From positions 140 to 64,139 of the forward strand of contig NZ_CANMYE010000014.1 of assembly GCF_947502065.1 (NCBI RefSeq): a stretch of DNA of 64,000 nt, written 5' to 3'. A model generated the notes under the pieces. The model had not been told where the DNA came from. It did not search any database and worked only from the letters and a program-made list of their open reading frames with translations. This DNA comes from an uncultured Pseudoteredinibacter sp. GTDB taxonomy: Bacteria > Pseudomonadota > Gammaproteobacteria > Pseudomonadales > Cellvibrionaceae. A program made the position numbers and the translations under genes. Below, in pieces: positions 1 to 64,000 of the stretch (positions are counted from its first letter, which is position 1; each line of letters begins with the position of its first letter).

Positions 1-16
1 CATCGTGCCTTAACAT

Positions 17-44
17 GGGGTCAGATCCCTTGGGATCTGACCCC
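17..44 (-). repeat. REP-like palindrome, T-type (GGGGTCAGATCCC-TT-GGGATCTGACCCC)
   Basis: Perfect 13-bp inverted repeat with a 2-nt loop. A variant of the family flank (GGCTCCGA) lies on the minus strand at 45-57. Confidence 0.9.
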
Positions 45-66
45 GTATCGGAGCCGACCTTGCTTG

Positions 67-789
67 CTATTCGCTTAGGCCTGCAATTCTTCCAGGGTTT
101 GTGACAAACAATTGCTCGGCCATCTTATCCCCATAACGCTCAGCCACAATGCCAAACGCCTCAGATAAAACCGGCGGCCTTGATTCACAATTATGTGCAT
201 CACTCGCGACAATCGTCGCCCATCCTTGCTCTAAAATGGTATGCGCTGTCTCGTACGCATAATCACCAAAGCGATCACAAATACTCATTGCGGTTAACTG
301 CAACAAACATCCCATTTCTAAAAATGGATACAGGCGGCTAATATCCGCTGCAAAGCCTTTGTTCCTCTCCGGATGCGCAATCATCGGTAGCACCCCGCGA
401 TCAATCAGCCACTTGGCTAACTTATCACTCCCCGGCGGCACATTGCCGTGGGGCAACTCCAGCAACATTACCTGCTTACCTTCCCATTCACCCAAATACG
501 GCAAGGATTGATTAGCAAACAAGGCCAACACCTCAGCCGATAAACGTACCTCTCCAGCCATGGCCAAGCTCAAAGGAATATTTTCCGCCACTAACTGCGA
601 TTGCAAATGCTCAAAAACAGGCTGAATAGACTGGCGAGTATTTTCCCAGCGACCGGGGTGAATATGAGGGGTGGCGGTCATATGGCGAATGCCATCAGCC
701 GCCGCCATTTTACAAAGCGCTAAGGCATCTTCAAGATCGCGGGCACCGTCATCGATGCCCGGTAAAATATGGCAGTGTAAATCAATCAT
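67..789 (-). CDS. PHP-family tyrosine-protein phosphatase (CpsB/CapC/YwqE type)
   Basis: N-terminal DLHCHILPGIDDG, ATPH, IAHPERN and SDAH metal-binding motifs; directly downstream of wzc. Confidence 0.92.
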   Translation of the reverse strand: MIDLHCHILPGIDDGARDLEDALALCKMAAADGIRHMTATPHIHPGRWENTRQSIQPVFEHLQSQLVAENIPLSLAMAGEVRLSAEVLALFANQSLPYLGEWEGKQVMLLELPHGNVPPGSDKLAKWLIDRGVLPMIAHPERNKGFAADISRLYPFLEMGCLLQLTAMSICDRFGDYAYETAHTILEQGWATIVASDAHNCESRPPVLSEAFGIVAERYGDKMAEQLFVTNPGRIAGLSE

Positions 790-3074
790 GCCGCCCGAAT
801 TTTTTGCTCTTCTTTTTGGTTTTTACTGGCTTTGGCGGTTTCTGCTGCGTAGCCATAACTATCATAATAGCCCGCATAATAATCAGAGCCGTAATAGCGC
901 GAAGATTTATCCAAATCTACCTGATTTAGAATCACACCAACCAGAGGTGCATTAATATCGCGTAAACGCTTCAGGCCAGCCTTCACCTGGGTTGCCGAGG
1001 TAGAATCGGCTTTTACCACATAAACCATGGCACCCACCAAAGGTGCAATCGCCAAGGCATCACTTACCGCCTGACACGGTGGTAAATCAATAACAATACG
1101 ATCGTATTTATCTTCAAGTACTTTCAAAGCCTGTGCAAAGCGCTTAGAAGATAACAACTCTAAAGGATTCGGCGGAATCAAACCGGCCAGCATCACATCA
1201 ACATCACCTTCTTCATAACGCTGAATGCAATCACTAAGATCGGCCGTACCAGCAACCAATGCAGATAGGCCCGGCTTAGCGCGATCTAAGCCCAGCACCT
1301 TACCAATGGATGGGCGACGCATATCAGCATCGATCAATAGAGTTTTTTCCATTTGCGATAATGCGCAAGCAAGGCTGATGGATGTCGACGTTTTACCTTC
1401 TGAAGGTACTGTAGAGGTTACAGAAATGGTTTTTTGTGGCGAATCCAAAGAAGACAGTACAATACCTGTACGAATCGTTCGCACCGCTTCACCAAAGCCA
1501 ATATCTTCGCCTTCAACAAACGCTCGATAACTCTTAATAGCCTTATCTTTACCCTTGGACTTAATAAGCGGCAGTAAGCCCAACATGGTGCTTTGTAATT
1601 TTTGCTCAATATCTTCCGTTGTTTTGATGGTGTTATTAAGCGCTTCCAATAAAAACGCACAAGCGACAGCAAACATTCCGCTCACCACCATCGCCAACAT
1701 AGCAATCAGCTTTTTCTTTGGTTTGGCCGGACTAACAGGAACAACCGCTGGATCCACAATACGAGCATTTGCCGAGTTTAAGTCACCCGTTGCGCTGGTT
1801 TCGTTAATGCGTTGCAAAAATGTATTGTAAATAGCACGCTTGGTTTCAACATTTTGCTCTAGCTCACGTAATTTAAAACGCTTGCGACTCAAGCTTTGCA
1901 AATTGCCTTTTGTCCCTGCCAGTGCGTTATCTAAACTACGCTCACTTGCTACAGCTGCGCGATAATCTGACTCGATACCTTTAGCTACTGAAACCACCTG
2001 CGCATCCAAAGCCACTTTGGCTCGCAGCACTTCTGATTCTACAGCAATCATTTTAGGGTGCTTGTAACCATAACGTTTCGCCAACTCCGATCGTTTTAAC
2101 TCCACTTCTAATAGTGACTCTTTAAAACGTTGTACAGTTTGATCGCGCAAAATACCGGATATACGCTGCAAGCCCTCACTATTGTTACTACCAACTGTGC
2201 GAATCTGCTGATAAACCCCCTCCAAGGCCAAGCGCTCTTTACGGGCATCAACCAATTTATCTGCGACTAAATCAACTTCTTTATTCGCAATATCTGTACC
2301 GCCAGCATTACCCACCAAGCCTTCTTTGTCTTTATATTTCTGCAACGCTAATTCTGCTTCATTCAGCTCGGCCTTGATATTACCCATACGGTCATTTAAC
2401 CAAGAAGAGGCTTGGACAGTAACTTCCAGCTTTGCTTCAAGCCCGCTTTCTATATAAGCCTGCCCCAAAGCATTAGCAACCTCAGCAGCAAGAACCGGAT
2501 CATTAGCTTCGAAGGAAACTTTTGCCAATTGGGTTTTCCGAATTGGTGTAATTCTTAGACGCCCAAGAAAGGTATAGACAAGCTGGTTTAAACCAATTGA
2601 ATTAGAATTTTTCTCGCCTTTTGATGGAAGCTGGAAAGGAAGCATTCCTTTCCAATTAAAACTTTCTTCAACCTGAAATTCTTTATGAGATTGTAAATTT
2701 AAAGAAGTTATAACCTTTTCAACTAAACTACGGCTTTTCAAAATCTCAAATTGAGTCGATAAATACTCTTGGTTTGTACCATCAATTCCATACACTGACT
2801 CAATTGAAACAACATTATTATTTTTATTTTCAATCAATAAAGTGGCTGTAGCCCTGTAAACAGGTTTCATAGACATTAAAACCAAAACCGTCAGCAAGGT
2901 AACTACAAGCGAGAAACCCATTATCCCCCAACGATAACGCATCAATGTGCGCCAATACTGACGAAGATCGATCACCTCTTCATCATACGCAGCCCCCATA
3001 GCAGGCTGATTTAGTGCCATCGGTGAGGCATGCACCGCAGTGGGTACATGTGAATTATGAGCAGGAGGGTTCAT
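786..3074 (-). CDS. wzc: Polysaccharide co-polymerase / BY tyrosine kinase (Wzc/GumC family)
   Basis: Two TM segments flank a coiled-coil periplasmic region. Walker A STVPSEGKT, LIDADMRRP and a C-terminal Tyr cluster (YYGSDYYAGYYDSYGY) are present. Confidence 0.93.
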   Translation of the reverse strand: MNPPAHNSHVPTAVHASPMALNQPAMGAAYDEEVIDLRQYWRTLMRYRWGIMGFSLVVTLLTVLVLMSMKPVYRATATLLIENKNNNVVSIESVYGIDGTNQEYLSTQFEILKSRSLVEKVITSLNLQSHKEFQVEESFNWKGMLPFQLPSKGEKNSNSIGLNQLVYTFLGRLRITPIRKTQLAKVSFEANDPVLAAEVANALGQAYIESGLEAKLEVTVQASSWLNDRMGNIKAELNEAELALQKYKDKEGLVGNAGGTDIANKEVDLVADKLVDARKERLALEGVYQQIRTVGSNNSEGLQRISGILRDQTVQRFKESLLEVELKRSELAKRYGYKHPKMIAVESEVLRAKVALDAQVVSVAKGIESDYRAAVASERSLDNALAGTKGNLQSLSRKRFKLRELEQNVETKRAIYNTFLQRINETSATGDLNSANARIVDPAVVPVSPAKPKKKLIAMLAMVVSGMFAVACAFLLEALNNTIKTTEDIEQKLQSTMLGLLPLIKSKGKDKAIKSYRAFVEGEDIGFGEAVRTIRTGIVLSSLDSPQKTISVTSTVPSEGKTSTSISLACALSQMEKTLLIDADMRRPSIGKVLGLDRAKPGLSALVAGTADLSDCIQRYEEGDVDVMLAGLIPPNPLELLSSKRFAQALKVLEDKYDRIVIDLPPCQAVSDALAIAPLVGAMVYVVKADSTSATQVKAGLKRLRDINAPLVGVILNQVDLDKSSRYYGSDYYAGYYDSYGYAAETAKASKNQKEEQKIRAA

Positions 3075-3134
3075 AAAAGTATTCCGTTTTTGCTAGCGCC
3101 ACTGCACATCTTGTGCTTCGCCTTGCTTTTATTG

Positions 3135-3719
3135 TTAGAAAAAGCTCTGTTCTATATCGATAATATCGCCGGGCAAAATTTTACTGCTTAACTCGCCCTT
3201 ATAAACACTGCTTGTGCCATCAGCCTTTTCGCGAGTAATTGTGATTTTGCTTTTGGATGCACGCTCAGTAAAGCCACCTGCTAGGGCTACGGCTTTTTGC
3301 AGTGTTAAGCCTGGCAAAAAGGCAAAACCGCCAGGCTCTTCTACTTCGCCATTAATAAAAAACTGGCGATACTCTACAACAGAGACATTTACACTAGGGT
3401 TTATCAAGTAACCGTCTTTTAACTGTGTAGTGATATATTCGCTTAACTCACCGGTGGTAAGGCCTTTAACTTTAATTTCGCCTACAAATGGGTAAGAGAT
3501 GGTACCCGCATCACTTAGGCGAGTTTCAAGGCTTAAATCGTCTTCACCAAAAACCTGAATACTCATTAGATCACCCGAGCCTAAACGGTAATCGGATAGG
3601 CCTGCCTCTTGGGCGCTAATTTGTGGGGCAACAACAAAGCAAGCTAAGAATAAAAACAGAAAAGAAACATTAAATTGACGCTGCAGAAACCACAGATGCG
3701 AAGAAATACGCTCAACCAC
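3135..3719 (-). CDS. wza: Short polysaccharide export (OPX) protein, Poly_export + SLBB domains
   Basis: YRLGSGD..I.VFGE, GTISYPFVGEI and GEVEEPG motifs. Only 194 aa, with no C-terminal outer-membrane helix. Confidence 0.88.
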   Translation of the reverse strand: MVERISSHLWFLQRQFNVSFLFLFLACFVVAPQISAQEAGLSDYRLGSGDLMSIQVFGEDDLSLETRLSDAGTISYPFVGEIKVKGLTTGELSEYITTQLKDGYLINPSVNVSVVEYRQFFINGEVEEPGGFAFLPGLTLQKAVALAGGFTERASKSKITITREKADGTSSVYKGELSSKILPGDIIDIEQSFF

Positions 3720-3973
3720 AATACACCTCTATCCTTGAATTGCCATAGCGACTGCACACTAGCTGCCACTGGCCAAATATCAAATATTCGGCACTGGCAC
3801 ATAGAGCCACATTATGACACAGGAACACCCAAGTAAAACTACCGTTTGGCAGGCGCATCAGATGTAAAAATGATACACGGCCAAAAATTTAGAAACAAAA
3901 GTGGGCGACAATAAAAGCCGCCCACTGATATTCAAAAACCCAAGCAAATTAACTTTAAGAAAGCGCTCAGCGC

Positions 3974-5215
3974 TTATAAAGAAACATCCGCTCGCAAATA
4001 AATCGTATTTTTATCGTAATCTAAACCTGAAATATTGGAGCTACGATCACTGTAGTCATAGTTCAAGCTTAAATCTAACCAGCGACGCATGTTATACATT
4101 AAGCTAATACCCCAAGTATCTTCTTCGTCTTCACGGGCATTACCAATGTATTCGCCATCGCGACGACCAGCACTTAAACGCGTTTTAAAGCGTTCACTCC
4201 ACTGGTGAGACCAGCTTAAGTTAACCCCAGTACGATCAATATAAGTGCCTGTACCATCTGTTTCTTCAGGTAATTTAGACGTAGCCAAGGTAAACACTGT
4301 TCTCTCGATTGGAGACCAATCTACGCTCACTTCCCAGCTTACACTGTCATCGTCTTGTAAGTTCGTCGAGTCAAAATCTTTCTCTGCTAGACCTATTTTG
4401 ACCGTACCGGACGTTTGAGCGGTTGCTTCCCAAGTGGCACCTACCAAGTAAAACGTCTCTGAGCTATCCAGTGGTGAAGTTGTTAGATCGTAATCGATCT
4501 TTTTACGCTTAATCTCAAAAATAGCTTGAGTTTTGGGGGCTACGCGATAATAGAATGTACCGGCGACATAATTGTTCTTACGATCACGGGCTGCGTTTTG
4601 ATCCAAAAAGTTGGTGTACTCTTTATCCAAAAAGCCGGCCGCAACTTTTAGTCGGCCATCAGCTTCTTTACCACCGTAGGTATACGCCACATCAAAAGTG
4701 CGCTCGTCATACTCTGCTGGCACCGGGTTAGATGTTGCATCGTTACCTTGGTTGGCACCGGTACCACGTGGCTCGTGATTCTTGGTAAAAGCAGCGCTGA
4801 TATCAAGGTAGTTACGGCTATTTAGCTCTAGATTGATATCACCACGCAAAGAATGATCGGTATAATCATCATCTCGGCTATCTTGCACGATACCGTGATT
4901 TACACCATAGGTAATGGAGTAGCTGTCATTGCCGTTTTCAGCAATAAACTGCACTTGAGGGTTAATAATGGTTACCCACGATTCCTTCTCGTTACCGTCG
5001 GTTAAGAAAAGGTTGCTATCGTAACCATTGCTTATACCTAAGGTAGGCACAAGCCGAAAAGGCCCCATATCTACAGCGGCAGGCTCCAGCGCATTAACCG
5101 GCAGCGCCATTGCAATTGCCAAGGGCAGTGTGGCGAGCTGAACGCTCTTTTTTCCTAAGATCAGCTTAGCCTTATGGCCAATACAGCCGGTACGCGTCGT
5201 CATGACGTCCTCCAT
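3974..5215 (-). CDS. Outer-membrane beta-barrel of EPS export (VpsM/EpsX-like)
   Basis: Signal peptide, alternating aromatic beta-strand pattern, C-terminal strand IYLRADVSL; adjacent to the short OPX. Confidence 0.8.
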   Translation of the reverse strand: MEDVMTTRTGCIGHKAKLILGKKSVQLATLPLAIAMALPVNALEPAAVDMGPFRLVPTLGISNGYDSNLFLTDGNEKESWVTIINPQVQFIAENGNDSYSITYGVNHGIVQDSRDDDYTDHSLRGDINLELNSRNYLDISAAFTKNHEPRGTGANQGNDATSNPVPAEYDERTFDVAYTYGGKEADGRLKVAAGFLDKEYTNFLDQNAARDRKNNYVAGTFYYRVAPKTQAIFEIKRKKIDYDLTTSPLDSSETFYLVGATWEATAQTSGTVKIGLAEKDFDSTNLQDDDSVSWEVSVDWSPIERTVFTLATSKLPEETDGTGTYIDRTGVNLSWSHQWSERFKTRLSAGRRDGEYIGNAREDEEDTWGISLMYNMRRWLDLSLNYDYSDRSSNISGLDYDKNTIYLRADVSL

Positions 5216-5832
5216 GATTATGTCCTTCCTTTTTGCTCCCTAAACCCGCCATTGCGCTCTCTACCGGCTACGCCACAATGACCGAAACAGACCCATTTGT
5301 TTATTTGTCGTTATAAAAACACCACGAGCTCAATAAATCAGGATGACTACTTAAGCATAACTAAAAGGACTTAGTTCGTAGTTTGGGGGCAGACTTTATC
5401 ACACTTTTGGGGTATTTCTAATGCCGCTAGCGCCAAAAAGCATAACATTTCACCAATTAAACGATTTACGCGCCAATTATTTGACTAACGCTGCCCCATC
5501 AACTACATGCAATGCGATATCTTTGCTTGAACAAAAAACAAGCATATCAGTTCACTATGTCAGTGATATAACAACAATAAGACAGGAACCTTAAAACTCA
5601 CTCATGGGAGACACAAAATAGACATGTTAGACTATTACCGTACGCTGGATGCAAGTGCCGACCACATGGGATGGCACGAAATAAACAAGACACGCGTCTT
5701 AAGAATCAGCTTTAGGTAAACAAACCTAGAACTTCCAGCTGGCGGGGTTAAATCTGAGCCCTTTGGGCGAAGAGAAAGCAAGGCTGCTGTTATTCGCGAT
5801 AAAACAAATATGGATATTTAAGGGTCTTTTAA

Positions 5833-6747
5833 ATGCAAAGTAGTAGCTCTTCAGTGAACTCAAAACCTTTACGTAAAGTCATTATCCCAGTGGCCGGCTT
5901 AGGCACTCGCGTGCTACCCGCCAGTAAGGCTATCCCCAAAGAAATGCTACCGGTTGTGGATAAACCGGTGATTCAGCATGTGGTAGAAGAAGCGGCAGCA
6001 GCAGGCTTTACCGATATTATTTTAGTGAGCCGAAGTGGCAAAAGCGCGATTGAAGATCACTTTGATGTGCACTATGAGCTAGAAGCTGAGCTTGCCCGCA
6101 AAAACAAAGATGCCATTTTAGCGAGCGTGCAAAGCACCTTACCTGCAGGCGTAAATATTAGCAGCGTGCGCCAAGCAAAAGCCCTTGGCCTTGGGCATGC
6201 CGTTTTATGTGCGGCACCTTTAATAGGCGATGAAGACTTTGCGGTTATTTTGCCAGATATGCTTATCCCTACCCCTGCCAAACAAGAATCCGATTTAAGC
6301 CAAATGGTCGCCGCCTATAAAGCTCACGGCTGTGGTCAAATCATGGTGGAAGCCGTGCCAGAAGATAAGGTAGAGCGCTATGGCATTGTTGATTGCAATG
6401 GCGAATCGCCCGCAGCTGGTGAGTGCGCCGACATTATAGGCATGGTGGAAAAACCAAAGCCTGCCGATGCCCCCTCTAATCTCAGCATTAATGGCCGCTA
6501 TATTTTACCGGCGCGCGTTATGGAGCTATTAGTAGATACCCAACCTGGCGCTGGCAACGAGATACAGCTTACCGATGCCATGGCCAACCTTATTGCCGAA
6601 GGCGGTAAGCTGATGGCCTATACTATGTGCAGCAAAAGCTACGACTGTGGTAATAAAGCCGGCTTTTTAGAGGCCAATATTGTTTATGGCTTAGAGCACC
6701 CGGAAACTAAAGACAGTTTGCGCGCTCTATTAGCCAACATAATTTAA
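5833..6747 (+). CDS. galU: UTP-glucose-1-phosphate uridylyltransferase
   Basis: VIIPVAGLGTRVLPASKAIPKEMLP, LGLGHAVLCA, GNEIQLTDA motifs. Confidence 0.96.
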   Translation: MQSSSSSVNSKPLRKVIIPVAGLGTRVLPASKAIPKEMLPVVDKPVIQHVVEEAAAAGFTDIILVSRSGKSAIEDHFDVHYELEAELARKNKDAILASVQSTLPAGVNISSVRQAKALGLGHAVLCAAPLIGDEDFAVILPDMLIPTPAKQESDLSQMVAAYKAHGCGQIMVEAVPEDKVERYGIVDCNGESPAAGECADIIGMVEKPKPADAPSNLSINGRYILPARVMELLVDTQPGAGNEIQLTDAMANLIAEGGKLMAYTMCSKSYDCGNKAGFLEANIVYGLEHPETKDSLRALLANII

Positions 6748-6786
6748 TACGGCACAGCCCTTGCGAACTAATTACAAATAAAAACT

Positions 6787-8448
6787 ATGAATACTATTAG
6801 CGCAGGCCCTCATTGGCAGGCCTTGCAAGCGCTGGCAGAAAACCAGCGTTTGCAGCCCATCCACCAGTTGTTTAGCGAAAACCCCGAGCGTTTCAGCCAG
6901 CTGAGCTTTCGCTTAGGGGCATTATTGGTGGATTTTTCCAAGCAACATTATCAGCAAGAAACCATTGAACAGCTAATTGCATTAGCCGAAGAAAGCGAGC
7001 TACCCAGCTGGATAGATAAACTCTTCGCAGGTGTCGAAGTCAACCACACCGAAAACCGCCCAGCATTACACACAGCATTGCGCTTACCCGAAGGGCGGGA
7101 GTGCTTTTTAGACGGGCAAAATATCAGTATCGATGTGCAAGAAAATTTAAAGCGCATGGAAGAATTGGTTAATCATATTCATACCGGCCAGTGGCGCGGT
7201 TTTAGCGGCGAAGCCATTAATACCGTTGTGAACATTGGCGTGGGCGGTTCAGATCTTGGGCCGTTGATGGCTTGCAACGCACTTGCCGAAACCCCCGCCC
7301 GCGATGACAGCAGCCAGCTTGCACAGCAAGCCGCTATTGATGTGCACTTTGTAAGCTCTATGGATGGCAGCCAATTGGCAGACCTACTAAAGGTGCTTAA
7401 CCCTGCCCGCACATTATTTGTGATCGCCTCTAAAAGTTTTACCACTATCGATACCATGGCCAATGCCGCCACCGCAAAAGAGTGGCTATGTAAACATGCC
7501 AATTGTAGCGATACCGCTTTAGTGGCCAGGCATTTTATTGGTGTTTCCTCTAAGCCAGAGAAGATGCTGGATTGGGGCATCCCCAAACAAAACCAATTGG
7601 AATTCTGGGAATGGACCGGTGGGCGCTACTCCATGTGGTCGGCCATTGGCTTGCTTATCGCTTTAAAGCTAGGCATGAGCACCTTTAAAGATATGTTGGC
7701 CGGCGCTCATAATATGGATGAGCACTTTCGCCTAACGCCATTAAAAGAAAATATTCCTGTTTTACTCGCATTAACCGGTATCTGGAATATTAATTTTTTA
7801 AATATTGGCGCCCATGCCATATTGCCCTACGACGGCCGCTTAAAAAACTTGCCGGCTTATTTAGAGCAGCTAGAAATGGAAAGCAATGGCAAAAGCGTAA
7901 ACCGCCAGGGCGAAACTGTCGATTACAATACCTGCCCTATTTTATGGGGTGAAATTGGCACCAATGCGCAGCACGCTTTTTATCAATTGCTGCACCAAGG
8001 TACCGAGGCTGTAATGTGTGATTTTATCGTAGCCGCTAAACGCTACGGCCCAGATGCCAGCCAAGAGCTACGCCACCAACATCAATTAAACCTAGCCAAT
8101 TGCTTTGCCCAAAGTCGTATTTTAGCCTTGGGCGATAGCGTACTTGAAGATGCCCATACAGCACCAGCCCATAAGCGCTACCAGGGCAACCAACCTTGCA
8201 CCACCATTATGCTGAATGAGCTTAGCCCATTCACCTTTGGCCAATTGATCGCCATGTACGAACATAAAGTATTTGTACAGTCAGTCATTTGGGGGATCAA
8301 CCCCTTCGATCAATGGGGTGTAGAACTTGGTAAACAGGTTGCCACCAATCTGCTCGGGCAACTCGATGGTGAAAACCTAGAAACACTTGATGCCTCTACC
8401 GCTGGTTTAATCAAAACAATTAATGGAGATAAGGTAGGTGTAATGTGA
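6787..8448 (+). CDS. pgi: Glucose-6-phosphate isomerase
   Basis: GVGGSDLGP, ASKSFTT, WTGGRYSMWSAIG, QHAFYQLLHQG and FDQWGVELGK motifs. Confidence 0.96.
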   Translation: MNTISAGPHWQALQALAENQRLQPIHQLFSENPERFSQLSFRLGALLVDFSKQHYQQETIEQLIALAEESELPSWIDKLFAGVEVNHTENRPALHTALRLPEGRECFLDGQNISIDVQENLKRMEELVNHIHTGQWRGFSGEAINTVVNIGVGGSDLGPLMACNALAETPARDDSSQLAQQAAIDVHFVSSMDGSQLADLLKVLNPARTLFVIASKSFTTIDTMANAATAKEWLCKHANCSDTALVARHFIGVSSKPEKMLDWGIPKQNQLEFWEWTGGRYSMWSAIGLLIALKLGMSTFKDMLAGAHNMDEHFRLTPLKENIPVLLALTGIWNINFLNIGAHAILPYDGRLKNLPAYLEQLEMESNGKSVNRQGETVDYNTCPILWGEIGTNAQHAFYQLLHQGTEAVMCDFIVAAKRYGPDASQELRHQHQLNLANCFAQSRILALGDSVLEDAHTAPAHKRYQGNQPCTTIMLNELSPFTFGQLIAMYEHKVFVQSVIWGINPFDQWGVELGKQVATNLLGQLDGENLETLDASTAGLIKTINGDKVGVM

Positions 8449-8543
8449 GAAGCAAGATGTGAGAAGTAAGACGAGGGCAAGCATAAGCAGCAATGTCCAA
8501 ACTCACCTCACATCTACCCTCTCACGTCTAACATCTAACTTCT
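8443..8543. repeat. Two inverted arrays of degenerate 7-bp tandem repeats
   Basis: Left array 8443-8477: ATGTGAG AAGCAAG ATGTGAG AAGTAAG ACGAGGG. Right array 8502-8543: CTCACCT CACATCT ACCCTCT CACGTCT AACATCT AACTTCT. Confidence 0.7.
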
Positions 8544-8552
8544 ACACATACT

Positions 8553-9845
8553 ATGAAAATAGCCATTTGGGGTAATGAATTAATCGCTTGGACAGCCGCC
8601 GCCTGTTTTGCCGAAATGGGTAACGAAGTTTTGTTTGTACCGCACTATAAAGGCGGTAGTGAAAACACTCGTAAAAGCAGCAGCAAAGATGCACCTGCAA
8701 ACGTAAAAGAAGAACCTGGTTTAATTAAGCAATTTGAAGAGCAAGAAAATAGCGGCCGCCTACAATTTAGCAATAGCAGCAATGCCAGCGAAGCCATACT
8801 GCATCTGCTTGCTTTTTTACCTAAGCAAATTGATCTGGCCAACTCCCTGTGTGAATTATTAGCCATTGATGAAAGCCGTCAACTGGTACTCATCAACACC
8901 AGCAACTTTGGTATTGGTGCCAGTGATAAGCTACAGGAGAAGTTTAAAGGCCAGCAGCAAGTTATGGCTTATATACCCGATCAACTGCCCGCTGGTAGCG
9001 CACTTAAAAACTTCAAACAGCCAGACCACTTGATCATTGGCTGCCAGCACGATTGGGCATTAATGCATATTCGCGCCTTATACCGCCCCTTTAGCCAAAA
9101 CCTAAGCAACTGGTTAATAATGAGCGCCAAAGAAGCGGAATATACCAAGTTCGCTATCACTGGCATGTTGGCACTGCGCCTAGCCTATATAAATGACCTA
9201 GCAAACTTAGCGGATGAGTTAGATGTCGATATCGATATTATTCGTGAAGCCATGGGCAGCGATGAGCGTATTGGCCAGCATTACTTAAACCCAGGCTGCG
9301 GCTTTGGCGGTGAACACTTCCCGCAATATATTGAAGGCCTAGCAGGCACTTTAAGCGAAGCAAGAAACTCCAGTTTGCTAAGCACAGTGCTAGAGCAAAA
9401 TGAAAAGCAAAAAGAGCTTCCCTTTAGAAAGCTGTGGCGCCATTATGACTGTGACCTACAAGGCAAAACCATCAGCATTTGGGGCCTAGCCTTTAAACCC
9501 GGCACCGCCAGCATAAGCAATGCACCCAGCTTAAAAATTATCGACGCCCTATTAAACCAAGGCTGCACAGTACAAGTGCACGATCCAATGGCGCTTGAAA
9601 ATATACAACAGCATTTCGAGCAGCATATATACCGTAATCAATTGCAACTATGCCAACATGAAATGCAAACCCTAGAAAACAGCGACGGACTACTACTACT
9701 CACCGAGTGGCCACAATACTCATCCCCTGATTATCAGGCTATGAGCGAATTGATGAACACTCAACTAATCATCGACGGCCGCAACCTATTCGACAAAGAA
9801 TTCCTCCAAGAACTAGGCTTCACTTACCAAGGCGTAGGCCGCTAA
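8553..9845 (+). CDS. ugd: UDP-glucose/GDP-mannose dehydrogenase family protein with divergent catalytic motifs
   Basis: AEYTKFA, DERIGQHYLNPGCGFGG, WGLAFKP and DGRNLFD motifs fit the family. GxGxxG and the catalytic GGxC are degenerate. Confidence 0.85.
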   Translation: MKIAIWGNELIAWTAAACFAEMGNEVLFVPHYKGGSENTRKSSSKDAPANVKEEPGLIKQFEEQENSGRLQFSNSSNASEAILHLLAFLPKQIDLANSLCELLAIDESRQLVLINTSNFGIGASDKLQEKFKGQQQVMAYIPDQLPAGSALKNFKQPDHLIIGCQHDWALMHIRALYRPFSQNLSNWLIMSAKEAEYTKFAITGMLALRLAYINDLANLADELDVDIDIIREAMGSDERIGQHYLNPGCGFGGEHFPQYIEGLAGTLSEARNSSLLSTVLEQNEKQKELPFRKLWRHYDCDLQGKTISIWGLAFKPGTASISNAPSLKIIDALLNQGCTVQVHDPMALENIQQHFEQHIYRNQLQLCQHEMQTLENSDGLLLLTEWPQYSSPDYQAMSELMNTQLIIDGRNLFDKEFLQELGFTYQGVGR

Positions 9846-9886
9846 GCATAAAACGAGGCCGAAAACGGCAAAGCCTCCCACCCAAC

Positions 9887-10054
9887 GGGGTCAGACCCTC
9901 ACAGGGTCTGACCCCAAACCCATGCACAATCTAAACGCCAAAGCCGATCCGAACCATCCAACGGGGTCAGACCCTCATAGGGTCTGACCCCAAACTCATG
10001 CACAATCTAAACGCCAAAGCCGATCCGGGGTCAGAACCCAAGGGTTCTGCCCCC
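9887..10054 (-). repeat. Tandem array of three REP palindromes (9887-9915, 9963-9991, 10027-10054)
   Basis: The first two are GGGGTCAGACCC-TCA(C/T)A-GGGTCTGACCCC in a near-identical 76-bp unit. The third is GGGGTCAGAACCC-AA-GGGTTCTGCCCCC. Confidence 0.92.
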
Positions 10055-10140
10055 TACCCCCTACACAATCCAAACGCCCCCACTCACAACCCCACCACAT
10101 AGTCTAAGCTTAAAAAACACCACCAAACAAAAAGCCAACC

Positions 10141-10707
10141 ATGCCCATAAAAACCATCCACCTCCCAAGCGACAGCCAACAACAAGTCCTCACCCAAGAA
10201 CTCGCTCGCTTCCAAAATTTCCCAGGCGCCCTAAACCTAGAACAACTAGACGGCTACTTCACCGCCCTACACCTAAGCCCCAGCGATTACGACATTGCCG
10301 ACTGGCTAGAACTAATATGGGGCGGCGGAGACCTCCCCGTAGGTGGCCACTTCTACAGCACCGATGAAATCCAACAGTTCTTCACCACAATGATTCAACA
10401 CTGGCACAACGTTCGCGCACGCTTAGAAGAAGATGAGCTATTTATGCCACTCACCTTTATCACCAGAAATGACGCCAGCTACTGGGCACAAGGCTTTTTA
10501 TTAGGAACAAAACTCTACGAAGAGACATGGCAGGAATACTGCGAAACAGATGACCAAGGCATAGAAACCGCATTACTGGCACAGGCCTACCTACACCACA
10601 AAGACAAAGATCTAAAAACTTACCAAACAGAAGAAGAACAACAAGAACACACCGCCGAACTAAACCAACAACTGATCATCACCCTAAACCACTTCATAAA
10701 AAATTAA
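10141..10707 (+). CDS. YecA/UPF0149-family protein (no C-terminal SEC-C motif)
   Basis: LEQLDGYFTAL..SP, WLELIWGG and WAQGFLLG segments resemble the UPF0149/YecA N-terminal domain. Confidence 0.7.
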   Translation: MPIKTIHLPSDSQQQVLTQELARFQNFPGALNLEQLDGYFTALHLSPSDYDIADWLELIWGGGDLPVGGHFYSTDEIQQFFTTMIQHWHNVRARLEEDELFMPLTFITRNDASYWAQGFLLGTKLYEETWQEYCETDDQGIETALLAQAYLHHKDKDLKTYQTEEEQQEHTAELNQQLIITLNHFIKN

Positions 10708-10720
10708 ACCAAAACAAAAA

Positions 10721-10748
10721 AGGGTCAGAACCCAAGGGTTCTGACCCC
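10721..10748 (-). repeat. REP palindrome, A-type
   Basis: AGGGTCAGAACCC-AA-GGGTTCTGACCCC followed by acaTCAAAGCCG, the reverse complement of the family flank. Confidence 0.9.
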
Positions 10749-10823
10749 ACATCAAAGCCGAAATATTTAAACCTCACCAGAAATCGCTACCAGGCACTAA
10801 ATTACGATCGCTGCTTATTAAAA

Positions 10824-11558
10824 CTATAAACGCTTAAACTTTTCCTTAATCAACAACCAAGCATACTGAGTATTGGTCATAAGATAACGCTTCCACATAC
10901 GTCCAGGCTCTTGGATAACCCTATAGAACCACTCTAAACCAGACCGCTGCATCCAAACCGGCGCCCTTCTAACCTTGCCAGCCACCACATCAAATGTGCC
11001 ACCCACACCCATTACAAAATTTACACCCAGCTCCTCACGCCATTTATTAATAAAATTCTCTTTCTTTGGAGAGGTAATTGCAACAAAGAGTAATTCTGCT
11101 CCAGAATCTTTTACTTTATTTACCAAAGATTCCTCATCATCCCAAAAGTAACCATGGTGGAACCCAGCAACCCTTAAATTTGGATGTTTTGCCTTCATTA
11201 TAGAAGCTGTTTTCTCAACAATTTCTTGCTGGGCTCCAAGGAAGAAGACAGAATACCCATCACGCTCTGCCATTGCATTCAACTCTAGAAACAAATCAAC
11301 GCCTGCAACTCTTTCTTCTACCTTATACCCCAGAAAACGAGCCCCCCAAACAACACCCATTCCGTCGATATTTATGATGTCGCACTCAGTTACAGAGCTA
11401 GCCAATTCCGAATCTTTGCGCATATTCACTAGCTTTGCCACATTGACCACGACATGCTGCGTGAACAAGCTATCCCGCAATCGGAGTGATATAGTATCGA
11501 CGGTTTCGACCATGGAGCCCGTATCCATAGGAGAACCCAAAAATTCAATTCTTTCCAT
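10824..11558 (-). CDS. WecB/TagA/CpsF (WecG-like) glycosyltransferase
   Basis: [37 protein letters not shown] and [17 protein letters not shown] motifs. Confidence 0.93.
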
Positions 11559-12570
11559 TTTCTACGTACCAATCTATTGCTTCCGACAACCCCTGCCTAA
11601 TTGAATGGGTTGGACGGTACCCCAAATCTCTTGAAATTTTCGAAATGTCAGCTCGAGAGTGGCGAACGTCGCCCTTCCTGAAATCTCTATAAGTTGGAGG
11701 TCTAATTTCATTAACCCCCTGGCTTCCAAGCTCCTCCGCGAGAAATCCATAAAGCTCGTTAAGTGAAGTTTGATCACTTAACGCAACGTTATACACTTCT
11801 GAGCCTGATATACCATACGTAGCTGCCAACAAGTTTGCCTGAACTGCATTCGCCACATAACAAAAATCGCGACTCGTCTCGCCATCACCATTTATGTAGA
11901 CTTCTTCGTTGTTGAGTATTGACTGTATCCATTTTGGAATAACTGCAGCATAAGCCCCGTTAGGATCTTGTCTCCGACCGAACACATTGAAATAACGCAA
12001 ACCACAGCTATCAAATCCATATGTTCGATGAAATACCGAAGCATATAGCTCGTTTACATATTTGGTTACAGCATATGGAGATAGTGGATTACCAATAACA
12101 TCTTCAACCTTAGGGAGCCCTGGGTGGTCACCATAAGTTGAACTACTCGCAGCATAAGTAAAGCTCTTCACTCTTGCATCTTTGGCTGCAATTAGCATAT
12201 TCAAAAAACCAGAAACATTAGTTTCGTTACTGGCAATGGGATCATCAATTGAACGGGGAACAGAACCTAAAGCTGCCTGGTGCAAGACAAAGTCAACCCC
12301 ACTGCATACTAATTTGCAAGATGACAAGTCTCTGATATCAGCCTCATAAAAAGTAAAATTAGACCAAAGTGTTTGGCCAACAACATCTTCAACTTCCTCT
12401 AGGTTCTTAATATGACCAGTAGAGAAGTTGTCAATCCCAATAACTTTTTGATTTAGTAAAAGCAACTGTTCCAATAAGCTAGACCCTATAAATCCAGCGA
12501 CTCCTGTAACCAGCCAAATTTTCGGCCTTTCCTTTAGCTCCATTTTTAATTTATCGAATTTCGTTATCAT
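11545..12570 (-). CDS. tviC: NAD-dependent UDP-GlcNAc(A) C4-epimerase (WbpP/TviC/Gne2 type)
   Basis: [27 protein letters not shown] and [20 protein letters not shown] motifs. Confidence 0.92.
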
Positions 12571-12575
12571 ATCAA

Positions 12576-13850
12576 TTACAACCTAATATCCGACTGAGTC
12601 GAGCCAAAAACGTACTTCAAGTCGCAAAAAACATGAATGTCTTTTCCAAACTCTCTTATATTAGCGCAACCAAGCTCATAGAACTCGTCATGAGCAACGG
12701 CAAGAATGATACCATCGTAGAAATCCGGCTTTGGAGATTCCACCAGGTCGATCGCATACTCGGACAAAGCTTCCTCCGCACTTACCCACGGATCGTATAC
12801 ATCTACGAAAATCCCGTATTCACGTAGCTCTGATATTACATCAATAACCTTAGTATTTCTGATGTCGGGACAGTTCTCCTTAAACGCTAACCCCATTAGG
12901 AGTATCTTTGCCCCTTCAACTTGAATCTTTTTCTTTATGAGCTGCTTAACGGTAAGTGAAGCAACATACCGTCCCATCCCATCATTTATCCTCCTACCAG
13001 CCAAGATCATTTCAGGATGGTAACCAATAGCCTGTGCCTTGTGAGTCAAATAATATGGGTCAACACCTATGCAATGCCCTCCCACGAGGCCCGGGCGGAA
13101 CGGGAGAAAATTCCATTTCGTACCTGCCGCTCTTAATACAGCCTCCGTATCTATATTCATCTTGTTAAAAATTAAGGCCAATTCATTAACCAACGCGATA
13201 TTCACATCCCGCTGAGTATTTTCAATAACTTTCGCAGCCTCAGCAACTCGAATACTTTCCGCTTTATACGTGCCTGCGCTTATAATTAATCGATAGACTT
13301 CATCAATAAAACTAGCTGCCATATCACATGAACCTGAGGTAACCTTCAGTATGTTAGTTACTCTGTGTTCTTTGTCACCAGGGTTAATTCGCTCGGGGCT
13401 ATATCCAGCATAGAAGTCTGTGTTAAGTTTAAGTCCCGAGACCTGCTCAACAATTGGGATACAAACCTCTTCAGTCGCACCAGGATACACGGTAGATTCA
13501 AACACAATGTAATCTCCAGGAGAAACAACCGCACCTATCGTTTCCGAAGCCTTTCTCAAAGGAGACAGATCGGGCGCCTTGTTATCATCAATAGGCGTAG
13601 GAACTGTGACTATATAAAAATTCGAAGATTTTATATCGCTCAATTTATCTGTGAGAGTAAGTTTAACTGAGCTCTTTAACTGCTCACTTGATACTTCCAA
13701 AGTCGAATCAAAGCCTTCATTCAGAGCTTCGATGCGATTTCTATTTACATCAAACCCAACGGTTGAAACTTTGCTACCAAACTCAACCGCCAATGGCAGC
13801 CCGACATACCCCAAGCCAATTACAGCCAATCTCAATTCATTAAGATCCAT
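12576..13850 (-). CDS. tviB: UDP-N-acetylhexosamine C6-dehydrogenase (TviB/WbpO/Gna type)
   Basis: [26 protein letters not shown] and the catalytic [16 protein letters not shown]. Confidence 0.93.
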
Positions 13851-14482
13851 CTCAAAATCCCCAAATCAAATATACAGTCAAATTTCAAAGGCCACTGAAA
13901 AAGTGTTAGGCATTAAAACTCATCGCCTATCGCAGCCAACTCAGAAAAACTTACAATATGATAGCTCCTCTCGGAAAAGCACATTAACTAACGCACCAAT
14001 AGTGGAGAAAAACAAACATTTTAAAAACCTTAAAGCAAGGTCAAACGAGAATTCGCCAATAAACCTTTACCTTTCACATTGGGTCAACCTCAACTATACA
14101 AAGCACATACTAATACCACCCAAGCCCTTGCCTCTGTCACACCCACCTCATCTTAACAAGTCAAAACTATGCTGCTTATTAATGATGATAAACAAACAAT
14201 CTAGACTGATTGCTCAGCGCTCAGGAGGTATCCAATGTTCTTTAAACACTAAAAACCAACAACCCGGAACGATCTGGCCTTCGTTTTTTAACTTCACCAC
14301 CCGTAGCCCACGAGGATCGAACCCTTGCCCAGATAATAAATCACCATACCCGCTTAACTGCACCTCTTGAAAGATGCACACAACCGAATCCAGAGACTTT
14401 AAGATTTTAACCGCCACAGTCCTGCGACTACTACGTCAAAGTTAGCTTTACACCTTAACCTACGCTGGTAGAGCATGAGATC

Positions 14483-15652
14483 CTAAATAAAATTTCTTTT
14501 CCTTCGATTATAGTAAGAAAATGAATAGTAAACCCAAGCCTGAGTCCAGCGGGTATAATCAATACGATTAGTGTACCACTTCGTTTTTTGATAAAAGAAC
14601 TTACGACTTCTCGGGCAAAACATCTGTTCTATTGATCGACTAATGACTCTATCTGCCAGTGCATAATCTTCTTTACCCCCGCCAACCCCCAACAAAGTAA
14701 TAATTGCCTGAGCAACAGAGTGCATATCCAAGGGATATACGTTGTCGTTATAGTATTTTGCATCAAATGAATCCGTAAAGAAATTTTCCCTATAATACTT
14801 GTAACCTAAGTCAATAGATTCAGTTAATTCTGATTGCTCTAAGCTAGAACGAATTAAAGACAGTGCCTCCAAATTGTACCCTGTGTGAAAACCGTCAATA
14901 AACTGATGATGACTACTACTGCCATAAACCCAAGATCCATTTTCGAGTTGATCTCTAACCGATTGACGGGCAACTAACAATGACAGGTCTCTATACCTAT
15001 CATTATTAGTTTCGCTCCCAACAAAAGCTACCCATGCCGCGCCCCAGAGGCTCGCATTATGAACAAATGCCGTTTCACCTGGTATATACGCGAAATAGTT
15101 TTTGGAGTCGTGGAAAGTGTAAAGTTTCTCAACAATAAAATTAGCAGAGCTAAATGCTTCTTGGATATAATCCGACCTATTCAATAACCTACCAAGTCTA
15201 TATAGTGCTTGAGATACATAGATAGTAGTTATCACATTGGGCTTTCCTTTTGGCACGTAAAATGCTCTAGCCTTCCAGTCAAAATGATAGCCCCAACAGG
15301 AATCTGGCCATATTTCTGGATCACTTTTCACAGACACCAACCAATCAGCCAATTCTACACAAACATCTCTAATATGGTGGTCTTTGACAGGCAAATCATT
15401 TTCAATCATCCCTAAAATATATAAAGCTATACCTTTGGGGTTCCTCATTTTAGGAATCAGCATCGCAGGCCGGAAGTTGATAGGGGATACTTTATGAAGT
15501 TGTGTCCAAAGCAAACCTAAGATCCCGTTTTTAAGCACTGGCATGCATGTAAATATCCTACTATTTAAGCCATCGAATGGATCGTGCCCGCAAAAGTTAG
15601 ACTCCCTAGACTTCTCAAGTATGGACTCAGTGATTTCATCGATAAAATGCAT
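14483..15652 (-). CDS. Conserved polysaccharide-cluster protein of unknown function (predicted alpha/alpha-toroid)
   Basis: 389 aa, in operon. GHDPFDGLNS, WGYHFDW, IDGFHTGY and WTQAW segments are typical of an uncharacterised family found in such clusters. Confidence 0.6.
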   Translation of the reverse strand: MHFIDEITESILEKSRESNFCGHDPFDGLNSRIFTCMPVLKNGILGLLWTQLHKVSPINFRPAMLIPKMRNPKGIALYILGMIENDLPVKDHHIRDVCVELADWLVSVKSDPEIWPDSCWGYHFDWKARAFYVPKGKPNVITTIYVSQALYRLGRLLNRSDYIQEAFSSANFIVEKLYTFHDSKNYFAYIPGETAFVHNASLWGAAWVAFVGSETNNDRYRDLSLLVARQSVRDQLENGSWVYGSSSHHQFIDGFHTGYNLEALSLIRSSLEQSELTESIDLGYKYYRENFFTDSFDAKYYNDNVYPLDMHSVAQAIITLLGVGGGKEDYALADRVISRSIEQMFCPRSRKFFYQKTKWYTNRIDYTRWTQAWVYYSFSYYNRRKRNFI

Positions 15653-15655
15653 CTG

Positions 15656-17818
15656 CTAATCTTCCAAAATTGACGAATCAACCTGCATAATCGCACCGCA
15701 AATAATAGATTCAATAGACATTATTGTCGCTATACTGCAGCTAATTAGCATATGGTAGTCGATGCAGCTCTTCCCACTGCGCAAAGAATCGAGCCAGGCA
15801 TTTACCATATTACGCTGCCCCTTGTCCTGCGTTCTATGCCTGATAGTTTTACCTCCCTCCGTACTAGAGAATAACCTCAACTCCTTAAAATCATCTATAA
15901 TCGCCCCCAACCCACCACCAAAAACTTCGATGTATTCTTTTGGAATACTCTCTGCACCACTTGAACAGTAGATAATATTCGCTATTCCGCCGTTAGCGAA
16001 TCTCAAGTTGATTGTGACATTATCATTCGTTATCGCGGGACAGCTATCATTTTCAGTAGCAAAAGCTGAGACGCTAACAGGCACAGCGCCTATAATTGCA
16101 GAAGCCATATCAATGAAATGACACCCCTCACCTATCACCCTACCGCCACCTACTGACGGATCCTGAATCCAGTGGTCACTAGAAACTTCCCCTGCATTAA
16201 CTCTAATATTCACAACCAATGGAGATTTAATATGTTGAAAATGTCTAATAAGCTCAATTGTAAAAGGGGCAAACCGCCGATTGAAGCCAACCATTAAACT
16301 AGATTTCGCCTTTCCGTAAGAAGAGTGAACTTCGGATAAATCATCAATAGAGAGAGCTAAAGGTTTTTCAACATATACATGTTTGCCCCGATTTAGTGCC
16401 TGTACGACCGAATCCGCATGAGTATTGTGTCTTGTAGTGATTACTACGGCATCTGTGTTATCACCCAACAGGTCCGAAAAGTTAGAGGAGCAAAAATCGA
16501 AACCAAACTGTCTCGAAACACTCTCTGCCGTCCGGCCACTGGCTGTCACAATTCCAACAAGATGGGAGCAAGACGTTGACTGAACAAGCGGGAGAAGGGT
16601 CGCTGTAGAGTAGTTCCCTCCACCATAAAAAGAGAGCCCGATCTTATCTATTGAGGCCATTCTTCGGGGTGTGGTAACTTTTTTAGACGCAACAGCATCA
16701 GGATTGTAATTAAGCATAATAGCCAAGTATGGATCGGTTTTTCTCCCGGCGATTAAGTCATAAGCCTCCTCCGCACGATCCACATCAAAGCGATGAGATA
16801 TTAGCGACTTAACATTGACATTACCGGTCGAAACGAGATCCAAAAACGACTTCATATTTCGCTGCTCGGTAAACCGAACATAACCGTACGGATAATCGTG
16901 CCCACCTTCCTCATAACTCGAATCGTACCGCCCTGGGCCATATGAACGAGATATAACTACATTAATTTCCTTTTTAAAATAATCTTCACGCGGAATATCC
17001 ATTTTGACAGCCCCAACAACAACAACGCGGCCTTTTTCTCTCGTTACACGCCCGCAAAGCTCTATTGGCTGATTGCTATTACTACCAGCACAAACTAAAA
17101 CCCCGTCGACCCCTTGATTCTCGGTTAGATCTCTACATAATTTCTCTAAGTTTGAACCTGGATATATTCCAAATGCTCCGTACTCCTCTGCCAATTCCAC
17201 CAACTTGGAGTCCAAATCAATTGCCAATACCTTACACCCGTTAGATCGAAGTAGCTGCACACTCAATTGACCTATCAGCCCAAGGCCAATAACCAAAAAT
17301 GTTTCCCCTAACTTAGGTTCCGCCAGCCTTAAACCCTGCAATGCAATTGAGCCAACTGTAGCAAAAGACGCTTCTTCATCCGATAAATCGCACGGTATCT
17401 TAACTGCCAAATTCTTGGGAATGGCGACATAATCTGCATGATTCGCATATCCGGCGCCTCCACACGCAACCCTGTCTCCGGGTTGTAGCCCCTCAACTAG
17501 ACCACCAACCGCCACCACCGTACCTGCGCAGCTATAACCGAGAGGGGAAGGGGAATCCAACCTTGAGCTAACAGTTTGAAATGTCTTCCTAACTCCTTCA
17601 TCTCTCAGCTTTCGAAGAACCTGTTTCACGAGATCCGGGCGCGCCTTTGCCTTTTGGATCAGATTTTTATTCCCCATGTCGACTTTACTTTTCTCTGTCC
17701 CCGCACTAATAACAGAACACGAATTTTTGACCAAAATGAATTTATCCGACAAGGCTGGAATCGGAACATCTTCTATAGAAATTTTACCGTCACGCAAGAC
17801 CTGAACTACTTGTTTCAA
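15656..17818 (-). CDS. Bi-domain oxidoreductase (MDR alcohol dehydrogenase-like + Gfo/Idh/MocA)
   Basis: SVISAGTE, LGYSCAG, IGLGLIG, SRSYGPGRYD, then HVYVEKPLA and GEGCHFID. The likely start is TTG at 17818 (GGAGG RBS, TTGA overlap with the upstream stop), not the track's 17866. Confidence 0.88.
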   Translation of the reverse strand: MKQVVQVLRDGKISIEDVPIPALSDKFILVKNSCSVISAGTEKSKVDMGNKNLIQKAKARPDLVKQVLRKLRDEGVRKTFQTVSSRLDSPSPLGYSCAGTVVAVGGLVEGLQPGDRVACGGAGYANHADYVAIPKNLAVKIPCDLSDEEASFATVGSIALQGLRLAEPKLGETFLVIGLGLIGQLSVQLLRSNGCKVLAIDLDSKLVELAEEYGAFGIYPGSNLEKLCRDLTENQGVDGVLVCAGSNSNQPIELCGRVTREKGRVVVVGAVKMDIPREDYFKKEINVVISRSYGPGRYDSSYEEGGHDYPYGYVRFTEQRNMKSFLDLVSTGNVNVKSLISHRFDVDRAEEAYDLIAGRKTDPYLAIMLNYNPDAVASKKVTTPRRMASIDKIGLSFYGGGNYSTATLLPLVQSTSCSHLVGIVTASGRTAESVSRQFGFDFCSSNFSDLLGDNTDAVVITTRHNTHADSVVQALNRGKHVYVEKPLALSIDDLSEVHSSYGKAKSSLMVGFNRRFAPFTIELIRHFQHIKSPLVVNIRVNAGEVSSDHWIQDPSVGGGRVIGEGCHFIDMASAIIGAVPVSVSAFATENDSCPAITNDNVTINLRFANGGIANIIYCSSGAESIPKEYIEVFGGGLGAIIDDFKELRLFSSTEGGKTIRHRTQDKGQRNMVNAWLDSLRSGKSCIDYHMLISCSIATIMSIESIICGAIMQVDSSILED

Positions 17819-19233
17819 AACTTCCTCCCTCTGTGTTGATCTTGTAAACTTGCAAACGAGGCCCAATTAGCAACCCAAATAAACAACGTAGCCCTAGCCA
17901 TTTCCCAGTAATTATCTAGAAAACCTAGAAGGAATACGAAAAAAGTTCCGCAAAACGCAAAAGCACAAATCCCCACACTACTATGCCGCCTAAGGCTTTC
18001 TTTAAGATTTCCTAGCGAGAACAGTAAAAGCCAGAAATACAAAAGAATACCAACGAATCCCCCAAAAAAACCTAGCTCTCCTAACAACGTCAAATAGCTA
18101 GAGTTAGGGTTCGACAATTGATAACTACCAAAAACGATTTCTGACCTAAAATTACTAATGTACTCTAGGTCATAAGGGCTGAATCTTGGCTGAGTCTGAC
18201 CAAGATACTCTCTTATTATTCCAGACACTCCTGATCCATCTTTTATTAAAAACTCGTAACTAAAAGTGTAATACGACCTACTGGTGTAGTTTCCTGGACC
18301 AACCCCCAAAAAGAAATTCGCTATCTCGTCTCCCCACATATCCATCGTGGCAGCGTAAGACTGGAATTTCCCGAACTGCAATATAAAATATGGATCATCC
18401 AATATATCTAGAAAATCACCATACTTTAGTCTATCCGAGTTATCGAAAAGAGAATCAAGCATGTAAACAACTGATACGGCAGCAACCGCCAACAACCCAA
18501 GTACTGAAAATATTCTCAGCGCATTCCTGCTGTACATAAAATATATAAACACAAACACCACCACCAAAAAAAACGGTAGCGCCGCCCTATACTGAAGCAA
18601 AAAGAAGGTTCCAACTACAAACGAAACAAACGCAAATAAAATACCTACGCCAATTCTCCTTTCATAAAACAAACCAACACCAGCCCCAAGACTTGCCACC
18701 AAAAAAATCGAGAAATAATACGCATTAGCTCCAAAAGTACCGGACAGCAAGTCCGGATTCCCGCCCGAGGAGATATAAAGCGGGTAACTCACAAATATTA
18801 CAACAGCGATGTTTATCAGAATCAAATACAAGAACGTCTTTTGAATTAGTAGCGAAGAGCCATAGTCCTTACCTACCAATCTAGTTAGAACAAAGAAAAT
18901 CAACGGACCCTCATAAAATCCTGCAACATATAGGACAAACGCCGGAAAATATACTGTTGCCACATTCCCCAAAAATGAGATTATTAATAGAGCGAATCCA
19001 ACCACCAGGATCAACTCAAATTTCTTTAAGCAAGCGCCTCGAAAAAACAAACAAAACACAGTTGCAGATAGCGTTAGAACAAAAAAAGGATAGTTAATTA
19101 CATCTACTATTTTTGGCAGCAAGCCGAACGTCTCGGTGAAAAGCCGGCTAGAAACCATAAAAACAATTAGAGCCGCCACCAAGTAAATAAAACATTTTCT
19201 TATCCCCAAAGTTTTCGATTGCAAAACCTGCAT
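17815..19233 (-). CDS. wzy: Polytopic membrane protein, probable Wzy polymerase
   Basis: Many hydrophobic segments, a large periplasmic loop with FFLGVGPGNY, located in a wzx-containing cluster. Confidence 0.65.
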   Translation of the reverse strand: MQVLQSKTLGIRKCFIYLVAALIVFMVSSRLFTETFGLLPKIVDVINYPFFVLTLSATVFCLFFRGACLKKFELILVVGFALLIISFLGNVATVYFPAFVLYVAGFYEGPLIFFVLTRLVGKDYGSSLLIQKTFLYLILINIAVVIFVSYPLYISSGGNPDLLSGTFGANAYYFSIFLVASLGAGVGLFYERRIGVGILFAFVSFVVGTFFLLQYRAALPFFLVVVFVFIYFMYSRNALRIFSVLGLLAVAAVSVVYMLDSLFDNSDRLKYGDFLDILDDPYFILQFGKFQSYAATMDMWGDEIANFFLGVGPGNYTSRSYYTFSYEFLIKDGSGVSGIIREYLGQTQPRFSPYDLEYISNFRSEIVFGSYQLSNPNSSYLTLLGELGFFGGFVGILLYFWLLLFSLGNLKESLRRHSSVGICAFAFCGTFFVFLLGFLDNYWEMARATLFIWVANWASFASLQDQHRGRKF

Positions 19234-19237
19234 ATGA

Positions 19238-20368
19238 CTATCTCAAACTTTCGAAATTAGCAACTAGATTGTCAACAAGCCGACTTTCCGTAAACTCATC
19301 AACATAAATTTTTCTAGACATTTTAGAAAATTTCATCCGCAACTCAGGGCAATATAGAAATTCAATATGTTTAGCAATATCCTCAGGAGTTCCTACAGTT
19401 AGAAATCCATTAACACCACTTCGCACCGATTCTGATATTGCCCCTTGGTCGGTAGCGATAACTGGCAACCCTGCTGCAAGAGCCTCTAATATTACCCAGG
19501 GGTGACCCTCAGGTAGCTGAGGAGGAAAGACAAAAACATCGGCCTTCGCTAAGAGTGCTCTTTTTTCAGCCTCATTAACTTGACCAACAAATACTATTTT
19601 CTTTGCGAACTTTGTAGACAAAAGATTTTCTATATACGATTCGACTTCGGCATCCCTTGATGCACCAGCGACAATAAAAGCCAATTCTTTCTCGCTTTTT
19701 TCAATAAGTATTTTCGCGGCCTCCAAAAACTCCAAAATCCCCTTACGCTTTTTTAAGTTAGCGAGAAAAAGTATGTTCATCTCGCGCTCATTCTCACTCA
19801 AAAAGTAGTTTTGAGATTCATTAATCTCCAAATCCTTTCCGTTAGGCACCACCGAAATTCGTTCAGGTGGCATAACTTCTTCATACAGATACTTCAAACA
19901 TTCCCCCAAGACCAATTGCCGATCTATCTTAGCCTGAATATATCTCACATATAGCTTTACCAGAAAATTTTGATCTTCGTACCAGCTTTTAAACTCACTC
20001 CCCCTAAGATGGGCTACAACCCTTAACCCAAACAACTTGGCAATTAATACATATATCGAATCTTTAAAATATGCCACAGTGCTCTGAGCACACTGAAGGT
20101 AGAGCAAGTCCGGTTTCACCTTAAAAATAACCGTTATGATTTTTAAGTAAGTAAATAAAGCCCTTGTAAGACTAGTTATCGAAAATCGACCTAAAGTCCC
20201 AAAATCCCTATTGAGAGAAGTATCAACATGTGTTAACTCAACCAATTCAGTTAACTTGGAATCTAAAATAATCTTGTTTGCCAGAGTTGGTCCAATAATC
20301 GGAGGAGGGATAGCACCCGCCAACAGCACTTTCATCTTTGGAAGTTCTGAATCATTCAGACTAGGCAC
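19238..20368 (-). CDS. Glycosyltransferase family 4
   Basis: VVPNG, RKGILEFLEA and EGHPWVILEALAAGLPVIAT (EX7E) motifs. Confidence 0.9.
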   Translation of the reverse strand: MPSLNDSELPKMKVLLAGAIPPPIIGPTLANKIILDSKLTELVELTHVDTSLNRDFGTLGRFSITSLTRALFTYLKIITVIFKVKPDLLYLQCAQSTVAYFKDSIYVLIAKLFGLRVVAHLRGSEFKSWYEDQNFLVKLYVRYIQAKIDRQLVLGECLKYLYEEVMPPERISVVPNGKDLEINESQNYFLSENEREMNILFLANLKKRKGILEFLEAAKILIEKSEKELAFIVAGASRDAEVESYIENLLSTKFAKKIVFVGQVNEAEKRALLAKADVFVFPPQLPEGHPWVILEALAAGLPVIATDQGAISESVRSGVNGFLTVGTPEDIAKHIEFLYCPELRMKFSKMSRKIYVDEFTESRLVDNLVANFESLR

Positions 20369-21456
20369 AAAAATCCCTCCGCCATTTTCTCAAGAGAACA
20401 TGACTCTACAGCCGTTCTCCTAGCATTTAGCTTAAATTGCCTCAACTTATCTGAATCACCCAATAGCTCTTCAACTTTTTGTGCGACCTGGTTCGAGTTA
20501 TTAAAATCGACAATAAATCCATTCTCTCCACTTGAGATTAACTCTGCCACACAACCTGGATGCTCAGATGCAATAACAGGCACGCCAGAGGCCAAACTCT
20601 CCACAACCACCAAACCCCATATGTCGTACTCGGAAGGAAACATAAAGAGTGAAGCAGACTCGTAAAATTTCGGAAGATCTTCTTTTTGGATAAATCCATG
20701 AAAATTTACCATTGACGAAAGCCCATTACTATCAACATAACTTTCTAGCTCCTGCCTAGCCGAGCCATCGCCAACCAAATCTAGAGTAAAGTTCACATTC
20801 TTTCTTGCAAGTACTTCAACAGACTTTATTATCAAATCTACTCGCTTTAACCGTTCTAAATTACCAACATACAAAATTCGTCTTTCGTTCGGCTCTTTCA
20901 ATGGAGTACTTAAGAAATATTCAACATCTACACTATTTTTAGCTATTGAAATAGACTTACGATTAATGCATATATCCTCTAAATATTTCTTAGCGGTACT
21001 TCCGTATGCCACACCCCCAGACACTAGCAAACCTATCAACCGCCGGTAAGCTTTTCGAACCCAAGAAACTCGCCTGTGCTTATTATGTATCTCTCCAGAC
21101 CATACGTACGTTTTTTTAAAAAATAGCTTCGCATAGACAATCGACTTTACAGCACAAACTCCAAAGCCTCCGAAAACCACCACATCTGGCGAATACCTGT
21201 ACATAAGTCTAAATAGACCGACATAGCTAAAGGACGCTGATTCGCCAGAGTTTATTCCCAGTTCTCTACTTTCCAGAAATACGTATTTAAATTTGAAAGA
21301 TCTTTCACTAACTTCCCAATGTCTTCTTGAATAACTTCGCGCCCCAAAGACCACAATTAGCTCCACGCCGACTTTATACAAAAGGTCATTTAAGCTGTTG
21401 AAAAAGGGGACCCTGTACGGCGTTGGGATATTAGTTATTACCATCATTTTTTTCAT
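20356..21456 (-). CDS. Glycosyltransferase family 4
   Basis: YVGNLERLKRV and DIWGLVVVESLASGVPVIAS motifs. Confidence 0.9.
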   Translation of the reverse strand: MKKMMVITNIPTPYRVPFFNSLNDLLYKVGVELIVVFGARSYSRRHWEVSERSFKFKYVFLESRELGINSGESASFSYVGLFRLMYRYSPDVVVFGGFGVCAVKSIVYAKLFFKKTYVWSGEIHNKHRRVSWVRKAYRRLIGLLVSGGVAYGSTAKKYLEDICINRKSISIAKNSVDVEYFLSTPLKEPNERRILYVGNLERLKRVDLIIKSVEVLARKNVNFTLDLVGDGSARQELESYVDSNGLSSMVNFHGFIQKEDLPKFYESASLFMFPSEYDIWGLVVVESLASGVPVIASEHPGCVAELISSGENGFIVDFNNSNQVAQKVEELLGDSDKLRQFKLNARRTAVESCSLEKMAEGFLCLV

Positions 21457-23338
21457 GTAATTCCCCCCACCTAATTATCCACTGAACAATAAAGTAGATA
21501 TTCCATATCACTGTAGATTCTCGTCGCTGCCCCCTCGCTCGCTTAAGATACCTAAGGGTTTCAGGGACATTAAAAATAGGCATAATCGACTGAGAGTCAA
21601 CAAGATTTTTTTCTACCAAACTGGGAATTACTTCTCCCAACCAATCATCAACAGGAACACAAAAACCCATCTTCTTCCTGTAGAGGATATTTTTGTCTAC
21701 GATAGGCTCCATTGATTTTTTTAAAATATACTTGGGAATTCCATTTTTATACTTCAATCTAGACGGAATATTCATCCCAAACTGTACTAACTCATGATCC
21801 AAGAAGGGAACTCTTGCCTCTATCGAATGGCTCGATGTTATTTTATCCATCCTATATAAAAAATAGTTGGGGTGAACGTCCATTAACGAGGAATAACACA
21901 TCCAACTAACAGAGTCCTCGCGTTCGAAACCAGACCCAATATAGCCATCCATTAACTCAACAGCATTTTGAATATATGCTACAGGGCGATCACCCGAGAG
22001 CATGCGCGATATATCTCGAACCACATTCGGCTTAATACCTCCATCGCCCGGCGCATAGGCCCCCAAACCAGCATTTACCCTTCTCAAGTACTCGCCTAAC
22101 CTAGAACCTTTCGCTCCACTAACATCTACCATCTTCAGCAGCACCCTCGGAATAAAGGACACTCGCAACAGTAAATTCGTTATTCCTTCGACTTTTTTGT
22201 ACTTTGCCCAGCTCTTGTACCCATAAAATATCTCATCAGCACCGTCACCCGTAAGGATAACCTTGGTACCTTTTGTTTTTGCCTCTTGAGACAAATAATG
22301 AATTGGTATAGAGGTTGGATCCGCTAAAGGGTCATCAAAGATTTCAACCATATTAGGCAAACTCTCGATCAGAGACTCTTTATTCACCATTACAGTTTTG
22401 TGATCGGTATTGAATTGTCTTGCGACTTTTTCCGCATACTCTATTTCAGTAAAATCTTCTGCACCTTCAAATCCAATACTAAACGTATCGATACTATCTC
22501 TTGAGTGCCTTCTCATCAACGCAACTATCGCGCTTGAGTCAACCCCCCCACTAAGAAAGCATCCAATTGGCACATCACTTTGCATTTGCCCTGATACCGC
22601 ACATGATAACTTTTCAAGCAGCAAATTGGATACTTCATCTTCAGTCATTCTCGAAACCAATTTATCTCTTGCTAAACTCCAATAGCGATTGACTTTGATT
22701 TCCCCACCATGACTGACTTCAACATAACATCCAGGAGGAACTTTCTTCACATACTTATATACTGTCTTATTCCCACTTTGCCTATTTGATGTCATGTAAT
22801 TCTCAATTGCTTCATCTTCGACATCAGGGATAAACTCATCGAGGGTTGACAAAGCAGTAAGCTCGGATGAAAAAGCAAAGAAGCTTCCGTAACTGAAGTA
22901 ATATAGAGGCTTAATACCCAACCTATCTCTTACAAGGTAGAGTTTATCGTCATGCTTCTTATACAACGCGAAAGCGAACATTCCGTTTAACTTGGACAGC
23001 GCACCCATCCCCTCTTGGAGCAGAATCTTCTCCAATACTTCAGTATCGCAAGTCGAAGAATAATTTTTATCGGAAATGAAACCTTTTAGACTATTACAGT
23101 TATATAATTCGCCATTGTATACGAGAACAATATCTTCGTTGTCTATAGGTTGATCTCCATCATTAGAAAGATCCAGAATGGCTAGCCGCTGATGTCCTAA
23201 CACCATTGACCCATTATAATTCTCCCAAATCCCGCTAGAATCCGGCCCACGATGTAAAATAGCGCTATTCATTTTTTGAACTTTTCTCGCCATATCTTCG
23301 CCTTCACCGTGACACCAAACCCCATTGATACCACACAT
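21431..23338 (-). CDS. Asparagine synthase-like glutamine amidotransferase (polysaccharide amidation)
   Basis: Ntn start M-C-G at ATG 23338; HQRLAILDL, RDRLGIKPLY, LSGGVDSS, TGDGADE and EARVPFLD motifs. Confidence 0.92.
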   Translation of the reverse strand: MCGINGVWCHGEGEDMARKVQKMNSAILHRGPDSSGIWENYNGSMVLGHQRLAILDLSNDGDQPIDNEDIVLVYNGELYNCNSLKGFISDKNYSSTCDTEVLEKILLQEGMGALSKLNGMFAFALYKKHDDKLYLVRDRLGIKPLYYFSYGSFFAFSSELTALSTLDEFIPDVEDEAIENYMTSNRQSGNKTVYKYVKKVPPGCYVEVSHGGEIKVNRYWSLARDKLVSRMTEDEVSNLLLEKLSCAVSGQMQSDVPIGCFLSGGVDSSAIVALMRRHSRDSIDTFSIGFEGAEDFTEIEYAEKVARQFNTDHKTVMVNKESLIESLPNMVEIFDDPLADPTSIPIHYLSQEAKTKGTKVILTGDGADEIFYGYKSWAKYKKVEGITNLLLRVSFIPRVLLKMVDVSGAKGSRLGEYLRRVNAGLGAYAPGDGGIKPNVVRDISRMLSGDRPVAYIQNAVELMDGYIGSGFEREDSVSWMCYSSLMDVHPNYFLYRMDKITSSHSIEARVPFLDHELVQFGMNIPSRLKYKNGIPKYILKKSMEPIVDKNILYRKKMGFCVPVDDWLGEVIPSLVEKNLVDSQSIMPIFNVPETLRYLKRARGQRRESTVIWNIYFIVQWIIRWGELHEKNDGNN

Positions 23339-24465
23339 CACATCTCCCTCAACTTGTAGAGCTTTAGGTACTGCTTCGAAGAATTTTCGTATGTGTACTT
23401 CCGCCTAACATACGCTCTGCCTTTCTCTGCTACACTTTCTCTGTAAACCTTATCATTCATTAATCGCCTCAAAATACTCTCAAGGTTTCTTTCATTACCT
23501 GCAACCAGGCCACCTTCAAACCTCATATGCTCCACCACCCCTGGTGAGTCAGCCATTACAATAGATGGCAACCCAAATCCCATCGCCTCGACCACAGAAT
23601 TCCCAAAAGACTCCGACTTGTCAGTTGGAAATATAAAACAATCCATTAGTCTTAAATAGTTAGATACATCCTCTTGCTCACCTACAAAGAAGCAACGATT
23701 TTCTACCGATAACTCAATAGCTAACCTTTCTAACCTTGCCCTATCAGGTCCATCACCCACTATACATGCAACAACGCCTTTAACAGATGCAACAAGTCTT
23801 AGGAGATATTCGACTCTTTTAAGCGCACGTAAATTAGCTGTAATTCCGATGCAGAAATCAACAGTGCTTATTCCAATAGCTTGCCTCAATTCACAAGCTT
23901 TTTCTTTAGACACCAACAAATCAAAGTCCACCCCATTGTAAGTTACCTCTACATTCTTACCCTTCAACTTAAACAACCGTTTCGCTACTTCAGCCGCATG
24001 CTCTGTATTAGCTGACACAGAGAAATGCCCCCCTCTTAGCAACCACCCTATTGCTCCATAAGTAGACTTCCGCTTTAACCCGTAGTTGTGGTCTCCAGCC
24101 CTATGGGTGTATACAAACTTTACGCCTGATGCAAACAACGAAAGATACATTTCAAATGGTTGGGGCGAATGAAAATGTACATAGTCCATTCTTTTAAAAA
24201 TATTGATTATATCTATCGAATAACGAGGGTCTAATTTTCCTCTACCTCTAGCAACTGAAACATCCACATTCAGCTCGCTAACTCGCTGAGCGTAGTAACC
24301 GGGATTACTTAAAACTAATAAACTAGGAATTACGCCCTTTTGCCCAACCTGACTTCTTATTAATTGATATATTGCGCGTTCGGCCCCACCGACACACATA
24401 CTATTGGACACATGTAATATGCGAATACCATCAATGTTTTTACTGATCAACTCCTCGCTCCCCAA
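23338..24465 (-). CDS. Glycosyltransferase family 4
   Basis: GGAERA, VTYNGVD and ESFGNSVVEAMGFGLP motifs. Confidence 0.9.
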   Translation of the reverse strand: MGSEELISKNIDGIRILHVSNSMCVGGAERAIYQLIRSQVGQKGVIPSLLVLSNPGYYAQRVSELNVDVSVARGRGKLDPRYSIDIINIFKRMDYVHFHSPQPFEMYLSLFASGVKFVYTHRAGDHNYGLKRKSTYGAIGWLLRGGHFSVSANTEHAAEVAKRLFKLKGKNVEVTYNGVDFDLLVSKEKACELRQAIGISTVDFCIGITANLRALKRVEYLLRLVASVKGVVACIVGDGPDRARLERLAIELSVENRCFFVGEQEDVSNYLRLMDCFIFPTDKSESFGNSVVEAMGFGLPSIVMADSPGVVEHMRFEGGLVAGNERNLESILRRLMNDKVYRESVAEKGRAYVRRKYTYENSSKQYLKLYKLREM

Positions 24466-25850
24466 GAATGGACAATAGCTGGAAGATAAAACGTTGAGGT
24501 AGCTATCAAAGAGAACAAAACTGAGAAGGCAAGCCCGACAATCCCCACCGCACCAACTTCCACAGCGATAAGCACAGTTAGAGCAGTAAGAAACATCGAA
24601 TACAGGAGCGCCATGAACACACTAGTGAACTGCTTCTTACAGTCCTCCGTGTATTTATACAAATAATAACCGCTTAAAATATAGTTAACTAATTTAGAAA
24701 CTGTATACATAACACAAGCCCCCTTTAGCCCAAATATACTCCCACCCAACACAAGCATAGCTGTCACTATAAACTTTAAAATGGATAAATTTATAAACTT
24801 GGTCACTTTCCCTACGGACGGATAATATATATTTAGTAAACCGTCTAAAAGTTGAAGCGCGATTCCAAGTGCAGCTATAGGAAATATCCCAACCAAACCA
24901 AGCCACTCTTCTCCTAAAGCAGACCTCACCAAGTATTCCGAGTATACAAATGCAACCGAACATAAGGGAAATAACAACAAAATAGAGAAGCTGGAAATCG
25001 AAGCGAGTTTTTCTATAGGAAAATTATCCTTCTCTTTCGAAAAGTACGGAAACAAAACTGTAACCATAACCTGCGTGACTTTCCTTAGGGGCGAAGATAC
25101 AACCTTCATTAGGAACGAATAAAGCCCAAAGCCTGATGCCGACAGGGCCTTGGAAAGTATTAGGAGATCAATGTTCTTCTCAAAGTAGACTATCACTTCT
25201 CCAATTTTGTACTTTATGGAATATTCTACCAATCCTTTTACTTCGCTAAAATTGAAGTATAGCTTTCCGGGCCAACGATCTGAAAACATAAATATTACTA
25301 AGTAACCAGCGTGAAGCAGCACAAGTTGTATAACAAGCGCATATACACCATAACTTGCGAAAGCCGCATAAACTGCTACCATCCCCGATATAGTAACTGA
25401 CACCACATCGAACACCGCCAGCCTTGCAAATTTCATTTTTTTTTCATTTATCCTCCTCTGAATTATATAAAGAGGCCTCATAACAAATATAAATGAAAAC
25501 AAGGGGATTAATTCAGACAGTTGATTCTGGCCAAAAATACTCACTGCTATTGGACGCAATAAGTTCAACACAAAAACGGAACATACTCCCAGAGCCAACC
25601 CAAGCCAAAAAAGGGTCGATATCTGGTTCTCGGATATGTGTTTTTTATTTATTATTGCTTGCCCAAAACCCACACTAGATAGCATTGTTACAAAATTTGA
25701 AAACAGAAGAATCATTGCAATCAGCGCAAAGTCTTCAGGCTTAAGGTATCTAGCCAACACCCCCACAACCAATATACTAAATAGCTGCTGGTAAACCGCA
25801 GACAGAGCAGTTACTCCACCGCCAAGGAATAAGCGCTTTATCATAAACAA
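24447..25850 (-). CDS. wzx: Wzx flippase (PST/MOP family)
   Basis: [16 protein letters not shown]-terminal motif and about 12 hydrophobic segments. Confidence 0.85.
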
Positions 25851-26326
25851 AGTTTTCTACGTTCTAATAGCTCCTCAGTCTTGCAAATAACCTTGGCAGG
25901 GTTTCCACCAACGACTGAGTTCGCGGGAACATCTTTGGTAACGACCGCACCAGCGGCAACTATCGCACCCTCCCCTACAGTAACCCCCATTAGAACTATC
26001 GCTCCAAATCCAATGAACACACCGTCTTCTACAACCACCTCTTTAGTTACAGAAGGTCGACCTCTCTCAAAGCCCATCAACCTGTTTGTCGATGCATCAT
26101 GCCCTAGGACAGTGCAGCCCGTAAGCACGCAGTCACTACCAATGGTAATCGGATCTCTGCCTCCGTTACCAAACCTCACGGTCTTGTAAATTGCTGTGTT
26201 TTCTCCTATTTCCATTCCTATATTTCTGTAAAATTGCGCCACCTCATACGCATCTTTAGCCAATGTAAATAGTAACTTGCTTTTTAGTTTTCTAAATATT
26301 TTCAAGATATTCATAATTGCTTCCAT
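25841..26326 (-). CDS. Hexapeptide-repeat O-acetyltransferase
   Basis: [39 protein letters not shown] and VGGNPAKVI motifs. Confidence 0.88.
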
Positions 26327-26352
26327 ATCTCATACCAGTATTACTCCGTACA

Positions 26353-27594
26353 CTAGAATATACCCTTAGTGTCTATAACTACTTTTTCACTTAACAACCT
26401 GCGCTCTATAGAGAGGAACTCCTTATGATCTACTAACAGAACAATTATATTCGCTCGTTCCAATGCAGGGACTACTGGTAATAGCTCCAGTCCTTTTGAC
26501 GCTAGACTTTCAGGCAGGCTGGTAATATTCGGCTCTACCACCAAAACCTCACCAATTCCCATTTCAGAAACTTCTTCAACAATTCTCATAGACGGGCTTT
26601 CTCGAAGATCATCTATATCAGCTTTAAAGGTCAACCCAAGAAAAGCCAGCACTGGTTTTTTGTATTGATCTGCTGATTTTATAACTTTGTCAATAACATG
26701 ATACGGCTTTCGATCATTTACCTTTCTAGCCTGCTGAATCAACTTCGCTTCTTCAGGACAACTGCTTACTATGAACCAAGGATCAACGGCAATACAATGC
26801 CCTCCGACACCAGGACCAGGGCTCAATACATTCACCCTTGGGTGTCTATTTGATAGCCTTATTAACTCCCATACATTTATTTTCAATTTCTCGCAGATCA
26901 CCGACAACTCATTTGCGAAAGCTATATTCACATCCCGGAAAGCATTTTCCGTCAGTTTCGCCATTTCCGCAGTTCTTGATTTCGTAGTTATACATTCACC
27001 TTTAACGAAAATTTTATATAATTCCACCGCTTTACGGCTGCACTCAGCAGAAAGACCTCCAACCACACGATCATTGGTCACTAGTTCCTGGAGCACCGAA
27101 CCGGGCATAACCCTTTCTGGACAATGAGCAATTTTAATATCAGCTTCCTCCCCCTTATCAAGTGGAGTTGTTAGATCAGGCCTATATTCTTTTAACCAAC
27201 ACGCAACTTTCTCAGTAGTACCAACAGGAGAGGTGCTCTCTAGTATCACTAAATTTTCTTTGCTTAATGCTGGCGCTATAGACTTAATAGCTTCTTTAAT
27301 ATAACTGAGATCTGGTTCATTGTTCCCCACCTTAAATGGTGTCGGCACAGCAATTAAGAAAGCTTCCGCTGGCTCTGGCTCAGTTGTCGCTCTAAGCTTT
27401 CCTGTTGTTACGGCAGCCTTCACTACGATATCTAGATCCGGCTCGACTATATGCACCCCACCGCTATTAATTGTATTAACAGCTTCTGTACTGATATCAA
27501 CACCAATAACATTGACACCTCTAGATGCTAATATGGCTGCAGTAGGCAGCCCTATATAGCCCAGCCCAATAACGGATACGGTTTTAAAATTCAT
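26353..27594 (-). CDS. wecC: UDP-N-acetyl-D-mannosamine dehydrogenase
   Basis: [18 protein letters not shown] and [16 protein letters not shown]. Likely start is ATG 27594 (ATGA overlap with the wecB stop). Confidence 0.93.
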
Positions 27595-28730
27595 ATATTT
27601 ACTACTCGCTTTACACCTGGAGCTAATGATTCTGATATTCTGCTGCATGCCATGCCATCACCATAGGGATTGATAGCTTTAGCCATATCCTTGTAGCTTG
27701 AACGTGACTCGAAAAGCCCACTTACCGCATTAACTATTCTTTCAACACTCGTACCAACTAACCTAACTGTTCCTGCATCTACAGCCTCTGGCCTTTCAGT
27801 GTTTTCTCGCATTACTAAAACAGGCTTACCCAGAGATGGAGCCTCCTCTTGCACTCCGCCAGAGTCGGTCAAAATTAGATATGATTTATTCATTAGGTAT
27901 ACAAATGGGAGATAATCTAGAGAGTTGATTAAGTATACATTTTCCAAGTTATTTAAAAGTCGATTTACAGGCTCTTGCACATTTGGGTTTAAGTGAACTG
28001 GATAAACGATTTGGGCATCTGGATATTTATTTGCTATTTTTCTTATAGCTTCACATATCCTCTCAAAGCCACCACCAAAAGATTCTCTACGGTGGCCTGT
28101 TACGAGTATCATTTTCTTATTATCATCGAGAAATCCAAAGCATTTCGCCGCTGTTGCTCTGAGCTCTTCATCCTTATCCATTCGCGCTACTACCCACTGC
28201 AAAGCATCAATTACCGTGTTCCCAGTAATCCAAATATTCTCTTCAGGTATTCCTTCAGATAAGAGGTTTTGCTTTGACTTTTCCGTTGGGCAGAAATGAT
28301 AAGACGCTATCGCACCAGTCAGCTTTCTGTTCATTTCTTCTGGCCAGGGTGAGTATATATTTCCGGTACGTAAGCCTGCCTCAACGTGGCCAACTGGTAT
28401 TTGTTCATAGTAAGCTGCCAAACTCGCCGCGAAGGTTGTTGATGTATCACCGTGCACTAGTACAACATCTGGCTTGCTATCGCGTAGCACCTCTCTCATC
28501 CCTAGGAGAATTTTAGAGCTGATATCGTATAGATCTTGCCCCGGCGCCATGATATCTAAGTCATAGTCAGGTTTTAGTTCAAATAAACCCAACACTTGAT
28601 CCAACATTTCTCTATGCTGAGCTGTTACACACAACACACTTTCGAAATTCGGATTTTTTTCTAGAGAACGCACCAGTGGCGCCATCTTTATGGCCTCTGG
28701 ACGAGTGCCAAATACAGTTAGAATTTTCAT
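27591..28730 (-). CDS. wecB: UDP-N-acetylglucosamine 2-epimerase (non-hydrolysing)
   Basis: [43 protein letters not shown] and NPYGDG motifs. Confidence 0.96.
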
Positions 28731-28745
28731 TAAAGATCCCTCTAC

Positions 28746-30656
28746 TTAGTAGATATCCTTCGCAAAAAGCGTGAATGGCGTCTTAGCCAATATCTTCATA
28801 TCCAGCCACAGCGACCAGTTATTGATATAGGCCATATCAAACTCCACACGCTTTTCCATTTTATCCAGCGTTTCTGTTTCACCGCGGCAGCCGCTTACTT
28901 GGGCTAGGCCTGTGATGCCAGGCTTAATTCTGTGGCGCGCTAAATAGCGGTTTATTTTTTTGCTATAAAAGTGATTGTGCGCTACTGCGTGTGGGCGCGG
29001 GCCCACTAGGCTCATGCGGCCCTGCAATACATTTATTAGTTGGGGCAGCTCATCGATGGAAGTGCGGCGAATAAATTTACCTATGGGGGTTACTCTATCG
29101 TCGTTTTTGGTCGCTTGTTTTACTTCGCCGCCTGCCTCATCGTGTTGGCGCATGCTGCGGAACTTCCACACTTCAATAATGCTGCCATCCCAGCCGTGGC
29201 GCTGCTGCTTAAAAATTACTGGGCCTTTCGAGCTTAGTTTTACCAGTGCCGCTATGGTTAGCATGATGGGCGATAGCGCAATTAGGGCCAGTAATGCGAT
29301 GCTTCTATCCATTAAGTCTTTTAGCACGGTAGATAAGCGCGAGCTGGTTAGCGGGCTTTCGTTTAGTGATATCAGTGGTACGCCGCCCACTTCACGTACT
29401 GAGTGGTTTACTAGGTTTAGGGCAGAGATATCTGGTGCCCAGATGATGTCTACATTGGCATCCATTAGCTCGATGTTTAGTTTGCTTACTTGTTGGGATA
29501 GCAACATAGGCAGGGCTATGTAGATGCGTTTTATGCCGCAGGCTTCTACGATTTTTATTAGCGAGCTGATGTGGTTTATTTCTGTGTAGGCGGCCAGCTC
29601 TTCTAGTTTTTGTTTTTGGGCTTGGTTTTTGTTGTGGTTTACTACTAGGGATAGGCGGTTTGTGAATGAGGCTGGGGCCGCATTTTGATTAGTGGCTTCG
29701 ATTTTGGGGTCAGATCCCTTGGGATCTGACCCCGTGTGTGGCGTTGCTTCGCTCGCCTTGAACTCTGTGAAGGCGGGTTTGTTTAGGTAGGTGCTGCTTA
29801 GCTTGCCGATGATGGGGACGTTGGCTAGTTTGCGGTTTAGCTTTACGTTGAATAGGCGCTTGCGCTTTTGGGCGAAGACATCGAGTGTTTTTTCTTCGCC
29901 TAATTCTTGTGCGGCTGCGTATTCGCTTTCGGCTACGCTGGTTTGTAGCCCTGGCTGTAAATCCGGCTCGCCCTCTACTTTAATTGTAGCCACTACATTA
30001 TCGCGCACCCATGGGTTGCGGTTTAGGCTGTTTACTAATTGCTGGGCGATTGCTCCGCTACCGATAACTAATGTGGGTATAGAGTGGGAATGGTGAGCGC
30101 GATACATACGCGTTAAATAATGGAAGGCAAAGTAAGCAGCTATTTGGCCTGCCCATGCTGTTGCAAACCACACTAATAAAACTTCGCGCGAATAGGTGAC
30201 GCTGGTTTTGGTAATAAAACCCAGCACTGCCAACAAAGCGACTGTAGTAGCCCATGCAATACTAATGCGCAGCACACTATTAAAGTGCCCTGTCGATCGG
30301 CGGTGTATGCCTTGGCTGCTATATACAAAGGCAATGGCAAAGGCACTGAGCACCGCAAGCACACGATAGTCAGAGCTGATAGCACCCATCTTTATATAGG
30401 CAAGCGTGCAAAGGCTGGCAACTACCCAAGCGATATCGCAGGCCAGTTGTAAAAATGCCACTAGGTTTTGATTGTTTTTTAGCAGGCGCCGGCCTTGAGG
30501 CACATCTACCCCTGCCTGGGGCAATATTGCCTGCTGAATAGCTTCAGAATTTACGGCGGCGCCAAATGCCGGCTCGTTTAACCCTGCCTGCTGTATGTTG
30601 TTGTTTGCTATATGCTCGCCTGCCATATTGGCGGCGTGATTTCCCTGTGACTCCAT
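28746..30656 (-). CDS. wcaJ: Undecaprenyl-phosphate glucose phosphotransferase with a large internal insertion
   Basis: N-terminal TMs, LVIGSG, KFRSM, RRTSIDELPQL, MSLVGPRP and KPGITGLAQV. At 636 aa it carries an extra low-complexity segment containing a REP. Confidence 0.92.
   Translation of the reverse strand: MESQGNHAANMAGEHIANNNIQQAGLNEPAFGAAVNSEAIQQAILPQAGVDVPQGRRLLKNNQNLVAFLQLACDIAWVVASLCTLAYIKMGAISSDYRVLAVLSAFAIAFVYSSQGIHRRSTGHFNSVLRISIAWATTVALLAVLGFITKTSVTYSREVLLVWFATAWAGQIAAYFAFHYLTRMYRAHHSHSIPTLVIGSGAIAQQLVNSLNRNPWVRDNVVATIKVEGEPDLQPGLQTSVAESEYAAAQELGEEKTLDVFAQKRKRLFNVKLNRKLANVPIIGKLSSTYLNKPAFTEFKASEATPHTGSDPKGSDPKIEATNQNAAPASFTNRLSLVVNHNKNQAQKQKLEELAAYTEINHISSLIKIVEACGIKRIYIALPMLLSQQVSKLNIELMDANVDIIWAPDISALNLVNHSVREVGGVPLISLNESPLTSSRLSTVLKDLMDRSIALLALIALSPIMLTIAALVKLSSKGPVIFKQQRHGWDGSIIEVWKFRSMRQHDEAGGEVKQATKNDDRVTPIGKFIRRTSIDELPQLINVLQGRMSLVGPRPHAVAHNHFYSKKINRYLARHRIKPGITGLAQVSGCRGETETLDKMEKRVEFDMAYINNWSLWLDMKILAKTPFTLFAKDIY
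29706..29733 (+). repeat. REP palindrome, T-type, inside the wcaJ coding sequence
   Basis: GGCTTCGATTTT-GGGGTCAGATCCC-TT-GGGATCTGACCCC; translates in frame as (T)GSDPKGSDP(K). Confidence 0.95.
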
Positions 30657-31848
30657 GATCCGCTCCGAGCGTTGTCACATTCCTATTAATCCGTTACATC
30701 CTGGATTTATGTCAGCCGTCTGTGCAGCCTCTTACATCTATTTACTTCTACGCTTATAACCTACTGATCTTGCAATTGGCCGTTTTTATAAATGCTGGCA
30801 TATATAAAAACAGACAAAAAAATGCATCAAACATGAGCGCTAATCACCTTTAAGGCACTCTTGTTTATTTCATTGGTTTGGGGGCTTTATGTTTATCGAA
30901 GGCTTACTCTTATTCTTTCGCTAGAGCTAATAGCTTCGATTGATTGGAATAGTTGGTTGGCTTAGCGCGGCTTAATACCACTGTTTACCGCAGCGTTATG
31001 TCAGTAAATCACCGTCCCGGTGAACTTCATACCGACCGCCGCTTGTAAAGCCAACCCAGCAGTTTCTGGCCTCCCTTTAGCTCACTCTTTTTGGCGCGCT
31101 AATCTACCCTTTTAACTGCGAGAACACCCTATTTCCCTTGGCCTTTTCCAAACTCCGTCTTAGAAATCTCCCTGGTTCTTTATGTTGAACCTAATAAATT
31201 TGATCCCAAATACTTAGCTGGCAGAATCTTATCTTGCCACTATGTAATTTTTTTTACGGATTTAACTTTATTACTTTTTAACTATAAATCCTTAAGAATT
31301 GGCGAGCAGTCTAAGTAATTAAGTTGATGCGAGCAACATTATTAATGTGAGCTGAATCACGATTTTGTGGTTTTTGGTGTTTTAAGCGACAAAATGTCGA
31401 TAACTGGCTGGACAACTCGGTTTTTATAAGATTAAGGAATTTGCAGGCATTTTTATAATAACCAAAGGGATTTAATAAGGTTTGTATTTTTAGGAGTTAT
31501 ATAAACTTTAGAGCCAGAGTATTTGTCGTTTTTTCAGGGTTAGCTCGAAATAAGACTTTAAAACTAAACATTCCTATCAGTTAGCTTATACGACAGGCAC
31601 TTAAGTTTTGTCGCGTTAGTCGTTTTTTTAGGAAATTTTATTTACCTAAGTTCATTAGCTTTGTTAGAATTTTAAGTGGTCTTAGATTGCAGCGCCATTT
31701 GCGATTGTTAATGCTTCCTTAGAAGATGTACGGCTGACAGTACTAGAGGTATCCAAAGCACTTAAGCAACCTAGGCAACACGGCGCAAAACAGCATTGAA
31801 GCTGCAATGGAAGAAAAAGCGATTGAACGCATTCAAGGAGAAACCTCA

Positions 31849-32592
31849 ATGCCTAGTTTATTCAGAAAGGGCGTATCGCCCCTGCTGTTATCATTGCTAT
31901 TGCCTTTAATGGCCAATGCCGATGTAGCATCCGATTTATCCAATAATGTTCCTATTGCCGATGTACTGGCAAATGCTATTGCTGACGGCATGACTGCCGA
32001 AGAAGCCGTAGCCGTTATTGCGGCCAATGATGCCTCACAAGTAGCTGCCGCTGTAGCAGCGGCTGTAGCGGCTAACCCGGCGGCGGCTGTAAGCATTACC
32101 CAAGCGGCTATCGCTGCAGTGCCAGCCCAGGCGGCGGTGATTGCCTCAGCTGCAGTTAGTGCGGCGCCTAATAATGCACAAGCTATTACCAATGCAGCAG
32201 TAACCGCAGCACCTACCGCAGCTGAAGCGATTGTTGGCGCAGCGGTAACAGCGGCCCCACAAGTGGCAAATAATATTGTACAGGGTGCAACTCAAGCGCA
32301 ACCTGGCAACAACACTAACTTTGTTCAGGCCGCGATTGCTGCCAACCCAACGGTTGCAGGCCAAGTAACCGGTGCGACGGCGGCTGGTGGCCAGCAAGGT
32401 AATGCTGGTGACTCAGGTAATACTGGGAATACCGGTGATACCGGCAACACTGGTAATACGGGCAATACCGGAAATACCGGTAACGCAGGAACTGGTAATG
32501 CTGGAGCAGGCGGTGCTGGTGGCGCCGGTGGTTCTGGTGGTGCCGGCGGCGGTGGTGGCGGCGGCGGCGGCGGTGGTGCCAGCCCTGCCTAA
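31849..32592 (+). CDS. Secreted Ala-rich 15-aa-repeat / Gly-X-Y repeat protein
   Basis: AAGGAG RBS before ATG 31849, Sec signal ending ANA, seven 15-aa repeats, eleven Gly-X-Y triplets, poly-Gly tail, own terminator. Confidence 0.8.
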   Translation: MPSLFRKGVSPLLLSLLLPLMANADVASDLSNNVPIADVLANAIADGMTAEEAVAVIAANDASQVAAAVAAAVAANPAAAVSITQAAIAAVPAQAAVIASAAVSAAPNNAQAITNAAVTAAPTAAEAIVGAAVTAAPQVANNIVQGATQAQPGNNTNFVQAAIAANPTVAGQVTGATAAGGQQGNAGDSGNTGNTGDTGNTGNTGNTGNTGNAGTGNAGAGGAGGAGGSGGAGGGGGGGGGGGASPA

Positions 32593-32630
32593 GCTTTGTG
32601 TTTACGGCTTAACGTAAACATACATTACAT

Positions 32631-32663
32631 AATAAAGCGCCCTTTGCGGCGCTTTATTTTTGT
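32631..32663 (+). terminator. Rho-independent terminator
   Basis: AATAAAGCGCC-CTTTGC-GGCGCTTTATT followed by a T run. Confidence 0.8.
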
Positions 32664-32706
32664 CTGCAACACCCTGCCTTTATAAAAATAACTTTATGGA
32701 TGATGT

Positions 32707-34080
32707 ATGAGCACCCTGCTATCGCAATCAGGTAATGCCATTGTTAATAGATATTATTATTGGTTCTTGGGCTTACTCGCCTGGATGCCCCTACCCTTAG
32801 CCAGCAAACGTATTTGGGCGAGCATGTTGCTGTGCATTTGGGTATATGTTCTTAGCGCCTTTGTTATTCGTTTTTATATTGTTCATGCCTTGCAAGTACC
32901 TAAGCCACTTAGGGTAGCCTGGCCCGCCTTTTTACTGCTGGGGCTAAGTTTTAGCTGGCAGTTGTATTTAAGTATACAAGCCAATATTGATACCTTTTCG
33001 GCCTATTTAAGCAGCATGCTTGCGCTGGCTTATATATTAATATTCTTGCTGTGTTTTTTGCTAATCAATAGTACAGAGCGAATTAAAGCTTGTGCCTGGG
33101 TGTTGGTGCTTAGTGCGCTGTTTCAAGCCTTGTATGGCAGCTTTATGAATTTAAGCGGTATTGAGTATTTATTTTTTGTTCCGAAGGATACTTACTTTGG
33201 GGTTAATACCGGTACTTTTGTGAATCGCAATAGCCAAGCGGGTTATTTAGTGATGTGCAGCTCGATAGGTATTGGTTTGATGATATCTACCTTGGCCAGT
33301 ACGCCGGCTAAAAGTATTCGAGAGCATGGCCGGCGTTGGATGCAGGCGATTTTAAGTCGCAAAATTATTTTGCGTTTAAGCCTGGTGATGATTGTTGCTG
33401 GCCTTGTTATGACCCATTCGCGCATGGGTAATACCTCCTTTTTTGCGAGCTTGATGATTATTAGCCCGCTGGCTTTGATTCTTGGGCGTTTTAATAAGCG
33501 GGTAAAGAATAAAGGCTCATGGAAAGGTTTGTTTGTTTTACTGGCCAGCTTGGTAATTATTGATATTGCTGTGGTGGGTACTTTTTTTGGGGTAGATAAA
33601 GTTGCTCAACGTTTAGAAGCTACTGCGAGTGAAAAGGAAACTCGTGATGATGTCGTTAAAAATGCAGCCCCTTTACTTGATAAGGTTTATGTGACGGGTT
33701 TGGGGGGCGGTAGTTTTTATACGGCCTTTCCGGAATATCGTACCTATGAGACAGGGCGCTCTTTTTATAATTTAGCGCATAATGATTATCTGCAGTTTAT
33801 GTTGGAATTTGGTTTGATTGGCTTTTTGCCTTTGCTGTTGCTTTGTATGGTGGTTTTTTATTTGGGCTTGGCGACGCAGATGCGGCGTGGGGATCGATTG
33901 CTGCGAGGAATTGGTTTTGGAGTGGCCATGGCGGTTTTAGCGATGGGGATTCATGCTACGGTGGATTTTAACTTGCAGATGCCGGCGAATGCTGGGACGT
34001 TTATGGTGGTATTGGCGCTTGGGTTGATTGTTTATTATTTTCCGAATCAAGGGAAGAGGAAGCGTCGGGGATTGAGTTAG
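32707..34080 (+). CDS. O-antigen ligase-family (Wzy_C) membrane protein; possible O-oligosaccharyltransferase
   Basis: GTFVNRN, THSRMG, GLGGGSFY, LAHNDYLQF and IHATVDFNLQMPAN motifs; multiple TMs. Confidence 0.88.
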   Translation: MSTLLSQSGNAIVNRYYYWFLGLLAWMPLPLASKRIWASMLLCIWVYVLSAFVIRFYIVHALQVPKPLRVAWPAFLLLGLSFSWQLYLSIQANIDTFSAYLSSMLALAYILIFLLCFLLINSTERIKACAWVLVLSALFQALYGSFMNLSGIEYLFFVPKDTYFGVNTGTFVNRNSQAGYLVMCSSIGIGLMISTLASTPAKSIREHGRRWMQAILSRKIILRLSLVMIVAGLVMTHSRMGNTSFFASLMIISPLALILGRFNKRVKNKGSWKGLFVLLASLVIIDIAVVGTFFGVDKVAQRLEATASEKETRDDVVKNAAPLLDKVYVTGLGGGSFYTAFPEYRTYETGRSFYNLAHNDYLQFMLEFGLIGFLPLLLLCMVVFYLGLATQMRRGDRLLRGIGFGVAMAVLAMGIHATVDFNLQMPANAGTFMVVLALGLIVYYFPNQGKRKRRGLS

Positions 34081-34133
34081 GGTTTTTGGTGTTTGATGGG
34101 GTGGCTGGGGATTTTGGATCTCGGCTTCGATTT

Positions 34134-34242
34134 GGGGTCAGAACCTTTTGGGTTCTGACCCCGGGTTGGGTTTGGGCGCTATGGTTAGGGCATTTGGGAT
34201 CTCGGCTTCGAGGTGGGGTCAGAACCCTTGGGTTCTGACCCC
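34134..34242 (+). repeat. Two A-type REP palindromes (34134-34162, 34215-34242), 81 bp apart
   Basis: Both are preceded by TGGATC/GGGATC-TCGGCTTCGA; arms are GGGGTCAGAACC/GGTTCTGACCCC. Confidence 0.92.
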
Positions 34243-34250
34243 TTTTTGGT

Positions 34251-35891
34251 TTAGTTCTTTTTGCTGCGGCCGAAGGCGGTTACTGCGCAGCGGTGTGAAA
34301 GTAGATCTACGGTGCGGATGTTATAGTCGCCGCCGCTGGCTTCTAGGGTGGTTACCATTTGGTGGCTATTGGACTCTTGTTCTACTTTGTAAATTTGCTC
34401 TTGATTTAGTGGGTAGCGTACTGGATCGCCTTCGGCCATGCCTACTAGCAGATCAGCTTCGCAGCGCACTTTTGCACGGGTGATATCTGGCTCGCCCTGT
34501 AATGCGAAGCGCATGGTTAGTTCGCAAGCTTTTACTTCTTTATCGTCGGTGCGTTGGCAGGCTAGTAGTTCTTTTTCTAGGGTTAGCAGAACGGGTTGGC
34601 CTGTTGGGTTTGATTGTCTTTTTCTTGTTGTAGCGCTGCTTGGTTTTGCTTGTTCGGGCTCAGCAAGGGAAGCATTGCCAGCCAGGCGATCTTTAAAGCT
34701 TGGTGTTGTGGACGTTGGCGGCTCGGTTTTTGCGCTTTGTTTTTGCATTGGGTGGTTGCTGACGAGGTTATCTGGGTTTTCTTCTGGCCATGGGGTTTTG
34801 TTAGCGGGCTGGTTGGGCCTCGCTGCTGTTTTTGTGCTTGCTGTTATTTGGGTGCCGGTATTAGGGTCAGAACCGATTGGGTTCTGACCCTGGGTTTGGG
34901 CTTCTGCTTTTGTGTTTGCTGCGGTTTGGGTGCCGGTATTAGGGTCAGAACCGATTGGGTTCTGACCCTGGGTTTGGGCTGCTGCTTTTGTGCTTGCTGC
35001 GGTTTGGGTGCCGGCATTAGGGTCAGAACCGATTGGGTTCTGACCCTGGGTTTGGGCTGCTGCTTTTGTGGTTGCTGCGGTTTGGATGCCGGTTTTAGGG
35101 TTAGAACCGTTTAGGTTATGACCCTGGGTGTTTGTTGGCTTGGTGGCGGATTTGGGGTCGGAACCCTTGGGGTTCTGACCCCGGATTGGTTGAGGTTTTA
35201 CCTTTGTTTTTGCTAGGGCGTTTATTGTGGCCCAGTCTTTTTTTAGGAAGTGGGCAGCTACCCAACCGTGTAGGCGTTTGCCATCGTTGTTTGGATCTAT
35301 GGTGGTTATTCTGGCCCAGCCGTTATCTTTGTTATACACCATTACTGGGTGCTCAAATGGTATGGCGCTTAGGCGGATGTGTTTGGTGCTGGGGCCGCTG
35401 CGCACTTTTAGCGATTTAGTTTTCACTTGATGTGGTACGCCTTCACCTATGGGGTGAGGCTGTACTAACGCGGTGAATTCTGCAGCGTTGGTTTTTTTAT
35501 TTCTTTTTGGGCGGTTCGATACTGGGTCTACTTTAATATAGCGTGATGACATCCAGCCAGTGCGTTGTTGTTTGCCCTTGGGTAGGTTTTTATTGATAAA
35601 ACTGACTTCTGTCCACTCTCCTTGTACGCGTAAGCGAGTGACTACATGGCCTTTATTTAGCTGGCTAATGCCGGGGTAATCAGAGCCTGGGCCTTGGCGA
35701 ACTTTGACGAAGTTGGCGGTGATTACGCCGTATTCGGCCGCTTGGGATTTTGGGGTTGTTATTGGGGTGGTTAGTAGGGTGACTAGGGTTAGTGCCAGTA
35801 GGTAGAGTGGGGTCAGACCCCGTGGGGGTCTGACCCCGGTGGTGGTGTTGGTGAAGCTGTTTTTAAACTGGCCTATTTTTGCTGCTGGCAT
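34251..35891 (-). CDS. Secreted protein with two bacterial SH3 domains, a REP-derived repeat linker and an unknown C-terminal domain
   Basis: Signal-like N-terminus; VKVRQGPG..W and LKVRSGPS..NGWA SH3b motifs; (T/A)QGQNPIGSDP repeats; Cys-containing C-terminal domain. Confidence 0.8.
   Translation of the reverse strand: MPAAKIGQFKNSFTNTTTGVRPPRGLTPLYLLALTLVTLLTTPITTPKSQAAEYGVITANFVKVRQGPGSDYPGISQLNKGHVVTRLRVQGEWTEVSFINKNLPKGKQQRTGWMSSRYIKVDPVSNRPKRNKKTNAAEFTALVQPHPIGEGVPHQVKTKSLKVRSGPSTKHIRLSAIPFEHPVMVYNKDNGWARITTIDPNNDGKRLHGWVAAHFLKKDWATINALAKTKVKPQPIRGQNPKGSDPKSATKPTNTQGHNLNGSNPKTGIQTAATTKAAAQTQGQNPIGSDPNAGTQTAASTKAAAQTQGQNPIGSDPNTGTQTAANTKAEAQTQGQNPIGSDPNTGTQITASTKTAARPNQPANKTPWPEENPDNLVSNHPMQKQSAKTEPPTSTTPSFKDRLAGNASLAEPEQAKPSSATTRKRQSNPTGQPVLLTLEKELLACQRTDDKEVKACELTMRFALQGEPDITRAKVRCEADLLVGMAEGDPVRYPLNQEQIYKVEQESNSHQMVTTLEASGGDYNIRTVDLLSHRCAVTAFGRSKKN
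34863..35182 (+). repeat. Five REP-derived palindromes inside the SH3 gene (34863-34891, 34941-34969, 35019-35047, degenerate 35097-35125, 35154-35182)
   Basis: AGGGTCAGAACC-GATTG-GGTTCTGACCCT at exact 78-bp spacing, then 57 bp to the last copy. Confidence 0.93.
35809..35837. repeat. REP palindrome within the SH3 protein N-terminal signal region
   Basis: GGGGTCAGACCCC-GTG-GGGGTCTGACCCC; reads GVRPPRGLTP on the minus strand. Confidence 0.88.
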
Positions 35892-35931
35892 TTTGTTCCC
35901 TTGCCTTGTTTTGGTTTTTTGGCTTCGAGGT

Positions 35932-35960
35932 GGGGTCAGACCCTATGAGGGTCTGACCCC
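35932..35960 (+). repeat. REP palindrome, short type
   Basis: GGCTTCGAGGT-GGGGTCAGACCC-TATGA-GGGTCTGACCCC; exact reverse complement of the copy at 9963-9991. Confidence 0.92.
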
Positions 35961-35975
35961 GACTTTGCTTGCCTT

Positions 35976-37394
35976 TTATTCTTTTGTTCTGCCGTAGTCG
36001 TCTTGTAAGCGTACGATATCATCTTCGCCTAGGTATGAGCCCGATTGTACTTCAATCATTTCTAGGGGAATCATACCTGGGTTTTCAAGGCAGTGTATTA
36101 CACCGATTGGGATGTAGGTGGATTCGTTTTCGCTGAGTAGTAGTGTGTTGTCGCCGTTGGTTACCTTGGCTGTACCACTAACCACGATCCAATGCTCGGC
36201 GCGGTGGTGATGTTTTTGCAAGCTAAGTTTTGCACCTGGGTTTACGGTAATACGTTTTACTTGGTAGCGCTCGCCTGCGTCGATGGAATCGTATTTGCCC
36301 CATGGGCGATACACTTCGCGGTGCTGCACATGTTCGCTGCGGCCTTCTTTTTTTAGTGTGCTAACAATATCTTTTACTTCTTGCACTCGGCTGCGATCAG
36401 CGACTAACACAGCATCTTTGGTATCCACGATGACTAAGTCATCTACACCGATGGTGGCGATTAATTTTTCTTGAGCGATAACAAAGTTATTGTGACTGTC
36501 TTTATCTATCACGTCGCCTTGGTGAACATTGCCATCAGCATCTTTTTCTTTGATATCCCATAGGGCCGACCAGCTGCCGACATCGCTCCAACCAGCATCC
36601 AATGGTAATACTACCGCTTGATCGGTTTTTTCCATTACTGCGTAGTCGATGGAATCGTCTGGGCAGGCTTCGAAGGCTTCCTTGTTGATTCTTAAGAAGT
36701 CTAAATCGGCAGCAAGGTTTTGAGAGGCTTGCTCGCAGGCTTGGAATATATCCGGGCGATATTCTTTTAGCTCTTCTAGATAACGATCAGCGCGGAATAG
36801 GAACATACCGCTATTCCATAAGTATTCACCACTGGCTAGGTAGCTTTCTGCGGTGGCTAAATCTGGTTTTTCTACGAAGGCATCTACCTTAAAGGCATCG
36901 GCTTGGGCTTCGCCTTGGCGAATATAGCCATAACCTGTAGCGGGGCTATCGGGTACGATGCCGAAGGTGACTAGCTTGCCATCGCGGGCAATGGGTAAAG
37001 CCTGTTGTACGACGCGCTGGAACTCTTGAGTGTTTTCTATGACATGATCGGCCGCCAATACCAATAAAAGCTGGCTGCCCTCACCTTTCTGTTGAGCTCT
37101 AAAGGCTGCCAAGGCAATGGCTGGGGCGGTGTTGCGGCCAATGGGCTCTAATAAGATTTCGGCTTTGGTATCTAACTGGCGTAAGTGCTCGGCTACCAAA
37201 AAGCGGTGTTCTTCGTTGGTAATAATGGTGGTTTGGTGATCGGCCAAGCCCTCAAGGCGCTGCACGGTTTCTTGCAGCATGCTGCTGTCGCTATTGAGGT
37301 TTAGAAACTGCTTCGGATAGGCCGTGCGGGACATAGGCCACATGCGAGTACCCGAGCCACCAGCCATGATGACGATATTCAGATCTGCAGACAT
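35976..37394 (-). CDS. manC: Mannose-1-phosphate guanylyltransferase / mannose-6-phosphate isomerase
   Basis: [46 protein letters not shown] and [13 protein letters not shown] motifs. Confidence 0.95.
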
Positions 37395-37586
37395 TTTTCA
37401 ATCCTTTGTTTTATGTTGGTTATTTAATGGACTCTCGCTATTCCTTACACCCTGTTAGCGAGTTACTGCGTCCTGCATAGCACGGTAGAGGTTAGGCCTC
37501 TATTATTGCTGTTTAATTTAACATTTCGTGGGCCAAAGCCCAATGGCTGAAATTGATCAATTTTGGTGGCTAGATTTGGGGCGTAA

Positions 37587-37614
37587 GGGGTCAGATCCCG
37601 TGGGATCTGACCCC
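37587..37614 (+). repeat. REP palindrome, T-type
   Basis: GGGGTCAGATCCC-GT-GGGATCTGACCCC. Confidence 0.92.
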
Positions 37615-37712
37615 GGGTGTGGGCACGACGGTTGTGGCCTTGCTGTTTTCTATGGAGGAGCTGTGGATTCGTTTTAGTACTGGCTTTGAATTTTAGATCA
37701 CGGCTTCGACGT

Positions 37713-37740
37713 GGGGTCAGATCCCTTGGGATCTGACCCC
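37713..37740 (+). repeat. REP palindrome, T-type, 5 bp from the RAYT stop codon
   Basis: CGGCTTCGACGT-GGGGTCAGATCCC-TT-GGGATCTGACCCC. Confidence 0.93.
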
Positions 37741-37745
37741 GAGTG

Positions 37746-38327
37746 TTAGGTGGTTCGGATTGATTGGATTTGTTTGGGGTTTAACGCTTCTTGGAAGAGG
37801 TTTTGGTAGTTGGTTTGTTTTTGTTCTTTGGTATTTCCTAAAGAATCATATATGGAATGAGCTGTTGTAAGATTGTCACTTTTGCCAAATGCATTGCAGT
37901 TGTAGCTGGACCATTTGTATTGGCTAGGGTGGTTAACTAAGCCAGCTCGGACGGGGTTTAGCTCTACGTAACGATAAGCACACAACAGGTAACTATCGTG
38001 AGTAATTTGCTTTGAGCGGTAGCGGCCTTGCCAAAGTGTGCCACTGCGCTGGTATTTTTTGTTGTAGTAGTTGCTGTAGGCAATGCTTAGGGTTTGCATC
38101 ATTTTTGAGGGGGCGTTTGATTGCTCTGCTGTACAGAGTAGATGGATGTGATTACTCATGAACACCCAAACGTGGATGCTTACTTTGTAATGGCTGGACT
38201 TTGTTCTTAGTAGGCTTAGGTATTTTACGTGGTCTTGCTCGTCGTGGAAAACTTGTTGCCGATTGCAGCCGCGCTGGACGATATGGAGGGGAATGCCTGG
38301 GGTGGTTTGGCGGGGCTGTCTTGGCAT
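37746..38327 (-). mobile_element. REP-associated tyrosine transposase (RAYT, HUH/Y1 TnpA family)
   Basis: MPRQPR..PGIPLHIVQRG start, HUH motif SNHIHLL, LWQGRY, catalytic Tyr in RYVELNPVRAG, YKWSSY; flanked on both sides by palindromes. Confidence 0.92.
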
Positions 38328-38380
38328 TTTGGAGTTACCTTTGGGGGTTGGATTTGAGCTTTAGTTCTCGGCTTCGATAT

Positions 38381-38420
38381 GGGGTCAGATCCCTAGGGAT
38401 CTGACCCCGTTCTGACCCCG
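38381..38420 (+). repeat. REP palindrome, T-type, plus a duplicated right half-arm
   Basis: CTCGGCTTCGATAT-GGGGTCAGATCCC-TA-GGGATCTGACCCC, then GTTCTGACCCCG. Confidence 0.92.
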
Positions 38421-38428
38421 TTTTGGTT

Positions 38429-38575
38429 TTAGGTTTTGATTTCTGCTTTTTGTTTGGCTAGGCCATATTTTATGAAGGCGAAGTTAATGGTTTTGTAGGG
38501 GAAGATGGCTTTGCTTTTGTCTGAGCACTGAATGACGTGTAGTGGGATTATTTGGGGTCTTTGTTTGCTAGGCAT
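38429..38575 (-). pseudogene. Decayed 5' fragment of a second RAYT-like gene
   Basis: MPSKQRPQIIPLHVIQCSDKSKAIF aligns by eye with the RAYT start MPRQPRQTTPGIPLHIVQRGCNRQQVF; AAGAGAG precedes the ATG. Confidence 0.55.
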
Positions 38576-38699
38576 GGTGTTTTCTCTTTTTTTGAGGTTT
38601 GTTTTAGTTTGGTGATTTGTTTGATGGTAGGTATCAGCCAAGTGGGTGGTTTGTGATTTTGAGCTTGGGTAATTTGGTTTATGGCGTTGTGTTTTTGGT

Positions 38700-38907
38700 G
38701 GTGTTTTTGGTGTGGTTGTAGCTTTGGGATCTCGGCTTCGAGATGGGGTCAGATCCCGAGGGATCTGACCCCGGGTGTGTGGGTATTTGGGTTCTGCTTT
38801 TGTTGTTCTTTAAGGCGTTTTTTTTGGGTGGGTGTTTTTGGGGTGGTTGTAGCTTTGGGATCTTGGCTTCGATGTGGGGTCAGATCCCTTGGGATCTGAC
38901 CCCGGGT
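38700..38907 (+). repeat. Two 77-bp direct repeats (38700-38776, 38831-38907), each carrying a T-type REP (38745-38772, 38876-38903)
   Basis: GGTGTTTTTGG.GTGGTTGTAGCTTTGGGATCT.GGCTTCGA..TGGGGTCAGATCCC..GGGATCTGACCCCGGGT repeated at 131-bp offset. Confidence 0.92.
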
Positions 38908-38930
38908 TAGGCCGCGAATTTGATGGCTAT

Positions 38931-38956
38931 AAAAAAACCAGGCCGGGGCCTGGTTT
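38931..38956 (-). terminator. Rho-independent terminator of aceEF
   Basis: Minus strand reads AAACCAGGCC-CC-GGCCTGG then TTTTTTT. Confidence 0.85.
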
Positions 38957-39049
38957 GGAAGGTGTTAAAGAGAGAGAAAATCTTTAATCGCTTTGCTGTT
39001 GTTCTAGCTAGCCATTAAGACAAGCTAGAGCAACTAGCTACTTCGCTAA

Positions 39050-40705
39050 CTAGAGTAATAAGCGGCGGATATCGCTTAGCGTGGCTACTAGGTTTGTGAA
39101 GAAGCGGCCGCAATCGGCGCCGTTGATGGCGCGGTGATCGTAGCTGAGTGACAGCGGTAGCATTTGCCTTGGCTGGAACTCTTTGCCATCCCACACTGGT
39201 TGGATAGAAGCTTTTGATACTCCCATGATAGCCACTTCCGGTGCGTTGACGATTGGGGTAAAACCTTTACCGCCCATGGCACCTAAGCTTGAAATGGTAA
39301 AGCAAGCGCCTTGCATATCTTTTGGCATTAATTTGCCATCGCGGGCTTTGCCAATTAGCTCGTTTACTTCATCAGCAATTTGCCATAGGCCTTTTTTATC
39401 CACATCGCGTAATACCGGCACCAATAAACCTCGCGGTGTATCGGCTGCAATACCAATATGCACATAATCTTTGCGCACGATATTTTCGCCATCGCTGTGC
39501 AAAGAAACATTAAAGCTTGGCTCGGCGCGCAAGGTGGCGGCTACGGCTTTAATTAAAAACGGTAGCGGTGTTAATTTGCTGCCACGCTTTTCGGCTTCGG
39601 CTTTCATGCTTTTACGGAAAGCTTCTAGCTCGGTGATATCGGCATCGTCAAACTGCGTTACATGGGGAACGTTCAGCCAGTTACGGCTCATGTTCTGGGC
39701 CGTAATTTTTGCAATTTTACTCAGCGGCTCAATACTTATCGGGCCAAACTGGCTGTGATCAACGTGAGGGATTTCTGGAATACCCGCACCGGATGACAAC
39801 TTGCCGGATTTAACATCTTCGATAATCGTCTTGGCGTGATTGCGAACATCTTCTTTGCTTAAACGCCCGCGTGGGCCACTGGCTTTTATTTCAGAAAGCT
39901 CTACACCCAACTGTCGTGCCAACTGGCGCACTGCAGGGCCTGCATAAAATGCCGTTTCAGGGCCAGGCTCAATAGTGGCTACTGTTGCTGGCGGCGGTGC
40001 TAGTTTTGCTTCGCCAGAGCTTTCTGCAGCAGGTGCTGGTGCCGCTGTAGCTGGCTCGGCTTTGGGATCAGTAGCTTGAGAGGCAGCAGCCACAGGTGCC
40101 GCAGCCACTACAGCCTTAATGCGACCAATGCTCTGTCCCTTGTTTATCTTACCGCCTTCGCTAACATCCAAAGATACGATGGTACCGGCATGCTCAGCAG
40201 GAATTTCCATCGAGGCTTTGTCGGTTTCCAAAACAATAATGGAATCGCCTTCGGCAACTTCATCACCGGCTGCCACGCAAACTTCGATAACATCAACATC
40301 TTCTGCGCCACCAAGATCGGGCACGATGATATCAATTTCAGTTTCTGTCGCCGCAGTTTCGACAGCTGGCTCAGCAACTTTCTCTGCGGCTTTATCTGCA
40401 ACAACGACTTCTTCAACGGCTGGTGCTGCCGCTTTTTCTTCAACAGGCGCCGATTCAGAAGCAACCACTTCGATATCAACTAAAGCATCGCCTTCATTTA
40501 ATTTACCACCTTCGCTGATATGCACAGCCGTTACTTTACCGGCTTTGGTGCAAGGCACTTCCATGGTGGCTTTATCGGTTTCTAGCACTACGATAGATTG
40601 CTCAAGCTCTAGCTCGTCACCTACCGCAACACAAACCTCAATGACTTCTACGTCGCTGGCTCCGCCCAAGTCAGGTACGGATAAAGTTTCAATACTCATA
40701 TCCAC
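39050..40705 (-). CDS. aceF: Pyruvate dehydrogenase E2 dihydrolipoamide acetyltransferase (two lipoyl domains)
   Basis: Two VLETDKA lipoyl motifs, AGPAVRQLAR E3-binding region, catalytic SYDHRAINGA. Confidence 0.96.
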   Translation of the reverse strand: MDMSIETLSVPDLGGASDVEVIEVCVAVGDELELEQSIVVLETDKATMEVPCTKAGKVTAVHISEGGKLNEGDALVDIEVVASESAPVEEKAAAPAVEEVVVADKAAEKVAEPAVETAATETEIDIIVPDLGGAEDVDVIEVCVAAGDEVAEGDSIIVLETDKASMEIPAEHAGTIVSLDVSEGGKINKGQSIGRIKAVVAAAPVAAASQATDPKAEPATAAPAPAAESSGEAKLAPPPATVATIEPGPETAFYAGPAVRQLARQLGVELSEIKASGPRGRLSKEDVRNHAKTIIEDVKSGKLSSGAGIPEIPHVDHSQFGPISIEPLSKIAKITAQNMSRNWLNVPHVTQFDDADITELEAFRKSMKAEAEKRGSKLTPLPFLIKAVAATLRAEPSFNVSLHSDGENIVRKDYVHIGIAADTPRGLLVPVLRDVDKKGLWQIADEVNELIGKARDGKLMPKDMQGACFTISSLGAMGGKGFTPIVNAPEVAIMGVSKASIQPVWDGKEFQPRQMLPLSLSYDHRAINGADCGRFFTNLVATLSDIRRLLL

Positions 40706-40711
40706 ACCTCC

Positions 40712-43375
40712 TTAAACTAAGCACGGGTCGACTTTATTAGGGTCGATGCCGTATTTTTTAATCGCTTTGGAAACCAGCTTGATGTCCAACTCGCCACGAT
40801 CAGCTAATGATTTAAGTGCAGCTACAGTGACAAAATAACGATCCACCTCAAAGAAGTGACGCAACTTCGCACGCGTATCACTGCGACCAAAACCTTCGGT
40901 TCCCAGTACTTTGTAATCACCAGGAATATAGCCGCGCAATTGCTCGGCGTAAGTTTTTAGGTAATCGGTTGCAACGATAACAGGGCCCTGACGATCCTTA
41001 AGCTGCTGAGTTAAGTACGGCAACTTAGGCTCTTCCTCAGGGTGCAACATGTTCCAACGCTCGGCCGCTTGGCCATCGCGGGTTAGTTCGTTGATGCTGG
41101 TTAAGCTCCAGATATCGGCTTCTACACCGAAGTCATCTTTTAGCAATACCGCCGCTTCGCGAACTTCGCCCAAGATAGAACCCGCACCCATTAGCTGTAC
41201 GCGTGGTTTTTGTTTTTTACCTTTTGGCAACTTACCTTCACTTAATAGATAGCCGCCTTTAATGATGCCTTCTTCGGCGCCCACTGGCATATCTGGGTGA
41301 ACGTAGTTTTCGTTCATGGTGGTGATGTAGTAGAAGCAGTTTTCTTTATCAGCAAACATGCGCTTCAAGCCATCTTGAATAATGACTGCCAATTCAAAAG
41401 AGTAAGCCGGATCGTAACTCTTACAGTTTGGAATGGTGTTCGCCAACACTAAGGAGTGACCATCTTGGTGCTGCAAGCCTTCACCGTTTAGGGTTGTACG
41501 GCCAGCGGTGGCACCAATTAGGAAACCGCGCGCTTGGGAGTCACCCGCTGCCCATGCCAAGTCGCCAATACGTTGGAAACCAAACATAGAGTAGAAAACA
41601 TAGAACGGCACCATTGGGCAGTTGCTATTGCTGTAGGCGGTTGCTGCTGCAATCCAGCCCGACATCGCGCCGGCTTCGTTAATACCTTCTTCAAGGATCT
41701 GACCTTTTTTGTCTTCCTTGTAGTACATGATCTGATCGTGATCGTGCGGGGTATATTTTTGACCGGCCGAAGAATAAATGCCTAACTGACGGAACATACC
41801 TTCCATACCAAAGGTACGTGCTTCATCGGGAACAATCGGCACTACGCGCTCGCCCATATTTTTGTCTTTTACCAGTGCCGACAAAATACGAACGAAAGCC
41901 ATGGTGGTAGAGATTTGACGCTCACCCGTGCCTTTTAACTGTGCTTTAAAGGCATCCAAGCTTGGAATATCCAAACCTTCAAACGTTGGGCGACGCTTCG
42001 GTAGCTGGCCACCTAATTCTTCACGACGCTTACGCATGTATACCATTTCTGGTGAATCTGGCGCTGGGCGATAGTAAGGAACGTGTTTTAATTCTTCATC
42101 GGAAATTGGAATACCAAAGCGATCGCGGAAGCGCTTCAAGCTTTCGATATCCAGTTTTTTCACCGAGTGGGTTTCGTTCGCCGCTTCACCGGCGGCACCC
42201 ATACCGTAACCTTTTACGGTTTGCGCCAAAATTACCGTTGGCTGTCCCTTGTGTTCTACCGCTTGTTTATAAGCTGCGTACACTTTAAATGGATCGTGGC
42301 CACCGCGGTTAAGATTCATAATGTCGTCGTCCGACAAATCTTTTACCAGCTCTAGCAGCTCTGGGTATTTACCAAAGAAGTGCTCACGAGTGTATGCGCC
42401 ACCATTGGCTTTATAGTTTTGCAACTCACCGTCGCAAACTTCATCCATACGCTTTTGCAACAAGCCCGAAGTATCTTTTTCCAGCAGCTGATCCCAGAGG
42501 CGACCCCAAACAACTTTGATCACGTTCCAGCCAGCACCACGGAAGACACCTTCGAGCTCTTGAATAATTTTACCGTTACCACGCACTGGGCCATCTAGGC
42601 GCTGCAGGTTACAGTTGATCACAAAAATTAAGTTTTCTAACTTCTCGCGACCGGCTAGGGAAATTGCACCTAGAGATTCTGGCTCATCGGTTTCACCGTC
42701 GCCCAAGAATGCCCAAACCTTACGGTTGCCACGTGGTGACAAATCACGCGCCGATAGGTAACGCATAATATGCGCTTGGTAAATCGCTTGAATAGGACCT
42801 AGCCCCATGGATACGGTAGGGAACTGCCAGTAATCCGGCATCAACCATGGGTGTGGATAAGAGGATAAGCCAGCGCCATCCACTTCACGGCGGAAGTTAT
42901 CCAGCTGATCTTCGTTGAATCGACCTTCTAAATAAGAGCGGGCATACATACCTGGCGCCGAGTGGCCCTGGAAGTAAATAAGATCGCCCTCTTCTTCGCC
43001 ATCGCCGCCGTGGAAAAAGTAGTTAAAACCAACATCGTACAGGGTAGCTGCTGATGCAAATGAAGAGATATGACCGCCCAGGCCCTCATCATTATCGTTC
43101 GCACGCATTACCATCGCCATCGCATTCCAGCGAATCAAAGAGCGAATTCGACGCTCCATAAATAGATCGCCCGGCATGCGCTTTTCTTTGGCCGGCGATA
43201 TGGTATTGCGATAAGGGGTTACGATAGCGTGAGGCAATTTAACGTCGTGCTCGCCAGCACGTTCGGCGAGCTGCCGTAATAAGAACGCGGCACGATCTTT
43301 ACCGCCATGACGAATTACGGAATGCAAAGCATCCAGCCACTCTTTGGTTTCGAGGGCGTCGATATCTTCTTGCAT
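40712..43375 (-). CDS. aceE: Pyruvate dehydrogenase E1, homodimeric type
   Basis: ETKEWLDAL, YFQGHSAPGMY, FPTVSMGLG, GDGETDEPE and GEGLQHQDGH motifs. Confidence 0.97.
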   Translation of the reverse strand: MQEDIDALETKEWLDALHSVIRHGGKDRAAFLLRQLAERAGEHDVKLPHAIVTPYRNTISPAKEKRMPGDLFMERRIRSLIRWNAMAMVMRANDNDEGLGGHISSFASAATLYDVGFNYFFHGGDGEEEGDLIYFQGHSAPGMYARSYLEGRFNEDQLDNFRREVDGAGLSSYPHPWLMPDYWQFPTVSMGLGPIQAIYQAHIMRYLSARDLSPRGNRKVWAFLGDGETDEPESLGAISLAGREKLENLIFVINCNLQRLDGPVRGNGKIIQELEGVFRGAGWNVIKVVWGRLWDQLLEKDTSGLLQKRMDEVCDGELQNYKANGGAYTREHFFGKYPELLELVKDLSDDDIMNLNRGGHDPFKVYAAYKQAVEHKGQPTVILAQTVKGYGMGAAGEAANETHSVKKLDIESLKRFRDRFGIPISDEELKHVPYYRPAPDSPEMVYMRKRREELGGQLPKRRPTFEGLDIPSLDAFKAQLKGTGERQISTTMAFVRILSALVKDKNMGERVVPIVPDEARTFGMEGMFRQLGIYSSAGQKYTPHDHDQIMYYKEDKKGQILEEGINEAGAMSGWIAAATAYSNSNCPMVPFYVFYSMFGFQRIGDLAWAAGDSQARGFLIGATAGRTTLNGEGLQHQDGHSLVLANTIPNCKSYDPAYSFELAVIIQDGLKRMFADKENCFYYITTMNENYVHPDMPVGAEEGIIKGGYLLSEGKLPKGKKQKPRVQLMGAGSILGEVREAAVLLKDDFGVEADIWSLTSINELTRDGQAAERWNMLHPEEEPKLPYLTQQLKDRQGPVIVATDYLKTYAEQLRGYIPGDYKVLGTEGFGRSDTRAKLRHFFEVDRYFVTVAALKSLADRGELDIKLVSKAIKKYGIDPNKVDPCLV

Positions 43376-43520
43376 CTAGGTCTCCCTTGGCCTTTTGGGC
43401 AATATATGTCGAGGTGAACTGAGTATAGGCAATAATTTAATCGTTGCTTGGTGAATTATGCAGCGAATAGCCTAAAATTTGGCGCACAAACTTGGTTTTT
43501 TGTGCGCTCAGCAAATTTAA

Positions 43521-43535
43521 TGTAGCAATACTACA
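43521..43535. promoter_or_regulatory. Candidate HexR/RccR (RpiR-family) operator upstream of aceE
   Basis: TGTAG-CAATA-CTACA palindrome; a second TGTAA-ACAAA-CTACA lies at 43628-43642. Confidence 0.5.
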
Positions 43536-43645
43536 AAAATCGAACGATTTTTTAAAGATTAGACAACATATCTGAACAAAACTGTCCAAAAAACCTGCAG
43601 CCTCGTCCAGAAAGGCCAAGACCACCGTGTAAACAAACTACAAGA

Positions 43646-44722
43646 CTACTCTTCTAGTTGCTCAGCCTGCTCGGCATTGGCCACTGGCCAGGCATTCAAA
43701 ACGGCTTTGATTAAGGTCGCTAATGGGATGGCAAAAAACACGCCCCAGAAGCCCCAAATGCCACCAAATACCAATACGGCCAAGATAATAGCCACAGGGT
43801 GTAGGTTTACAGCTTCAGAAAATAGCAAAGGCACTAAGGCATTGCCATCAAGAGCTTGAATAATGCCGTAGGCGATCATCAAGTAATAGAACTCGCTGCT
43901 CCAGCCCCACTGCAAAAAGCCAATCATCGCGACCGGCAGGGTAATTACCGCAGCACCTATATAAGGTACCAATACCGATAAGCCCACCCCCACAGCAAGC
44001 AATAGCGCATAGTTTAGGCCCAGGAACTGGAAGCAAACAAAGCTTACGCCACCTACGATCAAAATCTCGATAACTTTACCGCGCACATAATTGGCCACCT
44101 GGATATTCATCTCATGCCAAATGCGGCTCATTACCGGGCGCTTGCGGGGCAAAAATGAAGACATCCAAGCGCGGATTTCGCCGGCATCTTTCAAAAAGAA
44201 GAACACCAAAATAGGTACCAACACCAAGTACACCAAGATAGCGATCAGCACTGGGGCTTTGGCCAGGGAGAAGGACAAGACACTTTGCCCTAAGCCACCC
44301 AATTTGCTGCCCATGGCGGCAACGATCTGGGAAACCTGCTCTTCACTGATAAATTGCGGGTACTTTTCTGGCAGGGCCAACATGATCTTTTGCCAATCGG
44401 CCAGCATGCCCGGCACCTCAGAGAATAAGGTGGCCGTTTGATGCCAGATTAGCGGGAACAAGACAAAGATGCCGGTAAGCAGTAAGCCAACCAATAATAA
44501 AAAGGCGATATTAACGGCCATGATATGGGGCAAGCCCCAAGCGGTTAAGCGCTGCACCACGCCTTGCAATAAGAAGGCGATAATCAGGCTGGCGATCATA
44601 GGGGCTAAGATGCCACCCATGGTGACGACCACGACTAGGCCCAAGCCTAAGATGATAAGTAGCAATACCGCCTCTTCGCTGGCTAGGTATCGCTCCATCC
44701 AATTTTGAAAAATACGAATCAT
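43646..44722 (-). CDS. AI-2E family transporter (PerM-like)
   Basis: VPILVFFFLKD, LVPYIGA, QALDGNALVPLLFS and LHPVAIILAVLVFGG motifs. Confidence 0.9.
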   Translation of the reverse strand: MIRIFQNWMERYLASEEAVLLLIILGLGLVVVVTMGGILAPMIASLIIAFLLQGVVQRLTAWGLPHIMAVNIAFLLLVGLLLTGIFVLFPLIWHQTATLFSEVPGMLADWQKIMLALPEKYPQFISEEQVSQIVAAMGSKLGGLGQSVLSFSLAKAPVLIAILVYLVLVPILVFFFLKDAGEIRAWMSSFLPRKRPVMSRIWHEMNIQVANYVRGKVIEILIVGGVSFVCFQFLGLNYALLLAVGVGLSVLVPYIGAAVITLPVAMIGFLQWGWSSEFYYLMIAYGIIQALDGNALVPLLFSEAVNLHPVAIILAVLVFGGIWGFWGVFFAIPLATLIKAVLNAWPVANAEQAEQLEE

Positions 44723-44766
44723 AAGCTTCTCATAACACTCCTAGCGCTTTTGCCATTATGGCAGCC

Positions 44767-45027
44767 CTAGGATTTTTGAATCACATAACAATAGTCCTCG
44801 CCCTGCTGCTCGGCCAATAGCAATTGATGGCCAGCAATATCGGCGAAGGCTTTAATATCGCGCATTGAACCTGGGTCGGTGGCTAGTAACCCTAAAGACT
44901 CACCAACGGCAAGATTGTTCAGGGCCAGCTTCATTTTTAATAGTGGCATGGGGCAATCTAGGCCTCTGGCATCCACTTCGGTGCTTAATTCGGTAAATTC
45001 TGAATAAGCCACGCTTTTCGACTCCAA
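44767..45027 (-). CDS. TusA/SirA-family sulfur carrier
   Basis: VDARGLDCPMPLLK and ATDPGS motifs. Confidence 0.9.
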   Translation of the reverse strand: MESKSVAYSEFTELSTEVDARGLDCPMPLLKMKLALNNLAVGESLGLLATDPGSMRDIKAFADIAGHQLLLAEQQGEDYCYVIQKS

Positions 45028-45268
45028 TACAAAGGGTACGCTGTTATATCAAGCATTATCCCCTATGGACACTCTTTTTTCATTGATTTAGAAACGCGAA
45101 CTTTTCTTAGCAGTGTCACTCTAGGATAGATGTTATAGTCGTGAACCCGTTTTAGCGCGGTTATTTGTGATTATATTAGGACTACATTGTGAGCACAGCA
45201 GGGCTACATTGGAACTACAATGTAGCTGTTTTGTAATTACCGCCGCGAACCATCGATAAGAGAGTATT

Positions 45269-46723
45269 ATGGGTATATCCAGCAAGCCACTGGCCTGCCT
45301 AACACTGAGCTTAAGCTTAGCCTTTGCCGCCAGTCCTTTGAGCGCTCAAAAAAAGGAAATTAAGCTGCCAAGTTTGGGCGATGCTACTTCTGGCATTGTC
45401 TCCCCTCAGCAGGAATATAAACTTGGGCAGGCTTGGGCCCGCTCCTTTAGGGCTCAGGTGCCTACCTCTATCGATGCGCAATTAGCCGATTACACTGAGA
45501 AGCTGATGAGCAAGCTGGCCGAGCACAGCGAGCTGCACCATAAGCAGTTGGATATCATTATGGTGGACAACCCCACTTTGAACGCTTTTGCGGTTCCTGG
45601 TGGTGTGGTGGGTGTGCACACGGGTTTGTTTGCTTATGCCCAGAGCGAGGGCCAGTTGGGTGCGGTTTTAGCCCATGAGTTAGCTCACCTTAGTCAGCGA
45701 CATTTTGCTCGTGGGGTGGAACAGCAGCAGCGCAATACTTTACCTATGTTAGCGGCTTTGATGACCAGTTTGGTGTTGGCCGCTACTACGAGTGGCGATG
45801 CCGGTTTGGCGGCGCTTTCGGCGACTCAGGCAGCGGCTATTGATGCTAAGTTGCGCTTTAGTCGCCAAAATGAGCAGGAGGCTGATCGTATTGGTATTCA
45901 AACTATGGCGGCTGCTGGTTTGGATCCTTATCAGGCGCCGGCCATGTTTGAGCAGATGCTGAAGGCTACTCAGTTTAGTCGTCGTCCCCCGGAATTTTTG
46001 CTAACTCACCCGGTGACGGAGAAGCGTGTTGCGGATACGCGTAACCGGGCTCGTCGTTATGTTGAGCGCCCTTTGCCTCCTTCGCTTGATTTTCATTTGA
46101 TGCGTTCGCGGGTAAGGCTGGCTCTTGCTGAGACGCCCAGTCGGGCGGCTAAGTCTTTTGCGAGTGAGCTGGAGGGCCATAGTCTTTTGTCTGAAGCCAG
46201 TCGTTATGGCCTGCTGCTTGCGCTTATTGATATGAAGGAGATTAAAAAAGCTCAGGAGCAGTTGGATATTCTGCTGGAGGATAATCCGGAGCATGTGAGC
46301 TATTTGATTGCTAAGGCTGATTTGATGGCCGCTAACGGTAATTATGATGGCGCGCTGATGGATTTACGGTTGGCGCTTAAGAAGAATCCGCATAATCATC
46401 CTGTTACGGTTCGTTTGGCGGAGCTGTATATGGAATCTGGGCAGTATCATCGTGGTGAGCAGTTGTTGCTTAAGCATTCGCGTCAGCGGCCGCACGATAC
46501 TTATGTGTGGTATTTGTTGGCGGAGATTCATGGTCTGACTGGGGATATTTTGAATCTTCATCAGGCGCGTGCGGAATATTTTGTGTTGAATGGTATTTAC
46601 GATAAGGCTTTGCATCAGCTTAAGTTGGCTCAGAAGATGGCGCGTGGTAATTATCGTTTGAGTACGATTTTGGAAGAGAAGATTCGGCAGGTTTATAACA
46701 TGATTGAGGATCAGCGGGGGTAA
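45269..46723 (+). CDS. bepA: M48 metalloprotease/chaperone with TPRs (BepA/YfgC)
   Basis: Signal peptide, LNAFAVPGG, HELAH zinc motif, FSRQNEQEADRIG, LLTHP, C-terminal TPRs. Confidence 0.92.
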   Translation: MGISSKPLACLTLSLSLAFAASPLSAQKKEIKLPSLGDATSGIVSPQQEYKLGQAWARSFRAQVPTSIDAQLADYTEKLMSKLAEHSELHHKQLDIIMVDNPTLNAFAVPGGVVGVHTGLFAYAQSEGQLGAVLAHELAHLSQRHFARGVEQQQRNTLPMLAALMTSLVLAATTSGDAGLAALSATQAAAIDAKLRFSRQNEQEADRIGIQTMAAAGLDPYQAPAMFEQMLKATQFSRRPPEFLLTHPVTEKRVADTRNRARRYVERPLPPSLDFHLMRSRVRLALAETPSRAAKSFASELEGHSLLSEASRYGLLLALIDMKEIKKAQEQLDILLEDNPEHVSYLIAKADLMAANGNYDGALMDLRLALKKNPHNHPVTVRLAELYMESGQYHRGEQLLLKHSRQRPHDTYVWYLLAEIHGLTGDILNLHQARAEYFVLNGIYDKALHQLKLAQKMARGNYRLSTILEEKIRQVYNMIEDQRG

Positions 46724-46801
46724 GTAATTACGTTAGCTGTCTTATAGCGACTATCCCCCCAATCCACATCAGTATTTTTTGTACTCTCTACTACACTGGC
46801 C

Positions 46802-46918
46802 GATTGCAGCCCCTGCCATAAAGGGTCTGGAGCGCACTTAAACCATCCGAGGGCGCTCGACTTCGCGGCGTCCATGCCGCTCTACGGCTCCCGACCCTTT
46901 ATGGCAGGGGCTACAATC
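46802..46918. repeat. Hairpin element (REPIN/MITE-like) with 26-bp inverted arms
   Basis: GATTGCAGCCCCTGCCATAAAGGGTC (46802-46827) versus GACCCTTTATGGCAGGGGCTACAATC (46893-46918), one mismatch. Confidence 0.85.
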
Positions 46919-47041
46919 TACTACTTGTCTATTATCAAATTTTGTTTGCTTGAAAAATTTAAAAGTATGAATAGCGATACATAGCAAGTTGTTGAAAGCC
47001 ATGTCCCTTTTCTAGCGATGCCAACTCTATTGAGTTAATAC

Positions 47042-48973
47042 CTACAATTTCTCTGTCCGCTTATAGAATCTCAAAAACTCCGCCTGACGCTGTTCGGCTT
47101 TAGCTACAATAGCTAGAAACTCTGGATCATCTTGCCACTGTTGTAGCGCGATATTATTGCGAATAAATTCTACGTTAAAGTAACCCAGCTCGATTGCCTG
47201 GTTTAGTTTGGCGAAGGCTTTTTCTCGGGCGTTAAAGAATCCATAGTAGGCGGCCATGTAGTAGCTGGTTTCGCCGTCGTATACTTTGCTCTTTTCTAAT
47301 TCGGCTATGGCCTCTAAGCCGGCTTGATGATCTTGATCTATGAGCGCTAAATGAATTTTAGCTACTTGCCCCCATAGGCCGCCGTGTTGTGTGATCACTT
47401 TTTGTAAGCTTTCTCTGGCTTCGGGGATTTTGTTAAGGCGGTACATTGCTATGCCTGCCCAGGTATCGGCAAAGGCGCTTGGGCGGTAGTTTTCTAATAG
47501 TGGTGGGATTTTTTCGTATTGCCCTAGGCCTGAATAGAGTCCTACGACTGAGCGATACAATGGGTTGTGCGGATCGATTTTAACTGCGGCTTCTAGTTCT
47601 TGGCGGGCGCAATCTATTGCTCCGGCGTAGCGACAAACGTAGCCTAGGGCAAAATGGCTGCTGGCGTCGCTGGGGTTTATTTGGTTTAGACTCCTGGCCA
47701 TTTGTAAGGCTTGTTCTAATCGGTTGGATTCTGCGTAGATCAAGGCGAGCTGGAATAAGGCATCAACTGATTGCTGATCGAGTTCGATGGCCCGTAACAA
47801 AAAAGATTCGGGGTTGCCTTCAATGCCGGCGTCATCTAATACGAATTGTTCGAAGCGGCGCATTCTTGTGGCGAGGGCTACATAGGCCAAGGAGAAGTCT
47901 GGGTTTAAGCGTAAGCTTTCTTGTAGCAGCGATAGGGCCTTGCGGCTTGAGTGTTCATCCCAAGGTAAGCTTATTGCTTCGAAATAGTGTTGGTAACTTT
48001 TCGGATTAATGCTGCTCATGTAGCTTAGCTGCTGTTGATCCTCTTCCCCCAGTTCAATTTTTAGAGCCGCTACCATTTCCCTTGCAATGCTGCCGTGTTG
48101 GGATAAGAGCTGGGGCCAGCTAAATGCGACGGTGGACCTTTTCCATAACAGTTTTTGTTTGTGGGTGTTTAGTAACTCCAAGCTAAGCTCGTAGCGTCCT
48201 GCATTTTCTTGAAAGTTAGAAATCAATAAGTAATCTACCGACAGGGTTTTTATTTTTTCTTCAAAGCTTAGGCGTTTTATATTTGGCGAGTTAACGCGCG
48301 ACCATGATCTTACGTGAAGCTTATCGATGTAAATTAGATCGCTGATAATTTGTTGGGGTAGTGAGCTTAGCTGCTGACCGACAGAAAGGCTGGGGGTTTC
48401 TATTGCTACAGGCAAGACGGCAATGCTTTTTATTTCCCCGCCATCTACGGTCTTTGAGTTTTCCTCGTGACGAGGGAGAGGGATAAAAAACAACAGCAAG
48501 GCGATGATGCCAAACAGAACTGCCGCCATGAGGTAGGCGTATCGGAATTTTCGAGAATGTGATTCAGCCTGCAGGACTTCACCCTGCTCACCTTTCTGCT
48601 TACTCTCCTGATCATTCTCCTTTTCACCCGCCTGATCTCTCTCTTGAAGAGGGCCTTGCTGATCTTTTAGCTCAGCAACAAACTGGTAGCCTCGGCCATG
48701 AATGGTTCGAATAAAGGCTTGCTTGCGGCCGTCGTCACCCAGCAGCTGTCTGGCGGATTTAATGTGGTTGCTTAGGGTGGTGTCACAAACCTCGCGCCCC
48801 TTCCACAGGCGTTCAAATAACTCTTCACGCGTCATTACTCTTTCGCGATTTTCAATCAGTAGATGGAGCAAATCGAAGACTTTAGGTTTAATATCTAGGG
48901 GCGTGCCTAAACGACTAAGAGAAAAGTCCTCTTGGTTTAAGCAAAACTCTGCGAACTCATATTTCCTTGCCAT
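47042..48973 (-). CDS. Membrane-anchored winged-helix (CadC/OmpR-type) regulator with TolB-like and TPR domains
   Basis: VFDLLHLLIENRERV, IRTIHGRGYQF, a single TM, IAVLP and TPR helices. Likely start is ATG 48973. Confidence 0.85.
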   Translation of the reverse strand: MARKYEFAEFCLNQEDFSLSRLGTPLDIKPKVFDLLHLLIENRERVMTREELFERLWKGREVCDTTLSNHIKSARQLLGDDGRKQAFIRTIHGRGYQFVAELKDQQGPLQERDQAGEKENDQESKQKGEQGEVLQAESHSRKFRYAYLMAAVLFGIIALLLFFIPLPRHEENSKTVDGGEIKSIAVLPVAIETPSLSVGQQLSSLPQQIISDLIYIDKLHVRSWSRVNSPNIKRLSFEEKIKTLSVDYLLISNFQENAGRYELSLELLNTHKQKLLWKRSTVAFSWPQLLSQHGSIAREMVAALKIELGEEDQQQLSYMSSINPKSYQHYFEAISLPWDEHSSRKALSLLQESLRLNPDFSLAYVALATRMRRFEQFVLDDAGIEGNPESFLLRAIELDQQSVDALFQLALIYAESNRLEQALQMARSLNQINPSDASSHFALGYVCRYAGAIDCARQELEAAVKIDPHNPLYRSVVGLYSGLGQYEKIPPLLENYRPSAFADTWAGIAMYRLNKIPEARESLQKVITQHGGLWGQVAKIHLALIDQDHQAGLEAIAELEKSKVYDGETSYYMAAYYGFFNAREKAFAKLNQAIELGYFNVEFIRNNIALQQWQDDPEFLAIVAKAEQRQAEFLRFYKRTEKL

Positions 48974-49247
48974 AGAGCACCCTTTCCTTACCTCGGGGCA
49001 TGAGCCAATTCCGATCACGACCATTTTGAAAACTTAGACGCCAAACGCACTAAGATTACAAAAAAATTATCTTTTTATTAGGTTTTCAATCCCCCTGAGC
49101 ACTATAAACCAAGTTGCGTCTTTTAACAGCCAATGCTTTAGAGGCCACTTTTATAGCCCTCAAATAGTTTTAAGCCCTCCTAATTTAGCTACAGCATATA
49201 AAAGCGCCTTTCCATATAAAAATCACAGGGAAATTCTGGAGAAGATT

Positions 49248-50312
49248 ATGAGTGATCAAGCTAGCCAACAAAGTGAAGAAATCACCGGCAAGGTTTTTGC
49301 TGATATTGCCGGTGCCATCGGTGTGTTAATGGCATTTCTTGGCGATCAAGCAGGTGTTTATAAAGCGATGGAAAATGCAGGGCCGGCGACACTGGAAAAG
49401 CTATCGGATATTACTGGCGTCAATCAGCGTTACTTGCAAGAGTGGCTAGCCTGCAATACGGCCCAAGGTTATTGCCAATACAATGACAGTACAAACGAAT
49501 ATTTTTTAACGCAAGAACAAGCAGCCTTGTTTGCTCACGAAGGTGAGCCTACTTGCCTGCAAGGTTTCTTTCAGTGCATTGTCGCTCAGTATGAAACCCA
49601 TGAAACCGCCAGTGATGTTTTTAAGAGTGGCCGCGGACGCCCTTGGGGCGAGCACAGCAATTGTTGCTTTTGTGGAACCGATCGTTTTTTCCGCCCAGGT
49701 TATGCGGCCAATTTAATTAGCAGTTGGATTCCTTCACTGCAAGGTATGGAAGGCAAGCTGGCCGCCGGCGCTAGAGTGGCTGATGTTGGCTGTGGCCATG
49801 GCTCTTCTACTATTTTAATGGCTAAGCAATTTCCACAAAGTACAATCATCGGCTACGACTTCCATGAACCTTCCATTGAGATTGCGCGACAAAAAGCACG
49901 TGACGAGGGATTAAGCAATGTGGAATTTCATGTATCGGATGCAGGCAGTTTTGAAGGTAAGGACTTTGATTTGGCCTGTATCTTCGATGCCCTTCACGAT
50001 ATGGGTGATCCTGTTGGCGTCGCACAACATATTCGCAACAGTTTAAAAGATGATGGAAGTTTTATGTTGGTTGAGCCGCTGGCCGGCGATACCCTGCAAG
50101 AAAACAGTAATCCGCTAGGTGCAATATTCTATGGCTTTTCGACACTTATTTGTGTGCCCACTGCCATCGCTCAAGATGCGAGCTACGCCCTTGGCGCTCA
50201 AGCTGGCGAGAAGCGCTTAAGCCAAGTATTGCGCGATGCGGGTTTCACTTCAGTAGAGAGGGTTAATGAAACCCCTAGCAATATGGTTCTAGAGGCCAGG
50301 GGCAATGTATAG
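49248..50312 (+). CDS. Class I SAM-dependent methyltransferase with N-terminal HTH
   Basis: RYLQEWL, VADVGCGHG, IFDALHDMGDP and ALGAQAGE motifs. Confidence 0.9.
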   Translation: MSDQASQQSEEITGKVFADIAGAIGVLMAFLGDQAGVYKAMENAGPATLEKLSDITGVNQRYLQEWLACNTAQGYCQYNDSTNEYFLTQEQAALFAHEGEPTCLQGFFQCIVAQYETHETASDVFKSGRGRPWGEHSNCCFCGTDRFFRPGYAANLISSWIPSLQGMEGKLAAGARVADVGCGHGSSTILMAKQFPQSTIIGYDFHEPSIEIARQKARDEGLSNVEFHVSDAGSFEGKDFDLACIFDALHDMGDPVGVAQHIRNSLKDDGSFMLVEPLAGDTLQENSNPLGAIFYGFSTLICVPTAIAQDASYALGAQAGEKRLSQVLRDAGFTSVERVNETPSNMVLEARGNV

Positions 50313-50339
50313 AACAGCGCAAATAGAGCTGGGCAAAGC

Positions 50340-50585
50340 TTAGTAATGCGGCGGGCGTTCCTGGGTCACTGTGCCCGGAGTGCCCTGTTCTACCGCATAC
50401 TGCATATCATCAATCTTTTTGGCCAAATGACTCAGCTGTAATTGCAAAGCTGCGATTTCTTTATCCTGCTGGGCCACTACATCATTGAGTTGGGCAATGG
50501 TGTCTTCGCTGTAAATTTGCCTTGCTTCCAGCTCGGCCAAGCGCTCTGCTTGCGACTCTAGCGCGGTTTGTTCATTGCCACTCAT
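50340..50585 (-). CDS. slyX: SlyX family protein
   Basis: Coiled coil ending in ERPPHY. Confidence 0.9.
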   Translation of the reverse strand: MSGNEQTALESQAERLAELEARQIYSEDTIAQLNDVVAQQDKEIAALQLQLSHLAKKIDDMQYAVEQGTPGTVTQERPPHY

Positions 50586-50640
50586 GTTGTTCACCTTCAA
50601 GTATAAAACGCTCGCTATTATAGCGGCTGCGAGAACTCGA

Positions 50641-51780
50641 TTACAGGCATTGATAAGCCGCTTCGATCAAGCGGATAGCCCGTGGATCGATCAATAAGCT
50701 TTGCCCCATATCTCGGGTGGTGTAAGAGAAGGCGATATCGTATTTAGGATCTGCAAAACCTAAGCAGCCGCCAGCACCTGGGTGACCAAAACCTTCACGG
50801 CCAAAGCGGCACTCGTCACGCTCATCGCTCAACATAAAACCCAAGCCAAAAGACAGCGGGGTTTTTAATACGCGATCACAATCACTATGACTATGCTGCT
50901 GCCTTAGGGCCAGTAGCGATTCTTCGCTTAATAGGCGACCTGGCTCTAACAATGCTTGATAGAAGGTAGCCATGCTGCGGGCATTGCTAGTGGCATTACC
51001 ACCAGGTATTTGCGCTTGACGCCAAGCTTGGGAGTTGGTGCCCACCATGATAGACATGGGATTAGTAAAGGCTTTTTGGGTAACACCGCCCGGCTCGTCT
51101 TTAAATATGCCCATTAGTTTGGCGGCATCTTTTGGCACATGGGCAGGCGCTAAACCGCGCACATCGGCCAGCAGGGTTTGTTGATCTTCCGGCAAGCCAA
51201 AGCTTGCGCGAATAGCTAGCGGTTTGGAGATATCTTTTTGTACCACATCATTAAAGCGCTCAGCAGAAGCTAGGCGACGGCTAATTTCGCCCCCTAACCA
51301 ACCAAACAGCATGGGTGAATAACCCTGATCTTGGCCTGGCTCCCACCAAGGCTGATCCTGGGCGATAGCTGCTGTTGCTTGCTGCCAATCATAGATGCTT
51401 TCATCGGCCATGGTTTGGCTGAATGCGCTGTAGCCAGAGCGGTGGCTTAAGATGTGCTTTATGGTAACGGTTGAGTTTTCAAACTCGGGCCAGATTTCTT
51501 GTAATGGCGTATCTAGGCTTAGGCCGGTGCGCTCAAGCTGTTGCAATACGCTAACCGCTACCAATGCTTTACCAGCTGAGAAGATATTTACGCAGGTATC
51601 CTGCTGCCAATCTTGCTGATCTTTTTTATCCTGCTTGCCGCCCCATAAATCGGCCTGTAATTCACCGCGATAATAGACCGCCAGTGCCGCGCCGGTATCA
51701 CCATGTTGATTAAAGCTTTGGGCAAATGCCTCCGCCAATGGGGCAAACTGACCACTAAAATTACCAGCAACTTCAACCAT
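50641..51780 (-). CDS. Serine hydrolase, beta-lactamase family (EstA-like esterase)
   Basis: IFSAGK (SxxK), LSHRSG, WWEPG and FGHPGAGG motifs. Confidence 0.88.
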   Translation of the reverse strand: MVEVAGNFSGQFAPLAEAFAQSFNQHGDTGAALAVYYRGELQADLWGGKQDKKDQQDWQQDTCVNIFSAGKALVAVSVLQQLERTGLSLDTPLQEIWPEFENSTVTIKHILSHRSGYSAFSQTMADESIYDWQQATAAIAQDQPWWEPGQDQGYSPMLFGWLGGEISRRLASAERFNDVVQKDISKPLAIRASFGLPEDQQTLLADVRGLAPAHVPKDAAKLMGIFKDEPGGVTQKAFTNPMSIMVGTNSQAWRQAQIPGGNATSNARSMATFYQALLEPGRLLSEESLLALRQQHSHSDCDRVLKTPLSFGLGFMLSDERDECRFGREGFGHPGAGGCLGFADPKYDIAFSYTTRDMGQSLLIDPRAIRLIEAAYQCL

Positions 51781-51966
51781 CTTGATACCTTTTATATGCT
51801 TTTTATGTTTTTCGTTCTGTCTATTGTTTGGTACATCTCTCTAGTTTGAATTATTCCACAGGCCATTGCGGCTGTTAACCCAAAAGATATGCTTTAAGCG
51901 GTCATCAACTGTTCATATTTCCATCACAGTGCAGTCATAATCCCAAAGCATGCTGCCAGCTAATAA

Positions 51967-52839
51967 ATGGATTTCCAGCAAGCAGCTGGTCAAGCAACAA
52001 AAAGGGCCCGCAATATGTCCATTAATAAACACAGCCCCAGTATGAACCCAGTACAGTGGCGCACTCTGTGGATCTCGGATGTCCACCTTGGTACTAAAGA
52101 TTGCAAGGCTGAGTTGCTTAATAATTTTTTAAAGCATCACCAGGCGGAGCAGCTGTATTTGGTGGGGGATATCTTGGACGGTTGGCGTATGCAAAATGGC
52201 GTTTATTGGCAGCGTTCTTTCACTCGCCTGATTCGCCGTATTTTAAAGCTCTCTAAACAAGGTGTGCCAATTCACTATATCACCGGCAACCATGATGAGT
52301 TTCTGCGCAAATACGCCAATAATGCTTTAGACAATATCCGCTTGGTTAACCGCTGTGTGCACACAACCAAAGATGGCCGTCGTTTATTGGTCATTCACGG
52401 CGATCAATTTGATGGTGTGGCCCGTGCTACTCGTTGGTTAAAGTTTATCGGTGATAAGGGCTACGATTTATTGATGTTCCTTAATCGCTGTTATAACCGC
52501 TGGCGTGAAAAGTCGGGCCTTGGTTATTGGTCGTTGGCGAGCTTTTTGAAATCACGCATTAAGCGCGCAAAAACCTATATTGAGGAATATGAGAACGGTG
52601 TGGCTTATGCGGCCAGTCGCCAGGGTTACGATGGGGTTGTCTGTGGTCATATCCACCATGCGGCCCATAAAACCATTAATGGTATTGAGTACTACAATAC
52701 CGGCGATTGGGTGGAATCCTGTACGGCTTTGGCGGAAGATCATCAGGGGCAAATACATTTATTGCATTGGCCGGAGATGAAGAGTTTGGGTGGGAGTGAT
52801 GACTCAAAGGAACTATCAGAGCAGGCCAGCGCAGCATAG
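51967..52839 (+). CDS. LpxH-like metallophosphoesterase (UDP-2,3-diacylglucosamine diphosphatase family)
   Basis: ISDVHLG, VGDILD, GNHD, HGDQFD, CGHIH and NTGDWVES motifs. Confidence 0.85.
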   Translation: MDFQQAAGQATKRARNMSINKHSPSMNPVQWRTLWISDVHLGTKDCKAELLNNFLKHHQAEQLYLVGDILDGWRMQNGVYWQRSFTRLIRRILKLSKQGVPIHYITGNHDEFLRKYANNALDNIRLVNRCVHTTKDGRRLLVIHGDQFDGVARATRWLKFIGDKGYDLLMFLNRCYNRWREKSGLGYWSLASFLKSRIKRAKTYIEEYENGVAYAASRQGYDGVVCGHIHHAAHKTINGIEYYNTGDWVESCTALAEDHQGQIHLLHWPEMKSLGGSDDSKELSEQASAA

Positions 52840-52876
52840 AAACCTTCTACAATACTCGATAAGAAAGCCCTAAGCA

Positions 52877-52992
52877 GAGTGTCATAGCCCTAGTTCTCTT
52901 TGCTAGGGCGTCTTCGACTTGGAGGAGAAGGCGAACTTGGATGGACCCAGCTTTTTGTGTCCCTCGCAAAGAGAACTAGGGCTATGATACTC
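52877..52992. repeat. Second hairpin element with 27-bp inverted arms
   Basis: GAGTGTCATAGCCCTAGTTCTCTTTGC (52877-52903) versus GCAAAGAGAACTAGGGCTATGATACTC (52966-52992), one mismatch; between convergent genes. Confidence 0.85.
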
Positions 52993-53047
52993 GTTCAGAT
53001 CTGCACATCTTTACAACTCTGCCCTCTATAAAAGTGCGGTTAGCAAT

Positions 53048-53905
53048 CTACCCCGGCGGCGGCAACTCATGCCCGCAAGCTTTACAGTGCTTCGAATCAT
53101 GCTCATGTCCAGCCTTGCCACACTCTTCACAAAAGCGATGATCGCGGTGAGTTTGAATCTCGCGAGATAGCTCGGCCGTTAGAATGCCCGTCGGCACCGC
53201 AATAATGGAATAACCCGTCAGCATTACAAAACCGGCCACCATCTGCCCCGCCGTTGTTTGTGGGGTGATATCACCGTAGCCTACCGTGGTAATTGTAACG
53301 ATACACCAGTAGATGCTCTTTGGAATCGATGTAAAACCATGGGCCGGGCCTTCGACGACGTACATCAAAGAGCCAAACATCATTGCCAATACCAGTACCG
53401 TCGCAAAGAAAACAAAGATCTTTTGTCGTGATGCCAATAAGGCCCGAATAAGCACATTGGCTTCAGATAGATAGTTAGCTAATTTGAGAACTCGGAAAAT
53501 CCGTAAAACACGCAGGATACGAATCATCAATAGATAGGTTGCATCACCACTGATCAATGATAAGTACATCGGTAGGATAGAGAGCAGATCAACAATGCCA
53601 TAAAAACTACTGGCATAAGCCCAGCGGCTTTTGGCGCAGTATAAGCGCGCCACATATTCAAGCGTGAATATCGCAGTAAAGGCCCACTCTAAGCCCCAGA
53701 ACACCTCTCGATAAGCTTCACCAATCCAGCTTACCGAATCCAGCATAACCACCAGCACACTGAGCAGGATGACATAGATCAGCACGATATCGAAGGCCTT
53801 ACCTTCCGGGCTGACTGTACCAAAGATAATACGGCGCAACTTTAGCTTTAAACTATCAGCCGCAGGCTCCTGCTTGTCATCGACTTGATTTGCCCCAGAC
53901 ACCAT
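53048..53905 (-). CDS. Voltage-gated potassium channel-family ion transporter
   Basis: S4-like IRILRVLRIFRVLKL, selectivity filter TTVGYGD, C-terminal CEECG..CKACG zinc motif. Confidence 0.92.
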   Translation of the reverse strand: MVSGANQVDDKQEPAADSLKLKLRRIIFGTVSPEGKAFDIVLIYVILLSVLVVMLDSVSWIGEAYREVFWGLEWAFTAIFTLEYVARLYCAKSRWAYASSFYGIVDLLSILPMYLSLISGDATYLLMIRILRVLRIFRVLKLANYLSEANVLIRALLASRQKIFVFFATVLVLAMMFGSLMYVVEGPAHGFTSIPKSIYWCIVTITTVGYGDITPQTTAGQMVAGFVMLTGYSIIAVPTGILTAELSREIQTHRDHRFCEECGKAGHEHDSKHCKACGHELPPPG

Positions 53906-54028
53906 TTGTTCCTTTCTAGCATTAAGCTGCTCATTCTACCCAAACTCTGGCGTATCAGCCAAACTCGCCTAAAGCTATGAATTGCCATAGGGAATTCATA
54001 CAATAGGGCTTTTTATAAGGAACACGCT

Positions 54029-54376
54029 GTGCCTTTAAACCTTAAAGCACTGCAATGCCCACACTGCCAACATAAGCTTAGTAAAGCCGAGCAGGCCGAT
54101 AAGCTCTGGCGCAAGCAATTACTCGCCCGCGAGCCGGTAAGTTGCCCTAATTGTGGGGGGTATAGCAAGCTACCAGAGCAAGCGGAAAAACTGATCTCGG
54201 TTGGGGTGTTATGCTGCCTGATTATTGCGCCGCTGCTAGCCTATTGGCGAGATAGCGCAATGCCAGCTTTATCATTGTTTGCCCTCGGTATAGCCATGAT
54301 AGTGATGGGTGCCGCCCAGCAGCAGCTGCAAGCGTGTGACCACAGCCAAAATCAGAAAGAAGATCATCATGAGTAA
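54029..54376 (+). CDS. Hypothetical zinc-ribbon protein with two C-terminal TMs
   Basis: CPHC and CPNC pairs followed by two hydrophobic helices; GTG start with AAGGA; overlaps the yciH start. Confidence 0.65.
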   Translation: MPLNLKALQCPHCQHKLSKAEQADKLWRKQLLAREPVSCPNCGGYSKLPEQAEKLISVGVLCCLIIAPLLAYWRDSAMPALSLFALGIAMIVMGAAQQQLQACDHSQNQKEDHHE

Positions 54377-54692
54377 AAATTCCCGCCTCGTTTATTCCAC
54401 CGATCAAGGTCGTGTAAAAGAAGAGAAAGAAGTTGCTAGCGCACCTGAAGGTGATGGCATTGTTCGCATCATGCGTGAAACCAAAGGTCGCAAGGGCAAA
54501 GGCGTTACCCTGGTCACCGGTTTACAAATGGAAGCGGCTGAACTTAAAAAGCTAGCCAAACGCTTGAAGCAACTTTGTGGCACTGGCGGCAGTGTGAAAG
54601 ATTTTGTGATTGAGATTCAAGGTGATCAACGCGAAGTCATTAAGGCCGAGTTAGAAAAACAAGGTCATACGGTTAAGCTGGCCGGCGGATAA
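54369..54692 (+). CDS. yciH: Translation initiation factor SUI1-like protein
   Basis: LVYSTD, ETKGRKGKGVT, CGTGGSVKD and IEIQGD motifs; ATG at 54369. Confidence 0.93.
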   Translation: MSKNSRLVYSTDQGRVKEEKEVASAPEGDGIVRIMRETKGRKGKGVTLVTGLQMEAAELKKLAKRLKQLCGTGGSVKDFVIEIQGDQREVIKAELEKQGHTVKLAGG

Positions 54693-54698
54693 TACATA

Positions 54699-56228
54699 AT
54701 GATGAAACTGCTTCGCGAGCAGAAAAAGCTGCCCTACTTATTTTCTCTTGCTTGCGGTGCAAGCCTACCTTTGGCAATGGCTCCTTTTGATATCTGGCCC
54801 ATTGCCATTATCGCTTTAAGCCTATGGTTTCGCCTGCTGCTCGATAAACAGCATTCGCTAGGCTGGCACAGCTTCTTTTTTGGTAGCGGCTTGTTTGGCA
54901 TTGGCGCTTCGTGGGTGTATACCAGCATTCATGATTTTGGGCTGTCATCGGCACCCTTAGCTGGGGCCTTAACCGGCATATTTGTTCTCGCCTTAGCGTT
55001 TTTGTTCTGTATACCTTTTGTTATTTTTCAGCGTATCGTAGAAAAATTTAGTAGCACCGCTCGGCGTGATTCCAGCTTTGTGTTGGCGCTTGCAGCGGTA
55101 TACGTTTTAGGCGAATGGAGCCGTAGCTGGCTGTTTACTGGTTTTCCTTGGCTATATGTGGGCTACAGCCAGATCACAACATCACTTGCCGGCTGGGCGC
55201 CTATCGGAGGTGTCTTCTTATTGGACTTTGCTTTGGCTCTTTCGGCCGCAGCACTTGCCTTAGGTTTGGCGAAGCAAGGGCTAAGCCGCAAAGCAAAATA
55301 TCTAGCCTTGGCGCTGCTGCCTTGGCTCGCGGGCTTAGCTCTTCAAACCCTGCAATGGGCAGCGCCGCAAGGCGACAAGATTAAAGTCGCGATGATTCAA
55401 GCCAATATTCCACAAGAGCTAAAGTGGAAGCCGCATTTTCTGCAAACCACCATTGATCGTTACTTAAGTTTAAGCGATGAGCTTTGGGAAGATAGCGATT
55501 GGCTTATCTGGCCAGAGGCCGCTATTCCACTACCGCTACATCGAGCGAGAACCGTTTACGATTTAGTAGAGGAACGTGCGAAAGCTAGCCAAACCTTATT
55601 TATTACGGGCAGCTTGGTACGTGAGAATGGTCGCTATCATAACTCCGCTGTAGCACTCGGCATGGGTGATGGTGCTTACCACAAGCGCAAGCTTGTGCCC
55701 TTTGGGGAATATGTGCCCTTAGAGGAATGGCTGCGCGGGACGATTAGCTTTTTTAATCTGCCTACCTCGATTATTAAACCGGGCCCAGAAAATTACAGCC
55801 GTTTAAATAATCATTTGCAAGCTGGCACTCAGCTTACGCCATTAATTTGTTATGAGATTGTGTACCCCGAGCTGGCACGCGCGAAAGATAATGAACACCC
55901 TGTTTTGATTACCCTCAGCAACGATGCCTGGTTTGGTAAATCAATTGGGCCTTTGCAGCATATGCAAATAGCGCAAATGCGCGCTTTAGAGAATCAGCGT
56001 TATTTATTGCGAGCAACTAACACCGGAATCACCGCGATTGTGGGGCCTGATGGAAAAATACTTAAGCAGGCCGAGCAATTTAAACAGACTCATCTAAGCG
56101 GCGAAATCTATCAAATGCAAGGCAGCACACCGTTTGCACGTTTCGGCAATTTATTGGCCTTGCTGTGCTGCTTGCTATCGCTGGCTTTGTTTGGCCATAA
56201 ACAATGGCGCTTACACCGCTTGGCGTAA
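54699..56228 (+). CDS. lnt: Apolipoprotein N-acyltransferase
   Basis: TGFPWL, WPEAA, KRKLVPFGEYVP, ICYE, SNDAWFG and RATNTG motifs. Confidence 0.95.
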   Translation: MMKLLREQKKLPYLFSLACGASLPLAMAPFDIWPIAIIALSLWFRLLLDKQHSLGWHSFFFGSGLFGIGASWVYTSIHDFGLSSAPLAGALTGIFVLALAFLFCIPFVIFQRIVEKFSSTARRDSSFVLALAAVYVLGEWSRSWLFTGFPWLYVGYSQITTSLAGWAPIGGVFLLDFALALSAAALALGLAKQGLSRKAKYLALALLPWLAGLALQTLQWAAPQGDKIKVAMIQANIPQELKWKPHFLQTTIDRYLSLSDELWEDSDWLIWPEAAIPLPLHRARTVYDLVEERAKASQTLFITGSLVRENGRYHNSAVALGMGDGAYHKRKLVPFGEYVPLEEWLRGTISFFNLPTSIIKPGPENYSRLNNHLQAGTQLTPLICYEIVYPELARAKDNEHPVLITLSNDAWFGKSIGPLQHMQIAQMRALENQRYLLRATNTGITAIVGPDGKILKQAEQFKQTHLSGEIYQMQGSTPFARFGNLLALLCCLLSLALFGHKQWRLHRLA

Positions 56229-56606
56229 CTCACCTTGAGGAATCACTTCCAGCAATTTCGAAACATGATCTAGCTCGATTTGGCTCAACATTTTCATTGA
56301 ATAGCTGACTGGCTTTTCGCCAGATAACTTCAAGGAAAAACGCCCCAGAATCGGCCCGCTGGCGGGAGAAAAGACATAGCGATAGAATTCGCAGTCACTC
56401 GCCTGCAGCTCGAACTTGTCTAATAGTTGCTGAATATAGGTCAAGCTGTTGGCGGCAATTGCCTGCTGACCATGACGGTTGTGCTCGGCCATAAATACCA
56501 TTTTGTGGCCATGATTATCGTACAAGCTAACTCGTATTGTAGCTGCTTGCTCCATTCGATCTAAGAGCTCAACATCCTCCAAATTTGGAAGAATATCTGC
56601 TTTCAC
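56211..56606 (-). CDS. Hypothetical protein
   Basis: 131-aa ORF with globular composition, GTG start after GGGGGACG; no recognised motif. Confidence 0.5.
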   Translation of the reverse strand: MKADILPNLEDVELLDRMEQAATIRVSLYDNHGHKMVFMAEHNRHGQQAIAANSLTYIQQLLDKFELQASDCEFYRYVFSPASGPILGRFSLKLSGEKPVSYSMKMLSQIELDHVSKLLEVIPQGELRQAV

Positions 56607-56968
56607 TTATCGTCCCCCTAGACAAAAAGCCTTGTACCCAATTTCTTTTAGCCATTTTGTATACAATTTCAAAGTGCTTTTATTCAGCGCTTTTAAAAGT
56701 TGTGGCTTTATATTGTGGTTTTATATTTATGGCGTTCTTTATGGTGTTCTTTATAGTGCTCTATTAGTTTATAGGCTTACTGCGTTACCCCAAAGCCAAT
56801 AAACAACGGCCTAACAGCCTGTTAAACCCGCATTCTGACCCGATCAAGCAGCGACAAAACTCAAAGGACATTGCACTAAATGAAATTTTTATCGTCTAAT
56901 GCAATGGCGGGTATAACCGCATGTTACTTTCTAACGCCAAACTTAACAAGAGCTGAACAGGATAATCC

Positions 56969-57817
56969 ATGGCCATCTATCGTCGCCTTATACTTCTTAT
57001 CGGCATATTGCTACTCAGTGCTTGCAGCAGCCAATATGCATATCGATTAGCCGATTGGTGGTTGGAAAACCAAATCGAAGAGTACCTCGACTTAAATCGC
57101 GAGCAGCAGCAGAAGTTAGCAGAAGCCATTGATGACTGGCATGTTTGGCACCAGCAAGAAGAGCTGCCGCGCTACCAAGAAATTCTGGCAAGCCTGCAAC
57201 AAAGCTTGGAGCAAGGTGAAATCTCTCCAGAGCAAATTCTAAAGCTCGAAGAAGAGGCTCAATCAGCATGGAAGCGCCTACTGCATAAAGGCGGCCCCTT
57301 ACTAGCCGAACTCACATTGGATCAAGATGAAAAGCAAAGACAGCAGTTATACAAGCAGATCGAAGAAAACAATGAAGAGCTTAGCGAAAAGTTCAACGAT
57401 CGCAGCGCCGAAGAGCGTCGCGAGCGCGGCCGCAAAGGTATGGAAAAGCAAGCCAAAGAGTATCTAGGCAAGCTCAGTTCAGAACAAAAAGCTAGAATTA
57501 AACAGTGGTCTGAAGAGTTTCAACTGGGCGCTGAAATCGAGCTGACTGAGCGCTTGCGCTGGCAAGAGCAATTTAGGGCTGTCTTAGAAGCGCCAAGAGA
57601 TGAACATAGCCAAGCAAAATTAATGGCCTTATTTGATAACCCAAGAGAAAACTGGACCGAGGAAAAACGCCAGTTAACGGACATTAATCGCCCATTGCAG
57701 CGCCAGTTATTTAGTGACCTATTAAAGCTGAGTAGCGATAAGCAAAAAGCTCGCTTACTAAAAACGCTTAAAAAATATCAAAAACTATTGGAGAAAATGG
57801 CCCAGCAAAAGCTCTAA
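56969..57817 (+). CDS. Helical lipoprotein (DUF6279-like)
   Basis: Lipobox LLSAC, YLDLNREQQ, WHVWHQQEELPRY. Confidence 0.75.
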   Translation: MAIYRRLILLIGILLLSACSSQYAYRLADWWLENQIEEYLDLNREQQQKLAEAIDDWHVWHQQEELPRYQEILASLQQSLEQGEISPEQILKLEEEAQSAWKRLLHKGGPLLAELTLDQDEKQRQQLYKQIEENNEELSEKFNDRSAEERRERGRKGMEKQAKEYLGKLSSEQKARIKQWSEEFQLGAEIELTERLRWQEQFRAVLEAPRDEHSQAKLMALFDNPRENWTEEKRQLTDINRPLQRQLFSDLLKLSSDKQKARLLKTLKKYQKLLEKMAQQKL

Positions 57818-57819
57818 GC

Positions 57820-58455
57820 TTAAGCTGGCTTTTGAGCTTCAATAGCGGCCCAAATATAGGTGAAGCAGTCTTCAGCATAATCCGATAGCTGATCTGCTTT
57901 GCCTTCATACAGGCACCAGCTGATCACACGGTTAATACCACCGGCGATCATTTCTGAAATAACATCATCGCGCAAATCACCCCGCACCAAACCTTGCTCC
58001 AAAGCCAGGCGATATACATCACGACCAATTTGACGGTGCTGAAAATGCGCAGGAGATGCACTTTGCAGCCAATAGGCGATAGGGATATTCAAGAAGACCA
58101 TGCGAGCAACTTCTGGCCTTTGCTGATAAAAACCCAAAATCACATCAACTTGAGCACGAACTTTATCCCGTATAGATATGGCCTGCTCTACTTTCTCTGC
58201 GGTCAGATCCGCTAAATCCTGCAAATCTTGCTCTACACAGGCCGCCAGTAGCTGCTCTTTATTACCAAAGTACTTATAAACAGTTTTCGGACTAACCTTC
58301 GCTTGAGTACAGATATCGCGAATACCCACCTCATGGAACAAGCCCTGCGAAAACAAGCTAACCAATACTGTGCGCAACTTTTCAAGAGCGGCCGGAGAGA
58401 TTAAGCGCTTGTCCGCACTCTCCTGCTCTGTGTTTGCTACTTGGCTCTCGCTCAT
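57820..58455 (-). CDS. TetR/AcrR family transcriptional regulator
   Basis: IRDICTQAKVSPKTVYKYFGNKEQL helix-turn-helix. Confidence 0.92.
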   Translation of the reverse strand: MSESQVANTEQESADKRLISPAALEKLRTVLVSLFSQGLFHEVGIRDICTQAKVSPKTVYKYFGNKEQLLAACVEQDLQDLADLTAEKVEQAISIRDKVRAQVDVILGFYQQRPEVARMVFLNIPIAYWLQSASPAHFQHRQIGRDVYRLALEQGLVRGDLRDDVISEMIAGGINRVISWCLYEGKADQLSDYAEDCFTYIWAAIEAQKPA

Positions 58456-58496
58456 TTTATACCTTTTAATCTTTGGCTTTTATCCGATTTACGAAC

Positions 58497-59090
58497 CTAC
58501 TGGTGTTCCGGAGAAATACCAACAAACTTCTCGTTAACGTAATCTCGCAACTCATCGGCTTCAGCCTCATAGTTACCTTGGCTGTAGTAGCTCTTATCAA
58601 TCACGATTCGCTTTCCGGGGCCATCAAAGCCAATCACAACAACAGGAACCTCACAGCGATGGGCAATGCGAATAAAGCCTGTTTTCCACTTATCTACCTT
58701 TGAGCGTGTACCTTCGGGGGTAATGGCTACCCAACATTTATCATGCTCGGCATAGTAGCTGGCTACCTGCTCTACCACGCCGCCAGCTGCGGAGCGATCG
58801 GTAGGAATACCGCCCAACCATTTCCAGGTACCCGCCATAGGCCAGAAAAAAGCTTCTTTTTTCATTAGGTAAGAGATTTTTACGCCTAGGCCCATAATAG
58901 CTGGCATGGCAACCACGAAATCCCAATTAGAAGTGTGCGGCGCTAGTGCCACCATGATCTTCTTTTCATTGGGCAAGGTGCCCTCAAGAGTCCAACCAAA
59001 CATACGCAATAAGCAACGACCTAGCCAACGGCTAAAGGCGTTACCTAGGCGGGGCATATTCTCGGGGGCTTCAGTTTTAATCGGTCCCAT
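58497..59090 (-). CDS. PlsC-like lysophospholipid acyltransferase
   Basis: APHTSNWD, GGIPTDR and ITPEGTR motifs. Confidence 0.9.
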   Translation of the reverse strand: MGPIKTEAPENMPRLGNAFSRWLGRCLLRMFGWTLEGTLPNEKKIMVALAPHTSNWDFVVAMPAIMGLGVKISYLMKKEAFFWPMAGTWKWLGGIPTDRSAAGGVVEQVASYYAEHDKCWVAITPEGTRSKVDKWKTGFIRIAHRCEVPVVVIGFDGPGKRIVIDKSYYSQGNYEAEADELRDYVNEKFVGISPEHQ

Positions 59091-59132
59091 TACTTCACCT
59101 ACTTACTCTTCACAGTCACAGCTATTTTATTA

Positions 59133-60719
59133 TTAGTGTTCTCGAGTTGAGCGGAATACTACCTCAGGGTAGCGCTCTTCACTCAATGATAGATTAACCC
59201 GCGTGGGTGCCAGATACGTTAAGTGACCACCACCATCAAGCGCTAAATTGTCTGAACATTTGCGCTTAAACTCTTCAAACTTTTTATCATCTTCTGATTC
59301 TACCCAGCGCGCGGTATTCACATTTACCGATTCGTAAATAGCATCTACCTTGTATTCATCTTTCAAGCGATAGGCAACCACTTCAAACTGCAGAACCCCC
59401 ACCGCACCGACAATAATGTCATTGGAATTTAGCGGGAAAAATACCTGGGTAGAGCCCTCTTCCGATAGCTGCTGCAAACCTTTTTGTAACTGCTTGGTTT
59501 TTAGAGGATCTTTCAAACGAATACGGCGGAACATTTCCGGCGCAAAGTGTGGGATACCAGTGAATTTCAGCACCTCACCTTCAGTGAAAGTATCACCGAT
59601 TTGGATAGTGCCGTGATTGTGCAGACCGATAATATCACCCGACATAGCTTCATCTAATAGCTCACGCTCACCAGCTTTAAAGCTAACAGCATCGGCAATT
59701 TTTACATCTTTGCCCAAACGCACATGGCGCATTTTCATGCCCTTGGTATATTTGCCAGAGCAGATACGCATAAAGGCAATACGATCTCGGTGTTTTGGAT
59801 CCATATTGGCCTGAATTTTAAAAACAAAACCACTGAATTTTTCTTCAACCGGATCAACTTCGCGGGTTTCAGTATTGCGAGCCAATGGCGCTGGTGCCCA
59901 TTCAACAAAGTCATCCAGCATTTCGCGCACACCAAAGTTGGCCAGTGCGGTGCCGAAGAAAACCGGAGTTAGCTTACCCGCCAAGAAAGCTTCTTGATCC
60001 CACTCATGGCTAGCGCCACGTACCAACTCAATTTCTTCTAGATAATCTTCGTAATAAACGCCCAACAGCTCTTTAGCTTCGTCCGATTCAATACCTTCAA
60101 TACGTACATCATCGGTTAACACGTAGTTCTTGCCTTGCTCAAAGACATGAATAGTATCGGTGTAAAGGTTATAAACCCCTTTAAACTCTTTACCCATGCC
60201 AATCGGCCAGTTGATCGGAGCAGCTTCGATTTTTAGAACTTCTTCGATCTCGTCCAATAGCTCGATAGGATCGCGAATATCACGGTCCATCTTGTTCACA
60301 AAGCCCACGATTGGAGTATCGCGTAAACGACATACATTCATCAGCTTAATGGTGCGGTCTTCCACACCTTTGGCGCCATCGATAACCATCAAGGCTGAAT
60401 CCACAGCGGTTAGGGTTCGGTAGGTATCTTCAGAGAAGTCTTCGTGACCTGGGGTGTCCAGCAGGTTGACCATGCGTCCACGATAAGGAAACTGCATAAC
60501 CGATGAGGTTACCGAGATACCACGCTCCTGTTCCATGCCCATCCAGTCGGAGGTGGCATGGCGATCAGCCTTTTTGCCTTTAACTGAGCCCGCCACCTGA
60601 ATTAACTGACCTAAAAGCAGGAGCTTTTCAGTAATGGTGGTTTTACCCGCATCGGGGTGAGAAATAATGGCAAAGCTACGGCGCTGCTGGATAGCTTCGG
60701 TAGTTTCAGTGGTCATCAA
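59133..60719 (-). CDS. prfC: Peptide chain release factor 3
   Basis: [40 protein letters not shown] and NKMD motifs. Confidence 0.97.
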
Positions 60720-61100
60720 TATGGCTCTCGGCTACTGTCGATCCCGCGGGGGATAAAAAACCGTGCATTATAACGGCTTGGCGCCAAAACCCCAGCAAAT
60801 TGCGACCACTAAGCGGATTAGCAAGCACTATATTGATCTAAACCGCTGCCAAAGCGGATCCGGCACCCCCTCTAAATTAGTACGTCTCACAAGTGGCGAC
60901 TCAGGCCTTAAAACTAATAAATTGGTACGAATTTGCTAAGCGGCGACTCCGGCTACCCGATCCCTGCGCTAAACTAATGCCGTTCACACTCATTGAGAAG
61001 TAGGGAAGTAAAGCGCCAAGCCACCATTAACGCAATGCGAGAGGCTGATTGCGCGCGATGTGCCTATTATAAAAATAGCAAAGGCATTAAGGGGACAGCG

Positions 61101-64000
61101 GTGCAGGAACACTTTGAGATTAACGACCAAATTCATAGTGGTCGTTACTGCAATATATATCGGGCTATTCGTCGCTCCGATGGCACCCCTGTGATCTTAA
61201 AAACCTGCCATGTAGAACATCAACAGCGCCACTTTGAACAACTACAAAGTGAGTACCAACTATCACAAAAACTCAGAAGCCGTCGATCTGTAAGACCCAT
61301 TGATATCCACAATCTTAGCAATCAGCTAGTCGTCGTTTATCGCGACGATGCGCTATCTCCACTAGGACAACATATCCCCGGCACAGGTTTGCAACTAGGT
61401 CGCTTTTTACGTATTGCCCAAGAGATTTGCAAGGCTCTGTTTGAGCTTCACAGCCAAGGACTTGCCCATCGCAATATCAGCCCCGACAATATTGTGGTTG
61501 ATGATAGTTTTGACACAGCAAAGCTCATCGACTTCGGGCAAGCCAGTCGCTTCACCGAGCACAATATTGAATTTGAGTTGCCGCCTAGCCTACTCGACTC
61601 TTTAGCCTATATCTCACCAGAGCAAACCGGCCGCACCAATACGGCTGTCGACTGGCGTAGTGACATCTACTCTCTTGGCTGCTGCTTCTACTATATGCTC
61701 ACCGGCGCCCCACCCTTTAATGCCGATGAAGCCGCCGATCTTATTTATGCCCATATTGCGCACGATCCCAAGCCAATACATTTATTACGCGAAGACCTGC
61801 CAAAATCCCTATCCGCTTTACTGAATAAGCTCTTGGATAAAGAGCCGGAGAATCGCTACCAAAATCTAAAGCTGGTGTTAGAGGACTTCAAACGCATAGA
61901 GCAAAGCCAACTGATTGGGCAGGATATTGAGAACTTTAAACCCAGCAGCGACAGCAATGATCAGCCGATCCGCCTAAGCTCCCTACTCTATGGCCGTGAC
62001 GAAGAACTCGAACAATTAAATAGCCTACTCAGCCACAGTCGCCACAGCGCCCATGTTATTGAAATTACCGGCGCAGCGGGCATAGGTAAAACCGCACTAA
62101 TTCGACAACTATTCACCGCCATAGGTGCAGACAAAGGCTTATTCATCAGCGGGAAATTCGATCAGCTAAACCGAGGTAAAGCTTATAGCGCCATTGCCGA
62201 TGCCCTAGCGGAATTCAGCCGCCAATGCCTTCAACTGCCAGCCGCCGAGTTGGAGTTGATTCGAGATTCCATTCAGGATGCCGTGGGCTCACTCGGCAAG
62301 GTGCTGTTAGAAATAGCACCTCAAATGGAAGCCATCATCGGCCAGCAGGCCGAACTAAGCTCGGCCTCTCCTCGAGAAAACACCCAACGCCGCAATCTGC
62401 TGATGCAAAATTTCTTTCGCTGCATTTGCTCACAGGGTTTTACCATCGTTCTTTTCTTAGATGATTTACAGTGGGCTGATAGCGCCAGCATCGCGCTAAT
62501 GGAAGCCATGATAGATGCCCCTAACAAAGGCTTTATGTGTTTTCTCTCTTATCGCAATCAAGAGGTAAGCGACGTACACCCTGCAAGCAGCTTCTTAGAA
62601 AAACTGCCCAAGCGAGCTATAGAGCACCATAAAATTGAGTTACAAGATTTAAGCAGCCAGGCGATTCGGCGATGGCTGGGAGAGCTGCTAGAAAACAATC
62701 AAAGCCAGCTAGATACATTATGTACTCAAATCACCTTGCGCTCGGCTGGCAACCCTTTCCATATTCAAAGCCTGCTTAATAAACTTATTCGCGATGAAAA
62801 TATTTACCGTAACGAGCTAGGCATCGTTGAAGTTGATATTGAACAGCTTAAAAAGTTAGCGGTAGGCGGTATTATTAATCACCTCCAAGAGCAGATCGAA
62901 CAACTTGATGAGGGCAGTAAAGCCTTCCTAGAACAGCTGGCCGTGTTGGGCAATCGTTTTAGCATTCAGCAAATTAACACCGTCAATAACTGCGTACTAT
63001 CAAGCTACGAAGAAACGCTGGAAAGCTTAATCAAGGCAAAGCTGCTGATTAAGGTAGAACAGAATATTTTATTTGTTCACGACCGTATTCAACAAGCCAC
63101 AATTGAAGGTCTAAGTGAAGAAAAAATTTGCCAGTACCACCTTAATGCTGGGCGCAGCATTCTCGCTAAGCTGCAAAGCCAGAACGAAGAAATTATTAAT
63201 GCAGAGAAGTTTATCCAACACTTCAATGCCGCCGAGCCATATATCAATGAGCCCGATGAGCGACTGCTATTGGCCAGGTTAAATATTCAACAAGGTAAAC
63301 AATATAAATTTAATGCAGCCTATCAACTTGCACTCGATAGTTTCGAGATGGCGTTAAAGTTTATCCCCGGATCACCATTTAACACAGATCATCACCTAGC
63401 AATTGATCTATACAGCAATTTGGGGGAAGTGTTATTCCTAAATCAGCAGTATAAAAAAGGTGAAGAAGCCTTTGCGAAGGTATCGAAAAACGCAAAGTCA
63501 CCCATCGAAAAAGCCAACACCTCTATCATTCAGTTTAGGCATTTTGCTTCTAATCAAAATTTACCGTTAGCGGTTAAGACACTTAAACAATCATTAGCCG
63601 AGCTAGAAATAGAGCTGCCCAATAAGAACCTAGAACACAAGGCCATTGAAGAATTCAGCAATACGGTTGGTGCTATCTTAGAATACGGCATCCACGATAT
63701 GGTGAGCATGCCACTGTGTAAAGATCATCTCGCCATAGCACAGCAAGAGGTGCTGGTTGTCGGCAGCCTGCCAGCCTATTTGGGCGCACCTGAAATCTTT
63801 CCTTTTATGGTATATCAAAGCATTAATATATCACTCCAAAAAGGGATGTCAGATCACTCCCCTTTGGGCATGATGGCCATGGCAGGCATTCTATTTGCCG
63901 CCGAACAAGTCGAAATGGGGATCGAGTTAGGTGAGGCGGCATTAAACCAATCCACTTTAATAGACGATCGCGGAATTCGCACTCAGCTGTACACCATGTA
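61101..64000 (+). CDS. Ser/Thr kinase-like + AAA ATPase multidomain sensor (partial, runs off window; not in ORF track)
   Basis: Manual translation from GTG 61101 (AAGGGG RBS) stays open to 64000. It contains VILK, HRNISPDN, IDFG, AYISPEQTGR, DIYSLG, LYGRDEE, Walker A GAAGIGKT, Walker B FLDDLQWAD, GNPF and FVHDRIQQA. Confidence 0.92.
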   Translation, partial: MQEHFEINDQIHSGRYCNIYRAIRRSDGTPVILKTCHVEHQQRHFEQLQSEYQLSQKLRSRRSVRPIDIHNLSNQLVVVYRDDALSPLGQHIPGTGLQLGRFLRIAQEICKALFELHSQGLAHRNISPDNIVVDDSFDTAKLIDFGQASRFTEHNIEFELPPSLLDSLAYISPEQTGRTNTAVDWRSDIYSLGCCFYYMLTGAPPFNADEAADLIYAHIAHDPKPIHLLREDLPKSLSALLNKLLDKEPENRYQNLKLVLEDFKRIEQSQLIGQDIENFKPSSDSNDQPIRLSSLLYGRDEELEQLNSLLSHSRHSAHVIEITGAAGIGKTALIRQLFTAIGADKGLFISGKFDQLNRGKAYSAIADALAEFSRQCLQLPAAELELIRDSIQDAVGSLGKVLLEIAPQMEAIIGQQAELSSASPRENTQRRNLLMQNFFRCICSQGFTIVLFLDDLQWADSASIALMEAMIDAPNKGFMCFLSYRNQEVSDVHPASSFLEKLPKRAIEHHKIELQDLSSQAIRRWLGELLENNQSQLDTLCTQITLRSAGNPFHIQSLLNKLIRDENIYRNELGIVEVDIEQLKKLAVGGIINHLQEQIEQLDEGSKAFLEQLAVLGNRFSIQQINTVNNCVLSSYEETLESLIKAKLLIKVEQNILFVHDRIQQATIEGLSEEKICQYHLNAGRSILAKLQSQNEEIINAEKFIQHFNAAEPYINEPDERLLLARLNIQQGKQYKFNAAYQLALDSFEMALKFIPGSPFNTDHHLAIDLYSNLGEVLFLNQQYKKGEEAFAKVSKNAKSPIEKANTSIIQFRHFASNQNLPLAVKTLKQSLAELEIELPNKNLEHKAIEEFSNTVGAILEYGIHDMVSMPLCKDHLAIAQQEVLVVGSLPAYLGAPEIFPFMVYQSINISLQKGMSDHSPLGMMAMAGILFAAEQVEMGIELGEAALNQSTLIDDRGIRTQLYTM

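Follow-up and report, generated by a model that had tools for sequence, protein, structure and literature searches.

Five copies of a REP palindrome lie in frame within the gene for a secreted SH3b protein, and in the explanation that we consider likely, REPs became embedded in the linker of this protein, REP plus linker DNA was then duplicated in tandem, and the product is neutral filler filtered for reading frame. The window, meaning the whole 64-kb stretch of DNA that was analyzed, encodes this 546-aa protein at 34251..35891 on the minus strand (ORF and translation). Its domain order is a signal peptide, two bacterial SH3 domains (Pfam SH3_3, E = 3e-21), a disordered linker of ~200 aa, and a C-terminal beta-sandwich. 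Residues 52-121 and 152-218 of the AF2 model have a pLDDT of ~85 and residues 434-542 one of ~87, and the predicted disordered inter-domain linker (residues 231-429; 34605..35201, minus strand; pLDDT ~31) contains the entire REP array. The C-terminal domain had no match in NCBIfam, and after the SH3b matches, Foldseek returned only generic Ig-like beta-sandwiches. Orthologues at 30-48% identity (P0005-P0010) keep the architecture of signal peptide, SH3, linker, and β-sandwich, and the MPAAK start of the SH3b protein resembles the MPIAK of P0008 and P0009. The linkers of these outgroup orthologues are unrelated in sequence and in length, ranging from very short to long. Orthologues from REP-free genomes had been singled out in a first-pass annotation of the window as the place where finding the same repeat would count against its interpretation; in these orthologues (P0005-P0010), which come from more distant lineages, we found no GQNP/GSDP units, and on this sequence comparison the REP insertion is lineage specific.

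The palindromes follow the pattern GGGTCAGAACC-N5-GGTTCTGACCC, which is matched 10 times in the window, compared with 0 matches in 100 shuffles. Each is 27 bp long, or 29 bp (12+5+12) if the outer A/T pair is counted. Three young REPs (34864..35046, minus strand), each read as GQNPIGSDP, have perfect 12-bp stems at 34864-34890, 34942-34968, and 35020-35046. The other two copies are older and depart from the pattern. REP1 (35155..35181, minus strand; one mismatch), which is read as GQNPKGSDP, occurs in all five close relatives and retains 11/12 stem pairs, its stem mismatch being a synonymous TCT>TCC change. REP2 (35098..35124, minus strand; two mismatches), read as GHNLNGSNP, has decayed to 10/12 stem pairs in the window through two nonsynonymous changes and is intact in the relatives L001 and L004 (GQNLNGSDP). 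No compensatory changes were found in the decayed REP1 and REP2 stems; the changes break pairs. The five palindromes are spaced 78, 78, 78, and 57 bp apart, and the cluster spans 106 aa of the protein (residues 238-343). Both the pattern search and TRF bore out the first-pass annotation's report of five palindromes inside the ORF, of which four recur every 78 bp exactly, and the translation of 34251..35891 contains the peptides that it listed (GQNPKGSDPK, GHNLNGSNPK, and three copies of GQNPIGSDPN, inside ..TGTQTAASTKAAAQTQ.. units). The annotation also held that the 29-bp length lets both arms be read without a stop. The length is correct; the open reading is trivial, since the right arm, TC-TGA-CC, carries a stop in one frame only and two of the three frames on each strand are therefore open in any copy.

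These palindromes belong to a REP family that is dense in this Pseudoteredinibacter-like (Cellvibrionaceae) genome: the 64-kb window has ~20 copies, 13 intergenic and 7 in two CDSs, where shuffling predicts 0. A gene for a 193-aa REP-associated tyrosine transposase (RAYT; 37746..38327, minus strand) lies ~2 kb from the SH3b gene and is flanked by REPs on both sides (37715..37738 and 38383..38406). Its product matches Pfam Y1_Tnp (2.3e-16; 60.5 bits, cut-off 23), and among NCBIfam models it scores 76 bits for REP_Tyr_transpos, just below the cut-off of 80, versus 32 bits for IS200; the gene is syntenic in L004. The palindromes and the RAYT gene support the existence of a real REP/RAYT system, as the first-pass annotation had proposed. 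The bases by the stem are T...G, followed by a variable dinucleotide and, on one side only, a conserved GGCTTCGA box that lies 2-3 nt from the stem (39/65 copies). The copies fall into three subfamilies (…AGATCCC…, …AGAACCC…, and …AGACCC…). By eye, we saw no consensus GTAG or CGTC tag beside the stem in the REP copies, which suggests a differently tagged class of REP. With respect to REPIN organization, in which two inverted REPs form the mobile unit, the asymmetric flank gives every neighboring copy between 29.7 and 38.9 kb one common orientation, the pair beside the RAYT gene among them, although the sample is small. Even at ≤1 mismatch, the GGCTTCGA flank is absent from the SH3-linker copies, so a transposition origin for these copies would follow from the palindrome alone. 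A search for decayed REP relics in other genes yielded nothing beyond the copies already known and a half-site duplication at 38397-38418. Nothing relevant on REPs in Pseudoteredinibacter was found in the literature.

Intergenic copies of the family are also spaced at short intervals. The spacings of 76 bp (9889/9965), 81 bp (34136/34217), and 131 bp (38747/38878) that had been reported for the window were reproduced, and further intergenic spacings are 64, 123, and 126 bp. The 81-bp pair lies directly downstream of the SH3b gene (34135..34242), and its spacing is 79 bp in L001 and 131 bp in L002. The first-pass annotation had contrasted coding periods that are multiples of three with intergenic periods that are not. 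The coding half of this contrast is accurate (78 and 57), but within the window the contrast is weak on its own because the intergenic spacings of 81, 123, and 126 bp are also multiples of three.

Evidence for a frame constraint also came from the comparison of relatives, which had been suggested in the first-pass annotation and showed that linker length and REP content both differ among them. REP1 and REP2 are common to all five close relatives, which differ by whole 78/81-bp units and contain 2, 3, 4, or 5 linker palindromes, counts that derive from short-read assemblies and Logan contigs, in which tandem repeats can collapse. Among metagenome contigs, X1 and X3 both lack precisely 234 bp, X8 carries 4 palindromes, and X2 includes an 81-bp unit. 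A genome scan for relatives found two; a metagenome scan with the coding-type palindrome pattern gave 0 matches, and a protein-level metagenome scan gave one SH3 match at 27% identity and no additional allele. Across genomes, all six linker indels are multiples of three, versus 4/15 in the flanking intergenic DNA (hypergeometric p = 0.004), and the reading frame continues through the array in 5/5 genomes. The proposal that selection keeps the repeats in frame is supported by the indels but needs qualification: once one 78-bp unit is present, further gains and losses are automatically in frame, so selection is needed at the founding events only.

Could the array itself be under positive or diversifying selection? 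In such a scenario, variation in linker length between 2 and 5 units, acting as a contingency-type VNTR, would set how far the C-terminal domain of this cell-envelope protein extends, or the five mRNA hairpins would regulate translation or decay; we regard this as improbable. As RNA, the array forms very stable hairpins (MFE -124.9 kcal/mol, z = -11.6), but the stems of the older REP copies are eroding, so the hairpins are probably not under selection. Close relatives differ in copy number and a four-sequence alignment (A1) shows invariant SH3 domains, yet three of the five genomes are at the minimal 2-copy state and the peptide changes freely among linker copies (Q>H, D>N, D>G). The gene's position within a surface-polysaccharide cluster would suit a functional array, whereas the unrelated outgroup linkers indicate little constraint on linker content. 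We infer that the encoded REP peptide is neutral or nearly neutral filler. A broader proposal, which we hold to be doubtful, is that REPs seed fast-evolving in-frame coding minisatellites, with hairpins promoting slippage and every open frame giving a G/P/S/D/N/Q peptide that promotes disorder; in a REP-rich genome, envelope proteins would then recurrently gain length in their linkers, signal-peptide N-regions, and loops, and the length of the SH3b linker (2-5 units) would be selectable and strain variable.

The structure of the repeat unit bears on how the array grew. TRF delimits a 78-bp (26-codon) tandem array at 34822..35129 (minus strand; 3.9 copies, 92% matches, score 518). Dissection of the array across five genomes showed that the unit consists of the 27-nt palindrome plus 51 nt of linker DNA, with a junction between ...cccaaacccag and ggtcag, and that it is bounded by CC(C)AG microhomology. 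The tail of the unit, gcccaaacccag, parallels a unique downstream gcccaaccag. When the coding spacer was compared with the rest of the window by blastn-short, as it would be if the 78-bp unit were an imported intergenic REP-array module, only chance-level 8- to 13-mers were returned, and this candidate was rejected. The first-pass annotation had credited the REP/RAYT system with amplifying the array, and in the version of this idea in which the RAYT inserted each linker palindrome separately, the array would be the product of repeated REP transposition. A RAYT 2 kb away and a REP family that forms intergenic arrays with spacings of 64-131 bp are in keeping with this, but independent insertions would not produce copies of host sequence with a period of exactly 78 bp, and the 51 nt between the palindromes are copied as well (75/78 identity between units 3 and 4, the youngest, and 70/78 versus the older unit). 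Moreover, the array spacer shows homology to unique linker DNA 3' of the last unit but not to intergenic REP spacers. The unit structure thus largely refutes serial insertion, which we judge very unlikely; because the REP and 51 nt of non-REP DNA were copied together en bloc, the array points to ordinary tandem duplication followed by unequal recombination. The same process is also seen outside a gene, where an intergenic tandem duplication of REP plus spacer with a period of 76 bp occupies 9878..10027 (95% identity by TRF).

Under the embedding and tandem duplication that we favor, the history of the linker would run as follows. The RAYT would have placed the original REPs in the linker, and the ancestor shared by the five sampled relatives had two REPs, 57 bp apart and already in frame in the disordered region; it may also be that one insertion was duplicated early on to give both REP1 and REP2. 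A tandem duplication of a block comprising the second REP and the following 51-54 nt of linker DNA would have come next; the junctions suggest that the initial event was probably between short CC(C)AG direct repeats 78-81 bp apart. Unequal recombination or replication slippage among the near-identical units would then have produced gains and losses of whole sets of 26 codons, giving 2, 3, 4, and 5 palindromes, and the hairpin-forming palindromes may increase the rate of slippage. Because the C-terminal domain must keep its frame, only changes in multiples of three would survive. A REP would be tolerated in the disordered linker because two of its three frames are open and its peptide is turn forming and rich in Gly, Pro, Ser, Asp, Asn, and Gln.

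This history presupposes that the array is translated within one real CDS, a prediction supported by distant orthologues that are fused in the same way and by folded domains in the AF2 model that flank the array. The least probable of the alternatives is that the long ORF is an artefact, with the array intergenic or the gene a pseudogene and the frame open by chance: REPs usually lie outside genes, N-terminal REPs classed as intragenic often turn out to be misannotated (Di Nocera 2013), and the L004 copy is frameshifted in the C-terminal domain, but the SH3 and C-terminal domains stand in one chain in distant orthologues, AF2 folds are confident on either side, the linker indels and open frames in five genomes run counter to it, and a separate C-terminal gene would have no start codon or RBS context in the translation. 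Contigs (X12 and X7) of a ~92%-identical relative, from coral metatranscriptomes that may contain DNA, span the SH3b gene and repeat units. A predicted tryptic peptide of the repeat region is AAAQTQGQNPIGSDPNAGTQTAASTK. Within the polysaccharide cluster, a Wzy_C-family gene (32707-34080), whose product is a candidate O-oligosaccharyltransferase, adjoins the SH3b gene and is the sole lead for the idea that the Thr/Ala/Gln-rich linker is a glycosylation target, which is pure speculation.

In-frame REPs have precedents. Di Nocera, De Gregorio and Rocco (2013; BMC Genomics 14:522; PMC3733652) described intragenic REPs in RAYT-bearing genomes that are in frame within genes of known function and often form dimers or clusters, with clusters in Thauera and R. 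conorii encoding 43-82 aa, and the view that such REPs are neutral because they lie in flexible linkers is already found there. The SH3b array resembles those cases in having short REP palindromes in frame within a gene and differs from them in its larger cluster (106 aa) with an exact 26-codon period, in its between-strain allele series (2-5 copies) with outgroups that polarize the event, and in a REP family that has the GGCTTCGA box 2-3 nt off the stem instead of a GTAG/CGTC tag. Rickettsia palindromic elements (RPE; Ogata et al. 2000, Science 290:347), as described in passages of PMC3733652 and PMC3184786, are 105-146 bp long and inserted singly. Like the SH3b REPs, they are selfish palindromes in frame at structurally permissive sites, where they add peptide; in contrast to the SH3b REPs, the elements in those passages have no known cognate RAYT and no in situ tandem coding amplification. 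The SH3b case shares with intragenic REPs and RPE a real CDS with its frame kept, insert-free outgroup orthologues, and a permissive site (linker pLDDT ~31). PARCEL repeats (2010; PMC2996958) are variable-number intragenic tandem repeats of ~25 residues with dyad-symmetric DNA in surface- or membrane-targeted proteins, but they have conserved hydrophobic positions and amphipathic structure and spread by HGT as a protein motif, whereas the SH3b unit is hydrophilic, disordered, and restricted to a single lineage, and the palindrome within it is a member of the intergenic REP family of its own genome. No hydrophobic periodicity could be made out by eye in the 26-aa unit, GQNPIGSDPNTGTQTAASTKAAAQTQ, which is predicted to be disordered; judged on these two points, membership in PARCEL is unlikely. 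With coding minisatellites and VNTRs of surface-protein linkers, the array has in common a unit that is a multiple of three (78 and 81 nt), polymorphic copy number (2, 3, 4, and 5 palindromes in short-read assemblies), slippage or unequal recombination, and a low-complexity linker; unlike in an ordinary VNTR, the origin of the repeat is traceable because the core of the unit is a recognizable mobile-element palindrome.

The phenomenon was thus already catalogued in 2013, and the SH3b array is a clean example of it rather than a new idea, and it alters nothing in the account that Di Nocera et al. and the studies of Rickettsia RPEs had given. The locus is a readable case of selfish intergenic DNA turning into protein sequence, in which the donor family, the transposase, REP-free outgroup linkers, the 2-copy state, and the 3-, 4-, and 5-copy states can all be seen at this locus and in its relatives. 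Two steps that tend to be conflated are kept apart here, an insertion that is plausibly RAYT dependent and an amplification by ordinary tandem duplication that carries the REP along, and what the locus offers is a test case for rates, frame filtering, and any effect of linker length.

Intragenic REPs occupy three independent sites in the window, too few for statistics. A sixth REP in the SH3b CDS (35810..35836, minus strand) is read in a different frame as GVRPPRGLTP, is conserved in all five relatives, and provides the arginines of the signal-peptide N-region; the sequence between it and the hydrophobic core contains no alternative in-frame start. An independent in-frame REP in a sugar-transferase CDS (28746-30656) lies at 29708..29731 (minus strand), has the GGCTTCGA flank, and encodes GSDPKGSDPK in a lineage-specific loop that is present in the 100% and 77% relatives, the peptide being absent from the 62%, 58%, and ~480-aa orthologues. 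The 64-kb window therefore offers three permissive contexts: the linker between two domains, the N-region of a signal peptide, and an enzyme surface loop.

The ORF at 34251..35891 on the minus strand encodes the 546-aa SH3 protein (Pfam SH3_3, E = 3e-21) and encloses all five linker palindromes. The motif GGGTCAGAMCC-N5-GGKTCTGACCC is perfect at 34864, 34942, and 35020, carries two mismatches at 35098 (REP2) and one at 35155 (REP1), and has 10 matches over the window, compared to 0 in 100 dinucleotide-preserving shuffles. A perfect linker REP is a 29-bp palindrome (12+5+12), and Tandem Repeats Finder reports a 78-bp unit in 3.9 copies with 92% matches at 34822-35129. Pattern search and translation reproduced the palindromes and peptides described in the first-pass annotation (GQNPKGSDPK, GHNLNGSNPK, and three GQNPIGSDPN within ..TGTQTAASTKAAAQTQ.. 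units), and the REP origin that it proposed for the linker repeat holds. It had also suggested that the 29-bp length is what allows both arms to be translated. Read directly from the sequence, only a single right-arm frame holds a stop (TC-TGA-CC), so that on each strand any REP copy can be read through in two of the three frames, and the length is not the enabling feature.

Several observations bear on whether the ORF is real across the array. Distant orthologues (P0005-P0010; 30-48% identity), found by exhaustive HMMER search, are single chains with a signal peptide, one or two SH3 domains, a linker, and a Cys-containing C-terminal domain, in the same order as in the SH3 protein. An AlphaFold model with this orthologue set as its input alignment is confident for the SH3 domains (residues 52-121 and 152-218, pLDDT ~85) and for a C-terminal β-sandwich (residues 434-542, pLDDT ~87), while residues 231-429 have a pLDDT of ~31 and lack secondary structure; the REP array (residues 238-343) lies entirely within this segment. 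In Foldseek searches against the PDB, the N-terminal half matched tandem bacterial SH3 modules of cell-wall hydrolases, and the C terminus matched generic Ig-like sandwiches only. Contigs from two coral metatranscriptomes (~92% identical) span the repeat units and the gene on both sides, which is supportive of transcription across the repeat rather than proof, because such libraries can contain DNA. In the ENA assembly of one relative (L004, 6001-7230), the orthologue departs after ..LQGEP and stops early at 409 aa, a frameshift in the C-terminal domain that reflects either a pseudogene or an assembly error.

If the repeat derives from REPs, it should be missing from orthologues in REP-free genomes, as the first-pass annotation pointed out. 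The outgroup linkers (P0005-P0010) indeed lack it: they contain no GQNP, GSDP, or sequence alignable to the unit and consist of SPEP repeats, are K/E/Q-rich or P/A-rich, or are very short. The REP-encoded segment is therefore a lineage-specific gain in a freely varying linker. In P0005, a separate tandem repeat (NSPEPx, period of 6 aa) occupies residues ~130-185, between its two SH3 domains, and linkers across the family seem generally prone to repeat expansion.

Orthologous loci were recovered from four close relatives: L001 (uncultured Pseudoteredinibacter sp.), L002 (a Cellvibrionaceae MAG), L003, and L004. REP1 and REP2, 57 bp apart, and an N-terminal REP are common to the window and all four, and the linker holds five palindromes in the window, three in L001, and two in L002-L004. 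Among contigs from public runs, one from seawater and one from a plastisphere lack precisely 234 bp (3 × 78), joined within the palindromes, one from an oyster metagenome has three units leading directly into the REP1 spacer (four palindromes), and one from fish gut has an 81-bp unit. These copy numbers rest on short-read assemblies, in which tandem repeats can collapse; against collapse, the two-copy alleles differ from each other in sequence, and dissection of the linkers revealed no collapse-causing 31-mer common to the L001 units.

Cut at each palindrome, the linker of the window reads 57 / 78 / 78 / 78 / tail and that of L001 57 / 81 / tail, with a unit in which 51-54 nt of ordinary linker DNA follow the 27-nt palindrome. 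Between units 3 and 4, 75/78 positions are identical, and unit 2 matches each at 70/78. The internal unit end (…gcccaaacccag/ggtcag) resembles the unique sequence past the last unit (…gcccaaccag/cccgct), and the sequence upstream of REP2 ends in …acacccag/ggtcag. Because these junctions run parallel, we propose that a block comprising REP2 and the linker after it underwent duplication between short direct repeats of CC(C)AG, and that whole units were later gained and lost via unequal recombination or slippage. The first-pass annotation had instead credited the REP/RAYT system with the amplification, which was not borne out, as the unit carries host linker DNA at an exact period. Independent transposition of each REP would not copy host DNA in this way, so that at most the founding insertion or insertions would require the RAYT. 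Import of the array as a module was rejected because no significant match links the coding spacer with the intergenic REP spacers. Outside genes, 9878-10027 is an equivalent block duplication, a 76-bp tandem of REP plus spacer at 95% identity, and is followed by a third REP of a different sub-type at 10029.

All six indel events in the coding linker across five genomes (12, 9, 234, 153, 6, and 6 nt) are multiples of three, compared to 4 of 15 in the intergenic DNA, itself with REPs, that immediately flanks the gene on both sides (hypergeometric p = 0.004), in agreement with the proposed in-frame retention. Once a 78-bp unit is in place, adding or removing it cannot shift the frame, and the traces of selection are thus seen chiefly in the small indels and founding events. 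The contrast drawn earlier between coding and intergenic periods inside the window is weak: the quoted intergenic spacings of 76, 81, and 131 are correct, but with the further spacings of 64, 123, and 126, three of six are divisible by three. Folded as RNA, the array forms five strong stem-loops (minimum free energy, −124.9 kcal/mol versus −71.6 ± 4.6 when shuffled; z = −11.6). A synonymous change (TCT>TCC) has cost REP1 one stem pair, non-compensatory Q>H and D>N changes have cost REP2 two, and the second copy in L002 carries D>G. Such decay of the older copies is more in keeping with neutral linker filler than with selection on the hairpin or the peptide.

Two further REPs lie within genes of the window. 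The N-terminal REP of the SH3 protein (35810-35836, minus strand) is read in a different frame from the linker array, as GVRPPRGLTP, and is kept in 5/5 relatives. Before the hydrophobic core is reached, no alternative in-frame start follows this REP, and the start MPAAK matches MPIAK of two outgroup orthologues; from these features, this REP provides the positively charged arginines of the signal-peptide N-region. The other, with a GGCTTCGA flank (29708-29731), is in frame as GSDPKGSDPK in an undecaprenyl-phosphate glucose phosphotransferase (28746-30656, minus strand) of 636 aa, compared to ~480 aa in typical orthologues. It lies in a lineage-specific insert of ~150 aa that splits the CoA_binding_3 region, and its peptide is present in relatives at 100% and 77% and absent at 62%, 58%, and beyond. 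Together, the three intragenic sites show all three open readings (GQ..SD, VR..LT, and SD..SD).

The linker array is a member of the intragenic-REP class catalogued in many species by Di Nocera, De Gregorio and Rocco (2013; PMC3733652), in which more than half of the REPs occur as dimers or groups that encode 20-30 aa, Thauera and R. conorii have clusters encoding 43-82 aa, and REP arrays around an EPS cluster were remarked on. Rickettsia RPEs, as cited there from Ogata (2000), are the classic in-frame palindromic insertions. PARCELs (PMC2996958) are likewise coding repeats, of 25 residues, with variable number and dyad symmetry; unlike the array, they form amphipathic units that spread as a protein motif. 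The novelty of a REP-derived coding repeat is thus limited. To this class, the present case adds a period of exactly 26 codons over ~106 aa, an allele series in close relatives, outgroup polarity, and junctions showing the duplication mechanism, and the locus can serve as a worked example of REP DNA turned into protein sequence.

A looser census gives ~20 REP copies in the 64-kb window, with three stem sub-types (…GTCAGATCCC…, …GTCAGAACC(C)…, and …GTCAGACCC…). The REP is not symmetric: in the window plus four related loci, a GGCTTCGA box lies 2-3 nt from one stem end in 39/65 copies and at both ends in 0/65, and no GTAG or CGTC tag was seen in the family. The RAYT, a 193-aa protein encoded at 37746-38327 on the minus strand, belongs to the Y1 transposases (Pfam Y1_Tnp, 2.3e-16) and, in NCBIfam, scores highest against "REP-associated tyrosine transposase" (76 bits; cut-off, 80), with IS200 at 32 bits. 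It is flanked by one REP per side, at 37715 and 38383; judged by the asymmetric box, these REPs (37715-38406) share the same orientation and are not inverted. Beside the RAYT-proximal REP, the right arm is tandemly duplicated (TCTGACCCCGT x2.1; 38397-38422), which may be a slippage or cleavage footprint.

By gene content, the locus is a cluster for surface polysaccharide, with Wzy_C, ManC, Bac_transf, WecG, CpsB, and a UDP-glucose/GDP-mannose-type dehydrogenase. A Wzy_C (O-antigen ligase family) membrane protein (32707-34080, plus strand) is encoded convergently to the SH3 gene. Protein O-oligosaccharyltransferases also belong to this family, and the neighbor, in which no PglL-specific domain was detected, is the sole lead on the linker glycosylation suggested in the first pass. 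A 261-aa ORF with no Pfam hit (31807-32592, plus strand) begins with a signal-peptide-like segment, contains a long stretch rich in Ala and Val, and ends in a GNT/GAG/poly-Gly tail encoded by 9- and 18-bp tandem repeats (32416-32580).

Follow-up and report, generated by a model that had tools for sequence, protein, structure and literature searches.

REP/RAYT systems are common, and the mode by which their REPs are copied is still unsettled; nearly all of the models are based on REP pairs that are inverted and have a GTAG foot. The closest described relative of the transposase considered here, in both profile and structural comparisons, is TnpAREP of E. coli (RayT/YafM; Ton-Hoang 2012; Messing 2012, PDB 4ER8; Corneloup 2021), which has the same Y1 HUH fold at only ~18% identity. 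It is likewise encoded, within a REPtron, by a single-copy gene that is bracketed by REPs dispersed over the genome, and its recognition of the hairpin in single-stranded DNA is presumed to apply to the present protein too. However, the palindromes of the E. coli REPs are imperfect, require a GTAG foot and occur as inverted pairs (BIMEs), whereas those described here are perfect palindromes with a 13-bp stem, are arranged head to tail, and do not conserve the GTAG. The present RAYT also extends ~30 residues further beyond the core at its C-terminus.

In some respects the locus resembles the group 3 REPtrons, represented by Sm of S. maltophilia and Mb of Marinomonas MWYL1 (Nunvar 2010; Corneloup 2021), with which it is compared by description. 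These also have perfect-palindrome REPs and a REP directly after the stop codon, and in marine gammaproteobacteria their REPs are concentrated around the gene, as they are here. The group 3 RAYT genes differ in being described with inverted flanking REPs that carry GT(A/G)G heads, and an accessory small ORF, of which the present locus has one of 48 aa, is not described for them. REPINs (Bertels and Rainey 2011) are likewise short repeats, non-autonomous and linked to a single-copy RAYT that is inherited vertically, and are gone where the RAYT is absent, but a REPIN is composed of two inverted REPs that together form a long hairpin.

The final group is that of the IS200/IS605 elements, the catalytic domain of which is related to that of the RAYT. 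In IS608 and ISDra2, hairpins are found at both ends on the same strand, and same-strand hairpins are similarly found at both ends of the RAYT locus described here. In contrast to these elements, the RAYT is single-copy, is held at a fixed chromosomal site across species, and is outnumbered by its short repeats by more than 100 to 1. An IS200/IS605 identity for the gene was rejected on account of its single copy and its score against the NCBIfam transpos_IS200 model, which at 32 bits is below the cutoff of 55.

The transposase and its locus

The window analyzed is a stretch of 64,000 nucleotides from the genome of an uncultured Pseudoteredinibacter sp. Between manC (35976-37394) and aceF (39050-40705) it contains a RAYT together with a set of REPs (Table 1), and the unit lies beside polysaccharide genes, at the junction of the EPS locus and aceEF where an earlier, sequence-only reading of the window had placed it. 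The RAYT is the sole gene of its type, with only one full match in the 4.75-Mb genome. Its 193-aa product matches Pfam Y1_Tnp (PF01797) at 2.3e-16. The HUH and Tyr motifs, which that reading had described as intact, are found as NHIH at residues 59-62 and RYVELNP at residues 119-125, and the columns N59, H60, H62, Y120, E122, N124 and P125 are invariant in an alignment of 57 sequences.

A phmmer search of the PDB with the single sequence returned nothing at E<=0.01; the family profile did give matches, with E. coli TnpAREP (4ER8) at the top (2.5e-6). The fold predicted by AlphaFold2 is complete and confident (pLDDT 93.7, pTM 0.90), and its top Foldseek match is again 4ER8_A (E 6e-9, TM 0.62/0.72), with 160 of the 165 residues of that structure covered. 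Against NCBIfam REP_Tyr_transpos the protein scores 76 bits over model positions 19-146 of 146, a narrow miss of the cutoff of 80 that counts against the assignment, though this cutoff is a curated threshold and not a biological property, and the sub-lineage is a divergent one. The protein is likely to be a single, functional REP-associated Y1 HUH transposase of the RAYT/TnpAREP type, judged to be working from the selection that acts upon its sequence, and it is probably cognate to the GGGGTCAGA(T/A/C)CC..GG(A/T/G)TCTGACCCC palindromes of the genome.

Table 1. Features of the RAYT locus, in window coordinates
Feature	Position	Strand	Remarks
T-type REP, perfect palindrome	37587-37614		Farther REP of the downstream doublet
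98-nt linker of REP-linker-REP unit	37615-37712	-	Ends are conserved REP flanks
T-type REP	37713-37740		5 bp past the RAYT stop codon
RAYT/TnpAREP-like Y1 HUH transposase gene (putative), 193 aa	37746-38327	-	Without the C-terminal tail of most homologues
T-type REP (38381-38408) with asymmetric flank	38359-38408		53 nt upstream of the RAYT start; oriented as the downstream REP
Half REP arm (GTTCTGACCCC on + strand)	38409-38419		Abuts the full REP; marks a 121-nt REP-unit indel
Conserved 48-aa ORF (MPSKQRPQIIPLHVIQ...)	38429-38575	-	Residues 1-26 homologous to RAYT residues 1-28
Two head-to-tail 99-nt REP units	38678-38907	+	Adjoin the aceF stop; REPs at 38745-38772 and 38876-38903

Arrangement of the REPs

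Perfect 13+2+13 palindromes of the form GGGGTCAGATCCC-nn-GGGATCTGACCCC begin at 37587, 37713, 38381, 38745 and 38876, and the REP pattern has 10 matches in the window against 0 in 100 shuffles. That the flank-bearing REPs on the two sides of the RAYT face the same way, as had been suggested, is borne out by a 50-nt direct repeat (37691-37740 and 38359-38408) that takes in the asymmetric flank ..TCTCGGCTTCGAnnT on the + strand; its two copies match the family reference at 88% and 82%, and at the orthologous locus of G004 the two sides match directly over 53 nt at 96%. The six REPs between 37587 and 38903 all have one orientation, though each contains both arms, its 28-nt core being a perfect palindrome. 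The most distal REP has the ..CGTGCCCACACCC flank and is without the TCGAAGCC flank, and the linker that follows it has as its ends TCGAAGCCGnGATCTAAA and CGTGC..CACCC (RAYT-sense strand), flanks that recur genome-wide. Upstream of the RAYT there are 2 to 4 REPs, the number varying between species. The two units next to aceF are 131 nt apart from start to start, and G004 and L013 have the 121-nt unit marked by the half arm, which G000 and G003 lack.

The classical REPtron architecture has inverted flanking REPs (Nunvar 2010), in contrast to the direct ones seen here, and inverted flanks are found at 7 of 10 RAYT loci of relatives. To this extent the orientation is atypical, as was originally proposed; yet the direct arrangement is that of this REP family throughout the genome. 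Head-to-tail order dominates the whole genome and is not particular to the RAYT locus. When orientation is assigned by flank motifs, neighbouring REPs within 400 nt form 48 direct and 3 inverted pairs, as against the inverted doublets of REPINs (Bertels and Rainey 2011), and when it is assigned by the bases beside the stem the pairs are 53 direct and 4 inverted, the two rules disagreeing for 30 of 103 REPs. The arrays have repeat periods of 78, ~121-131, ~140, ~179 and ~199 nt. The REPs flanking the RAYT thus face the same way because the gene lies among REP-plus-linker units arrayed head to tail, and a palindromic core makes their direct orientation less meaningful.

In roughly half of the REP copies with an assigned orientation, the head side bears GTGG, ATGG or TTGG; the other side bears CCGG. 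The canonical GTAG head is not conserved, and a displaced GTAG ~25 nt away, found in 22 of 116 copies, was rejected as a general feature of the REP, being enriched yet present in just 19% of copies. A second flank hairpin (ATCTCG-GCTT-CGAGAT) was similarly set aside, as it is found in some copies only. By cluster, REP orientation shows no association with the sign of the GC skew (Fisher P 0.59), so a lagging-strand bias is unsupported, and it does not vary consistently with the direction in which neighbouring genes run. Some REPs are read in frame, both in polysaccharide genes and inside conserved genes.

By analogy with E. coli TnpAREP and IS200/IS605 TnpA, the RAYT would bind single-stranded DNA at the REP hairpin and cut beside it. 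Cuts at two REPs on the same strand may then release a REP-plus-linker unit, which would be rejoined next to another REP, mostly nearby, to give direct arrays and a REP-dense neighbourhood. The copy number of the arrays is probably also altered by slippage or unequal recombination in the host, and turnover between species is evident in the differences in REP number and in the 121-nt unit indel.

The direct arrays could, however, have come from slippage or recombination alone. The orientation of the REPs would then be unlinked to the transposase and reflect ordinary tandem duplication, by slippage or unequal crossing-over, with the RAYT simply lying between two copies and the palindromic core making orientation irrelevant to the enzyme. 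The hairpin does indeed fold identically on both strands, the linkers are alike within one array and have just their ~25-nt ends in common between arrays, copy number varies between species and within an SH3 gene, and clusters of singletons reiterated in tandem have been noted elsewhere (Di Nocera 2013). Yet dispersed single REPs also retain conserved ~25-nt flanks on both sides, which indicates that the unit that spreads is longer than the hairpin. The 48:3 excess of direct pairs is similarly at odds with a literature in which head-to-tail dimers are rare in most REP families, and the 121-nt indel left a half-arm footprint instead of a clean loss of the unit. An origin by duplication alone is possible but less likely than not.

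Distribution, genomic site and descent

The genome that contains this RAYT has 165-218 REPs, and a comparison of presence and absence, as the sequence-only reading had advised, gives a clear pattern: the RAYT is present in three of six Pseudoteredinibacter genomes, and these have 115, 114 and 122 REPs, whereas the three without it have 0, 0 and 0. Within the genome the REPs are concentrated near the RAYT, as had been supposed, with 45 of 165 (27%) in a 57-kb stretch beside it. This stretch spans the end of contig C4 and the start of C14, which are joined on the basis of an exact overlap of 67 nt and of a single G004 contig in which purD is 42 kb from the RAYT.

The same reading had held that nearly all of the REPs fall in the EPS region. 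This is true of the window, where 21 of 21 lie at or below 38903, but not of the genome, where 73% lie outside the 57-kb stretch and the stretch itself continues past the EPS genes to the housekeeping genes prmA, dusB, purD and crp. The pattern therefore reflects closeness to the RAYT and not targeting of the EPS locus.

G003, G004, L013, L014, L035 and L036 have the RAYT at the site upstream of manC as well. The dN of the RAYT is ~6-7 times that of manC in near and far comparisons alike, a constant ratio that fits vertical descent, and within the clade its dS (0.28-0.55) is similar to that of manC (0.30-0.33). The gene appears not to have left its chromosomal site upstream of manC. Its absence from G001 and G002 is read as loss, although the distribution may alternatively have come about by separate gains at one site.

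Recent horizontal arrival, in which the REPtron entered the clade lately and the REPs multiplied outwards, has been proposed for Marinomonas and other marine gammaproteobacteria that have the same REP pattern (Nunvar 2010; Corneloup 2021). Here too the REPs are concentrated near a RAYT that is patchy within its genus (three of six genomes). Such an arrival is nevertheless unlikely, as it is hard to reconcile with the 55%-identical RAYT that a second lineage of the genus has, along with the same small ORF, at this site upstream of manC, with the dN ratio and dS values given above, with the in-frame REPs inside conserved genes, or with the dispersal of 73% of the REPs over the genome.

In the congeners without the RAYT, aceF and manC are not neighbours, so there is no empty site between them, and it was through this non-adjacency that a rearrangement was discovered. 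In G001, G002 and G005, aceF adjoins a 228-aa gene, and a 493-aa gene adjoins manC in G001 and G002 and RAYT-manC in L035. In G000, in contrast, the 493-aa and 228-aa genes are together on contig C2, and aceF, RAYT and manC are together on C14. The REPs follow the old linkage, with 6 and 15 per 25 kb on the formerly adjacent sides and 0 and 0 on the other two, which counts in favour of a rearrangement. The REP array at 38678-38907 is a clade-specific synteny breakpoint; no REPs are found at the reciprocal junction (C2:167.77-167.97 kb). A later large rearrangement would thus have put aceEF beside the REP array and split the REP-rich neighbourhood. It is most simply explained as one inversion, a reading that rests on draft assemblies, and the probable inversion breakpoint at the RAYT locus is described here for the first time.

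The C-terminus of the transposase

As the sequence-only reading proposed, most RAYT homologues are some tens of residues longer, at ~230 aa, with a median of 37 residues beyond the invariant R191 as against 2 here. The ORF also ends where that reading had it, its TAA stop (37746-37748) lying 5 bp before the REP and within TAACAC, which is similar to the recurrent REP 5' flank. An end of this kind is not in itself atypical, since a REP is usually close to the RAYT stop codon (Nunvar 2010), and one is found 1-4 nt past the stop at five homologue loci (L004, L005, L008, L009 and L017).

The short form is present in three related species. Close homologues, which come from G003, G004 and two JGI contigs and are 90-92% identical, are exactly 193 aa long, an outcome that the earlier reading had itself named as counter-evidence, and have the same REP 5 bp past the stop; this length and junction are seen in G003, G004, L013 and L014. 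The dN/dS of the short form is 0.06-0.10 at a dS of 0.28-0.55, indicative of purifying selection. In a search with a 230-position profile built from 104 long homologues (hmmsearch --max), the tail positions 193-230 had no match in any of the six frames of the RAYT-manC spacer at four orthologous loci. Equal length in close homologues, purifying selection and a complete fold together indicate that the end of the RAYT is not a recent lesion.

A short C-terminus is also found in the sister lineage (L035/L037), which stands at a manC dS of ~1.6 and in which the RAYT, 55% identical and at the same site upstream of manC, runs into a REP that encodes its last codons (...GVKPKGV*) and stop. Other homologues have shortened tails with REP-encoded GSDP/GSEP, and REP-encoded C-termini are found in L035, P0066 and P0074. 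The earlier proposal that a REP clipped the C-terminus therefore survives in one form, in that an ancient, tolerated and REP-determined truncation is plausible. Its other form, in which a recent REP insertion clipped a longer RAYT to leave an aberrant REPtron whose gene is impaired or decaying, would accommodate the two residues after R191, the stop within a REP-like flank and the REP-encoded C-termini elsewhere, but is highly improbable and largely refuted by the orthologue comparison, given a length and REP junction shared across synonymous divergence of 0.28-0.55, the low dN/dS, the tail-less sister lineage, a downstream spacer free of tail remnants, the intact fold, and more than 100 near-perfect REPs confined to RAYT-bearing genomes.

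The tail-less C-terminus is, in our judgement, probably an old and conserved trait and not fresh damage. The sub-lineage would have dropped a C-terminal tail of ~37 aa long ago, its ORF coming to end at or inside a REP, and the short RAYT would since have been maintained by purifying selection along with the 48-aa ORF upstream.

The upstream 48-aa ORF

This conserved ORF, which is homologous to the RAYT N-terminus, is also new here. Selection tests indicate constraint at the protein level, after which the idea that it is a decaying relic (tblastn E 0.06) was dropped, and a counterpart is found beside the 55%-identical RAYT of the sister lineage upstream of manC. A word-indexed protein search gave no candidates and a comparison with Pfam no match; a full HMMER scan of 1.84 billion representatives returned one true relative, of 47 aa, and three repeat-driven matches. 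The ORF was not found within the 1.5-kb flanks of more distant RAYTs, nor elsewhere in the genome.

Tentatively, the ORF may represent a domesticated fragment of the RAYT N-terminus, comprising the first strand and first helix, that is made as a protein and acts on the RAYT system, perhaps as an inhibitor of the RAYT, as an assembly partner, or as a competitor for the hairpin. If so, it would give REP/RAYT systems their first described accessory protein and, along with the loss of the tail, would define a distinct two-gene type of REPtron that spreads REP-plus-linker units head to tail.

Implications for REP/RAYT systems

The kind of system described here is already known, and the locus widens its known range. 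It combines a transposase that, judged by selection, appears to work despite lacking the C-terminal tail of most homologues, a conserved small partner ORF that seems to be derived from the transposase itself, and a REP family that would spread as direct REP-plus-linker units round a gene flanked in the style of IS200/IS605. Pseudoteredinibacter offers a compact natural comparison, between sister species that have the RAYT and ~115 REPs and others that have neither. Finally, the REP arrays at the probable inversion breakpoint and the in-frame REPs in polysaccharide genes provide concrete cases of REPs shaping genome structure.

The transposase and its fold

The REP-associated Y1/HUH transposase (RAYT) encoded in the window scores 76 bits against the NCBIfam REP_Tyr_transpos profile, for which the cutoff is 80, and in a family profile search its best match is E. 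coli TnpAREP (4ER8), followed by the IS200/IS605 transposases. Its HUH (NHIH, residues 59-62) and Tyr (RYVELNP, residues 119-125) motifs are intact, as had been read from the sequence, and sit in columns invariant across 57 aligned sequences. The genome analysed, G000 (4.75 Mb, 57 contigs, 46% G+C), in which the window is C14:140-64139, contains a single RAYT-type gene by tblastn; elsewhere it has two remote Y1 genes that are not of this type. The AlphaFold2 model of the protein is confident across all 193 residues (pLDDT 93.7, pTM 0.90). In structure it is closest to 4ER8_A (E 6e-9, TM 0.62/0.72), the alignment taking in 160 of the 165 E. coli residues. On the strength of this match and the confident model, the short protein is predicted to contain the whole known catalytic fold.

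Coordinates of the transposase, its repeats and associated features (window positions unless a contig or homologue locus is named)
Feature	Position	Strand	Detail
RAYT ORF	37746-38327	-	193 aa; Pfam Y1_Tnp 2.3e-16
RAYT stop codon	37746-37748	-	TAA; 5-bp gap to nearest REP
REP nearest the stop	37713-37740		28-nt perfect palindrome GGGGTCAGATCCC-nn-GGGATCTGACCCC
Other perfect-palindrome REPs	start 37587, 38381, 38745, 38876
Small ORF	38429-38575	-	48 codons; a REP on each side; 101 nt upstream of RAYT start
121-nt unit sites	38409-38419; L002 1289-1420; L013 5790-5920
Clade-specific synteny breakpoint	38904-39049; G000 C2:167770-167972		aceF/228, 493/manC to 493/228, aceF/RAYT-manC
Inverted repeats at distant RAYTs	L004 1286-1301, 2188-2203; L017 1142-1180, 1946-1997		non-palindromic
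REP with conflicting orientation	17-44		stem-side bases against longer flanks
Contig break in REP array	G000 C14:66854-67139		just beyond window end; C-type, period ~130 nt
Contig break in REP array	G000 C4:448529-448917		T-type, period ~121 nt
Five 78-nt REP units	34864-35181		in ORF 34251-35891 (-)
C-type REP	35810-35836		near N-terminus of SH3_3 protein
T-type REP	29707-29732		in frame in ORF 28746-30656 (-)

An old loss of the C-terminal tail

The sequence-only reading took homologues to be some tens of residues longer, and proposed that a REP insertion may have clipped the C-terminus of an enzyme whose gene ends 5 bp before a REP. Most homologues are indeed ~230 aa long, with a median of 37 residues after the invariant R191 in the 57 aligned sequences; the RAYT has 2, the minimum of the set. 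The spacing to the REP is also as described. However, orthologues at 90-92% identity, in the congeners G003 and G004 and on two JGI contigs, are likewise 193 aa long with the same REP 5 bp past the stop, and dN/dS among them is 0.06-0.10 at dS 0.28-0.55 (0.30-0.33 for the adjoining manC). Nor did a search of the downstream DNA at four loci, in all frames and with a profile from 104 long homologues, show any match to tail positions 193-230. The short C-terminus is thus real, but it is not fresh damage, since the short form has been kept by selection.

A sister lineage (L035, L036 and L037), with a manC 91.5% identical at dS ~1.6, has a RAYT 55% identical to that of G000, which likewise lacks the tail and occupies the corresponding site upstream of manC. 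One of these proteins ends ...GVKPKGV*, its last seven codons and stop being encoded by a REP, and in another copy the stop directly precedes a half REP. RAYT dN is ~6-7 times that of manC in the near and the far comparison alike, which fits vertical descent. The tail was lost before these lineages split, probably at a REP; the short enzyme has persisted from then on, and is not a recent lesion. The homologues P0066 and P0074, from other lineages, have shortened C-termini with GSDP or GSEP, the translation of a GGGTCAGA(T/A)CCC REP arm, which suggests repeated capture of the RAYT 3' end by REPs. A REP adjoining the stop codon is ordinary for RAYTs: it has been reported before (Nunvar 2010), and a REP lies 1-4 nt past the stop in L004, L005, L008, L009 and L017.

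REP structure and orientation

The REP pattern has 10 matches in the window and none in 100 shuffles. The hairpin itself is directionless and direction is given by the flanks, a full copy on the RAYT-coding strand reading ..CGTGC..CACC-(palindrome)-AnnTCGAAGCCGAGATCTAAA. There is no conserved GTAG foot of the canonical kind: the head side is mostly (G/A/T)TGG and the opposite side CCGG. Allowing at most one mismatch, the RAYT-bearing genomes G000, G003 and G004 contain 115, 114 and 122 REPs, and the same search finds none in the RAYT-less congeners G001, G002 and G005; such co-occurrence is the signature expected of a RAYT with cognate REPs. The distant RAYTs of L004 and L017 are flanked by inverted repeats AAGTGGGGTCAGAT(G/A)AA, with two copies per side in L017, which have a GGGGTCAGA core in common with the G000 REPs. 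Because AAGTGGGGTCAGAT occurs there as simple inverted ends, the G000 REP looks like two such ends brought together.

By their flanks, the REPs on both sides of the RAYT repeat each other in direct orientation (over 50 nt in the window and, at 96%, over 53 nt in G004), and six of six between manC and aceF face one way, so that the same-way orientation first noticed is borne out. So is its atypical character, since significant inverted flanking repeats are found at 7 of 10 distant homologue loci and direct ones at none. The direct layout extends beyond this locus as a trait of the whole REP family in G000: neighbouring pairs less than 400 nt apart are direct in 48 cases and inverted in 3 by flank motifs, or 53 and 4 by the bases beside the stem, although the perfect-palindrome core places both arms in every REP, with equal folding on both strands, and the two rules conflict for 30 of 103 REPs. 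Where the bases beside the stem (T/A...G versus C...A/T) disagree with the longer flanks, it looks as if the palindrome, together with a single base at either end, can be inverted within its flanks. The recurrent repeat periods are 78, ~121-131, ~140, ~179 and ~199 nt; most REP families are reported to have few head-to-tail dimers or none (Di Nocera 2013). No bias of REP orientation relative to GC skew was found.

A conserved small ORF

A profile comparison (probability 94.5%, E 7.6e-8) pairs residues 1-26 of the small ORF upstream of the RAYT with residues 1-28 of the transposase, the two starting in register at the first Met. The ORF is kept in G003, G004 and L013, and is 60-64% identical in L035 and L037. 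It is not decaying: at the nucleotide level it is 93-97% identical, whereas the 230 nt upstream of it are 75-84% identical. The variable sites by codon position (1:2:10) and a dN/dS of 0.04-0.16 among close relatives are signs of protein-level selection. It was found only beside tail-less RAYTs, a scan of 1.84 billion representative proteins gave a single relative, and our guess is that its product controls or assists the transposase.

REP distribution

By a strict definition G000 has 165 REPs in 86 clusters; these counts, from a draft assembly, are lower bounds because contigs break within REP arrays. Within 5 kb of the RAYT there are 5 clusters where 0.18 would be expected. Contig C4 ends, and C14 starts, in one 130-nt array in which the two overlap exactly over 67 nt, and a single G004 contig carries purD at 42 kb from the RAYT; C4 and C14 are therefore adjacent. 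Joined, they give a 57-kb stretch with 45 of the 165 REPs (T-type 23/52, A-type 17/95, C-type 5/16). A concentration in the polysaccharide (EPS) region had been proposed, and the stretch does include polysaccharide genes (Wzy_C, Bac_transf, Epimerase_2, UDPG_MGDP_dh, Polysacc_synt_3), but it also takes in prmA, dusB, purD and crp, and 73% of the REPs lie elsewhere. REP density follows closeness to the RAYT rather than EPS genes, and such concentration matches Marinomonas and other marine gammaproteobacteria (Nunvar 2010; Corneloup 2021).

Some REPs lie within coding genes. The five 78-nt units are translated in frame as 26-aa repeats (..GQNPIGSDP..) in the linker of a secreted SH3_3 protein, whose L013 orthologue is 50 aa shorter; a C-type REP in the same protein is translated GVRPPRGLTP. 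A T-type REP lies between the CoA_binding_3 and Bac_transf domains of a priming sugar transferase.

Rearrangement and turnover

A 228-aa gene comes after aceF in G001 and G002, as it does in G005, which is more distant, and in G001 and G002 a 493-aa chorismate-binding gene precedes manC; L035 has the order 493-aa gene ... small ORF-RAYT-manC. In G000 the 493-aa and 228-aa genes adjoin on C2, with no REP at their junction, and on C14 the REP array that lies upstream of the RAYT directly adjoins aceF. Most simply, these gene orders reflect a single inversion, one end of which fell close upstream of the RAYT cluster and the other close behind aceF. Against 0.87 REPs expected per 25 kb, the stretches at the junctions hold 6 on the 493-aa gene side, 15 on the RAYT-manC side, and none on either the 228-aa gene or the aceEF side. 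REP counts thus track the old linkage, and so local REP spread preceded the rearrangement.

Species differ in how many REPs they have upstream of the RAYT (2, 3, 3 and 4). G004 and L013 have a 121-nt unit of REP plus linker between the small ORF and the RAYT; G000 and G003 lack it, and a half REP arm (GGGGTCAGAAC) is the footprint left there. As the unit's distribution is out of step with the RAYT divergences, its gain or loss is recurrent. By analogy with E. coli TnpAREP and IS608/ISDra2, the RAYT would bind the REP hairpin in single-stranded DNA and cut beside it; cuts at two same-strand REPs would free a REP-plus-linker unit, which would be rejoined beside another REP, mostly nearby, to give direct arrays. 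Slippage and unequal recombination can alter arrays as well, and are a live rival explanation for this step.

For this RAYT system the family, fold, motifs, selection, single copy, REP co-occurrence, direct arrays and local concentration are established. Judged from its sequence, the locus appears to be a real, functional REP/RAYT system of known kind with an unusual layout, set apart by direct rather than inverted REPs, the lack of a conserved GTAG foot, an enzyme without the tail, and a small partner ORF that is conserved.
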